From positions 27,652,001-27,716,000 of the forward strand of contig NC_083287.1 in NCBI RefSeq assembly GCF_963506605.1: a DNA stretch of 64,000 bases, written 5' to 3'. This document shows positions 1-64,000 of this stretch, piece by piece. Origin of the DNA: Zootoca vivipara. Taxonomy: Eukaryota. Both the position numbers and the translations under genes were made by a program. Position 1 is the first letter of the stretch. Each line of letters begins with the position of its first letter. Under the pieces are notes generated by a model. It ran no database searches, was not told where the DNA came from, and saw nothing but the letters and a program-made list of their open reading frames with translations.

Positions 1-23
1 GCACCCCCAGGGAAGCTGTAGAC

Positions 24-159
24 CAGGCACCCCCAAACTTCGGCCCTCCAGATGTTTTGGACTACAATTCCCATCTCCCCCGACCTCTGGTCCTGTTAGC
101 CAGGGATCATGGGAGTTGTAGGCCAAAACATCTGGAGGGCCACAGTTTGGGGATGCCTG
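24..159. mobile_element. 136-bp palindromic hAT-type MITE
   Basis: TIRs CAGGCA(C/T)CCCCAAACT...AGTTTGGGGATGCCTG; same family as six other copies in the window. Confidence 0.85.
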
Positions 160-1516
160 TTCTAGAGCAAGTGAGCGTTGCCCCACCTTAAATCACAGTC
201 CCATAGTGTCTGGACTGGAGTAAGTCCCATTGAATTCAGCGGGTATAGGACTGAAGCCCTCATCAGTTTGTTTTAGCTTTGTGAAATTTGAACTGTCCAT
301 CATTAAATGTTCCATATTGCACCAAAGGCTGGAAGCACAAAATCTCATATTGGGCTTGCAAAAACTACTAAAGCATCACATGAAGTTATCATGATGGATC
401 AGTATGAATTTCTTTCTTGGTTAATATTGCTCCAGATACCATTACCGTTTGGTGAGCTTTTCTTGTCTCTGTGATGAGAAAAATAAACTTGACGGATGAT
501 CCAGTATTTGAATTGCACAAGATTGAATTCTTTCTTCAGAGTGGATGAACATAAGGTCGCAGGCATGCTTTTTGTCAGTGACAACACAGGAAGAAAATCT
601 GAAAGCTCTCCAAACAGAATTTTGTGGCTCTTAAAATTGCAGTGATAATTCTTTTAGACTAAATATTCCTGATGGTCACATACAAAATGGACATATAAAT
701 GAAAAATGGTGAATATAACCAGGATATAATAGCAGTATGCGTCTATGGGAATTGTTATCTTTTCTATATTCAGGGATTAGAGACTTAACAAGCGATTAAA
801 GTTTTAAATTAGAACCAGCTATTAACAGTGACTGCATTTTTACATGTTCTACATTTGTTTTGACAAGGGGTTGTTGTATAACTCTGATAGGATAGTCCAT
901 GTAAAGGAATGAAACTCGGGGATTAAGAGAGAGTTCTTATTTTTGCATTCCCCACCCCACCCCACTCCACAAGATAGTTGAGTTTCCCAAATATATGCTG
1001 CATGTACTGTTGCTGCCAATATCTTTTAGTTTGGTACCTAGCTTGCCTTATTAGTCAAACCATACACCTACACCAATCCTGCAGTCATGCAAAGTTTCTG
1101 TTAAAACTGTTCTATGCAGCTGAACAGAAAGTATTCACCTCCTTAACTTGTTTGATGGAAGAGAGGCAGGGCCCATCTAAGACAGTCTGCTAAAAAGTTG
1201 CAAGACGTTCTGAAGGAAAGGACAAATGATGTCTCCTGCCCCATTTGCCACATACAGAAGCTGACTGGAATGGCTGTGAAATGCTTGGAAATTAAACAAA
1301 GGGTCTGCTGGTTTCTCTTTAAGGTTTCCAGACTCAAAAGAGAGCAGGGCAATTAAAGGCACAGAAGTCCTGTCCTCTATTGAGTCTGGCAACCCTAGTT
1401 GTGTGTGTGTGGTTGTTGTTGTTTTTTTAAAACACACCATAGTCCAGGTGAAACAAATATAATGCAGGAACAGGTTAAAAGACTCAAGGTGGTGGTGGGG
1501 AAATATTTGCTTGGAG

Positions 1517-1585
1517 TTGAAATGACATCAAGCTAGGCTCCAGATAAGTCGTTTTGAAATGACATCAAGCTAGGCTCTAGATAAG
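1517..1585. repeat. Short direct duplication (two 32-bp copies, period 37)
   Basis: TTGAAATGACATCAAGCTAGGCTC(C/T)AGATAAG at 1517 and 1554. Confidence 0.85.
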
Positions 1586-1762
1586 GGCATTTTGTAGCCA
1601 CCACTCGAAGGGCTGCCTCCCTAGTTGCCATTTCTCACACTTCACCTGCCAGGGGCACTCTTGGAACTCCTTCTTGCTTGCTTTGAAAAGAAGGTCTCTG
1701 GTTTTGTCCCAGATTTTGTATCTACACCAGTCCTAATTATGGTTAATGCTAACCATCTTAAC

Positions 1763-1898
1763 CAGGCATAGGCAAATTCGGCCTTCCAACTGTTTTGGGA
1801 CCACAACTCCCATCATCCCTAGCTAACAGGGCCAATGGTCAGGGATGATGGGAACTGTAGTCCCAAAACAGCTGGAGGGCTGAGTTTTCCTATGCCTT
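1763..1898. mobile_element. 136-bp hAT MITE (CAGGCATAGGCAA subtype)
   Basis: TIRs plus perfect 8-bp TSD ATCTTAAC (1755-1762, 1899-1906). Confidence 0.9.
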
Positions 1899-2006
1899 AT
1901 CTTAACCATGGTTTGCACACCCTGATGACTGTTAACAATGGTTAGTTTTGATGCAGATGTAATGTGAGAATCCAGGGGTAGCCAACACACAGTATCCTCC
2001 AAATGC

Positions 2007-2140
2007 TCACAGAATCACAGACTGTAGAGTTGGAAGGGACCACAAGAGTCCAACCCAGTGCAATGCAGGAATCTTTCACCCAATGTAGGGGCTTGAACCC
2101 ACAACCCTGAGATTAAGAGTCTCACAATCCACCGCCTGAG
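2007..2140 (-). mobile_element. tRNA-Lys(CTT)-headed SINE with CR1-type tail (P.s.1/SINE-like), inside an older hAT MITE
   Basis: Minus strand reads GAGACTCTTAATCTCAGGGTTGTGGGTTCAAGCCCC, then ATTCCTGCATTGCA...CCCTTCCAACTCTAC. Confidence 0.8.
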
Positions 2141-4089
2141 GACTACAGTTCCTGTCAGCCCCAGGCTGTAAGATCGGGGATTATGGATGCTGCAATTCAC
2201 AACATCTGCAGGGTAGCACATTTGTTACCTTTGTACAAGACTAGGAGATTGTGCACTATTTATAATGGTGGCAGCATATTGTACGGTACGGAGTGAGTCA
2301 CATCCATGTTATTCAGAATGCCATTTTATGGACACGTTATGGATATACTCTTTGAATTTCTGGAAACGGATTGTCATATAAGTGACTCATGGCACTTATA
2401 AGAGAGGGATTTGATTACAAAGAACACTGATTCTTTCTATATGCCCAAGTGATCTTTGGACTTGTGTTTTCAAAGAGCAATCTCCCATGTTGCATGGAAA
2501 ACTTTGATTGACACTAATGAAGTTTTCAAAAGCATTTTTAGTTATGGCCTAGGAGCCTGCTGTTCCAAAAGAAGAGTAAATCAGAAATTATGCTTGGCAC
2601 ATTCAAACACATCTCTTGGATCCTGGCCATTATGTATTATCAGAATTGTAGCAGAATTTTATTTAGCTAGTTTAATACTTACAGCATAATAACCTGCAAG
2701 ATTTCTTTAGAACTGGAAAGTATTGTAAAACTATAGTAATGCATAAACCCCAGTTTCCTACTGAAATCATTGTAAAAATATTTTATGTCCTTATTTAACT
2801 TCTGAATAACTTTTTTCCTGTATTTATAGTTCAGCTGCAAATGTAATGAAGTTTGAAGTAATATAAGCTGTTAAATGTTTTCATGATGAGTGCAGTGTTT
2901 ATTGCTTGATAGATTAATGTCAGCTAGGCTGACATTAGGGCTGTAATCCATGAATAAAATCTACAACTTCCAGAAAAATATATATCTACTTTGTTTCTTA
3001 GGGACCGAAGCTGAACTGTTTCACAAGATCTGTATAAATTTTGAAGGAGCTAATGCAGTCATTTATTTTTTGACAATTAAAAAGGGGCATATCTTTAATC
3101 AAGCAAAACTATAAATTGAAGCCTGGCAGTTTTTGTTTGGAACTTGCCTGGAGTTTTGTTTCTTAGCCACAAGTAATTATAATTTTCGGGGTTGAAGTTT
3201 GGACATATACTTTTTTCTTATAGAATACTTTAAACATATCAACATAATTTTGGCTTGAATTAAATTAAGTAGTCTAAAACCCCATGTCAGCAATGAAAGA
3301 GCATGTGCTACAATTCCCTTCCTGAATTCAAATGGTGTCAAATATGCTCACATTTGGTTGGAATGTTTCCAACGACCAGGATCTAAAGAGCTCCTTTAGA
3401 TCCTGGCATGCCCAGTGGGCTTTTTCTTCTTCTTTCTAACCTTGGCATTCATAGACTCCTGCGCTGTATCACAACCTGCTTTTGAAGTTCCAGGTGAGGT
3501 TTGCTGCTGCTGGTCAGACTTCCATTCAAGAAAAAGAAATCCAAATCTTCCTTGGGCACATGCAACTAGTCACACAGTCCTCTGGATTTAGTCCAATGTT
3601 TTTTTAGCATTAGCCTGCCAGTAAACTGTTTTGTTTCATTCCTAGAAAGCACAATAAGGGGGGGGGGGTGTTTTCCTATGGTGTGCAATGAACCTCATAA
3701 TTTCTTGGGCAAATGAAAATGATTCATGGTGCTGCTGCTGCATCTGCACTGCGCGTCTTATCTGGCTGTTTACCATTTTCGCATTGGCTTCCCTTTGTTC
3801 TAATGGAGTAGATGTCTGGGAAAAAAAACTGATAAGTGGAGGCCGGGCTTCATGCCTTTTTAACACGCCCAGGCTGTGCCGAAAATTAAATGAGTCATCA
3901 CTGAAATATCAATAGCTGTAGCAATGTGAGTTGGAAAATGATATATACTGTTTTGGTGGTCAGTTGGCAGGTGTTGCGGGCAAATGGGTGGTACAGATAT
4001 TAGGATGGGGATCTTCCTATTTATTTTGTTAGTTCATTTAAAGGATTTTCATCGCGCTCTTCAGCTGCATAAGGCTCCCAGGGTGACTT

Positions 4090-4439
4090 AAAGGTAAAAG
4101 TAAAGGGATCCCTGACCATTAGGTCCAGTCGTGACCGACTCTGGGGTTGCGCGCTCATCTCGCATTATTGGCCGAGGGAGCCGGCGTATAGCTTCCAGGT
4201 CATGTGGCCAGCATGACAAAGCCGCTTCTGGCAAACCAGAGCAGCACATAGCACAAACCAGAGCAGCTGTAGCGGTTCCTATTTATCTACTTGCATTTTG
4301 ACGTGCTTTTGAACTGCTAGGTCGGCAGGAGCTGGGACCTAGCAACGGGAGCTCACCCCGTCACAGGGATTCGAACCGCCGACCTTCTGATCAGCAAGCC
4401 CTAGGCTCAGTGGTTTAACCACAGCGCCACCTGGGTCCC
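4090..4439 (-). mobile_element. Sauria SINE
   Basis: GGGACCCAGGTGGCGCTGTGG head, GGTTCGAATCCC B box, and ACCTTT-type tail on the minus strand. Confidence 0.93.
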
Positions 4440-5874
4440 ACAGTCTAAATGGCATGACACAAAGGGAAAAGGGATTGTGAGGGGCTTCACCAGGGTGAAG
4501 GCCCCAGCTGTAACCTGGTGGGTGGGAAGATACCACTGGCCGTAATCAGTTCAGGTAACGAATCAAACCTGCAAGGTGCTTTGGGGATGAGGGCAGGGCA
4601 CTGGCCGCTTTGGATCTGCTGCATCCAAACCCCTTGTGGATCCCTCAACGGGCCTGATCCTCGGACTCCTTGGCTTTGCTAGCCTGGTGCTAGCATACCA
4701 AAAGCTAGCAAAACAACTGCTATCCCCCATCATCCACTTTGGCTGGCGTGAGCGAAGCTTAATATTTGGCAGTGGGGGGTCTGCCTCTCTGCTCCTCCCT
4801 ATGGGCTGTCCAGTTAATCAGTTTAAAAATGCCACTGGGAACAGATAATTGACGCTGGAAGTGCTAATGAGGAAGAGGGGATGGTTTTGTATTGATGGGT
4901 GGTTAAGTGCACCACCCAGTGAAGGCAACCAGTGCTGTTCTCTTTGCTGTAAAGTTACAAACCCGCTCCCAGCAGCTGTAACAGTACACTGCATTGAATC
5001 TTTTTTTTTCTTTTCTAAAGGCATAAGCATAAAATTTCCCACCTACTGCATGACTAATGAAGCTGTAGGTTTATACAAAGAAGTGTGTTCACAGCTAATA
5101 AAGCTGAAGACCTTTATTCGGAGCACCCCAGTATTGGACGTTTCATTTTCAATGTTTTCCAAATGAAAAAGCGGAATAAAAACAAACATTTTTTTGATGT
5201 CAACTGATATTTCATACAATGCATCTTTTTATGTGTGTAATATGAAGATGCACACTCTCTTGGGAGATCTCAGCCCTTGATGCCCTGTTTTCCCCTAACC
5301 CTTTTCATGCTACTGTGAACCAGTTAGCTCCCAGCATTCAAACTGTAAAGAGCATTGACATAATTTGTAATAAAAGCATAGAGAAGGTGAAAGAGAATTG
5401 CCAGAATCTGTAGCTATTCTGATCTGGTGGGTAACCTCTTCCAAATGTGATATTGAGCAGCCAAAACAAACCAACTGAAGGTTCTCCTTTTGGATTGTGT
5501 TTTTCCTTTGCTTTGTTGTTTCAGTTCATGTTAAGGTTGTGCATCCCTGTCCTAAGCATTGCTGCCACCAAGGCTGCAATCCTGTGTCCACTTCCCTGAG
5601 AGTAAGCTCTATTGGATTCAGCAGGACTTTCTTTTGAAATGCGTAGGATTGTGTTGTAAATCTACTTGCAATGCTGTAGCATTGTTGTGTGATCGCAGCC
5701 CTGTAAAGTTGGCCATTACTGTTATCCCCACATTCTAGGTTCCTGGCTAAGAGACAGTGACTTCTTTAAGACCTCCTGGTGTTTTTTTATGACTGAGTTG
5801 ACATTTGAACCAGTCATCTTTGGATTGTTGCTATTTCTCTTAGCCACTGTGCAACACCATCTCTCTGTCTAAAT

Positions 5875-6010
5875 CAGGCATCCCCAAACTGCGGCCCTCC
5901 AGATGTTTTGGCCTACAACTCCCATGATCCCTAGCTAACAGGACCAGTGGTCGGGGAAAATGGGAATTGTAGTCCAAAACATCTGGAGGGCCGAAGTTTG
6001 GGGGTGCCTG
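5875..6010. mobile_element. 136-bp hAT MITE
   Basis: TIRs; TSD GTCTAAAT/ATCTAAAT. Confidence 0.9.
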
Positions 6011-7691
6011 ATCTAAATCAACTCTGGTCACTCTGAGATCAGTGGTTTAAGAATGTTTTTCACTATTTTAGATTTTTTTAAAAAAATAAATAAATCATGT
6101 GCTTGCCACGCTTGGAATCCTTTGGGAGGAAGGGCAAGGTACAAACTAAATAAATAAATTGTAAGGATGGATTCCTTGCTCACATGAGTGAGATCAGCAG
6201 AGTGCCCGCCTTTGCAGCTTTAAACTTGGAAGCTAAGACAATGTTGATTTAAGCTTCTAGAAACAATAATCCATGATGCTTTAAGGCAGACTGGATTTCT
6301 CCTGGTATTACCCCTTTTCTCCCCCTTAAAAACAACAGCCACACACTCACTGTTGTGAAGAAGTAAAAGTAGTATTTACTTACATAAAATGTAAAGCAGC
6401 AGTTACAGTAGCAAAATGAAGGCAGGTTTATAACTAATATCTAAGTTAGAAAAGTACAGAATCTGAGTTCAGAATGGTGCCTGAGCTGCAGAGCTCAGAC
6501 ATGCATGTGTGGTCAGCTTCAATGCATGGTGAAGAAAAAGAGAGGTGCCCAGGCCCAGCTTCCTGTCAACACAAACAAAGGAAGTGATCTCAGAGTTCTC
6601 TCCAGCAAATTTTATAGGGAAGCTCTGAGTGCCTCAGCCCTTTCATGTGCCTATCTAGCAAAACGTGAATGGTTGGTTTGACTGCAATAATGTCCCACAT
6701 AAATAATACCGTAAATAGTGAATGTCAGAGTTTTCCTCTGTTGTAGTTGTTGGGGGCCTTATGCCTGTGATGGAGTAAAAACTGGTTGAGGCCACCCACC
6801 ACTCTCTATCATTTTCCCTTCTTACTCTCCATCCAGACAATTGACAAGAGGTCTGAACCGATAACTTGCAGATACTTTTTGTCCTCCTTTCATCACTTTA
6901 CAGTATTTTTTTTCAGCCGAGGGCCTTACACTGTTGCCCTCAGCACTTGAAGCTTGTTTATTATAATTCTACAAGATTAATTAGTGTCTAAGTAATCTTG
7001 TGGAAGAATAATAAACAGGACTATGATGCTGGGAGCAACAGTTGATTAATTCCCATTCCTTCTTCCAGAACACACACACACACACACACAAGAACAAGTG
7101 TTCTCCGACAAATGGTTCTTTATGTTAGGGTAAGACCCCCGCCCCCCAATCCCATGTGCATTGCATAGTGAAAGCAAGTCCTTTCATAGAGATCCCTTTA
7201 TTGCTCCAGAAGTGCACATGCTTTGAGGCAGTGGTGGGGAATTTGTTTCTATTTGAGGGCCACATTCCCTTCTGTCCAACTTTATGGGGGCCACATGGCA
7301 TTAGTGGGTGAGGCCAGTGGACGGAACAATGAATGTAACTTAAGCAAGAGATTTTGTCGGAGTTCAATGACACTAGGCCAAAAAAAGAAAAGAAAAGAAA
7401 AGGTGTGTGAATCAGAGCCAGTGAGGGGGGTGACCTGGGGAAGAATTGCATTGGAAAAATGCCAAATGCCAACCAAAGGGCTATGGAGGGGGCAAATTTG
7501 GGCCTGAGGTTCTTCAACTCTGATGCAATATGATCCCATGGGTGAGTGCCCACCAACATCTTTGTTGCTGATTTCTGCCAACTGAAGTTTCCAAAGGATC
7601 TTCAGAAGTTTGTCCATGCACAGTGCATTACAGTAAGAGTTTGAGGAAACAGTATGTAATGTGCAGGGTTAGAGCTTGTTATGGCCAATAT

Positions 7692-7827
7692 CAGGCATCC
7701 CCAAACTGCGGCCCTCCAGATGTTTTGGCCTACAACTCCCATGATCCCTAGCTAACAGGACTAGTGGTCGGAGAAGATGGGAGTTGTAGTCCAAAACATC
7801 TGGAGGGCCGAAGTTTGGGGATGCCTG
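7692..7827. mobile_element. 136-bp hAT MITE
   Basis: TIRs; TSD GCCAATAT/GCCTATAT. Confidence 0.9.
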
Positions 7828-7996
7828 GCCTATATGAAAGGAAAGAGGATCCCAACAAACAAGCTGTCATCAATCCAAGCAGAAGTGCCGGTGTAAAGGC
7901 AGCTTGTCTTATCGCTGGTTAAGGAAGGAAAAGGTCCCTGGATGCACGCATTGCACTGTGCTTCCCATGCCAAACATTGTGAACCCCAAATCCACG

Positions 7997-8132
7997 CAGG
8001 CATAGGCAACCTTTGGCTCCCAGATGTTTTGGAACTACGACTCCCATGATCCCTAGCTAACAGGGCCAGTGGTCAGGGATCATGGGAGTTGTAGTTCCAA
8101 AACATCTGGGAGCCAAAGGTTGCCTATGCCTG
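7997..8132. mobile_element. 136-bp hAT MITE (CAGGCATAGGCAA subtype)
   Basis: Near-perfect long terminal inverted arms; no clear TSD. Confidence 0.85.
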
Positions 8133-8874
8133 CTTGACTAGGGTCTCTAGTCTGTGGTTGCCAGAAGCGATGAGCAGTGGCACATATCCCTATTTCACCT
8201 TTTCTGCCTTCAGTCTGTTCTGTCTATTCTTTTCAGTGGCATTTTCTCTTACAATAGATACACTAAAAGTTACAGCCAGTATCTGAAGTATATTATTGTT
8301 CCAGTTATAAATGTTATGTATAATGAGTGGATCCGAGAAGAGAGATCGTATCTGAGAGAAAACATTTTTCTTACAATAGCAGAATTAAAAAGATACAGAA
8401 TATGTTTTCATTACTATGCAGGGGCACGTATACAGATTACAATGGAAGACTTTTTGCTGCTTTATATTTTAAATCAGACATTCTTTCAGATTAAAATAAA
8501 GCATTTAGAATTCTGAAAACAAGGTCCTTGAGATTTCTTGTAGAAAGCTCTTGAATTAAGTATTCACTTGTATGACTCAAAGTAATATCAAGTCTGAAAG
8601 ATAATTCGATTTAGCTTTGTCACCCAAAAGGCACTCCCAACTGGAAAAGGAAGGAGCTTTTGTGTGTCCAGAATTTTAACTAGCACATCTTAAACATTTT
8701 TAAAATAATTAGCATGGGTGCGGGGTTTTTTTAGAGTGAGAGAGAGACCAAAAATGTAAAACATGAATTAAAATATCCACTGCAGTGTTTAAAACATAAT
8801 ATTAAATATTGTCTTTTTAAACTACCGAAAATATACTAATGGTTTGGATCCCAACTTAATCATACTCAAGCATA

Positions 8875-9230
8875 CAGGTGAAACTCGGAAAATTAGAATA
8901 TCTTCAAAAAGTGCATTTATTTCAGTAATGCAACTTATTTTTTATTTTTATTTTAATTTTTACAAATGCTTTCTTTTGGAAATTCCACAGTAATAAAATA
9001 AATAGTTACAATAATACAAAAATAAACATTGCTATGACATTTCATTAATTACATTCCATTTATAATTGACCCGCCTATTGACAAATAATTACAATTACAA
9101 CAAATAAAGGCTTGACATATCTTGCTTTTCATGTCATGCATCTATCTCATATATTTGCTTCACCTTTTAAGTTGCATTACTGAAATAAATGCACTTTTCG
9201 ACGATATTCTAATTTTCCGAGTTTCACCTG
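8875..9230. mobile_element. Tc1-type non-autonomous element
   Basis: About 63-bp TIRs CAGGTGAAACTCGGAAAATTAGAATATC..., TA on both sides. Confidence 0.88.
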
Positions 9231-10564
9231 TATATTCATTGAAATAGGTGAGTAAAATCTCATTGCTTTCAGTGGGTTTGGCTTCAACCCAAAGCTCTTA
9301 TTGAATCTTCCTTTCATGTACTCTAGTGGATCAGCTTTCTTAAACAGATGAATAAAATGAATGTGTGGCTGTCAGGCGGTCTTAGGATTGTCCATTCTCT
9401 CCATGAAAAACATCTGAAAGGAGCTTTATGTTTGTTGAGTTGACTCCTGAAAAACTTTTGCGGGTGTGTAAGAGTTTTAAATATTTTTTCACCTCTCCCC
9501 ATTCCTACTAAAAATCTGTCAAAAGTTCCTTCCTTCCTTCCTTCCTGCTTCATGTTGGGATCTCTCAGTCATAAAATGTTCTTCCAACGTTCTAAGACCT
9601 TTTCTCCTTTGCAGTTAATTCGCCAGATTTATGATTTAAGCTTCTAATGGTTCTATTGTTCTCTACATCATTGACCCGTTGTTAGACAAAGTAGTACATG
9701 TAGCTTGAATACTCCCTGCTGTGCTGCTTCCTTCCTTGAGCAGGAAGACAAATTATATAGGCGCTGGCTTACCGTTGTGTCCTAACACGCACCTGTGGTC
9801 CTTCTTCCCACTGAACGAACTTTGATTGAGAAGCCAAATTTAAGGTAATACAAAGTCAGCTGCTCAGTGGTTTGTTTTCTTGCTCAAGGATGGGAGGAAC
9901 AAAGTGAGGAGGGATTGAGAGGGGTGCACAACCAAGCAGCATGCTCACCGACTAATTTGGCTAATAACATGCTTTATGGTCAGTGGTATGTGTAAATCAT
10001 TTATATCTAAATATGTTTATGGTCTGTGATGACTTAAAGTGATGACTGGTTTACACACAGCATCATCATCATTTTACCAGACAAGAGCGTCTGTCCTATT
10101 CCTTTTTCTTTCTCTGGGCTTACAATAGCTTCTTGATCAGCTATTGGCATGAATGTTGATGCTGATTTGTTCAAATGAAATCTCTTTTATTAAATTGCTG
10201 AAGCAGGCTGTCACTGAACTCCGCACGCTGACATTAAAGCTCTGGAATGTAATAGAATTAGCAATCCCAGTAGTAGCTTTAATAGCATTAAGTGTTAAGA
10301 CAACAATAAATTACATGGGACATCTATTTAAAAATAAGCTGGTTTTCAGAAAAATAATTCACCGTAACCTGAAATGAAACCTGCATGATTTTATTGAAAG
10401 TTCCATTGTGAACTTTTCCTCCTTTGACATATTAATTAACCAGAAACCATCCTCAAATTTTAACTGTAGACGATTGGCAGAATGAGCTGCACTGACTGTA
10501 GATCTTTCTTTTTCCTTTTTCTATGGCTTGCTATAATCAGAGGAGAAGAGGTTTGGGGCACCAG

Positions 10565-10700
10565 CAGGCATCCCCAAACTGCAGCCCTCCAGATGTTTTG
10601 GCCTATAACTCCCATGATCCCTAGCTAACAGGACCAGCGGTCGGGGAAGATGAGAATTGTAGTCCAAAACATCTGGAGGGCCGAAGTTTGGGGGTGCCTG
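10565..10700. mobile_element. 136-bp hAT MITE
   Basis: TIRs as above; no matching TSD. Confidence 0.88.
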
Positions 10701-10913
10701 GTCTACAGCTTCCCAGGGGTGCTATCTTTGTGCTACTAGCTCTGTACAGTCAGTGCGACGTGTCTCTTTGTTGTGTACATGCCTGGCATAGGAGAACATT
10801 CTGTCATAACTCAGCATAGTTACGTTCAGTGCATACCTGCCTTCCCATTGTGGAGGTTGCTGGTGGTAACAGAGGGGGATAAGGCGGCAGAGAGGGAGCC
10901 ACAGTGTGATGAT

Positions 10914-11059
10914 AATAGAATCCTAGAATTTGAAAGGATCCTGAGCATCATCTAGTCCAACCCTATGTAATGCAGGAATATGCAGTTATCCCATGCAGGG
11001 ATTGAACCTGCAACCTTGGCATTATCAGCACCATGCTCTAACCAACCGAGCTATCCAGG
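10914..11059 (-). mobile_element. tRNA-Ile-headed SINE with CR1-type tail
   Basis: Minus strand TAGCTCGGTTGGTTAGAGCATGGTGCTGATAATGCCAAGGTTGCAGGTTCAATCCC, then ATTCCTGCATT...GGTTGGACTAGATGA. Confidence 0.8.
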
Positions 11060-11350
11060 TGTGTTAGATTGATTCTGCCACTGTGTCTGTCCCACACTGA
11101 CCTCCCTACCCCACTCCCCCTTGGCTGCTGGCAGTGAAAAATAAATAAATGAGAAAATGCACATTAGAAAGGCAGGTGAGCAGTCAGTGCCTCCCCATCA
11201 TGCTCTGCGCAGCTGACTGCTTTGAGTTAGTATTAGTGCCAACTTTAAGTAAATACAGACGGAGACCAGCAATAAAGCATTGCAGTGAATCACCAGGTCC
11301 ATTTCTATTAAGGACTCCAGCCAGCCCAGGAATTTTGTAGCAGGGAAAGG

Positions 11351-11561
11351 GAGGCGTTCGTAAACGGAGCCATTCGCTCCTCGAAGGCACGCTTTTGCGC
11401 GTGTGCAGAGTGCCGATAGAGCGCTTCTGCATACACACATGCTTCGCAGAAGCGATCTGCGCATCTGACACCATGCAACCCGGATGTAAACACTTCCGGG
11501 TCCGCAGCGTTCATAAACGGAGGCGTTCGTAAACAGATAGTTGTAAACCGAGGTTCCACTG
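11351..11561. mobile_element. Partial Tigger/pogo-type MITE (one end)
   Basis: Terminal GTAAACCGAGGTTCCACTG+TA shared with the complete copies at 38232, 45168 and 49266. Confidence 0.75.
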
Positions 11562-14063
11562 TATCCTTTTTTTTTTATTTCCTTCCTCTTGAAAGAAGTG
11601 CAGGGCAGGAAGCAGTGTTTTTCATAAACTCATGTTGCATATCGCTCTCCAGACCGTGGCTACAGCTGCAAGTGTCCTTGCTTGTTCTCTTTCCACCAAC
11701 TCGCAATATGTACTCATCATTCCACAGGTCCTTGAAGCAAGTGAGCTTGCCGGGTCATTAAAAAAAATTATAGCAATTTGCAGGCTAATATCCTTTTGTG
11801 TACTTGAGTCCCTCGAGTGCGCAGAAACCATGACCTTATGATTAGGTGGCGCTGTTTCACCAGCAAAATGATAGGCACGGGATCACACAAGTTCATTGTT
11901 AGAAGGATGATGATTCTTACCTTGCTGACATTTTTGTGGCTTATTTGCAGTGCTAGTTATGTAGTTTGTATGTGCAATTTTCTATTGTAACCTTTCAGGT
12001 TCTATGTTTTTTTATGCTACCTTGGGCAATGTTCTATTTGAAAAACGAAAGATAAATCCAGTAATAAGATCCCTACATCCACTTTTGGGAGACAACTAGA
12101 CCACTGGTGAGTTTCAGCAAAAGAACTACCATCATGCAAATTTAGGTCCCTCAATTCATGTTTGGGTTAAAATTGGGTCTTGGGTTTGAAACGGTTGAGG
12201 ATTGCTGACCCTGACTACTGAACACTGGGCAATTGTATTATGTGCGAGTATGCATGGGACTGTTGCCATAGCTGTGGATTCCCTGCAACGGTTACCAGAT
12301 GCTCTTCCGTAAACTAACTTTCTTCATTTTTATGACAGAGCTCTTGTGCCTTTGTAACAGCAGCATGGTTGACGGAAATCCAGTGGGTGAAGCTTCCTTA
12401 AAGATGCATCTCTATGGGACAGAAAGCACCACAGATTGAATTTCTGCCTATTATGTGACTTTTGCAAAGGCTCAAGAGTCCTCCTAAAGACTTCACTCAT
12501 ACTCTGTCCCTTGTCTCCAGCCCTGCGGCGGATGACATGCAACATCATGCTTTAGAATGGGGAAATCTTTTGACCATTATTGTTCACCAGAATCCCTTTC
12601 CTCTGAAACTATTACAGTTCATTTGTTCGTTTACTGCAATTTTTTTTACATTTCAAAATAATTAACAACTTGTCATATGAGGGGGAAATATGATTTAGGA
12701 AGCAAAGGTGCCAGCTGAGCTGAGAGAGTGCTTTATTCTGCTTGCCAACTAATTAATGCCAGGTTTAGATGCTGAATCCAGAAAATAAAAGTCTCCAAGG
12801 GAACTCCTTCAGTAATTATTGACTTAGGTGCAGTAGGATCCTTGTTTTAATAAAACAATTGGGGGAAAGTCTAGGATAAGAGAGGATGAAAGCTTCTATT
12901 GAAATGCATCCGTATTACACCTTGAGGGTGAAATGCTCTAAAATAGTTTATTATAACAGGGAGTATTAGGTGGGGTGCTTGGCATAAGGGGCATGAATTC
13001 CACTGGGACGCAGTCCTGGAAAAGTAGCACAGAGATTTGAAGAAAGTTCCTATCACAACATGTACCGTTCTAATTCTTAATCATCCTTGTCTGGTTTATA
13101 GGTTATGTAAGCTTTTACTTCTGCTCTGCAAGTTATTGAGCAGTATGTCATGGATATTTTCCAGCTCACATTTTTGTATATAAAAATACCTTCCTATCCT
13201 TGTTGAAAGTGTGTTTCCTCCTAACACATTGCAGATTTAACTTGCATTCTTAAACCTTTTTGAATCTTAACGGTTGTATCTGAAGTAGCACTGCCTGAAT
13301 GTTCTGTTAGTGCAAGGATTACTGTGTGTGCAATCAAGTTTCTATATAGGTTTAAAATGTATATTTGAAGTTGTGGATATAAGAAGCCATCGGTTTCCAT
13401 TCCATCCTGTTTGCTGCATGTACCATTGCTTCTGTTCCGCTGCACTTCAGTTTCTGAAAAGCTATGTCATTCATCTCACTGGCTGCTGTGGTGGAATTTT
13501 ACATAATTATAGGGAACCCAATGCAAATGGGGGGGGAATGTCATGTATTGCTTGCAGACTGACAACAATGAATGCCAATCATAGTTGCTGGATTGATTTC
13601 TCTTCTATATATGGGATGAGTCAGAGAACACAGGCAGTTTCTGTTTGAATTCTTCAACATCTGTAATTTGAAGCCCCAAGTAAATTGTTACGTCATTTGA
13701 TGAGTATATAGCAGGGTCCAGTCTTACTCTTGTCCAGAGATCCTAGTTTCTTCTCATGCAGTGTGTGAAACTTGTTTGGCAGTCATGACATTAGGGTAAA
13801 AATTTCAGCCCTGATCTTCAGCAGTGTTGACTTCTGAAAAGTGTAACTTAAAAGTGTACCTAATAAAGCATAAAACTTTGCAGGGCAACTAGCTGCATAA
13901 AGTCTGGCAGTTTCCCTTGTCTAAAGCTGTTGGTGGTTGTGGCAGACAAAAATGATTTGCAATACTTGTGGAAAGTTTAGGAATATTTTAGCATATATCA
14001 TCAAAAGCAGCACATGCACATTTCTGTATCTCCTAATTGTGGCTTTTATTTTTCTTTTAACAG

Positions 14064-14260
14064 TGTTTTCATATACCATCAGTGCCAGAAGCTTCAGAAA
14101 ATTGGCACCATCTAAAAGTTAGTGCAGATTGATTTTCTTCTTCCTGGATATCTGATAATTTGAGAAACTAAACTGTAAAAACTGCTTGGGGGGGTATTTT
14201 GATTACCTCCACTTGAAGCAGACAACAAGACTGGTATGTGAACTGCACTTTGTCATCATT
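14064..14260 (+). other. DGKB: Probable 5' UTR part of the first coding exon of DGKB
   Basis: Polypyrimidine tract plus acceptor ttttcttttaacag ending at 14063, continuous to the ATG at 14261. The acceptor choice is inferred. Confidence 0.55.
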
Positions 14261-14330
14261 ATGATGAACACGGAGAAATGGGCAAACCTCAGTCCTTCGG
14301 AATTCTCTCAGCTTCAGAAGTATGCAGAAT
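14261..14330 (+). CDS. DGKB: DGKB coding exon 1: [23 protein letters not shown](Y)
   Basis: Matches the recalled DGK-beta N-terminus ([24 protein letters not shown]); GTAAGT donor at 14331; phase 1. Confidence 0.96.
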
Positions 14331-14449
14331 GTAAGTACTCAATTTTTTAAAACTTTTATACTTCTGTATATTTGTATCAAATGTTCAGCTATGTGAAAAT
14401 GTAAGACATAAAAGTGTCCAGATGCACTTTGCTGACATAACAATTTTTT

Positions 14450-14578
14450 NNNNNNNNNNNNNNNNNNNNNNNNNNNNNNNNNNNNNNNNNNNNNNNNNNN
14501 NNNNNNNNNNNNNNNNNNNNNNNNNNNNNNNNNNNNNNNNNNNNNNNNNNNNNNNNNNNNNNNNNNNNNNNNNNNNNN
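14450..14578. other. Assembly gap (129 N)
   Basis: Run of N. Confidence 0.99.
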
Positions 14579-15035
14579 CTTAGTTATCGAACATTTTGGC
14601 TCCCGAATGCCGCAAACCAGGAAGTGACTGTTCCGGTTAGCAAACTATTTTGGAAGCCGAACGTCCGACGGGGCTTCTGCAGCTTCAGATTGGCTGCAGG
14701 AACTTCCTGAAGCCAATCAGAAGCCACGCTTTGGTTTCCGAACATTTTGGAAGTTGAATGGACTTCCGGAACTGATTCCCTTCAACAGGGCCTTCTTAAC
14801 CATATCTGGCGCCCTGGTGCCAAGATCCCTCCGGCGCCCCCCGTGAGTGGGGCGGGCAGGAGGGGCGTGCGGGGAGCTGAGAGGTGCAGAGGAGGCAGCC
14901 CCAGGCTCACGCTCCCTGCGTGCCTCTGGAGAGCGACCTGAAGCCTCTCAACAGCAGAGGCGCGCGGAGGCAGACACCAGTGTTTGGCGCCCCTTCCGCG
15001 CCCCTGATGGCCCTAGTGACGGCCCATAGAGGCCC
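14579..15035. mobile_element. Tigger-like MITE fragment followed by a GC-rich hAT-like element starting CAGGGCCTTCTTAACC (~14786)
   Basis: Internal palindrome GATTGGCTGCAGG...CCTGAAGCCAATC, CpG-rich relative to flanks, GGCGCCC subterminal repeats. Confidence 0.55.
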
Positions 15036-15480
15036 AGATCTGTTTTCTGTGCCTACATTTTGGTTAGGTTGTTGTTTCACTGCAAGTGGCCATTGATCCA
15101 GTGATGATTGGCCTTCCTTGAGCTCAAGAGGCTATGTGCTGAGTCTGAAAATGATAGGTAGAGTAGCTCATGCATTCATACCTTTGTGCTTTTCCAGGGC
15201 GAGATAAAAAGAAATCTTAAATTTTCTACGATCTCTCTGCTGCCTGATTAAAGTTTTCAATAAAACCACCAGCTACCATACTAGGGGCCAGGATATTTTG
15301 TACTCTGGCAAGTAAGTATGCCCAGAGGGTAGATGACTGTGTATCCAGAGGCTTTGCAGCTTAATATGAAGCAGAAAGAAAGAAAATCTGGAGTAGAATT
15401 TCTTTGTTGAGAGACTGCTGAAAATAGAGTCCTGCAAGTCCGCTGGTTAGAAACCTGTGGCTAGAGGTCATATCATTGGG

Positions 15481-15508
15481 GTGTGTGTGTGTGTGTGTGT
15501 GTGTGCGC

Positions 15509-15561
<53 letters not shown>
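15481..15561. repeat. (GT)n(GA)n microsatellite
   Basis: Direct reading. Confidence 0.97.
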
Positions 15562-15564
<3 letters not shown>

Positions 15565-17484
15565 TAGAATGGCAGTCTTGGGGGGAAATAAAGAAGATGG
15601 TTCTTTATGCTACGACATTGGTAGCTGCCTAGAAACCTAATGGGGAAACAGGATCTGTTGGGTTTTAAATGTTGCAAATTTCTATCTTATATTCAGCCTC
15701 CATGCATATGTAAATAAAACCATACATCATAGAAATGCTATAAACCTGTCCTCTTCATTTCAAGGAAACCAATTTTGGGGCACAATGTGGAATCCCAGAA
15801 TCATCTTGATGGCTTTCTTTAAAAAAAAAAAGTGTTCTGTTTCTAAAATTTGGTTTGACTAGGATAAAGTTGGCTCTTTGACATTTTGTTCAGAACACTG
15901 GTCAAAATTTGATCCAGCCTTGAAATTCAATTCAAGACCAGCTAATGTAAATGGAAAAGAAACTGCTATTAAAGTGACTGAATGACGTATTCTAGGTGCA
16001 GTATATGCAAAACCTTTTAGCTCTTTCTCACTGGAAACTTTTGAAGCTATTTTTCTCCCTCTCTCCTAACAAATTTGACATCACACTTCATTCTGATCTA
16101 ACCATTGTGGTTGCAGCATATTAACGACCCTCGGAAACAAGGAAAGATATATGAACCCAGCACTATTGTTTATTGCAAGCAGCCTGTTAACTCTTTTTGT
16201 ATAATATAAGAAATTTCTGAGATGCAACTGATATAAATCCCACCAAAGTGATTTGTTTTCAGCCCACATCCTCTCACTTTGGGTTAGCACTTTTCATACC
16301 TTGCATCTATCCAGTTTGCTGTGTAGACATTTTCGCATGGCATACACATAAATGAAAGTACATAATAAAAACTCTGCTTTCAGAAAATGCAATAGTCAGA
16401 CTAGTTTACGGCAGAGAAAAAAACACTTTCTTTTTTTATGTCTTGTATTAGGAAGGTTTGAGGTTCATTTTGCAATTTTTTTGCTTACCTCTCCATCCCC
16501 ACTCTTGTTAATTAAGTGAGGGGGCTGCTTGCAAATACAGCCATTAACTGGAAGAATTCTTATTTCTCCCTTTCCTTCAGTATTTTAGAGTTCCACTTGA
16601 TGTGGGTGGGATTAGAATTCAGATTCTTAATTCAATAAATTGAAGTCATAGCAGTGGCAACCTTTTTGCTTTTAAAGAGAACTTGTTACCTTTTGTGCAC
16701 TGGGGTGGGGGCATATTTTGATGGACACTTGCTTTTTCTGTACTGTACATCCAGAAAGTACCAGCACATACATCACAGCACAGTCCCAACTGTGTCTACT
16801 CAGAATTAAGTCCTCTTGAATTCAGTGAGGCTTACTCCCAGATAAAGGGTGCGGTGCGGTGGGGGGGAGGTTAGGATTGCAGCATAAATCATTTTGAAAA
16901 TAATATTGGAAAATTAGATTGCAAACCTGTCAAAAAAATAAAAACAAACGTTATGCCCTCACAAAACCCCATAGGTTTGGAAACGGGATATAGATTATAT
17001 AAGAAGGGAGTAAATTTAAAACTACTTACTTGATTTTTGTTGGTTTATGAATAATTGATACTTAGATTGTCACAATCCCTGATTTTCTGAAACTTGTACT
17101 TCTACTCAGTAAATTGGTGGTGTTTATATCAACAGAATACAAAGCAATTTGTAATATTAGGTGTCTCCTGGTATTGGCTGCTATGTCCCCCAAAAGTTGT
17201 GAAGTCCTTTGAAGCAGCATCCTATGAAGTACAAGGAAGGTAAAATCAGGCATTGTGTGTACACAGTTGTACATTTGCATCCTTGTGGACACACACTGCA
17301 TTTGAAAACTAGATAGCATAATTTATTTAAATTCCTATGCATCGTACAGACTTATGGTGTCCATGTTTTACAAACCAGTTCTAGATTTGTAAGGTGCCAT
17401 TGATAGGGAGTGTTTATTTAGGTTATGAGACTTCATGGTTCTGTATACTGAATCAAGAATGGAGTTCATTTTTAGTTTAAACGA

Positions 17485-17602
17485 GCCTTCCCCAGCCTGG
17501 TGGCTTTTGTGTATTTTGGACTACAACAACACCCATGGTGGTTGAGGCTGATGGGGGTTGTAATCTATAACATCAGGAGGGTAGCAGGCTGGAGAAGGCT
17601 GA
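17485..17602. mobile_element. Older diverged hAT MITE
   Basis: AGCCTTCCCCAGCCTG...CAGGCTGGAGAAGGCT ends and a GGACTACAAC/GTTGTAATC core. Confidence 0.6.
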
Positions 17603-18660
17603 CCCTGATCAATTTCTTTCACACGTGTAAGACTCACAAAAACCCCTACCTGGGACTTTGACCTGCATGCTGTGCGCAAGTTTCCCCTAACGCAGCAAGC
17701 CGCAGCACTCTGTGTCTGCAATTTTCATTGAGAACATGGAACAGAGAGGAAATGTTCTTTTCTCCCCCAGCACCACAGTCTCCGTCTGAACTGCTTTTGC
17801 TGTGGCTGCCGTTTGCCTCGGCCACTGGCCTTTGAGTATAAAATGCAAACACGTCTAAACAACTAAGCATTGAAACTAAGAATTAAAACACCAGCTGTTG
17901 CAATTTGTGTACAAGTATAAACACAAGAACACTATGAAGCAGATAACTGAGAAATATTGCAAGTCATGAAAATATTCATGCTCTAGTACAGTATTATGAT
18001 TCTAGGGCATTGTCACCAAATACTTAGAAAATCTGTTCCAAACAATTCCACTCATGACTTCTGTGATCCATTTTACATTTTCATGTACAGGTAGCTCATG
18101 AATTTTATGTTCCAGTTTACATTTCCCACCACCTATTAGTAACTATATATTGCTCTTCTTTTTAGATTATAAACTCATTGGCCTCTTCTTCTTCTAAGCT
18201 TGCTATTCCTCATTTGTGGTTCTGAAATCTTAATAGTTTCCTATAGGGTCATGATGCTAGGCTCCTTGTGATCCCCATGCCTCCTGACCTTGCTTTTCTA
18301 CCAGACAACTCTGATGAAGGATGGGACTGAGAACTGCTATTTTTTTCTGGCTGTTCTTGGAAAAACCTATTTTTCTTTCCAGGACTTAAAAGGGTTTTGC
18401 TTCAATATTGGATATCATTCTGTTGGTACTCTATATTGTGCATAGTATTGTAGTAGTATGATTTAGGCAGCAATAAGTAGCCTTTAACTGCTGGGAGAAG
18501 CATTAATGTTTATAATTCAGCCTATTCATGTGTTGTTACTCATTAATGTTTATCTAATCTTCTGCTAGTCTGCTGGTTTTCCTTCTGTTCATTTGGAGGA
18601 TTGAAATTTTGACTGTTTGTTGAAAACAGGCTTTGGTTTGGGGGTGCACGACTGATTTAA

Positions 18661-18831
<171 letters not shown>

Positions 18832-19847
18832 TAGATATTTGCAGTAGTTGATTGAAATTAATGTTTTGCATTCTGCAGGATTACTTTTTCTGCTCTCTTT
18901 TCAATTTCTAAAGTTGCCTGACACTTTGTACTCCAGTTGATGTAAAGTTGATGACTCTGGCAAATCAATAGCCCTGTGCAAAGAGCTGCAGTCTGGGTTT
19001 TGGCAGCTGGTCTCTACCCGCCATGCATGATTTTTGCTTTGTGAACTGAATAAACCTATGTGGATTCTGTGCCCACGATTTTGGCAAGACCATGCAGCGA
19101 GGCCACATGCATATAACTTATAGGCAGGTGGTGTCTTGCATACAGAACCTAAATGTGGCTGTGTGGCAGTTTTGAGCCATATCCTGATTGTGGCCATGTG
19201 TGCAATATTTCATTCAATTCCTTACATGTAAAATGGGAATGAAATCAATGGATGGTTGTAATGATGAGTGTGAGATGCTGCTGAATCCCCATCCCCTTTA
19301 GAACTATAGAGAGAGATTCACCTTTGTCAAGTGAGAGAAATTGGGCAGAGCTGGGTGTAATGAGATCATTAAAGGTAGCCTGTTCACTGGGAAATTTCAG
19401 TACAAATATAGCAGTTCCTTGCACACCTACATTAAAAATGGTGGAAACAAGCAATCAGAACTTACCCATTTGGGGTCTTGTTTCAGTTGGACCCTTCAAT
19501 CGTACTCCTGCAACATTAGCGATTTTCAGACCCACACCAGACATGGTAACTTGTGTCTTCCTGATATGCTAATTCATATGCAAATGAAGTGACATTGCTA
19601 CGTGGCCAAAAAGGGGGCTACCCAAAGTTTATACCATTTGTTAGTTTGTGCTAGAACGATTTCTTTGTGCTTATTACTAACTACATATAAAGAGACTTAT
19701 TATCACTTAACACATTATTATTTTCTGATCTTCATAGTTGTAAAAACACTTTCAGCTAAAAATGCTTTTTTTTAAGAACAGAAATTCAGAATTGCTGGAC
19801 GGTATTACTATTATTTATATATTTTTCTTTTCTTTCATGCACTCCAG

Positions 19848-19868
19848 AAGCAAGATATTCTTAAACAA
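19848..19868 (+). CDS. DGKB: DGKB 21-nt microexon: KQDILKQ
   Basis: Long pyrimidine tract plus ctccag, GTAAGC donor, phase 0/0; matches recalled DGKB KQDILNQ. Confidence 0.9.
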
Positions 19869-20281
19869 GTAAGCATCGGTGGTGGTTTTTTTGTTTGCTT
19901 ATAATGTATCTGGCATGTTACTGATTTTATGGAGCTTTGCAGAAGCACTCAGACTTCAATGGCAACCTTCATTTTAATAAAACTCTTGATACTTTTTTTC
20001 TAGTTGCATGCACCTCTGCAAAAATGATACAGTTACAGAAAATGTAGAATATTGACTTAATGGTTACTTCACTTTCATACTGTTCCACCCCACCCCCACC
20101 GTTGTTTGTTGGGAAACTAATTAATAGACTTTATTGCCACTGTTTTCTGAGAAAGATGAAGACACACACGTTTTGTTGGACTCTGCAAAGACAGGGTCTC
20201 AGTTGTGCTGTCATATACATGAACTTTCATATACATGAATCCTGTTAAGATTGCATCCTTGTGGTATGTACAGAACAGCTC

Positions 20282-20282
20282 T

Positions 20283-20334
<52 letters not shown>

Positions 20335-20627
20335 TATTTATTTATTTATACCCTGCCCATCTGGCTGGGTTTCCCCTGCCACTCTGGGCGGCTTCCAACA
20401 AAAGGTTAAAATACAATAGTCTGTCAAACATTAAAAGCTTCCCTAAACAGTGCTGCCTTCAGATGTCTTCTAAAAGTCTGGTGGTTGTTTTTCTCTTTGA
20501 CATGGGGTGTGAGGGCGTTCCACAGGGTGGGTGCCACTACTGAAAAGGCCCTCTGCCTGGTTCCCTGTAGCTTGGCTTCTCACAGCGAGGGAACCACCAG
20601 AAGACCCTCGGCACTGGACTTCAGTGT
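20282..20627 (-). mobile_element. L2-clade LINE 3' fragment with (AAC)n tract at its tail
   Basis: Minus strand encodes RQRAFSVVAPTLWNAL-like ORF2 end; near-identical to 37460-37776. Confidence 0.85.
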
Positions 20628-22748
20628 TATATAGAATAAGTAAACCTATTCTTAAAATAGCATTCTGTGCACATTGGAATACTCATGGAGACCAGGATTG
20701 GACTGTGTGTTATTTATTTTACAAAAGAGGTGGATATTATGTATATGAGCAATCAGATTTTCAGAATTTGCATGAAATGCATTATCATCTACTTGCCTAA
20801 TTATCCTTATAAACTCCAGTCACAGAATAGCAGGAGAAGCTTAATTCATGACACTGGGTCATATAGATATTGTTGGAACTATAGACTAGTGATTCATTGT
20901 CTTGGTCCATATTTTGTAAAACTGTGGCTTTAAGCTGGTGTGTCTGACCTGTTTTTGTCAAAGTCCTTATCTGTAGAATGAGATGTTCTTCTATCCTGTC
21001 ACCTGTGAACTTCCTTGTTCATAATTACCCCCTAACTTAGAAAGGTCTCTTGATAGTAAGAGAGATTGGCTCCTATTTTTGGGTCCCAAATTTGAGGAGT
21101 ACGAACTGAGCTACACAGCTGCAAATAAAACATTTCAAATGTGTTGTAAAGTGAAATATACAAATGTGACACTAGATGGTGAAAGTGAGCTATGCAAAAT
21201 TCAATGTATGTTTTGAAACTTTTTTAAAAAAGCATTTTCACAAGCTTTTTTTATATGTGTGTAGATTCCACCTAAGAGTGTGGGAAAGAATAGACTAAGT
21301 TAGAGCAATAGAAATATATTTCTTTGTATACAGTCTTGCATGTTTTTGAACCTCCTCTGGCTATTTTCACATTGTACGCCTCCAGAATGAGGGGCTATGT
21401 CCTTTGTATTTGTATACATACTAGACATCAGCCTCTTGGATGGAGTAGACACATGCTTAAAGGAACTTTATAAGGATGCTTCAACAAAATATATTGTGCA
21501 TCCTGAAAGTCATTGTGCATATATCACTCTTATTGACATGCTTAATAATCTCTAAATTATTCCAGACATGATTTTTTGTTATGGGTGTCGTAAATGATTT
21601 CAGTATGATACACCACCCCTCTCTTCTCATACTGTTTTCATTTATGATGATGGTGGCTATGCATTTGTCGGACTATGTAGGGCAAAAGCATCTTGCTTGC
21701 TTTCCCTTGCAATTAGGGAAAAGAGGTATCCCATTATTTGTAGCTGTTTGCATATAGATATTGCAATTTATTTTCAGTGTGTTTGCCATGACACATAGAG
21801 CAGAAGTGTGCGGGTGTGTTTAGAGGACAGTGTGGACTAATAATTCTTACCTCACATGGTTCCCACAAGCTTGGTGACGCAGGGACATAATAAAGTATTC
21901 TTGACCACCAGCTGTAAAAATGAATAAGCTTACCTCTCCCATTAATACTACTCTCAGGATATTTCTTCTAAGACATCACAGATGCAGAGTCTGCCATTTC
22001 ATTAGTTTTGTATTCTGGTGTTGTGTACTGCATTCTTTGCCTTCATACAAATAAGAAGTTGCTCCTTCCCAGACTGGAAGAACTTGCACTTTTAATCTAA
22101 ATGTATGTAAAACAGATTGCTCTTTTCTAATACTGTTGTCTAGAAGACCAGGGATGAAATTTGTGTGATGGAGAAGTGCTGCACTTTTAGCATCAGTACT
22201 TAATAAGTTTCCCTCCCTCCACAAATCAGCATCAACAGTGTTGATCCATAGACAGTTAGGAGTTTGACTATTGCTGGAGAGGCAGGATGTGTGTGTCTAG
22301 AATTACATCCTTGTCATTGAGTTGTGTGAGTCAACAGTGATGCAGGTGGCGCTGTGGTCTAAACCACTGAGCCCCTTGGGCTTGCCGATCAGAAGGTTGG
22401 CAGTTTGAATCCCCACAACGGGTAAGCTCCCATTGCTCTGTCCCAGCTCCTGCCTAGCGGTTCGAAAGCATGCCAGTGCAAGTAGATAAATAGGTACCGC
22501 TGTGGCGGGAAGGTAAACGGCATTTCCATGCACTCTGGCTTCTGTCACAGTGTTCTGTTGTGCCAGAAGCGGTTTAGTCATGCTGGCGACATGACCCAGA
22601 AAGTTGTCTGTGGACAAACGCCAGCTCCCTTGGCCTGAAAACGAGATGAGCCCTGCAACCTCATTGTCACCTTTGACTTGGACTTAACTGTCCAGGGGTC
22701 AAAAATTCCTTCAGTAGCACCTTAAAGACCAACTAAGTTTTTATTTTG

Positions 22749-22786
22749 GTATGAGCTTTCGTGTGCATGCACACTTCTTCAGATAC
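22749..22786 (-). ncRNA. Minimal type I hammerhead ribozyme (antisense to DGKB)
   Basis: Exact reverse complement of 23992-24029. Confidence 0.8.
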
Positions 22787-22925
22787 AGTGAAATGGAAGT
22801 TTCCAGGCACTTATGTAGAGAAGGGGTGGGGAGGGGTGGGGATGGGGAGGGGGGATCACTCAGAAGGGTGGTGGAAATGGGTGATTGACTGACTGATAGC
22901 TGTTGATGACCGCAAACGACTGCAA

Positions 22926-23804
22926 ATGGTTTTGCATGAAAAAGCAAGGGTTGAGATGGCTGAACAATCCATCGTATACAGCCAGGCCTTACGTTACAAC
23001 CGCATCTGTTCCAACTCTACAGACAGAGAATCTCACCTAAGAGATCTACAGCAAACCTTTTTAGAACTAAAATATCCACCTGATGAAGTTAAACAACAGA
23101 TCAACAGAGCCAGACAGATACCTAGAGAGAACCTGCTGCAAGACAGACCCAAAAAAGAAAATAACAGAACACCACTAGTCATCACATACAGCTCCCAAGC
23201 TAAAACAGTACAACGCATCATCAGAGATCTACAGCCTCTCCTGGACAATGACAGCTCCCTCTCTCAAGCTCTGGGAGGAAGACCTTTCATTGCCTACAGA
23301 CAGCCACCCAATCTTAAACAACTCCTCACCCACAATAATACAACCACCAGACTTAACATGGACACTGGTACCAGAGCCTGCAATAAACCCAGATGCCAAC
23401 TTTGCTGCCACATACACCCAGACAACACCATTACTGGCCCCAACAACATCCAACATACCATCTCAGGACTATTTAATTGCTCATCCTCTAACATTGTGTA
23501 TGCCATCAAATGCCAACAGTGCCCTTCAGCTCTCTATATTGGACAAACAGGCCAAACCCTACGCCAAAGGATAAATGGACATAAATCTGACATCAGGAAC
23601 CAGAAGACAGAAAAACCAGTAGGAGAACACTTCAATCTCCCAGGACATTCTATACAAGATCTCAAAGTAGCTGTCTTACTACAAAAGAATTTCAGAAATA
23701 GACTGGAAAGAGAAGTTGCTGAATTGCAACTTATCACCAAGCTCAAAACCATGGAGGGACCTGGTTTGAACAGAGATATCGGGTTCTTATCTCATTATAC
23801 ATGA
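22926..23804 (+). CDS. Penelope ORF remnant: RT C-terminus, Cys knuckle and GIY-YIG endonuclease (292 aa; first 13 aa from the inverted arm)
   Basis: SIVYSQALRYNRICS, CNKPRCQLC, NIVYAIKC..C...YIGQTGQTLRQRINGH, E..LI..L.T..PGLN motifs; no internal stops. Confidence 0.85.
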   Translation: MVLHEKARVEMAEQSIVYSQALRYNRICSNSTDRESHLRDLQQTFLELKYPPDEVKQQINRARQIPRENLLQDRPKKENNRTPLVITYSSQAKTVQRIIRDLQPLLDNDSSLSQALGGRPFIAYRQPPNLKQLLTHNNTTTRLNMDTGTRACNKPRCQLCCHIHPDNTITGPNNIQHTISGLFNCSSSNIVYAIKCQQCPSALYIGQTGQTLRQRINGHKSDIRNQKTEKPVGEHFNLPGHSIQDLKVAVLLQKNFRNRLEREVAELQLITKLKTMEGPGLNRDIGFLSHYT

Positions 23805-23991
23805 TAAGCGATCTTCAGCCATCTCAACCCTTGCTTTTTCATGCAAAACCATTTGCAGTCGTTTGCGGTCATCAACAGCTATCAGTCAGTCAATCACCCA
23901 TTTCCACCACCCTTCTGAGTGATCCCCCCTCCCCATCCCCACCCCTCCCCACCCCTTCTCTACATAAGTGCCTGGAAACTTCCATTTCACT

Positions 23992-24029
23992 GTATCTGAA
24001 GAAGTGTGCATGCACACGAAAGCTCATAC
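23992..24029 (+). ncRNA. Minimal type I hammerhead ribozyme (sense to DGKB)
   Basis: GTAT-CTGAAGA-A-GTGTGCATGCACAC-GAAA-GC-TC-ATAC: CUGANGA/GAAA core, stem II hairpin, stem I GTAT/ATAC, palindromic AGCT stem III as in Penelope ribozymes. Confidence 0.85.
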
Positions 24030-24147
24030 CAAAATAAAAACTTAGTTGGTCTTTAAGGTGCTACTGAAGGAATTTTTTTATTTTACTTCGATCCAGACCA
24101 ACACGGCTACCTACCTGTGTCCAGGGGTCCTTTACCTTTTACCCTTT

Positions 24148-24702
24148 GCAATAGCAAAAAAGGCTAATGCTACCCCAGGCGGCAGCAGCCAAAGTATACT
24201 GTCCAGAGCAAGGGACGTAATGATACCGCTCTATTCTGCCTTGCTCAGACCACACGTGGAATACTGTTTCCAGTTCTGGGCACCACAATTTAAGAAGGAT
24301 ATTGACAAGCTGGAACATGTGCAGAGGAGGGCAACCAAGATGACCAAGGGTCTGGAAACCAAGCCTTAGGAGGAACAGTTGAGGGAGCTAGGTATGTTTA
24401 GCCTGGAAAAGAGGAGACTGAGAGGAGATGTGATGATAATCTTTAAATATTTAAAGGGCTGTCTCATGGAAAATGGAGCAAGCTTGTTTTCTCCTGCTCC
24501 AGGTGGTAGGGCTCAAACCAATGGATTCTAGTTACAAGAAAGGAGATTCCGACTAGACATCAGGAAGAACTTTCTTTCAGTAAGAGCTGTGTGACAGTGG
24601 AAGGTTGGGAGTTTGTGGACTCTCCTTCATTGGAAGTTTTTAAACATATGACCATCTGTAATGGATGCTTTAGTTGTGATTCCTGCATTGCATGGTGCTG
24701 GA
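24148..24702 (+). mobile_element. CR1 LINE 3' fragment
   Basis: AKKANA...IPLYSALLRPHVEYCFQFWAPQFKKDIDKLEHVQRRATKM; 3' end GATTCCTGCATTGCA. Confidence 0.92.
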
Positions 24703-25050
24703 GTGAAACAACTGTTATCTCTGGTTTAGACATAACATTAAGGCCAGGGATCATGGTTTGTCTTGTCCTCACTAGTATGTGGAGGAAACAGACAGCTCAG
24801 ATAGCTGTGTTCACTGTGAATCATTAAGTCTGGTTTGCTGTGACATGAAACTGGGTCAATAAAAGAAATATAGAATTCAGTGTCAGTTGAAAAATGGTCA
24901 TATGTGTGCACAACCCATGTGTAATAGAGGCCTTGTGCCTGCAATGATCTTCATATATTTTTAGAAATTTATGTGCCACCTTTCAAAACAAAATATTACG
25001 TTTCATCCTAAAATACTCAGATATAGATAATTCCCCGTCTTCTTCCACAG

Positions 25051-25204
25051 ACAATTGACTTAGAAGGATTCAAGTTATTTATGAAGACTTTCCTGGAGGC
25101 TGACCTCCCAGAAGAATTTTGTGAGCACCTATTTACCTCATTTGGCAGCAAAATCCCTTATAGTAGTCCTATGGTAAAGACTAAGCCTCCGCTCCTTCCA
25201 GGAG
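25051..25204 (+). CDS. DGKB: DGKB coding exon 4: [51 protein letters not shown]
   Basis: cttccacag / GTAAGT, 154 nt, type I DGK N-terminal domain. Confidence 0.96.
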
Positions 25205-25705
25205 GTAAGTAAATAGATAAAATGTGGTTTTCGGCTGTCTTTGCTATTGTTATTACTGGACCTATCATTATAGTTTTGGTTAAGGTCAAGGATTTAATGA
25301 AAAGGCTTTAATACTCCTTAGTGACTCACATCTTTTAGGAATGACTCAGCCTTCAGCTAGTGGGAGAGGGAGAAAAACAGCAGTCACAACTTTCATTTGG
25401 GCAGAGAGGGATAAAGGGTCAAGTCAGGAGCTTTGCTGGAGTTAGCCGTACTGAATGTAGTCTTTAACAAATACATGTTTGAAATGTTGTAAGAGGAAAA
25501 GCCATTGTTCGGGGAACAATTTGACAAGGGAATGGTTAATACCCCCAGCTGATTCTCCAATCCAAACCACTCTCCTTAAAGCAATGTTTTCAGTGGAACC
25601 AGGACATGTGGTTCAACCCGCAAGATGCTCAGTGGACAACCTTAGGTCCAAGTTTCATAGGTGCTTCCCAGTATTTTATTCATCTACTCTCCTAATATTT
25701 TTACA

Positions 25706-26344
25706 TGCGGCCCCAATCTCCATGAGCGGTGCGGGATTCCAGAGGCTGCAGGCACGCTTACCAGGGTCTGTGTTCCCTTTTGGGACAATGAGGCACAGCA
25801 GAGACTGTGATGTCTTTATGTTATATGGGTTTTATTTAGACATATGTACAACCTGACCCTAGATGCCGGGATTGCAGAGCATTCACATCCTATGAAGGCC
25901 TGGCTGCCCTCTCGAGGGCAGCGTTGGATCCAAAGGACAGTGAAAGGCCTTCCTCTGTGTCTCTTCGCTCCAGTCTGTTTTCCCCTGTTCACATGGAGTT
26001 CTGCCCCTCCTCCTCCTCCCTGCTAACCGACACTAGGAGCCCCCCCCCACAGCCTACACAGCTCAAAGTTGAAATGCTAAACCTGTGCTTTGCATCTGTC
26101 CACTCCCCCTTGCCTGGCACTCTTGCCCTCTAATGGTTTCCTTGATGGGCCACCACTGGCCTTTCCAGCTAATGGGCCATCCAGCTGGCATGACAAGTTG
26201 GCTTGGCTTGTCAGCATAACAATCCAGAGGGGGTTCTGTATTTAGCAACGTTTAATCAGAACTTGATTAGATCTGGCGTTTACTACATCCAGGTATTATG
26301 GGGTGAATCTGGCACCCAGGAATTTAGGTGAATCTGGCCCCACA
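25706..26344 (-). mobile_element. Possible solo LTR
   Basis: TG(C)GGCC...GGCCCCACA termini, AATAAA on the minus strand (~25830), GC shift; TSD unclear. Confidence 0.45.
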
Positions 26345-26870
26345 CAAACACACAACGTTATTCATTAAGCACTGAAGGTTACATGGATAGAAGGCCTCTG
26401 CATTTTCTATTGAAGCACAAGGGCTTCAGTATACAGCTTAGTTCTTATTTAGGCTCCCCCCCTCCACTTCTAGCACTCAATGCCTATTGAAATTACTGTG
26501 ACCAGATTGTATTTGTATTCCTGCCGTGGTTTGTACAAGGACATTAATTGTCTTGTTTTTGTTTGGATAATGTGCTCTTCGGGGGATTGCTGTTAATTAA
26601 TATGTACTAGGTTTTGTTCCTTGTACTAAGCAAATAAATGGTGTGTTCTAAAAGGGCTTTTTGTGTCCAAATTGCCTTCAAAGACAAAAGTTGCACATTC
26701 AAATTACACTATGCTGTTTTTTTAGAAAAGTAACAGCAGGTAAGTTTCCATGAAGGTGCAAATATTCTCAGAGTTAACCTGAGGAGCAAAGAACCAGTAG
26801 TATAGTACCGTTAATTAAAAACATTTGGACACCTAACAAAATAAGTGAGAAAGCTTTTGATTCATTTAAG

Positions 26871-26874
<4 letters not shown>

Positions 26875-26944
<70 letters not shown>

Positions 26945-26955
26945 CGCGCGCGCGC
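26875..26955. repeat. (TC)n(TG)n(CG)n microsatellite
   Basis: Direct reading. Confidence 0.97.
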
Positions 26956-27730
26956 TTATGAGCATGGTGAAAGGCTCTAGTTTGCAGTTTTTATAATGGG
27001 GAAACCTAGCCTTCTAACAGCTCTCAGTTCCCAGGATTATTGGGGAGAAGTAATGACTGTTTACAATTGTATCAGTGGACTCGGGTCTTTCTGACTCTCC
27101 TCTCCATCCATCTACACTTGCACTTAACCCAGCCTTCCAGAACTATCCCTGTTCCTTCTAAGGAGTTTAATGGCAGGTTACTTTCAACTGATGCTTTCCA
27201 CCAGGCTAAGGAGTTAAGGCATCTTTGGTGTTTGGGGCAGCTGCTATTCTCTTCCTCACATTTGTATCTGAAAAACTGGTGGGAATAGCAGAACACAGAA
27301 TACCGCATTGTCTGTACTCCCTTTTTGTTATCCTAGCAGAACTTTATCCTCTTGTTCTCCAACCTCCCTCCACTCTTCTGCCACTTTCTCAGTGTCTAAC
27401 AAGAAAGAAAAGCAGCTACTGAAAAGATTGCTCTGTTGCTGTTTTCCTTCCTTCTAATGGAAATGCTGGCAGTTCACTTGGGTAGTGGGGGTGAAGAGGG
27501 GGCTGGACTGTGGAGGAGAGGCCCAGATCTGTCCCAAGGAGGCAGTGGTTCTCCACTCTAGGTTTTGCCCATCGTTGGTACAAAAAAAGGTAACAAGTTT
27601 CACAGATGCTACAGGGAGAAATAAGTTTTTCTGAGCAGGAAATCCAATGTGGGAAGTCGTTTTTTAAAAGTTCTGTTTTATTGGTAAGCATTTGTTATTT
27701 TATTTTTTAAAAATGTGAATATTATTTCAG

Positions 27731-27868
27731 GCTTGCGAATTACTAAAAGCATGACACCATCTCGCCCACCACCTTCCACTTTGCACATACCAGAAGTTAT
27801 CCAGTTGAAAGATATTGTTTGTTATCTTTCCCTTCTTGAAAGAGGAAGACCTGAAGACAAACTAGAAT
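27731..27868 (+). CDS. DGKB: DGKB coding exon 5: (G)[45 protein letters not shown]
   Basis: tttcag / GTATGT, 138 nt, [22 protein letters not shown] signature. Confidence 0.96.
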
Positions 27869-27901
27869 GTATGTAGTACATGTAAAGTATATAAATGCTG
27901 G

Positions 27902-27902
<1 letters not shown>

Positions 27903-27946
<44 letters not shown>
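27903..27946. repeat. (TG)n microsatellite 35 nt after coding exon 5
   Basis: Direct reading. Confidence 0.97.
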
Positions 27947-27950
<4 letters not shown>

Positions 27951-28610
27951 AAATTCAGTTAACCAATGGCAGTTATATCTAATTGTTGCAAATTTGAGGT
28001 GTAAAAGATGTTTATGACAATTTGTTACAATCTCCTTTCAAGGTTTATTGACCGATATATGAGGATACAGTATCTATAATGTGACTATATACAGTAAATT
28101 GATTTTCTGAAGCTTTGCTTTCAGCTTTCTCTCTTAGGTTTTATAAACTCAAGTGTGTACCTATTTATTTGGATCATAGAGGAGGTAAATAGAGAGGTTT
28201 TACTCAGAGTACACCCATTGGACCCATTTCAGTGGGTCTACTCCGAGTAAAAGTTAATTGAATTCAATCAGTTATGAAAATTCAAATGCCAGAATGTCAC
28301 AAATTTCCCACTTTTTTAAAATAAAAAATGTAACATCAGTATTTGATCGTGGCCCATACTCATCAATGTGATCAACTTTAACATGAAAATGACGTGACAC
28401 ATTTTCACAAACCCTGCATCAGCTGATGGTAACTGTGTGTTTGTTTGTTTTCAGATTTTTCAGATTTTGGCAGTTAACATACTTAAAAGATGTGGGATTA
28501 ATAAAACCGATTTCAGCTCATTTTGTAGAAAAACTCTCAGAGGCAAGGGCTCGACCATTAGCACCTGTGCTATTTATTGTGAGATATCCAATGCATGTCA
28601 TATTCATAGT

Positions 28611-28955
28611 AAAGGGACCCCTGACCATAGGTCCAGTTGTGACCGACTCTGGGATTGTGGCACTCAGTTCACGTTATTGGCCGAGGAAGCCGCCATACAG
28701 CTTCCAGGTCATGTGGCCAGCATGACAAAGCCGCTTCTGGCAAACCAGAGCAGCACACGGAAACACCGTTTACCTTCCTGCTGTAGCGGTACCTATTTAT
28801 CTACTTGCACTTTGATGTGCTTTCGATCTGCTAGGTTGGCAGGAGCTGGGACCGAGCAACGGGAGCTCACCCCATCGTGGGGATTCAAACCACCGACCTT
28901 CTGATTGGCAAGCCCTAGGCTCTGTGGTTTAACCCACAGTGCCACCTGTGTCCCA
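28611..28955 (-). mobile_element. Sauria SINE
   Basis: Full body; 14-bp TSD GTCATATTCATAGT (28597-28610, 28956-28969). Confidence 0.94.
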
Positions 28956-29971
28956 GTCATATTCATAGTGGACCCATTTAAATCAGTTGACTTAAATCCA
29001 TTGGTTTCAATGAATCTCCTCTGATTACAACTTGTTGGGTATCACTCATTATCTGTGGCTGTTGAAGCAGTTTGTTTTCCAGGTGATGTTTTCCAGATTT
29101 GCTACCTGTAGAATGGAAATGATCCAAACTCAGTTGGAACCCAAAGATGGATCATTGTTCCATTAGACTGCAAGTACGGTTGAGCTCATAATGTCATTTA
29201 AATGCAGAAAGCAACTCAAAGAGAGAGGTGGCCGTACCTGCAAAATAAACCCATTATGCAAATCTGTGGACCAAAACGTTCAGTCTATCTAGTTAAGCCC
29301 TTTGGGGTCTCGACCTTCTCCACCTTTAAGAGTGTGTAATATTGATTGATTTGCTCTCCTTTCATTAAAAATCTTGAATGTTTTCAGGTCTTTGATGCAC
29401 TTTGCAGCAGTATGAGTTGTTAATAACATTTGCTGTGAAATTGTAGACAGTAGGCTCTATCTGCTGGAGATTCAGGTTCACTGCAAGCTGAGAGATAAGA
29501 GTCCCCCCCCCCCACTCTTGTCCGGTTTGTAAACTACATAACCTGCCTAAGGATGTCATGTGAAGCACTTTATTTTCTGAAGATCATGACGACTATTTCA
29601 TTCATATGGATCCAACTGTATAGTCTTCTTAGTGTGATCCTTTCTGTTATATTTTATTAAAATGCGTGGTGTACGTGTACATGAATGAGAGGTGGGTGGA
29701 TGGATTTCTAAGGCCTGGTTTGCATGCCCTGCGGTTTAATGTGCATGAGTGCTTCCCTTCTCCCACCTGACACATTGGCTGTGCCACGCAGGGGAAGAAC
29801 AAACCAAAGTTTGGCTTGTGTTGTTGTCTGAACCTAGGCTGCTGGTTTGCTTCTCTCTAAATATAACATGAGTGGCAAGCCAAGGTTTGTGTTTGCCTTA
29901 TGCTACTTCTGACTTGTTTGTTTGTGGCTGCCTGTGCGGCCCAGTAGGAGTGGGAGAGAAGCAAAGCACCT

Positions 29972-30100
29972 NNNNNNNNNNNNNNNNNNNNNNNNNNNNN
30001 NNNNNNNNNNNNNNNNNNNNNNNNNNNNNNNNNNNNNNNNNNNNNNNNNNNNNNNNNNNNNNNNNNNNNNNNNNNNNNNNNNNNNNNNNNNNNNNNNNNN
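29972..30100. other. Assembly gap (129 N)
   Basis: Run of N. Confidence 0.99.
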
Positions 30101-30464
30101 TAACATAGAATGCAAACCGGGCCTAAGACTGGTTCACAGAAACGGCTTTCCTTCTGCACACATGGACCCCACGCTGTCCCCTGGTTATGGATTTATGGAA
30201 ATCAAAGAATGTGTGTGCTAACCACTCTCAGATACAACTGGCCCATGAAGCCATGTGATATTCGAATGTGGATATTGGCTATACCTGTAAATTACCCAGT
30301 TCACATGTGATCCACATAAATTCATTTTCTGTACAAAAATATGATTTTTTTTAAAAAAAGAAATAAGTTGTGAGGGGAAGTAAGATGCGCACACGTCTCC
30401 AGCATACATACGATAGGTGATTGCAATGATTGATCTAGTCTGGTTTTTCAAGGAGAGGGTATAG

Positions 30465-30600
30465 CAGGCATCCCCAAACTTCGGCCCTCCAGATGTTTTG
30501 GATTACATTTCCCATCATCCTTGACCACTGGTCCTCTTAGCTAGGGATCATGGGAGTTGTAGGCCAAAACATCTGGAGGGTCGCAGTTTGGGGATGCCTG
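30465..30600. mobile_element. 136-bp hAT MITE
   Basis: TIRs; perfect 8-bp TSD GGGTATAG. Confidence 0.92.
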
Positions 30601-31010
30601 GGGTATAGGGTGGGGAAGGGAATTGATACCTCTAGTGAATATTTCCCAGGTTGGGCATTTGCTGTTTCATTACAGATTCTTGCTTTTAAAATATTTAATA
30701 TTTAAATATTGCTGAAAACGGAGTTGAAATATATGTGGTTGCCCTCAATCAGAAAAAGATGATTGGTTGATTCGGGTGAAACCTTAAATCAGGGCTGTGG
30801 AAACTGTGGTCATTCAGATGTGTTGGACTGCAGCTCCCTTCGCCAAATGTTGCTGCAAATGGTGGCAGTATGTGGGAGGAGGGTAAATTCTACCATTGGT
30901 TTTAGTATAGCTTAATTCTGAGTAGCGTTCTGATCTATTGATGATGTAAATTAAAAATACGAGCTCATTGCTTTCTTACATAATGGTTTTAATATTTTCT
31001 TTCTCCTTAG

Positions 31011-31060
31011 TTATGTTTCGCTTGTATGACACAGATGGGAATGGTTTCCTGGATAGCTCG
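31011..31060 (+). CDS. DGKB: DGKB coding exon 6: (F)MFRLYDTDGNGFLDSS, EF-hand 1
   Basis: ctccttag / GTAATT, 50 nt, DxDxNG EF-hand loop. Confidence 0.97.
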
Positions 31061-31958
31061 GTAATTTTATTAATTCATAGCAGCATTTGTTAATGTTGTA
31101 ATGTGACAGAAACGGAAAACTTGTAAGAATTTGCAGGTGTTTGTGTTAAATACACAGCAGATAGTTTCATCGAAATTGCAGCTGTAGAGTTTGATCCCGA
31201 CTAAGCTGTTTGCACTTTGTGGGTCTTGCTGAGTCATAACTGATGTCAGTGGGAACTAAGTCTCGCTGAGCAAATCACTGAAGTGATCTCACAAGATCAC
31301 TTTGTGAGGAAGTTCTTTCCACTTGCTGAACCTTTTAAATTTAAAACAATGTAAGAAATCCATGTAAATGAAACAGGGATTTGTATAAGCAAGGCAAGAA
31401 AATAAACAATTTGGTCCATTAACCAACAATAGTTGGTTTTCTAGTGGCAGCTTGGAATGAAGCACTTAAGTTGTATGTAGTTGTGCAGAAAAAAATAAAT
31501 ATTTGCTTCCATGACTCCACAGAGACAGCCATGTTTATTTGCACAGTTGTTTTTTTCCTGAGAGCAACAGTACATGATGTTACTGTTGGTATATAAAGCT
31601 CTCAACAGCTTGAAACTAGTTTACTTGAAGGATTACCTCACCCCATATATGCTTAGATCTATGGAACTGGCTTTTAAACAAGAAATGGATCTTTCTGTGT
31701 GGTACCATCAATACTTGCCAATCCTGCTTGATTCTGTAGTCCCTTTCTGCTTTCAGTCGTGTTCCAGCATGAAAATTCTAAAATGTTATTTCTACAAGAT
31801 GAGTTAAAACATTTTCAATTAAATTTTAAAATACTTGTTTAGTTTGTGTTAAAACAATTCAATTCACTTCATTAAATTTAAGGAGAGATGTGCATAAATT
31901 AGCAAGTATTTTTGTAAGTATGTTTAACAAGGATCATGTATCTTTCTTTCATGCCTAG

Positions 31959-32033
31959 GAACTGGAAAACATTATCGCTCAGATGATGCACGTTGCAGAA
32001 TATCTTGAATGGGATGTCACTGAACTCAGTCCA
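31959..32033 (+). CDS. DGKB: DGKB coding exon 7: [25 protein letters not shown]
   Basis: cctag / GTAAGC, 75 nt. Confidence 0.96.
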
Positions 32034-32174
32034 GTAAGCATTCCTTCAGGTCAATGATTTAATTAATAATGAAAGTATCTAAGGACTGCTTTGAATAATT
32101 TTATTTAAGGTTAACGTTTTGTTTGCTTGCTTATTTAAATCATTGCCATAGCACTTGTTATATAAAAAATATGT

Positions 32175-32266
32175 AGAAGAAGAGTTTGGATTTGATATCC
32201 CACTTTATCACTACCCAAAGGAGTCTCAAAGCGGCTAACAATCTCCTTTCCCTTCCTCCCCCACAA
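32175..32266 (-). mobile_element. 3' tip of a SINE/LINE with L2-type tail
   Basis: Minus strand GTTAGCCGCTTTGAGACTCC...GGGATATCAAATCCAAACTCTTCTTCT. Confidence 0.55.
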
Positions 32267-33036
32267 TAGTTTTATGCACATAAAACTAAAACTGCAATGC
32301 ACATATTGCAAAATATTTATAATAAATTGTTATTTATTTTAAAAAGTCATTAATACAAGTTGCTAACGTATACTGAAATGAGTGCCTTATCACGACACAC
32401 TTCTCCGCTCAATGCCACTCATTCTCTTGACTCTTACCATGAGTCCACCCAACCACCTATCTCACGAGGGTTCCTGGAACCTGCTGACCTAGTCTCTAAC
32501 TCAAGGCTTGCTTTTATGGGTAGGCACCAAGGGGGATGCAGCTGCCTCAGGATGACCACAGCTGTTTCTCATTTAGCCACTCTAGGATGCATCACATTTA
32601 GTTTTATGAGTTTCCCATGAGGACCAAAGAAGGGCAAATAGGACACCTCTCTGCTCGCAGTCCTTTCTCTGACCTCTGCTTACCTCTCCTTCTCCAGCTG
32701 CTGTACTGTTACAGCAGAGTGGCTTGAAGTTAAACCTCTTGGCTTAATGTTGCCACAGACGGCAAAGTAATGGGAACTTAATTCAGCATCATTTATGACT
32801 GGAGAATGGTCCTGAGTGGTTGAAGCAGCAGCTTCTGCCTGCTGCTGTCATATTAAAATGTGGTTAACTTTGCCATGGACAAAGGTTTACCCCATTTGAG
32901 GTCTTAAAATAAGATGCAAGGTATTTTTTAATCGCACAAACACTTTATCTCTGAACTTGACAAGTGCCTTCTGTTGCATTTAAGTTTTAGAATCTCCTGA
33001 TGAAAAGACTGCCTGGGTAGAAAACAAAACCCTTGC

Positions 33037-33614
33037 TTACTTATCAAACCTTTATTAGGCATTTTACAAATAAAACCATAAAAGAGAAAANNNNNNNNNN
33101 NNNNNNNNNNNNNNNNNNNNNNNNNNNNNNNNNNNNNNNNNNNNNNNNNNNNNNNNNNNNNNNNNNNNNNNNNNNNNNNNNNNNNNNNNNNNNNNNNNNN
33201 NNNNNNNNNNNNNNNNNNNNNNNNNNNNNNNNNNNNNNNNNNNNNNNNNNNNNNNNNNNNNNNNNNNNNNNNNNNNNNNNNNNNNNNNNNNNNNNNNNNN
33301 NNNNNACCTGCTCCTTGGAGGACTGCTACTAAAAACTCGGCTACCCCCGCCGTTACCCTTTGGTCAACGTCAGATAGGCAGAATCCCACACTTTCATCTT
33401 GCTGGGGTTCCAGACCAACCCAAAGAGGGGACAGCACATGTTGACGGAGCGTATTATACAATGGACAATGAAAGAGAATATACTCTACAGTGTCCGGGAC
33501 ATTCATAGAACATCTGCAGAATCTCTTGTTTCTAGGAATGTTTTGATATCTTCCCCTGACAAATGCCGAGGGAAAAACATTTAGACGGGCCAACATAAAA
33601 GCCCTACGTTGGGC
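33037..33614 (-). mobile_element. RTE-X-like LINE 3' fragment spanning a 215-N gap (33091-33305)
   Basis: RRAFMLARLNVFPSA..GRY..IP...RFCRC.....TVEYILFHCPLY zinc-knuckle end; 12-bp TSD CAAAACCCTTGC. Confidence 0.75.
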
Positions 33615-33694
33615 CAAAACCCTTGCAAGGCCTGCTCAGGGAATAGGTACAGCAAGTGACTCATTAAGTGTGGCAAAATATACAGGTATATTTT

Positions 33695-33823
33695 TAGTTA
33701 CAGGTAGGTAGCCGTGTTGGTCTGAGTCGAAACAAAATAAAAAAATTCCTTCAGTAGCACCTTAAAGGCCAACTAAGTTTTTATTTTGGTATGAGCTTTC
33801 GTGTGCATGCACACTTCGTCAGA
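33695..33823 (-). mobile_element. Short Penelope 3'-end fragment with hammerhead core
   Basis: Matches 23995-24118 of the long copy; core reads CTGACGA...GAAAGCTC. Confidence 0.88.
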
Positions 33824-34472
33824 CTTCAGACTTCCAGTCTGTTTCCCTAACTACACCCTTTTTATACAGTTGATAGTTAAACTGTAAAGAGCTGTGATTC
33901 AAAAGGGAAGAGGAAAATAATTATATTTGAATTTGAGTTCCTTTGTGCTATTACATAATGATGAAGTGCAGTGGTCATGACTGTAGGGAAGAATCCACTG
34001 GCAACTGGGTTTAGCTGAGCTAATGGAGTGGAGACCACACTATCATACCTCCCCTTTAGATGCAGCCTGATGGAAAGGGATCATGCCCTTTGTAGAGATC
34101 TGATGCTCTCAGATGACAGCAGGCCATAATTTTCACAAAAGCACACCTTAACTGTGTCTAGGTTTTATCTCCCCTTTTCCTTTTTTTTTTACTATTATAA
34201 GGAAATTAGGAGTAAATTTACTATTATAAACAAATATTTACTATTATAAACAAATCAGTTTTTTTTAAAGCGATTTTTCAAAACTTCCCTCTTTGCTACT
34301 CAGAATTTCAGCGATAGAATTGAAGGAAGCACTACTGGGAGATGTAAACGACGCTAACGTTGTTTTTAAAAATGGAGAAACAAAACAAAGCAAATATAGG
34401 TTAAAAGGCTATACTGTTCCATATTCTAATGTAAAATTGTCTCAAGTGAGAAAAGACATTTTCGCTTTATGA

Positions 34473-34778
<306 letters not shown>

Positions 34779-35438
34779 TAAACCCAGCATGTGATTGCTT
34801 TTTTTTGTTTGATTGTTTAAGCCAAACCCTTAGTGGGCACCTCCGGGAACGTTTTAAGGGACTAGGTATTCCTTTTATCCTGGAAATCTGAAAATAATGC
34901 ATGATAGGGTGGCTATAAAAAAAGAAGGGCTCTACTCTCTCCCTCTTCTATAGAGCATTAAAACAAATAATAGGATGCTTTGTATGGCAGCAGTCTATGC
35001 CTAACTGACAAGTGTTGTTGTGGGTGGGGTTTCATCACTCTTTCTGACACAGAATTTTATTGTTGTGAACTGCTTTGGAAGCTGAAAGAGTGTCTGGATA
35101 TGGGAGCTAGATGCAAACACTCATGAAGAATTGCCCAGTTTGGATAGGCAAAGGGTTAAAACCTGCCTTCCCCAAGCCCATGGTCCTGGTGTCAATCATT
35201 CCCCATGGTAGTTCTCTTTAACAGGAAAAAGGAAGAATGCAAAAGCCAGTCATGTGACTAATGTATTTCTGGATTGCTTCCTCGATCTCTTACCTTGGCC
35301 ACTGAAGCTTCTTTTAGCCCCTCTCATTTTTTTCTTTTGAAAATACTACCTTAAAGTGTTGGCCATGCTTAGCTTTGGAACCACTGGCTGTATAAATTAA
35401 TACAGCCCTCAAAAAAGTTGGCATTCTATAATTTCTAT

Positions 35439-35982
35439 TTGTTGTTGTTGTTGTTTAGTTGTTTAGTCGTGTCCGACTCTTCGTGACCCCATGGACCAGA
35501 GCACGCCAGGCACTCCTGTCTTCCACTGCCTCCCGCAGTTTGGTCAAACTCATGTTCGTAGCTTCGAGAACACTGTCCAACCATCTCATCCTCTGTCATC
35601 CCCTTCTCCTTGTGCCCTCAATCTTTCCCAATATCAGGGTCTTTTCCAGGGAGTCTTCTCTTCCCATGAGGTGGCCAAAGTATTGGAGCCTCAGCTTCAG
35701 GATCTGTCCTTCCAGGGAGCACTCAGGGCTGATTTCCTTCAGAATGGATAGGTTTGATCTTCTTGCAGTCTATGGGACTCAAGAGTCTCCTCCAGCACCA
35801 TATTTCAAAAGCATCAATTCTTCGGCGATCACCCTTCTTTATGGTCCAGCTCTCACTTCCATACATCACTACTGGGAAAACCATAGCTTTTACTATACGG
35901 ACCTTTGTTAGCAAGGTGATGTCTCTGCTTTTTAAGATGCTGTCTAGGTTTGTCATTGCTTTTCTCCCAAGAAGCAGGCATA
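35439..35982 (-). mobile_element. BovB (RTE) LINE 3' fragment
   Basis: MTNLDSILKSRDITLLTKVRIVKAMVFPVVMYGSESWTIKK...IDAFEIWCWRRLL; (CAA)n tail; 12-bp TSD TATAATTTCTAT. Confidence 0.95.
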
Positions 35983-36615
35983 TATAATTTCTATATAATC
36001 CATTAAAAATGCAGCTCTCTTACTGAATTAACAACTGTTTTAGTTTGGAAAAACCATATAAGTAGAAGGAAGTAAATATTTTTAAATGCCTTGAAGAAAA
36101 ATAATGTTATTGTGAAATAATTATCCCTACCTTATTTTTCATTCACTTTTTTATTATTTCCCTTATTTAGTTCATGCTCTTGCAGCTTCTCTGCAGGCAT
36201 AGTTCTTACTGGGATAAATGGGAGATTTGCCTGCAGAGCAGCTGCAAAATTGACTAATAATAGTAATAATTATTATTATAATTGCATTTTTATGCCACCT
36301 TTGGTACTACAATTAGGATGCTGAACAAAACAATTAAGATACAATGCCATTACATGGATTGATTAACTAGATCATATTTACATAATGCAACTATCAAAAG
36401 TTGTTTTCTTTAATGTGCTATTTGTAAAAGTCATTAGAAAACAAAATTCACAAAAACTTAATAATTAATTTCTGTTATACTAACCCAAGAAGTCTTTGAT
36501 GCCTTCTAGTTTCAATGAACCAAGTCTGCACTTCCCTTTTGGTATCTTTAGCATTATGAAATATACTTATTCTTTACTTAGATTGCCTTATACCAAGGGC
36601 TACAGCCCAGAGGGT

Positions 36616-36970
36616 GGGATGCAGGAGGCGCTATGGGTTAAACCACAGAGCCTAGGACTTGCCGATCAGAAGGTCGGCGGTTCGAATCCCTGTGACGGGG
36701 TGAGCTCTCATTGCTCTGTCCCAGCTCCTGCCAACCTAGCAGTTTGAAAGCACATCAAAGTGCAAGTAGATAAATAGGTACTGCTCCGGTGGGAAGGTAA
36801 ACAGCGTTTCCGTGCGCTGCTCTGGTTCGCCAGAAGCAGCTTAGTTATGCTGGTCACATGACCCGGAAGCTGTACGCCAGCTCCCTCAGCTAGTAAAGCG
36901 AGATGAGCGCCACAACCCCAGAGTCATCCGCGACTGGACCTAATGGCCAGGGGTCTCTTTACCTTTACCT
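36616..36970 (+). mobile_element. Sauria SINE
   Basis: Full body with ACCTTT tail; TSD TACAGCCCAGAGG. Confidence 0.94.
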
Positions 36971-37047
36971 TACAGCCCAGAGGTAGAGCATATGTATGCT
37001 TTGCATGGGAAAGGTGTCAGGTTCAATTCCTACCAAAACCAGTTAGG

Positions 37048-37300
37048 TAGAGTTGCCATATTTCAAAAAGTAAAAACTAGGACACCCCAAAGGTTGCTGA
37101 GGTTTTTTTTGTTTGTTTTTAGCACTTTTAAGGAAAACCCAAAGGTTGGTGAGCTTTTCTTTTTACAAAAACACATTCTTTTGGTTTGCTTCCCTAAGAC
37201 TGAGGACAAAGCGCCGCCTTTCGGAAATTCCCCCTGGACATCAATTCCGCCTTTGAAATCCCTATAATGTCCAGAAAAATCTGGACATATGGCAGCCCTA
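37048..37300. mobile_element. hAT-Blackjack-type MITE inside an older tRNA-derived SINE (~36971-37330)
   Basis: TAG(A/G)GTTGCCATA...TATGGCAGCCCTA ends; host has GGTAGAGCA A box and GGTTCAATTCC B box. Confidence 0.7.
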
Positions 37301-37458
37301 CATGGTAGGGAATGGTAAGACTTCTGTTGAAAAGTCTGTGTAGGTCAAGGGATGGGGAACCTGTTGCCCTCAATTAATTTTGGTCTATAATTTTCATGAA
37401 TTCCACTGGTGGGAACTTGCAGCCCTGCAGATGTTGTTCAACTCCAATTTATAATAAC

Positions 37459-37459
<1 letters not shown>

Positions 37460-37493
<34 letters not shown>

Positions 37494-37776
37494 TTATTAT
37501 TTATACCCCGCCCATCTGGCTGGGTTTCCCCAGCCACTCTGGGTGGCTTCCAACAGAATATTAAAATAATCTATTAAATATTAAAAGCTTCCCTAAACAG
37601 GGCTGCCTTCAGATGTCTTCTAAAAGTCTGGTAGTTGTTTGTCTCTTTGACATCTGATGGGACGGCGTTCCACAGGGCGGGCGCCACTACCGAGAAGGCC
37701 CTCTGCCTGGTTCCCTGTAATTTGGCTTCTCGCAACGAGGGAACCACCAGAAGGCCCTCGGCGCTGGACCTCAGTG
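37460..37776 (-). mobile_element. L2-clade LINE 3' fragment with (AAT)n tail
   Basis: ORF 37574..37816: TRQRAFSVVAPALWNAVPSDVK...FRRHLKAALFREAF. Confidence 0.88.
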
Positions 37777-38231
37777 CCCCAACCAGCATGGTCAGAGATG
37801 ATCTGAAGGGCTGCATGGGTCTCCTCTCATTTTTGTAGTGCTATGATTCTCAGTTCTCAACCTGAATTACAGCTGGGGGGGTATGAACCCCTAATGTTTT
37901 GCTGATGGGCACCACTCTGTCTTCAAAACAACCCCTTTGCGTTTGCCTAAAGCTCCCGCTCCTGATTTTTTATTTTTTAACTTTGTGTTTGTGTTTGGCA
38001 GGGGGACATTGCCTACTTTCTGCTCATGTTTTACTTGCTTCTTGCGGAGTTTATTTCTTTAGTGCCACTCAGAACCTCTCCCAATCTATCTTCAGTGAAA
38101 TGGGTATTTTGTGGTGCCCATGACAGCTTCTTAGATTTCCCAAGTGCCCCTAGAGCAAAAGGCTGGAGACCTCAGATGTACGTCAATCATTTTCTCAGTG
38201 TACCTCCTCCTCCTCCTTGTTATTACTATTA

Positions 38232-39103
38232 CAGTGGTACCTCGGTTTACAACCACAATTGGTTCCGCAAGTCTGTACTTAAACTGAAGTATAGTTAACC
38301 TGAAGTGAACTTTCCCATTGAAAGTAATTGAAAGTGGATTAATCTGTTCCAGACGATGAAAAACACCCCCTAAAACAGCAATTTAACATGAAATTTACTG
38401 CCTAATGAGGCAATTGATCCATAAAATGAAATCAATATAACAGTACAAAATGAAAATGTGATTTTTTTTCTTACCTGGGCTGATGATAGTAATTGTTTGG
38501 ATGGGGGCTCAGGGTCCTCTTCTACTTCGGAGTGCTTCCGTGGCTGCGGCCCAGTCGTGGACACTCCGATGCCTTCCGGAAGGCCGGTCTTTCGCTCTGA
38601 TGCCTCCCGGAGGCTGGGCCTTCGCAAAGCCATGGGAGTGCTTCTGTGGTTGCAGCCCAGTCACGGACGCTCTGATGCCTCCGCAAAGGCCCACTCTCCC
38701 GGAAGGCATCAGAGTGTCCGCGACTGGGCCGCAGCTACGGAAGCACTCTGATGCCTCCACGGAGGCCCGGCCTCCCAGAAGGCATTGGAGCGCTTCCGTG
38801 GCTGCGGCCCAGTCTCAGACGCTCCAATGCCTTCTGGGAGGCCGGGACTTCACCCCGGGCCTTCACGGAGCCATGGGAGCGCTTCCGTGGCTGCGGCCCC
38901 GATGCCTTCGCGGAGGCCGGGCCTTCACACCGATGCCTCCTTTGCGGAGCCATGGGAGTGCCTCCGCAGCTGCAGCCCAGTCTTCAGACCTTTGCGGAGG
39001 CCTCCATAGGCCTCGGACACCTCGGTTTACTTACTTCCGGGTTACAGTAGTTCGTAAATCGAAAATTCGTAAACAGAGGTGTTCGTAAACCGAGGTTCCA
39101 CTG
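38232..39103. mobile_element. 872-bp Tigger/pogo-type non-autonomous element with GC-rich modular interior
   Basis: TA-flanked TIRs CAGTGGTACCTCGGTTTAC...GTAAACCGAGGTTCCACTG. Confidence 0.88.
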
Positions 39104-40823
39104 TATTGTTAATTTATTACCTGCCCTTCTCCACATCGGTGACAGGTCATTTTTCAGAAATGACTCTCCTTTGTCCCTGTTCACAATTTTTTCACTATGC
39201 ATATTTTTTAAAAGAAAGGTATATACTATATGGCTGGATGATTTCTACCCGGTTCACCTTACTCAGGCCATTTTTCAGAGCTCTGAATCCTCCTCCTCCT
39301 CCTCCTCCCTTGAAAACACATATAAAAATATATCAATGTGAGATACAAAATCTCAGTTAAAACGTAACAAATAAAACTGCACAAGAGACATGAAACAAAC
39401 AAGTGCAGAATGGGTCGTGTGACAAGAAGGTTATGAAAAAGCTAAATCAGTTTAATAACGCTTGCTGAAATATCCAAGTTGGTGTACAAAACACATTATA
39501 GATGGTGCCAGCTTGATTTCATTAGGGAAAGAGTTCCTTTACCCCTGGTGCAACTAAATGCCTAATTTCTTGTTGAAGACGCCAGGCCTAGTCACACTCG
39601 CTTCAGCAGCAGATTGCAATGAGGGCAGGGGTGTGAGAAATAAGGCTGTTTTTAAAATACTCTGGCCCCAGGTTCTTTAGGACCTTAGTAAGACCCTGAA
39701 AATCCGGCTGCATACCTTCAATAAGGGCCGTTCTCCCTGTTAGGATCTCCTACTCTCAAGTAGGACCCTGGCAGACACACATGCCCAACTGGCATGTTCC
39801 CTCCCTCCAGCCGATCGTTTGGGATCTTCAAAAGCTTTCTTCAGCCCGAACATAACAGCGACTAATGCCAAGAAGCATTAGCACACTTAGGGATCTGCAG
39901 AATTTGCACAGTTGCATAACAGAACTCAGCAACTCAGCATTTTGGCTAATCTACTTTTATTTACATATAAACACACAGAGAGCACTGCAACATGCCTCCC
40001 TCTCTCTCTAGCATGAGGCAGCAAAGAGGCAAGAATAAAGGACAATAGTCCCACTTCACGGCACACAGTAACACAAACACCCTGTCTTCGTCACATCCCA
40101 CTCTGTGGAATGAAAAACATACACAGCCATGTGATAGACAACAATCCCATGACTGCAGACACGGGGAATGAATCTTCAACACTCCCAACAAAGGTGGTGT
40201 TGGTTGCTAACACCCGAAAAACAGGCTGCAAACCTTCCAAACCAGTCTTGAAAGGCAATTCCACAGAACGGATTACAATAGCATATCTGTGAGGTTACGC
40301 ATGTTTGAGCCACTGCAGCCAAGCTTATTCTGACCAAGGAACACTTGCAGCTGATGCACCAGCCAAGGCTGGTTAAAGGCACTCCTTTGCCACTGAAGTC
40401 GCCTGAGCCTCGAGTGAAAAATTATTCCCCCCCCCATCCCTGCTGGTCCTCTTCCTCCTCAAAAGGCCATTCAGCCAGCCCTCACAACACTGTTGCTCTC
40501 TCTGTGTTGATTAACTGGTGCAGGAGCAGCAGTGGTGGGAGAGGGGGCAAACTCTCCTTTTGGCAACCCATCACTGCTGCCACGTAAGCCTAACTCTACC
40601 CATCTGCACCCATCAGAGGGCAACTCTGCTTCCAAGGCCATTATGTGGGACTAGCCATACATTAGAACTGGCAATCTACTAAATTTTGTTTTCAAGAAGG
40701 TTGAATGTACTTATGAGATTTCAGCTACTTTGTCACTTTTTCAAACGATGGGTTCTGCATATCTTAAAAGCTTGCACACTCTAATATGCATGCAAGGTTT
40801 TGTTTGTATGTTGCCTTTCAAGC

Positions 40824-41111
40824 CAGGGTTTTTTCTTCCCCTAGAAAAATGGGTACTGCTACTCACCTTGAAGTTGTTACAATAAGTGCCACACTTAAAT
40901 AACAACAAAAGAGGTGCCAGTACTGCCTATTGTAATGATTGCTGAACGTTACATTATTTGATTGCTTATTTTAAAGCTATGTTTTATTATCATATTTTTG
41001 TATTGCATTAGATTGTTATAAGGTTGTTTTGTATTTCATTAGATTCTGTTTCTTCAGCTTGTAAACCGCTTTGAGTATTGTATGATAGAAAGGCGGTATA
41101 CAAATTAAAAG

Positions 41112-41143
<32 letters not shown>

Positions 41144-41179
41144 CCTACCCCCTGAGTACCCCCTTGAAAAAAACCACTG
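40824..41179. mobile_element. hAT MITE containing an L2-type 3' tail with (GAT)n
   Basis: CAGGGTTTTTT...AAAAAACCACTG ends, TSD TTTCAAGC/GTTCAAGC; inner insert bounded by TGCCTA. Confidence 0.7.
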
Positions 41180-43089
41180 GTTCAAGCCATGCTTTTAAGG
41201 CTGCTTAAAACATGAAAAAATACTTTATTCCACCACAATAAAAGTAGTCATAAACAATAAATAAAATACCCAAAAATCCACAACCAAACTGAACAATATC
41301 CACATTAATCATAAGATCTATAATAAAGGTGCAAAAATAATATCAATAAAAGCAACAATTTCTGCCCAACAAAACTCTCTAAACAAATACTCGAGCCCAA
41401 CCATTTGTTCAGCTTTTGTAGCTGGCGTAGGTCAGGACCCTACCCTCCCAGGTCAGGCGGGAAAATGTCTGCAAGGCAGGGAGCAGGTCTTCCAGGACTT
41501 GCAGCCAAGATGAATTGGCTTAGTAGAAAAACGACACCATGCCTTTCCCCCTAACTATAAAAGCACTGCTTTTTGGAGTGTGCTCAGCCATTGTAATTTG
41601 TGTTCCCTTTCCCTGGCACTAGATGTCAGAGTTGCACTGCAATTGCTTTTTCTATGTAATCCAAGATGTGATTTTTAAAAGCTTCATAACACTTGTCCTT
41701 GTAACTTGCAATACTATAAGTCCTATGAACCTACTGAGTTTTAAAATTAACCTTTAAAACAAAATATATGAATGAATAAGTAAATATGTAGCTGATGAAA
41801 GTTTACATTCAATGTACAGTATAGAGAGTTGTTGCGGAATTGGTCCGCAAGCAGATGAAGCAGATATGTAAGATTGATGCCAGAGTGATTATCTCAATGC
41901 ATTTCTCCTTTGTACCTCCACTGGTACACTTTGGGCTTGTTTTGCAGGGTATATATGCAAATTAATACAAGAATGCACAATTTATCTGATGCTTATAAAC
42001 AATATTGAAAACTTCAAAATCCCTCATTCAGCTTAGGCAGAATGTGTGTTTTTTATTCCAGTTTTAAAACGAGTGTAAAATGGAAAATGATCTATGACGA
42101 TCTTAAAAGTCTGGAGAGTATGTCAACAAACTGTAGGATATTTCTGCACACAGTGAGATTTAGTGAGGTTTCAGTATGAAATCCTGTTTTCTGGAGAAAG
42201 ATTTGCTTGAAGGCAGCTTTATTGCTGTTCTTTGGATTTCCACAGGAGGGAGTAGCTTTAATTCTTTCTGGAAACTATTACAGAAACCGCTTTGGGGAGC
42301 TGTTGCAAAGTTCCCACTCTTGAGCAAACATGGAACTTTGTGAGTGCTAAGAGTTTCTGTATTACGTTAGAATGGTTTTCCCCACCCTGTTGGCTTTTGA
42401 TTTTTCTCTTAATATGGGACATTGCTAAAAGGATTTTCTCATTCCCTTTTCTCTGATGCATACACACTAAATAAGAATAAAATAAGGGCGGTGAGAGGGG
42501 AAACTGCCTTACCAATTCCACAGCACACATGCCAAGTTTATTTTATTTTATTTTTTACATGCCTCCTTTCATTGCCGCCTTCATTGGTAATTATGCCAAG
42601 GTAGGGTACAACATAAAATAACCATCAGTAAAACAAAAAGCAGTTCTCAAAAACAACAGCAAAAAGAAGCAACTGAAAACAGTGCAGCAAGAAGGCTAAA
42701 TATTCTGAAGCAACCAGAAGCCAGTGAAAATTGTTTTAGCTGTCCAACCTCTTTGCAGAATTCAGTCAGCTTTGCAGACAGTGAGGCACACAACTAGTGA
42801 AATAGTGTAACCCATTTTTCTTCCATTTGTACCCATCTTTACTGTTAGTACTGATAGTACTGAAGTCCATGGGAAGTGTGTTTTTCCCTTCCTTGTTCGC
42901 CACCTGCAGTCCATGCACAGATACCTTAGCACTTTGATCCAAGCTGGTGTTTATGACACAGAAACCATAGTTAAGACCGTGATTAAGTAAAGATACAAAA
43001 ACCAGCATTATTGCATATGGAAAATTGGAAAGAGGGAGAGAGAGCTGACAACCAGAAATAGAAATACGGAAAAGAAAAATGGGTGAAAT

Positions 43090-43480
43090 CTTCTTTTTTT
43101 AAAAAAAAATCTTACTTATTATTTTTTCACAAAGAAAAAAAAACTTTTCAAATTTTAACATAAACCATGAGTTACTTTATCAATTCACTTCCTGTCCTCC
43201 CCTTCCATGGTTTCCATATTGACCCTTAAATGCTGCATATTTTGCCTATACTATTTAACACATTCCATTTAACCTATTTATCTTAATAATTCCATGCTGT
43301 TGCTCATATTTCAAATCCTGCTCTTGCTATAGTATTTCTTTAAATACTCGATAAAAAGTTTCCAGTCCTCAATGAAATTTTCATCATTTTGTTTTCTAAT
43401 CTTTGCTGTTAATCTTGCCAGTTCAACATACTCCATCATTTTCCAAAGCCAGCCTACTTTTGTTGTAACCTCTCCTTCTG
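43090..43480 (-). mobile_element. L1-clade LINE 3' fragment
   Basis: Minus strand reads WLWKMMEYVELARLTAKIRKQNDENFIEDWKLFIEYLK, typical of squamate L1 ORF2 ends. Confidence 0.7.
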
Positions 43481-44665
43481 AGTGAAATCTTAACTGTTGC
43501 TAAGTCTTCTTTCTCCCCCCCTTTTTTTGCCTGTCACCATGAGGTTCAAGGGTGGACTACAACAACTGAAAGCACAATATTAAAAATAAGTTAAAACAAA
43601 TGACAGTCAAGAGGATAGGGTGGGTCCTAAGAATTTGGTATGGGTAAAAGGAAGTTGGTGGGTGACTTGTGAGAATTGCTCAACGTAGTCCTACGTATTT
43701 TATTTTAAAACTCATTTATGGTGGTGATATAACAACATGACTTTTCCATTCTAGAAATTATTTAAGTTACAATTACACATAATTATATGTTAACAGCTAA
43801 GGTGGCTGATATTTGGCAGCTAACCAGAGCAAAAATCGAATATGTTATTTTCCGAAAGTGCACTGTATTTATGTAATGGGATCTGTGGATCAGTTGCAGG
43901 CTGTAACTGAAGTATTTTAATTGGCAGAACACCCACATTCAAGACTTGTTTGTTTCTCTGATAAGGAAAATGCCAGCTAAGTCGCTCCATATGTTCTGTT
44001 CCAATGGAGGCGAAATCACATGTAATGACCATTCTTTTGAATAAATGGCAAAAATTAAAACTACTGTGCAACTATAAATATATCTTGATTATGCATTTTA
44101 TGTTATTTTTTAAATAAATATATTTGAGATATCTGTTCCCCTTTCCTTTGGGGGGAGGGGGGGCTTCTTGCTGATGAATTTGAATTCAGGTGCATTCATC
44201 TAGTGATAATCTTTCATGAACCAAAAGCCAAGCATAGGAAAAGATGATTAAAGGAAAATGCCTTGGCATAGCAAGGGCTATATGTGTTCACAGCCCTAGC
44301 TGGAGAAGAAATCTATGCATGCAAAAATATATATAAAGAAATGCATGTCATTCCAGACACAATAACAATGCAGGAAAGGTTGCATACATGTTGCTTGGGC
44401 AGATATTCATTTTATGAACTTGAAAGGATGGTATTACAGTCTTAGCCATAGGTAAAAAGGTTCTGGAAATGCAACTCTGAGCTTAAAACCCAACCCCCAA
44501 ACATGCCTGTTTGAAAGAATTGTGTTTTGATCTCTTGCAAATTAATAAATGAAGAAGCAGATTGTCTTTTATGTTCTTGAGTCAATTTCAATTTTTTATT
44601 GGCACTTATGGGTTTCACTGTTTATGCCATTAAATGAAATCCATTTCTTTTTATGTCTTCTGCAG

Positions 44666-44783
44666 AATGTGAAGGATGATGGGCAGCATGTATGGAGGCT
44701 GAAACACTTCAACAAACCTGCCTATTGCAATCTTTGCTTGAACATGCTTATAGGAGTAGGCAAACAGGGCCTCTCCTGCTCAT
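44666..44783 (+). CDS. DGKB: DGKB coding exon 9: [40 protein letters not shown]1A start
   Basis: tctgcag / GTGAGT, 118 nt, C1 His/Cys pattern. Confidence 0.97.
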
Positions 44784-45167
44784 GTGAGTATACGTCCCGT
44801 TTAGCTCTGATCGTGCTCTAAACGAGATCCAGCCCTGTTCATCATCCTAATCAGGACACAGATTTTCATTAGACCAAGAATTTTCAGGTGTTGCCCTGCT
44901 TTTATGCCAAAGTGTAGAAAAAGAGGCAAACATATGAGACTCTTCTTTAGACGGTGGCATCTATTTTTACTTTCCAAAAATTCAAGGTAACTTTTGAGAC
45001 AACAAACTGAATAAAATTGATACAAATCATGGCGTGGGTGTCCTAGGATCCTTGAGAATGAGTGACTACAGTCCTTAGGCACCTCCCTTTGTCGCGGCTG
45101 CAATGAGAAGTTTGGAAACTTTTGCTTCCATTTTGTATTAATTTTATAATATAAAATATTATGCATA

Positions 45168-45503
45168 CAGTGGTACCTCGGTTTATGAACACAATTGGTT
45201 CCAGAAGTCTGTTCATAAACTGAAGCGTTCATAAACTGAAGCAAACTTTCCCATTGAAAGTAATGGAAAGTGGATTAATCTGTTCCAGACGGTCTGCGGA
45301 GTACTCAAACTGAAGTGTACTTAACCTGAAGCATGGGTGTAATTGGTTCCGGAAGTCTGTTCATAAACTGAAGCGTTCATAAACTGAAGCAAACTTTCCC
45401 ATTGAAAGTAATGGAAAGTGAATTAATCTGTTCCAGATGGGTCCGCGGCGTTCGTAAACCGAAAATTCGTAAACCGAGGTGTTCATAAACCGAGGTTCCA
45501 CTG
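45168..45503. mobile_element. 336-bp Tigger/pogo-type MITE with internal duplication
   Basis: Same TIRs as 38232, TA TSD. Confidence 0.9.
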
Positions 45504-46067
45504 TAGAATATAAAATACTGTCATGTTGTCTGAACGTGGACAAACTGTAGTTTATATTAGCTATGGTTTGCTGAAACAAGACATCTTAAAACCATAGTGT
45601 ATGAAGTTGGCTTGATTAAACTACCCTCAGTTAAGATAACCTATAATTTCCCCCCGGTATGGATGACATACTAACTGGCAGTTAATAGAAGCAGAAAATG
45701 GGTAATATAGAGAAGGATGTGTGCTCTATACTTGCAGTGGCTAGTTCTTGTAATCTTAACCCATGACGTAGTATTATGTTAGAAAATGGCTTCTCTGCTC
45801 CAAGGAGAATTTTGCATCTGGAGAAGATGATTTGCCAGTCACTCCCAAAGGATTAAACTCACAACTGCTTCCTGCTTTATTTTACAGTTTATGCCAGTGC
45901 TTCTGCTAAGAGAGGATTGCTCTAGTCTGGGGCAAGTCAAAAAAGAGCATGTGCCTCTGATAGCAACGACCCATGCCTTTCTTTGGGAAACTCAAGCCCA
46001 ACATAGAAAATAATGTCAGTATAGTTAAAATCATTCAGCTTGGATTTTGAGTCCCTCAACTTGATAG

Positions 46068-46241
46068 TACGGCACATAAGACGACAGGGCGTATAAGACG
46101 ACCCCCAGCTCTTCCAGTTAAAATATAAAGTTTGGGATATACTCGCCATATATGAAATACGACCCGGTGTATAAGATGACCCCCGACTTTTGAGAAGATT
46201 TTCCTGGGTTAAAAAGTAGTCTTATACGCAAGAATATACAG
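46068..46241. mobile_element. Tc2-like MITE (one intact end)
   Basis: Repeated TATAAGACGACCCCC motif; end AGTCTTATACGCAAGAATATACAG+TA. Confidence 0.65.
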
Positions 46242-47745
46242 TATTTTGTAGATGCACATGCTTGTCTGCAATCCATACTGTTTGCCTTGATTTACCTTTG
46301 TTGATTATCCCTCATTTATTCTAGCTATAAGGTTTTTTGTCCTCCCCTTTTCTGTTCTGTTCTTTGCAGAAGGGGGGAATAGGGTTCTGGAGGATACATT
46401 TGGGGCCGCACAACCCTCTGTGGCCAATCAAGTTGCTCCCTGCAGTATATTTGATTTATAGCTGGCCCTCCCATTGGATGTACATAATAAGTGCAAAAGC
46501 GTGGTCAGAAAGCCTTGTACATGGCTACCCTTGAAGATAAAACCTGGGAGAAATGGTGCTTTTGTTTTGAATGTGGGTGAGCTTTTGACTACTGAAGTTA
46601 GCATTAGTCCTCCTCATAGCAGTAATGTTATCTGCTGAGTCACCAGAAAAATATCAAGTTTGGAATCCATCTGATGCCCTTGTGCTCACAAGATGACTGC
46701 TGCTAACAAAAGGAGAAGGAAGGTTCCCTCTCCCCCCGGAGCCCCCAGAGCCCCTGAGATTGGCTCCAGAGGGTTGGGAGGCCTTCCAGAACTAATTGTT
46801 GGGTGGTATGGGAGCTCCAGTGGGTAGCAGGGAATCTCCTGATTTAGCAGAAACATCGACTGGATCAAAATGCTTCCATGAGCACAAGAGCATCAATTGG
46901 ATTCCACTCTTGAGTCAGTATTCCATGAAACCATTTAAGCTTTATTGTACCAATAAAGGCTACAAAGTGCAGAAAAGCGATGAAGGGCAAGAGGGGAGAA
47001 GCTTTTCTGGGGAATGGAAATTGGCAAGGTGAATGATAATTGAACCTTGTGCATGATAAAATGAACAGATTTATAATGATTTCTATCTGGAAAGAAGACT
47101 ACCCGAGGTTGATAAATCAATAGAGGGAATAACATAAACTTGCTGCTTTTTGCATTTGGGTTTGCCAGCTGCTCTCATGCCTATAGTTGGTAAAATATAG
47201 ATATTTCCTTCTTGGCAATGACACAAACGCATTTGGCAGGCATCAATTTGTCTTCAGTATCTGCCCCTCCTTCAATTTAGGAACTATTGTTGACAAGGCA
47301 AGGGCTGATTCAGTTAAGCATTTCCTGCTCAGCCATTGAGTAGTCTTAGATTCTTACATTGACCATACTTGTTATTCGTTCATTTGTTTTATTTGTATGC
47401 TGCTTTTACACACACACACACAAAAAACACCAACAAAAACCGCTCATTCCTGCTCACAACAAGCAGGGATGAATTTCGTACAAACACTACAAAAACAAAG
47501 TATCACATCTCAATACTATAAATATTGAATTACAAGATTACATAAACAACATATAGCATCCAACAGCAAAAAATAGCCATTTCACCTTAGTCCTAGAAAC
47601 ACTCCTCCCATGATGTTGCTGATATTAAGCAATATTTCCTTTATTTTATGGGCTTTTGTGCTTCAGTGCAAATTGCTAGATTTGGATTTCCATGCTCCTG
47701 ATACAAATAATGAATTGCCTTTTGATAACCTTAGTTATTCAAAAT

Positions 47746-47814
47746 GTTGTTGTTGTTTAGTCGTTTAGTCATGTCCGACTCTTCGTGACCCCATGGACCA
47801 TAGCATATTTTGAA
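47746..47814 (-). mobile_element. Very short BovB 3' tip
   Basis: Matches the 3' end of the 35439 copy; 14-bp TSD TAGTTATTCAAAAT (47732-47745, 47815-47828). Confidence 0.88.
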
Positions 47815-47874
47815 TAGTTATTCAAAATAGGTTTCTATAAAATTGTGTCAATAACTACATTGTTGCATTTTCAG

Positions 47875-47963
47875 TTTGTAAGTATACAGTCCATGAACGT
47901 TGCGTTTCGAGAGCACCAGCTTCTTGCATCAAAACATATGTGAAATCCAAAAAGAATACTGAG
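47875..47963 (+). CDS. DGKB: DGKB coding exon 10: (F)[29 protein letters not shown]
   Basis: ttttcag / GTGAGC, 89 nt, completes C1A. Confidence 0.97.
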
Positions 47964-48009
47964 GTGAGCCACCATTATTGTCTTCACTGTGTTTTGGTGG
48001 GTTTCCAAC

Positions 48010-48285
48010 GTCAATTCAAAGTGCTGGTTTTCATGTTAACACCCTAAGCAACATAGGAACCCAAGGTACAAACCTGCCTGATCTTATAAGGTAATCTTCT
48101 AAGCCTGTTGTTGGGTACTCCCTCACCCTGTGAGGACAGTTGGAGGACTAGTAGCGAGGCCTATTCAGTGATAGCATCTCCTATGTGGAATACCTTCCCC
48201 AAGCAGTTTTTTGGAGGGTGATTTCATCAAAGCTATTTAGGTGTCAGGTCAAAACCTTAAAATTTTACAAGACTTTTGATTGATA
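48010..48285 (+). mobile_element. Old L2 fragment
   Basis: CAATTCAAAGTGCTGG...GGCCTATTCAGTG...TGTGGAATACCTTCCC, degenerate FKVL...RAFSV..LWN.LP. Confidence 0.55.
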
Positions 48286-48510
48286 GCTTTGTTGTTGTTT
48301 TATTGTTTTTGTGGCCTGCTTGCTTGTTCTTCAATATTTGTTGACTTAAGGGTATTAACTGTTCAGTTTTATCAGTACTTTATGTGGTTCCTCTTAATAG
48401 TTTAATGTTGCTTTGCATGCTTTGGTAGAGATGTGGCTCTTTGGAAAGTGTCTTTTTTAAAAAGTAAAGAAAGGAAAGATTTTACTCCTGGCTGCACTTT
48501 TCTTTCCTAG

Positions 48511-48642
<132 letters not shown>

Positions 48643-49265
48643 TGATAATAATGGTTGTGATTATGCAGGCTGATGTACCACAGCATTTCCTACTGGTGCA
48701 CATGTGCTCCCTGAGGCTGTGGCTAAGGGGCTGGGGGGAAAAGCTAGCACCAAAGAGTGGGGTCCTTATTCTAACCTGGGTCTGCCTTTGTGTGCATTCG
48801 AGAATTTTAAACGCTTAAAATGCACAAATGGTCTGCATGGAAGTCAATAGAGTGTGAATGCTGAATTGGGCCTCAGAAGAGGTTGGGGGAGAACCGATTC
48901 AAGTAGATTGGTTGGGAATCCAAATCAACCTTATTGGTTGTAGAATGGCTTAAGTGTGCATTAATTATGGTAAAGTGGCCTTGCCACTAAGGCGGTGAAT
49001 TAGTGTGACAAGTTTTAGATTGTGGGGTGAGCAAAAGACACCCACAATAAAGCTTCAGTACTTGGAGGAAATTGAAAATTGATACATTTTTATTTTGTTG
49101 CTAGGAAACTGCCAGAAAAAAGTATTACTATTATTATTTTTTACAGTAATGATTAATATGGACAGGGTTTCAATAAAATGCCAGTCACTTTTAAATTCAG
49201 AAATGCCATGGCCAAATTATCCTTTGCTAAAGGGTATGTAACTGGCAAAAGGTATGTCTTACATA

Positions 49266-49453
49266 CAGTGGTACCTCGGTTTATGAACACAATTGGTTCC
49301 GGAAGTCTGTTCATAAACGGAAGCGTTCATAAACTGAAGCAAACTTTCCCATTGAAAGTAATGGAAAGTGAATTAATCCGTTCCAGATGGGTCCGCGGCA
49401 TTCATAAACCGAAAATTCATAAACCGAGGTGTTCGTAAACCGAGGTTCCACTG
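49266..49453. mobile_element. 188-bp Tigger/pogo-type MITE
   Basis: Same TIRs, TA TSD. Confidence 0.9.
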
Positions 49454-49884
49454 TACTTTAAAAAGATAGATTGTACCTTTATTAGTACTTACAAAAATAA
49501 GGATATGAATTACCTAAAGAAAAAAAGAATACAGACAAGGGAACAGTGATAGGGAAGATACTCTGCCCAGGGAATGAGACCACCTGTTGAACCAAATATT
49601 CGTGCACTGCCTATAAAGTCATGTTATATAACAACATAATCTTATGTAAGTGCACTCAGAAGTTAAAAAAAAACCATCAAATTCAATGGGGTTTATTCCT
49701 AGATAGCTAGGATTATAGCCTAAATTAAAAACCTCTAATCTGAAAGCTTAATTGGCTAGGACATTGCCTATAAAACAGGTAAATCTGATAACAAAAATGT
49801 TGACATGAAACAGTGCTGATTGGAAAGGAATGTACCAACTAAATTATCTTCCCCATGTTGGTGTAGTAGTTTAAGAAATGTAAC

Positions 49885-50070
49885 CTGTAATTCTACCACA
49901 TTTAACCAGGGAGTCAGTCCCATTGAACCCAGTGGAATTTTATTTTGACCAAGCTTTTTAAGGATTGCACTGATAGTACTTGTTTGCTTAGACTGCGATC
50001 CTAATCTCTGGGAGTAAGCTCTGTTGAATCCAATAGGATTTATTTCTGAGTAGACATGGTTAGGATTGTT
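49885..50070. repeat. Two copies of an old ~85-bp palindromic repeat (CAATCC...AGTAAG..CCATTGAA..CAATGG..TTAC...AGGATTG); others near 195, 5575, 16780, 28200, 49650, 61570
   Basis: Recurrent degenerate hairpin motif across the window; family not identified. Confidence 0.6.
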
Positions 50071-50095
50071 CAGTAAAAGCCTAATTTCCAGAGAC

Positions 50096-50245
50096 CTAGC
50101 TGTGTTAGTTCGTTGCAGCAAAAACACGTCATACCTGCAATTTGGGATAACACTTCATGTATCCGATGAAGGAGGACTTTAGTCCATGAAAGTTTATGCC
50201 ATAAAAAAACTTGTTAGACTTTAAAGTGGCATAAGATTCTCTGTT
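50096..50245. mobile_element. Old Penelope-derived relic with degenerate hammerhead (50159-50199)
   Basis: TAGCTGTGTTAGTT start; GTAT-CCGATGA-...GGACTTTAGTCC...-GAAAGTTTATGC; TGTTAGACTTTAAAGTG resembles TTGGTCTTTAAGGTG. Confidence 0.65.
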
Positions 50246-50592
50246 ACCAAGTTTCAAAGGTTATTTGATGTTAATAGATCATTGTTGTTTTGCTATTACT
50301 TTGTAAGTATCATCTTTTTCAGTTGGTCAACTTTGTAAAAGTTAGTAACATGACTTTTACATACATATTTACTAAGTAATGCTTTCTGTGTGAAATCAAT
50401 CCCAGTGCTACTTATTCATGTTATATTTGAGTTTTGTACTTTCATCTAAAATTGGTCACCTTCAAAGTTTAATTATTATTGTTTTTTTACATCGTAACAG
50501 CTCAGTGTATTTCAGCACACTCACATTGGCCGACTCCTGTGACATTTATATTCTTAATGATATTTTTTTTTCCCCTCTCTCTCTCATTATAG

Positions 50593-50790
<198 letters not shown>

Positions 50791-51406
50791 TGACAGCACA
50801 ATCTAAACAAAATGCTAACTCACTAACGATAGTATGTTGTATTTCCCTCTTCCTTTATGTAACTGAATGTCTTCTAGAATGGATGCTGTAATTGAAACTG
50901 ATTCTGGTTTTATCACTTAGTCATGCTGAATTTACCAGAAATTGTATAGGTCGAATACTTGCACATCCTACTTCTTTTATAGATCTAGCTTCCTAGAATG
51001 ATGAAGTTATTCTTATGGGCACATTTTGCTTGGGATGCATGTTATATATCTGCAATGCTAAGGGCTCTGATCTCCACCGGAGGTTACCTGGAATGATGGC
51101 CTTGGCCTTGCAGCAAGCAATGCATCAACATTATATGTTTTATGCTGCTAGACTGAGCAGTAAATTTACCCGTCTACAAATATAATTACTCAATGAAAAG
51201 GGCAATACAGATGCTCTGTGAAGAGCGCTACGAAGAGCTTTTGAGACGGACCTTCAAAGCTTATATGTCAATAGAGTTGTGCAACCCTGTCGCAATCCTC
51301 TCCACCCGGAGGGGGAAAAAAGCTTGTTTGATTTGAGCGATGATGTCTATTGAACACTTCTGGAAAAATACAGGTATTTGTAGGATAGGGGGCCTTGGGA
51401 GTAGTG

Positions 51407-51647
51407 CCGTGTTTCTCCAAAAATAAGACACTGTCTTATATTTATTTTTCCTTAAAAAAAACACATGGTGGCTTATTTTCAGGGGATGTCTTTTTTTTAT
51501 TAAGTATGGTACAGTTTAACCTACAAGGTTGAACTGTCTATCACTATGGCTTATTTTCGGGGTATGGCTTATTTTCGGAGCATGCCTTATTTTTTGGGGG
51601 GGGTATGGCTTATTTTCTGGGTATGGTTTATTTTCGGAGAAACACGG
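51407..51647. mobile_element. Tc2-like MITE
   Basis: TIRs CCGTGTTTCTCC(A/G)AAAATAA; internal GGCTTATTTTC repeats; TG/TA flanks. Confidence 0.82.
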
Positions 51648-53868
51648 TAGTAACAGAAGAAGCAAAATAATCTTGTAGGACTCTGGTGCTCATAATTCCA
51701 TATAACTGGGGATCTGTCAATGCCCTAGCCTGACTCTGACTTCTGAAATTTGTGCAGGCATCAGCCTTTGATTTTGCACTCCAGAGCCATGTTAGGTGTG
51801 ATCATGTTTTTTTAAAATACTACAATAAACTGAAAAATCGTGTACTCTACTAAATAGGGTACATTCTCAGAATTTAAAAAACTACAGTGGCACACATCTT
51901 AAGCTGATATGCCCAGCTCAGCATTTCTTTAACCATAAATTATGTTAATGGTGGTCTTTCTGAATACAATTGTTTTTCTTTAAATAGGCTTCAAAATTTA
52001 AAAATCGTGATGTTGCGAAACTACACTAATGAGAAATGTAAAATTTGCAAAATTCAAACTTTATGCCACTATTTTCTCTAAACAATGGCTTTTCCTTTAC
52101 TGTTGTTGTTTTTTTTTTAATGAAAATTGGGTGGTAAATTAGAATGGGTAGCATTCTTGGGCTGTTTTTTTCTGTTGATAACCTGCAGCAGTCACTTCTA
52201 TAAGTTAACACTGGGTAAAGAAGTACTGTAATGTGTGCCCCCCCCCAATTGCTTTGTTGATGATACACTTACAATTGCTTTTCTCCCTTTAGGGCTGGTT
52301 TAGATGTAACACTAAATGTTACATCTGTAGCATTATGAGAATAAGCCACAGAGAGCCTTAGTCTCATGTGCTCCCCTGCCCCCCCATCCTTCTCTGGCAA
52401 AGCCATGATGAGTTTAGAAGCTTCTACTTTAGATTAACTACAACTTTCCACTTCATCCACACCTGGACAAGCTGTGGTTAATCTTTACTATGATTTGTTA
52501 ATCCAACTTCAAACCATGGCTCATGTTGCTGTATTCTTTCAGCTATAGTTCACCTTAAAGTTTAAGGTTTAGATGACCACTAAATACAATGGAAGGCGGG
52601 GGGGGGGGACATGCAAAACTTAAGTTTCGCTGTAGCTCATTCTCGTAATACTAAACCTGGGTGGTCGATGTGGTTTCCGCTAAGTGTTGCTGGACTCCAA
52701 CTACCATCAGCATGAGCCAGCCTGGCCAGTGGTCAGGAATGATAGGAGTTGTAGTCCAAGAACCTCTACATTGGTGGAGGAAAGGATTTGAGAGAGTTGG
52801 CATTTGGGGCTTCTGACTCCACTTCTGCCTGGTTTTTGGATGTGGGCAGGTCACTCGCTTCTGCCTCATTCAGCAGTCTGTTTCCAATAAAGACCAACAA
52901 AATTACTCTGGGAACCTTACAAGCAGAACATGAGAGAATGCAGTTTCTTTGTTTGTCCCCAGCGAACTGATATCCAGAGCTATACTGCCTCTTGTAGGTC
53001 TCAAGGATTTTGAGTTGGGCATCTGTGGTTGGAACTTAATGGATGAAACCTTTTGGAGGCACTATGCAATTCTGAATGCCTGTTAAGAGTTATCTGTATT
53101 TGGGGCAGCATTTAATATGCCTTTACAGTGACATCATAATTCTGTTCATCATTGTGGAAAAGGATCCATTCACCAGCTTGGATCTATGAATTTGAACAAA
53201 TGGCCAAATCTGCACAATATGTTTTTTCACAGTAGGAAATTCAGCTTTTAATCTTGGTTTTATCCCACACACATTTTGTTGAATAAGCAGTATGTGTTTG
53301 TTTGGTTCAAGTATGAAGGGGATTCTTCCCCCCCCCCCCACAATAATGTAGGAGATAATACTTTTACATTGTTGCTGTGGAACTCTTTCTTGATCTTAGG
53401 ATCTTTCATTCACAGCCTAGTAACATTGTGAGTGTCTACAGATAAGATAACTTGAAGTAATGATCTTAATGGTCAGTTTTCTATGTGAATAAAATTCTGC
53501 TAATGAAGAGGCTAAACAACTGAGTTCCAATATACCTTTAATATTGTGGCTTATCCCATAGCATCATAACTTACTACATTGTTTGTCCCATGTATGTAGA
53601 CATGTGTAGATACTCATCTAGAACTCTTCAAGAATAAATGCAATAACAGTACTAGGTAAACTTGTATCCCATAATAAATATCACTCTCAGAAAATAGGAT
53701 TTCATGCTGGATTGTCTGGTGCACTTTGCCATGACAAATTATTGTCGCTTTCCTCACCCCCCACTTTTTAAGGACACCACGTTATCATGAATAGCCTCAC
53801 CTCAACACATGGTGGGCCCAGGTCCTTCCAAATTTGGATGTGCCCTTTTATTGGCTTAGATTGCTGAC

Positions 53869-54239
53869 TGTCACGACGCATCCCAGATAAGGAAGGCATA
53901 CGTGTAATAGTTAACTTTCTATTGGCAAGAGAAACACTGACAGCAGCTTCCATTGTGTTCCACACGCTTCTAACATCTAGACACCTGCCCACAGGTCTGG
54001 GCCCAATGGAGCAGTTGCAACAACAGGGGGGGCCCTCCCCTCTTCCAGCTTATATATCCTCCTCTGATGGGTTGCATGCCTGCGACCTGAGACTTCTCCT
54101 GCATGGAAGTCTTCGCTGCTGCTCCTCCTTTTCAAGCCTGTCCTGGTTCTAGGAGACAGTGGTGCAGGGGAAGGTGGGGAAACTACTGACCCATCCCACT
54201 CCCTCCTTCCCCAGCTCTTGCCTTGCAGGTGGTGTGACA
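53869..54239 (-). mobile_element. Possible solo LTR (Gypsy-like)
   Basis: TGTCAC...GTGACA termini, TATATAAG on the minus strand (~54050); no TSD seen. Confidence 0.5.
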
Positions 54240-55750
54240 CCCCATAAATCACTGCTCCCCTCTCCTGGGTTACTCCCCTTGTCCCTTGCCTTTGCCACAG
54301 ACTCTTCGGATCCCTGCCCTCCTTTTTTCCTGCCACTCTCTTCCTTCTCCAAAATGTACTCATGTTGGGAGATGAATGGCACCAGTAAGGTGTCTGTCTA
54401 TCTGCCTGCCTAAGTTTGCCTCTCTCCCTGTCTCCTTCCTCTCTTTGTCAAAGAAAACGCTGCAACAGCAGTATTTCAGGCCTCTTAGAAGTCTTGGGAA
54501 ACATTGTTCTCTAAAGCTCCTGAGTCCATGGAAATTTTTTAATACTTCCTGGCAGTTATTGTGTGGCCAGTTACTAATGCATCTCATTTTTGTGCATTTG
54601 GATTTTCATTTTAGGTTTGTTCTTGCTGCATTTTATTGTATTATCTGTCCATTGCTCATGTTAATGAACAGTGTTTAACTTTTAGTCTGTGTGATCTCCA
54701 ATTTGTATTGCTTTTTGGAGCATGGAGTGAAGATATAGTCCAGGAATTTTTTGATATTTCTCTTTTCTTGACTTTCCTGTCTTATCCAGAATGTTGTTGT
54801 CTTCCATATAAAATAAAGTTTAATAGACTCTGGAGTGCATCTTAGCCTTGTTCATTGTTCTCATCTTCACTCCAACCATCGAAAACAGAGTAATACTTCT
54901 GAGTCTCCCAGAAGGAATACTAAAACAGGGAAACTTTTACCTTTGCAGAAGTTATTCAAGAGGAACTCTGTACCTATGTGCATTGATATATTTTATGGTG
55001 ATGTTTGTGACTGAAATTAAATGATTTCGGTTACAATCTGTGCATGTAGATCTCATGGTACTCTTAATAGATGCCAGAATCAGTTTATAGCTGCCCTCTT
55101 ATTTCTGTAACATGTTAATTAATTCACACTGATCAAATAAATGTACATTGAGATTTGTTTCCTAATGAGGGTGCATTTAGAAGAAAGGGTTTTGCATCCT
55201 TCTGATATCCTGTGGGTAATTATATTCTAATTATATGGTATGGAGGATACTATAACTCAGTTCTGAAATTGTTCATTGGATCCAATTAATTGCATGCACA
55301 TAATGAAAGTTCACGATGAGGTTGACGGGCAGTGAGTTTAAGGAAACCTTTAACTCAATTTAATCCTAGCTTTTGTATTACAATAGAATTAGATTATAAC
55401 AAGGTTAGAAGCAGAGTATTGGCATGAGGTGGTTGCATGCAAGAAGAAAAAATATCTCTGCCCCTTACTATGGCTTATTTTATATGATTCTGCATATGCA
55501 ACATAAATGCATGCAGTTTCAGTATTTAGATACATACTTGCTCAACTTTTTACCAGTTTGTAACAGTACTATTTTGTGAATAGAATCAGTAACAGATTAC
55601 TAATACTTTCCTGCTCTGTATTATAAATGGCAGATGTCCATTTAACAAACGACAAAGATGGGGACCTCTCTCTCCACCTGCAAATAATAATGTAATAATA
55701 GGACAACTGTACTCCTGATTACTGGAGGCTTGGGCAGTACTCCCGCCCCC

Positions 55751-55751
55751 G

Positions 55752-55783
<32 letters not shown>
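55751..55783. repeat. (GTT)n microsatellite
   Basis: Direct reading. Confidence 0.96.
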
Positions 55784-55784
<1 letters not shown>

Positions 55785-57140
55785 GTTTTACTATCATTTA
55801 AATATTTTAAAAGTTGGGTTTTTTGTTTCTGTAAGCCTGCAATTTAGGATCGCACCTAAAGCCAAAATCTCATATAGTCAGAACAGATTGGGTGCAATAG
55901 CAGGTGGGATTGCAAAACTCATTTTCCCCAGAGGCCAGCCTCCTTTCCAAATTTGCCAAGCGCATGAAGCTGAATGTGTACAAGTTAAATGTAAGCTGTG
56001 AGCTTACTAGGTAGACAGATAGACGGAAGGATAGATGGACCGTTTTTTTAAAAAAACAACAACCCTGTACTATGCTTCCAAATATTACTTCAGATTTGCT
56101 GTGAACCAGTGCCTCTGCACTGAAAAGAGCTCACTTTGAGGACTCAACCTCTATCTAAGCAGACTAAATATACAATTGTAGTGTTGTATAACACACAATG
56201 GATGCAAGATTGAAACCAGACACAAAATCCTTTTCTCCTTCATCCCATGGTGTTCAGAGTATAGTTCCTTTCCAAGCAAAAACTTCAAAAACTGAAGTAT
56301 AAGAGTGTTCTTATCTGCAGCAAGAGCTATTTTTTTGTTTCTTTTTCATGTCAGATTGAAATTAATAACTGCCCCCCAGAGGAAGATGCATTTTTCAATT
56401 AACTACCATTCTCAGCTCCATGTTGGGCATGAAGAGGATGATAAATTGTAACTGGCACTATTCACTCATCCTAAATTTTACCTAGGGTTGTCAACTCTGT
56501 AAGTATCAAGTTTCCTGGGCAAAGGGGAACCAACACTTTGACAGAGATTGTGATATAATGATCTGTGCTGCACATGTAGCTGGTATGCTGTCAGAGCACT
56601 GACTCGATGGTAGAAGGGTTAACTGCTTTGAGGCCTTGAGGTGAGGGCTGATTCATAAGTCACTGAAGAGATGTGGGAACTGCATTCCCTGTGGTTTGGT
56701 CATGCAAACTTCTGTGAGTACCATGGGCATGGTTCTTTGCTCGTCCTGAGTCTCCTAGTAGCTCTTTCCAGCTTAAGCAGATATGATGGCGCCTCATAAA
56801 TAACTTCCATGACAATTCGTGTTTGAGGATGATGAGCCTTTACATCAACAAATGCAATTTGATAGAAGTTGATATGCAGGTTCATGAATCATCATGTTTG
56901 CTAACTCTTACTCTTGGGTTCTCCAGAACTTTCACATTACACAACAGTGCAGCGAATAAAAAAGTTCCCCAAAATTATGTACAGCAGTCAGTGATGTAGC
57001 CAGGGGCCAAAGTCTAGGGCCCCCAATGACTATCCTGAAACCAGATATGACGAGGCAAGCGGGTTCAGTGTCAGCAGCTGGTGCCATGTGGGCATGCTGG
57101 GTTCTACTGGGGCCTAGGATCTAAAATTTGCTAGATGTAC

Positions 57141-57604
57141 AACGCATCCCAATGTGCGGCAGATGCTGCCCATGTGGATCTGGGGAAGTGGAAACTATTG
57201 GCCACATACTTCTGCGATTCAGCTGCTACGAGGAGGTGTGAGGCAAGCTCATCCACATGACGCTGGCTGAGCGTCCTGGACGCTCAGACAATTTCTATAT
57301 AGAGTGGCTTCTTTCAGATGCTAACTCTAATGTGACAGCAAAGGTAGCCAAGTTCTGTGCTAGAGCCATAAAAATCCGAGCCAACCTAGTTAGTAGTGCC
57401 CAAAAATTTCAGGACACAGCCAAAGATGATCAATTGCTACCATTGCTCCCAAGCAGTGATACCTTCTTTTATCTAATTTTTTTTGTAATGGTTAAAGTGG
57501 TTTGTATTTATTGTTTATATTTTGGATTGTATTTTGGATTGTTTTATGTATATATGTGTATGCTGGTCGAGAACCGTAACAATAAACTAAACTAAACTAA
57601 AATC
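57141..57604 (+). mobile_element. RTE-X-like LINE 3' fragment
   Basis: CPCGSGEVETIGHILL knuckle, AATAAA plus (CTAAA)n tail, 10-bp TSD CTAGATGTAC. Confidence 0.75.
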
Positions 57605-58189
57605 CTAGATGTACCTCTGACGACAGAACACTATTTGGAAAGAACAAAAAGGAAGCAAAGGGTTGTGAGCTGTGTTGCTAAAGGTTGAAAGAAGAATGGG
57701 AAGTTATTAGAGTCCATGAGGAACTATAAAAATAGAGTTTGGTCACTTGCTAGGAATATGCTTTAGCTTATACTACCTGAGGATGTGGACAGATTGTTTG
57801 AGAGCCTGAAATAATATAGCAGCACCCTTGACCCTTGACCTTCTGTGCAATGAAAGGTGCAACAGGAGGGAATCTTTGTGCTTGAATCTTGGAAGTGGCT
57901 AATCACTCTTCAGGCTTGGTATAATTGCTTTAACGGAAGCAGTGTTACTATCCCTTATGAAAAAATGCATTTTATACACAGGGTATTCAAAGACAACTGG
58001 TTCAATGTTCCATTTAAAGTATTAGTGTAAACCGTCCATGTAAACATTACTGAGCCTTATGATCATTTTGAGATCCCCTCTGGTTAGTCACTAGCAAGGA
58101 TTCAGTTACTAGTAGCGATGCTTGAGGAATTCATTTGTTTGCGAGTTTCAGTATAGATTGACTTGATTTCCACATAAATTTTTGTGTGG

Positions 58190-58234
<45 letters not shown>

Positions 58235-58270
58235 TGAATTTATATACCACCCTATGCCCGGAGGTCTCAG
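58190..58270 (-). repeat. (TTA)n microsatellite at the tail of a short LINE 3' tip
   Basis: Direct reading, followed by TTTATATACCACCCTATGCCCGGAGG. Confidence 0.8.
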
Positions 58271-58774
58271 CTTTAATAATAGATTAATGCAGTAAGAGGA
58301 TGGAAAGGACTTATGCATGAACCTATGCAAAGCCAACACAGACTAGAAATAGACTGACCAAACCATCCTCAGTTGTCTGATATAAGAGGCAGGGCATTTT
58401 CAGTGGTGGCACCAACCTTCCTACCTGGGGGTATCTGCCAACCACCATCTCTTCCCATTTTCAAGTGAGCAGTGAAAATATTTTTGTTCTGGAAGCCATT
58501 TTATGATGAGTTTTTGCTTTATGCTGATGTTTTGGATTGTATGGTGCTGTTTTTTTATTGCTTTTAAGATTTGATTTTTGTTAATTATCTTTATCTTATT
58601 TGTGAAAATTTTTATATAAACACAATGCATCCACATTACTTTCCTGTAATGACTTGACTTGTAATGGAAACTGCTTTACTAGCTCAACAAAATGGACACA
58701 CATTCAAATTTTCTTTGCAGGAATTGTCTTTAATTAATATTAATATTGTAGCTGAAACTGTTTTTCTCCAACAG

Positions 58775-58807
58775 ACTCTACCTCCTTTAGGAGTTTCGCT
58801 TCCTGAG
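58775..58807 (+). CDS. DGKB: DGKB coding exon 13 (33 nt): TLPPLGVSLPE
   Basis: tttttctccaacag / GTGCGT, phase 0/0; resembles recalled human TLPTSGVSVPE following CPVVL. Confidence 0.85.
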
Positions 58808-59648
58808 GTGCGTAACATAAAAGTGTTAACAGATGCAAATAAAAGTTGTTTGGTGTTTTGACTTCCTGCCATAAAGTACATTTTGGGGCTGGCATAGTAG
58901 TTATGGCAGTCTGTATTTCTTGCAGCACTCCAAAAAGCAGAAGACCTGCACATTACATATTAAAAGAAGACTTTTTTTTATCAAAGGATAGACTACCCTA
59001 GACTGATCCTAAATTACTCACAGTTGAGATTAGATCGGAACTGTTGAAGTTTTAAAGGTCGTCCAGGGTTGATAACAGGGATAAGCAAGCCAGTAAGTTC
59101 TGCTTTGTACAGTTTTGGCAAGGACTCCATTCTGTTCCACCAAAGCTCAAGTAGAGTGTGATATCTGTAATGAATTCTGCTATCAGTGTGTGCAGAGACA
59201 GGTCTCTGCCCATGCTTGGAGACAACAGAGTGGCAGTACTGACATTCCCTGAGCGTGATGGAGCCTTCACAGCAAACAAGGTGTGAACAAGTGTGGTCCT
59301 TTGAACCACTCTGGACTGTTCCATATCTATTCTGAGACCACCCTAGTGGGTGGTCTTTTTTGGTACTCCGGGAGCTCTTCACAGACTAGGGTAGAGCTTG
59401 AGCAGCCACAATAATGTCCTCCAACCATATTAGACCTTGCCTTGTGAATACTGAACATGAGATATGGGTACAGCATGACATAGCAACTCACTTGGTTGTG
59501 CCATGCCTCATACGTTTCTGGAACTGGTTTAGGTCCTGGTACGTGAAGAATGCCCTGGATCCACTCAATGAATTCTGTCCCAGCCAAAAATCGTAGTTCC
59601 GATGTGGATTCTGGTTTGGGTGGAGCTCTGCTCTATTTCTAGGCAATT

Positions 59649-59778
59649 TCATAGAATCATAGAGTTGGAAGGAACTCTGGGGATCATCTCGTTTAACCCT
59701 CTGTGATGTAGGAATATGCAACTGTCCCATACAGGGATTGAACCTGCAACCACGCTCTAACCAACTGAGCTGTCCAGG
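59649..59778 (-). mobile_element. tRNA-Ile-headed CR1-tail SINE with anticodon arm deleted
   Basis: Colinear with 10914-11059 but lacks TTGGCATTATCAGCACC. Confidence 0.78.
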
Positions 59779-62546
59779 TTGAGCTATTGATAGCTAATAG
59801 GTGCATGAAGATCCTGTTCTTCAGAACTTTGCCTTCAGCATATTATAGAGGACCTTTGTTCTCATTTCTGGGACTTTATGAGTTGCATCACAAATGTTCC
59901 TGTGGTTTTTAGAGAATTTGAAATGGTGATGTTTAGATAATATGGTGGAGGAGAGGGGCAGAAACAGATTTCCCCTCATGTCTGTGTGAAATGGATTTTT
60001 TAAGCCAGCAGAGAAGACGTATACAGTCTTCCTGAACAAAATTCACTGGAAGTTTACACCATCAGCTAAACATCACTTTGGAAGAGCATCATCTGATTCT
60101 TCTGCCTTAACAAGATGAACACAACATTGTCATAGCAGTAAGAGGGCTGAACAACCTCTACTCCTTGAACATAAACAACATAAAATAGAGATCCGGTATA
60201 ATGGTACAATAGAATCTTTGTGTTGTAATGTCATTGTGCAAACTGGGACAGACCTAGAGCAACTCAGTGTATGTTTTTATAATTCCTATAAGGCCTATAA
60301 GGCCTTTTCTTGTCTGCATCAACGTCCATTTTATGCCCATGGGTAGAAGATCAACAGTTGATTGGACTTGTGAATGGGAGAATCCCGAGCAAGGAGAAGT
60401 TGTACTGGTGCATTCTCTTAATCTCTAACACTATATAGAATAACAGGAATAGGATATTGCTACCTAATCAGCCTCTAAGGGTGGCAATCAGGAATCCAAT
60501 GTCCTGTTGCAATACTTTTTGGATTTTCCCCCCTAGTCTAGAAGTTCATGGAGGAAACAGAATACCTTCACGTTGCGAGCCGTCAAAATGTGCATTAGTG
60601 TTTTATTGAGTAACTTTCACTCAGCATTGCCTGTGTCCATGAGACAAAATGATTACAGCCGCATCAATCATTTTGTATACCCTAATAAAATAGTCATAAC
60701 TAGAACATATATGCTACCCAGAAAATAAATATCTGCATTTTGCAGTGTCATTTATTTTCAATAAGTGTCAGCTTCACCTCCATTTTTATATAAGAATATC
60801 GCACAATCGCCCTGGGATTTTACATAGCTGTTGTTTTTGAAGGACATGCCAAATGTTGTTTGATCTCCTTATTTCAAGGTTTTAATATTTCAGTCCTGTA
60901 GTTCTACTGAAGAATTCTAACTGCAAAAGACAAACAAAAACCCTTTACTTAGGCAATGTTTACATCATCCCTTCTATTGAGATACTTGCCATTTCAGGCA
61001 AGTAAGATGAAAAGAATCTACAGGTAGAAATAACCTAGGATAAACAGATAAGGATTTAGCCAGCCAGCAATTATGCAAGTTATATGGAAAAGTGAAACAA
61101 TGATCTAGGAGTTCAATGAGGAGGAATAAACATTGATTTTTGTATTTGAAAACTGATTTGCAAATGTCACCTTTTATAAAAATAGTTGACACCCATTGCA
61201 AAGTATCACACCCCTAGGAAAATCAGCAAGATAAGCAGTGCTGGAGATGTGATAATGTTAAGGGTGACTTCCTCCGTGGTGCCCATTCTAATCCCATTCT
61301 AAACATTTTCCTAAGAAACCTTTGAATAGGAATGTGCTAGGAATTGCTTTACCTTTTGGATTCTGTAGTGATCTTGATTTGATTCTTGGGAGAGATAAGA
61401 AACAGATTTTATTTTTTAAAAAATAAAGCTCCCAAGGCAGCTTACGAAAGTTAAGAAACAATAAAATTATATACAATAAAGAACCTGAATACATATTTTA
61501 CTTAAAGATATATTTCAGTGGCCAAAAACCTAGTAGCTGAAAATTGGCTTCAGAACAAATCGACCTTAGGCTGCAATCCTAAATGCATTTATTGGGGGGG
61601 AAGCCCCATTGAACAAATTGGAGTTCACTGCCAAGCAAACATGCACGAGATTGTATTGCACATTAAGTTAAGTTAGCTTGTTAAATCATAAACACTTAAG
61701 GAACCTTCCACTGCATGAAAAAATAAATATTTATGAATTATCAGTCAGAATGCTATACACATGTACAGTATGTACAAAACTATCTGTCCTCTGTGTTACA
61801 TTTAGAAGGAATATAATATTCTCCTGAGATTTCAGGTGCCTTTGGTTTCTCTATTTGTAATTTGTTCTGTGCTTCATTTGTAGTTTCTGAACATTGGAAT
61901 AGAGGGGCGGCAAAGCGCATACTTGCAGATAGCGCTTCTTGTTAGCAGGCACACCTGATTTCCCTTTAACATAATAGGGGCCCAACTTAAAGTGAACTTA
62001 TTCAGACTGAAGCGACCACCATAGGTGATTAAAAAATGTCACAGCCTACCATTTTAAAAGACAACATAGCAAAAGATGACATACCTTTTTGTGATGTTTA
62101 TCTAGACCTGCATGGATTCTGGGGGGGCCTCAATATGATCTATATATTACTATTTTTTTTTTTTTTTGCAATTTTACCACCAGACTTGGTTCTTTTCTTT
62201 CTCTCTGCAGCAGCAGCAGCAGGAAAAAAAATCTGTCAGTGTTCCTTACTTTGCAACATTAGTTCTTTTTCTTTCTCTCCCCTCCCTCCCACCCCATCCC
62301 CGTTTTAAAAGCTGTAAATTGATCACGACAATTACGAATATTATTTCTGGCAGTCTGCATTTTTTTTCTGTGTTTATATGTGTTTTGTTACTATGAAGCA
62401 CAACACCTGCACAATTAATTTAGTTTAACTTAACGACAACAACAAGAAGCCAGTAGCATTACTGCCTACATCTGCATACTTTCCTCATGAATGTGCCTGT
62501 AGGAATATTTTTAGCAGCACAAAGTAGAGGTGTTTAATTAGTAGAG

Positions 62547-62685
62547 CAGGGGTAGCCAACATGGTGCCCTCTAGATGTCATTGGACTCTCAACTTCCATC
62601 ATACCTGACCATACGTCAGGCTGGCTTTGACTTATGTGAGTTTGCACCCAGCAGTTTCTGAAGGGCAGCATATTGGATTCCCCTG
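62547..62685. mobile_element. Older diverged hAT MITE
   Basis: CAGGGGTAGCCAAC...ATTGGATTCCCCTG ends. Confidence 0.6.
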
Positions 62686-62753
62686 CTCTCCTCATTGGAG
62701 CAGTTAGCTCTTGAATTGTCACTTCTTCCTTTAGGATATATATAGTCAAAGGA

Positions 62754-63598
62754 GGGACGCAGGTGACGCTGTGGTCCAAACCACTGAGCCTCTTGGGCTT
62801 GCCAATCGGAAGGTCAGTGGTTCAGATCCCTGCAACGGAGTGAGCTCCTGTTGTTGCTCTGTCCCAGCTCCTGCCAACCCAGCAGTTTGAAAGCATGACA
62901 GTGCAAGTAGATAAATAGATACCACTGTGGTGGGAAGGTAAACAGCATTTCCGTGCACTCTGGCTTCCATCACAGTGCCCCATTGCACCAGAAGCGGTTT
63001 AGTCATGCTGGCCACATGACCCAGAAAGCTGTCTGTGGACAAACACCGGCTCCCTCGGCCTGAAAGCGAGGTGAGCGCCGCAACCCCATAGTCGCCTTTG
63101 ACTCATAGCTGCCAAGTCCGGATCGTAAAGATCCGGGATCGGCAATGCGCGCACGACCGGAAGTTGCGTGACGCAACTTCCGGTGGCACTTCGCCCTTCT
63201 ATGGGCACCAGAAAATGGTGGCGCCAGCGCCGGAAGTCGCTTCCGCGCATGACCGGAAACACGTAAAAGCGACTTCCGGCGCAGGCGCCGCCATTTTCTG
63301 ATGCCCATAGAAGGGCGAAGCGCCACCGGAAGTCGCGTCACGCAACTTCCGGTCATGCGCGGAAGCGACTTCAGGCGCCGGCGCCGGCATTTTCTGGTGC
63401 CCATAGAAGGGCAAAGCGGCACCAGAAAAATGGCCGCCAGGAAGAATCGAATTTAAGGGACAATGCCGGGATTCTCTGCCAAACGGGAGACCGCCGGGAA
63501 ACGGTGAGAAAAAAGGGGGTTTCCCGGCGGATACGGGATACTTGGCAGCTATGCTTTGACTGGACTTAACTTTCCAGGGGTCCTTTACCTTTACCTTT
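62754..63598 (+). mobile_element. Sauria SINE interrupted by a hAT element
   Basis: GGGACGCAGGTGACGCTGTGG head, ACCTTT tail, TSD ATATAGT(C/G)AAAG. Confidence 0.92.
63104..63553. mobile_element. 450-bp CpG-rich non-autonomous hAT element
   Basis: Perfect 14-bp TIRs CATAGCTGCCAAGT/ACTTGGCAGCTATG and perfect 8-bp TSD CTTTGACT. Confidence 0.92.
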
Positions 63599-64000
63599 CA
63601 TATAGTGAAAGACGATCTGCAAAAGCTTTCAAGTCTAATTGGGATTGGGAGACTGGGATTGAATGGCACAGAATATTGACTAGGCTATTTATTTTTTTCT
63701 GTTTGTCGAATTAATCCTCAAAGAACAGTGAGGGTAAGGAAGGTGACAGAAAAGGTGCTCCTGGTCTTGAGTTCCTTCGGCAGACTTGATGCCCAGCATT
63801 CTTGTCTCCTATTGTGCCTGCCAAATTCCTTCAGCCGTTATGGGAATAGGACCTAGGCTTCAAATGTAAGCCTTTGAAAACTCGGGGAAGTGAAATCTGG
63901 TTGTCCGATCTGCTACCCATCTGCCTGGACCACCATCTGCTCAAATATTGCTGAAGACCAGAATGTACTGGTCACAAGGGGGTGGGAAAAACCAAGGGAT

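Follow-up and report, generated by a model that had tools for sequence, protein, structure and literature searches.

Published work describes several systems that come close to the insert that we analyzed in the DGKB gene of the lizard Zootoca vivipara (in a 64,000-nt stretch of DNA, NC_083287.1, positions 27,652,001 to 27,716,000 of the forward strand; hereafter "the window," in whose coordinates features are given). Pen2a_Av and the Pen2 derivative of Adineta vaga (PMC3846280; scheme in PMC8557442) resemble the window copy in being truncated at the 5' end and joined to an adjacent inverted arm, and the A. vaga Pen2 units likewise carry a tail at one end and lie, as a whole, between the copies of a short target duplication. 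The lizard duplication is about 12 bp and the A. vaga duplications are 8 to 10 bp; the window copy also differs from those units in having no direct pseudo-LTR at its 5' end and in belonging to a family of near-identical young copies whose hammerhead motif occurs 17,000 times. The minimal type I hammerheads in the pseudo-LTRs of metazoan Penelope-like elements (Cervera and De la Pena 2014, PMC4209133) share with the window motif a 4-bp stem I, a bulge before stem II, a palindromic minimal stem III, and a distribution mostly as single dispersed copies, with nearby pairs on opposite strands (on record at spacings of 100 to 700 bp). The lizard motif, a putative ribozyme, differs from them in being unusually uniform among copies, as has been reported for D. 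virilis. Finally, the Poseidon element PAc of Anolis carolinensis (Frangieh et al. 2024, PMC11167929) has, like the lizard element, a reverse transcriptase (RT) with a C-terminal GIY-YIG endonuclease and a hammerhead near the ORF start. Its tail is attributed to two RT start sites, and both strands of the target are cut and extended, as we infer for the lizard insert; its start sites lie inside the ORF, whereas the lizard ORF starts downstream of the tail and encodes an additional Neptune/Nematis cysteine motif.

How does the window copy compare in its own anatomy? DGKB lies on the plus strand, with 22 tblastn exon matches spanning C12:27,666,261-27,882,485. The first-pass annotation had placed the structure in the DGKB intron that follows a microexon, and the exon positions agree with that placement. 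The features of the locus are as follows.

19848..19868, plus strand: DGKB microexon of 21 nt (7 residues), the 5' boundary of the host intron
22337..22700, plus strand: host SINE interrupted by the insert; its 3' end picks up again at about 24130-24150
22689..22700, plus strand: target-site duplication, left copy, 12 bp
22701..22964, minus strand: tail-less inverted pseudo-LTR arm, 264 nt, with a complete hammerhead motif on the minus strand
22965..23807, plus strand: end of a 5'-truncated ORF (C-terminal part of the RT, Cys-rich linker, GIY-YIG endonuclease)
23814..24077, plus strand: downstream pseudo-LTR arm, complementary to the upstream arm
23992..24029, plus strand: minimal type I hammerhead, predicted cut after C24025, stem III of one pair
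24078..24117, plus strand: 40-nt tail, confined to the downstream end; full units continue from here toward the ORF start
24118..24129, plus strand: target-site duplication, right copy, 12 bp
25051..25204, plus strand: DGKB exon 3' of the host intron (PF14513; 25054-25203 is 98% identical to named lizard DGKB)

The 264-nt arms had been reported at these same coordinates around an 849-nt loop, and sequence comparison shows them to be perfect reverse complements (100%) with a spacer of 849 nt; the runner-up inverted repeat within 20000-27000 is only 24 nt long and 75% matched. The arms had also been said to have identical ORF translations. That the arms match is correct, but they are noncoding pseudo-LTR sequence 3' of the ORF stop, and their translations therefore add nothing. 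The insert ends at 24117 rather than 24077, once the 40-nt tail is included, and is flanked by a 12-bp duplication that was absent from the earlier description. The ORF fragment comprises 279 open codons followed by two stops, with a GIY-YIG match (PF01541, E 2e-05), and the inversion junction at 22963-22964 shows 2 nt of microhomology. The interrupted SINE, which we take to be of the Sauria type, has 78 related clusters in 1.22 Mb of six genes, and two of its other copies extend beyond the same flank and resemble the right flank in the window. Just 3' of the insert, at 24215-24660, lies a fragment that is presumably CR1-like and that served as an orientation control.

The assignment to Penelope made in the first-pass annotation is borne out by the RT and GIY-YIG ORF, the pseudo-LTRs, the tail, and the target duplication. 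EN+ Penelope-like elements are recognized by a single ORF that joins RT to a C-terminal GIY-YIG endonuclease, by pseudo-LTRs arising from tandem or partial-tandem units together with an inverted 5'-truncated copy, and by a 30- to 40-bp one-end tail with a short target duplication. A full unit (L061, on C2) has a 901-amino-acid ORF with both domains (PF00078, E 3.8e-12; PF01541, E 5.9e-05), 3030-bp units stand in tandem at C2:103.03 Mb, and the tail and duplication measure 40 nt and 12 bp. The translated linker contains C-x4-C-x2-C, in keeping with the CX2-5CxxC motif between RT and endonuclease that marks Neptune/Nematis (PMC8557442). The window insert differs from the full-ORF unit at 2 of 1153 bases, and the 30 copies that were checked from the best 40 of 1889 candidates are 99.8 to 100% identical. 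In anoles, Penelope insertions segregate at low average frequency (PMC7561263). The array to which the full unit belongs (L061/L062, C2:103,028,704-103,037,255) is partial-tandem, 100% identical between units, and has an uninterrupted 901-amino-acid ORF; the family looks currently active.

The fold-back form is routine in this family. Exact matches to the 35-nt hammerhead core number 17,000 genome-wide (8458 forward and 8542 reverse; a control pattern gave 0). The first 100 motif matches listed fall into 81 clusters, of which 12 are outward pairs, and motif neighbors no more than 2 kb apart are ordered minus/plus 13 times and plus/minus once. When 26 inverted units were chosen by hand from the listed motif matches and other loci, 23 had flanking duplications of 11 to 16 nt (the remainder had 8, 5, and 5) and 25 had a tail at one end. 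A sample of 1,219,267 bases inside six genes, chosen irrespective of the element, contains 37 clusters; 14 of these are inverted, every one outward, with one tail in 13 and a diverged arm in the fourteenth. Taken with the 17,000 motifs, the inverted share among sampled clusters makes it likely, as a rough extrapolation, that fold-back units number in the thousands. A single locus, one among probably thousands of such units, is consequently of little weight by itself. The family, being very young and abundant, with a duplication of fixed length and a single tail in nearly every unit, offers a natural experiment on two-ended priming and on a possible sense-strand bias.

In total, these observations lead us to hold with considerable confidence that the window contains a very young, 5'-truncated Penelope-like insert, likely joined head to head from two primed cDNAs and likely carried as an inert intronic passenger. 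The facts directly behind this reading are the anatomy, the duplication, the microhomology, the 2 differences in 1153 bases, and the like architecture in dozens of copies. In the mechanism that we propose, a staggered double cut would open the target with its nicks about 12 nt apart, and each cut end would prime its own cDNA. One would start from the tail site and its partner from a site about 40 nt upstream, as with the pair of start sites reported for the anole element; the cDNAs would then join head to head at their truncated ends, leaving an inverted arm and a one-sided tail, and the host intron with its insert would presumably be spliced normally. Priming from two ends fits the account of the anole element, in which both target strands are cut and extended, a dimer is predicted, and RT starts at two sites that equal the tail (PMC11167929). 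An alternative is offered by PMC3846280, which attributes inverted junctions to self-priming. The window copy is a real, ordinary new copy of an already published architecture (Arkhipova 2013; Craig 2021).

The 5' ends of the arms bear on the templates from which such copies are made. The count comes from the six-gene sample, another pile-up of 5' ends having been set aside because the pattern used to find it had partly shaped it. Of 51 arm ends, 30 are found 108 to 130 nt away from the tail end, either within the motif's 5' half or at its 5' edge, and 2 fall close to the cut site. This distribution suggests uncleaved templates, plus a stop or an RNA end at the motif. The bulk of the family consists of stubs of 90 to 135 nt (e.g., L087:689-782, L087:9233-9361, and window 33688-33823), and the pile-up of their 5' ends could possibly stem from an RNA 5' end, from a splice acceptor belonging to an older subfamily, or from an RT stop.

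The first-pass annotation had also recognized an intact-core minimal hammerhead on the transcribed strand with a predicted cut after C24025, and the anatomy agrees. As read from the sequence, stem I pairs 23992-23995 with 24026-24029, the core occupies 23996-24002, a bulge lies at 24003, and stem II spans 24004-24017, followed by GAAA at 24018-24021, the one-pair stem III, and the predicted cut site after C24025. In its conserved core, its short stem I, the bulge that precedes stem II, and its palindromic minimal stem III, the motif conforms to the minimal type I hammerhead, and a minus-strand counterpart lies in the upstream arm at about 22748-22786. An Rfam scan of the window at the gathering score detected no hammerhead; its sole match, a tRNA-like one elsewhere (10995-11053, minus strand), probably corresponds to the head region of a SINE derived from tRNA.

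Could the hairpin nonetheless affect its host gene? Inverted Alu pairs in human introns form intramolecular double-stranded RNA in pre-mRNA that could be edited, and the window hairpin is similar in this respect. It differs in stemming from one integration event and in being a perfect duplex, with editing here a possibility. The first-pass annotation had envisaged long double-stranded RNA as a substrate for ADAR or Dicer that could alter splicing of the microexon. One might accept the insert as a mechanistic by-product and still propose that its 264-bp duplex is edited or bound, and that carriers show a shift in DGKB output or in how often the microexon is included. We consider such an effect improbable. 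A perfect long duplex is predicted and, however it arose, could plausibly be edited; the transcribed strand of the insert has four acceptor-like AGs, one of them at 22782; and the 1.4-kb insert sits 0.9 kb from the next exon. Against this, both arms share one intron, so that no exon would be looped out. The distances of 2833 nt past the microexon and about 930 nt ahead of the next exon also exceed the 50- to 100-bp zones near mammalian splice sites that are depleted of non-full-length LINE copies; for LTR elements, the same source gives zones of 1 to 2 kb (PMC3088655). Furthermore, when 120 homologues were sorted by exon spacing, 60 had the microexon, 47 did not, 7 showed another arrangement, and 6 had no anchor, counts that reflect annotated isoforms in many only distantly related species. 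Because isoforms of both kinds occur across homologues, these annotations indicate that the alternative microexon probably predates the Penelope insert and that its alternative splicing does not require it. A literature search for DGKB together with the microexon and alternative splicing found no paper.

The first-pass annotation went further and proposed that the upstream arm masks a harmful sense-strand ribozyme, such that copies so armed are tolerated, or selected, in introns. The structural half of this proposal stands as a prediction: when the motif is folded with the upstream arm, every hammerhead base pairs with the arm in a duplex of -539.8 kcal/mol. The idea gains something from the anole element, whose hammerhead cut only with the element's own protein, and from the depletion of tandem hammerhead repeats in Xenopus introns (bioRxiv 10.64898/2026.07.22.740005), and since the lizard family has intact ORFs, its sense copies might be cleaved in trans or with help from the protein. 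For the anole element, insertion was possible without the hammerhead, and no RNA reads ended at the hammerhead site (PMC11167929). Folded without the upstream arm, the lizard motif is predicted to form barely at all (stem I pairing probability of 0.004 to 0.03 in three contexts). In assays on motifs from species other than Z. vivipara, lone minimal hammerheads showed no detectable cleavage and dimers showed little (PMC4209133), and the dimer requirement is reviewed in PMC7761336. We infer that the hairpin would form in the pre-mRNA and would bury a ribozyme that should in any case cut hardly at all when it stands alone as a minimal motif.

That the antisense arm is transcribed first had been read as protective. 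This order is automatic: given outward arms that both reach the motif, the antisense arm precedes the ribozyme on either strand, and the geometry is the same whichever way the unit is transcribed. The proposal had also led to the expectation that sense intronic copies would be enriched for inverted arms. The six genes lend this no support, nor do they support the claim that a sense insertion becomes tolerable through the arm. Unmasked sense solos are not depleted in this small sample, where they outnumber antisense solos 17 to 6 (P = 0.035; 12 to 4 for solos with intact cores, P = 0.077); correction for one missed inverted arm and one piece without a pseudo-LTR end gives 16 to 5. Controls in the same genes were balanced (38:36 for the SINE and 15:16 for the CR1-like repeat). 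Gene strand was assigned by tblastn for DGKB and by same-strand CUB or laminin-G exons flanking five 200-kb stretches, each assumed to be a single gene; 6 of 6 show an excess of T over A on the assigned strand, and five C12 clusters beyond the coding span of DGKB (six in one listing, seven insertions in another) were omitted because a search with PF04116 did not place the neighboring gene upstream. Within DGKB, inverted units number two, as do antisense solos, and there is a single sense solo. The sense solo, at C12:27,785,233 in another intron, has an intact core, a 12-nt duplication, and no masking arm. Given these data and the routine occurrence of the inverted outward form (14 of 37 intragenic clusters), masking as the reason for tolerance is very improbable, and such an account is unnecessary for explaining fold-back hairpins. 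Separately, window 33688-33823 (minus strand) is a second, older antisense solo stub in DGKB, 93% identical.

From 100% identical arms in an extremely abundant family, one might suspect that the assembly created the inversion out of a repeat of high copy number. This is scarcely credible: the 12-bp duplication is exact, the SINE continues across the insert, the tail is one-sided, and the junction shows microhomology, all in keeping with a rule seen at dozens of independent loci, diverged ones included, in an assembly of 48 contigs for 1.44 Gb. When contigs of four public DNA runs were compared with 20400-23813, those with unique flank stopped at about 22365 within the SINE in 4 of 4 runs, and no piece or joint listed from those runs crossed 22700 or 22964.

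The orientation data raise a further question: is integration itself polar with respect to host transcription? With the 40-nt tail as the query, the six genes contain 18 sense and 5 antisense matches (P = 0.011, post hoc and in a small sample), or 17 and 5 without the window copy (P = 0.017), and the 12 matches that cover the whole tail are all sense. This count overlaps the solo count and comes from a single unreplicated sample of six genes. We therefore offer only tentatively, and as somewhat short of an even bet, the reading that Penelope integration is polar, with each two-ended insertion using the tail site on one cut strand and the tail-less site on the other (as 13 of 14 and 25 of 26 units would imply) and the tail-bearing end facing the sense direction. 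Its source could be either a strand choice coupled to transcription or replication or the purging of antisense tails. Purging is conceivable because an antisense tail carries a near-consensus splice donor, the complement of 24109-24117 matching the donor consensus at 8 of 9 positions; in the window copy, the antisense arm is tail-less and thus lacks this donor. As an observation in its own right, the antisense pseudo-LTR carries the acceptor-like AG noted above, and the antisense tail carries the donor-like site. Tail strands in loci L031 to L060 (14 minus and 8 plus) were rejected as a control, as the loci overlap and their gene strand is unassigned. L1 shows the opposite strand bias, which is partly fixed at insertion (PMC5717806), and we found no report of strand bias in Penelope-like elements in literature outside subscription journals. 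If true, polarity would hold at the level of the family, the reverse of the L1 bias, with the DGKB copy as one instance.

Two other classes of hammerhead-bearing sequence were considered for the window and ruled out: a host-exapted intronic hammerhead, which would be low in copy number at a conserved site, does not fit 17,000 exact copies with near-zero divergence, and a non-LTR retrozyme, which is noncoding with tandem direct units, does not fit one motif per strand, an inverted arrangement, and an ORF fragment. Elsewhere in the genome, at L075:2820-5242, four to five 598-bp units stand head to tail, each with a pseudo-LTR, a hammerhead, and an ORF start; this array is of a retrozyme-like, internally deleted kind and could form dimeric hammerheads.
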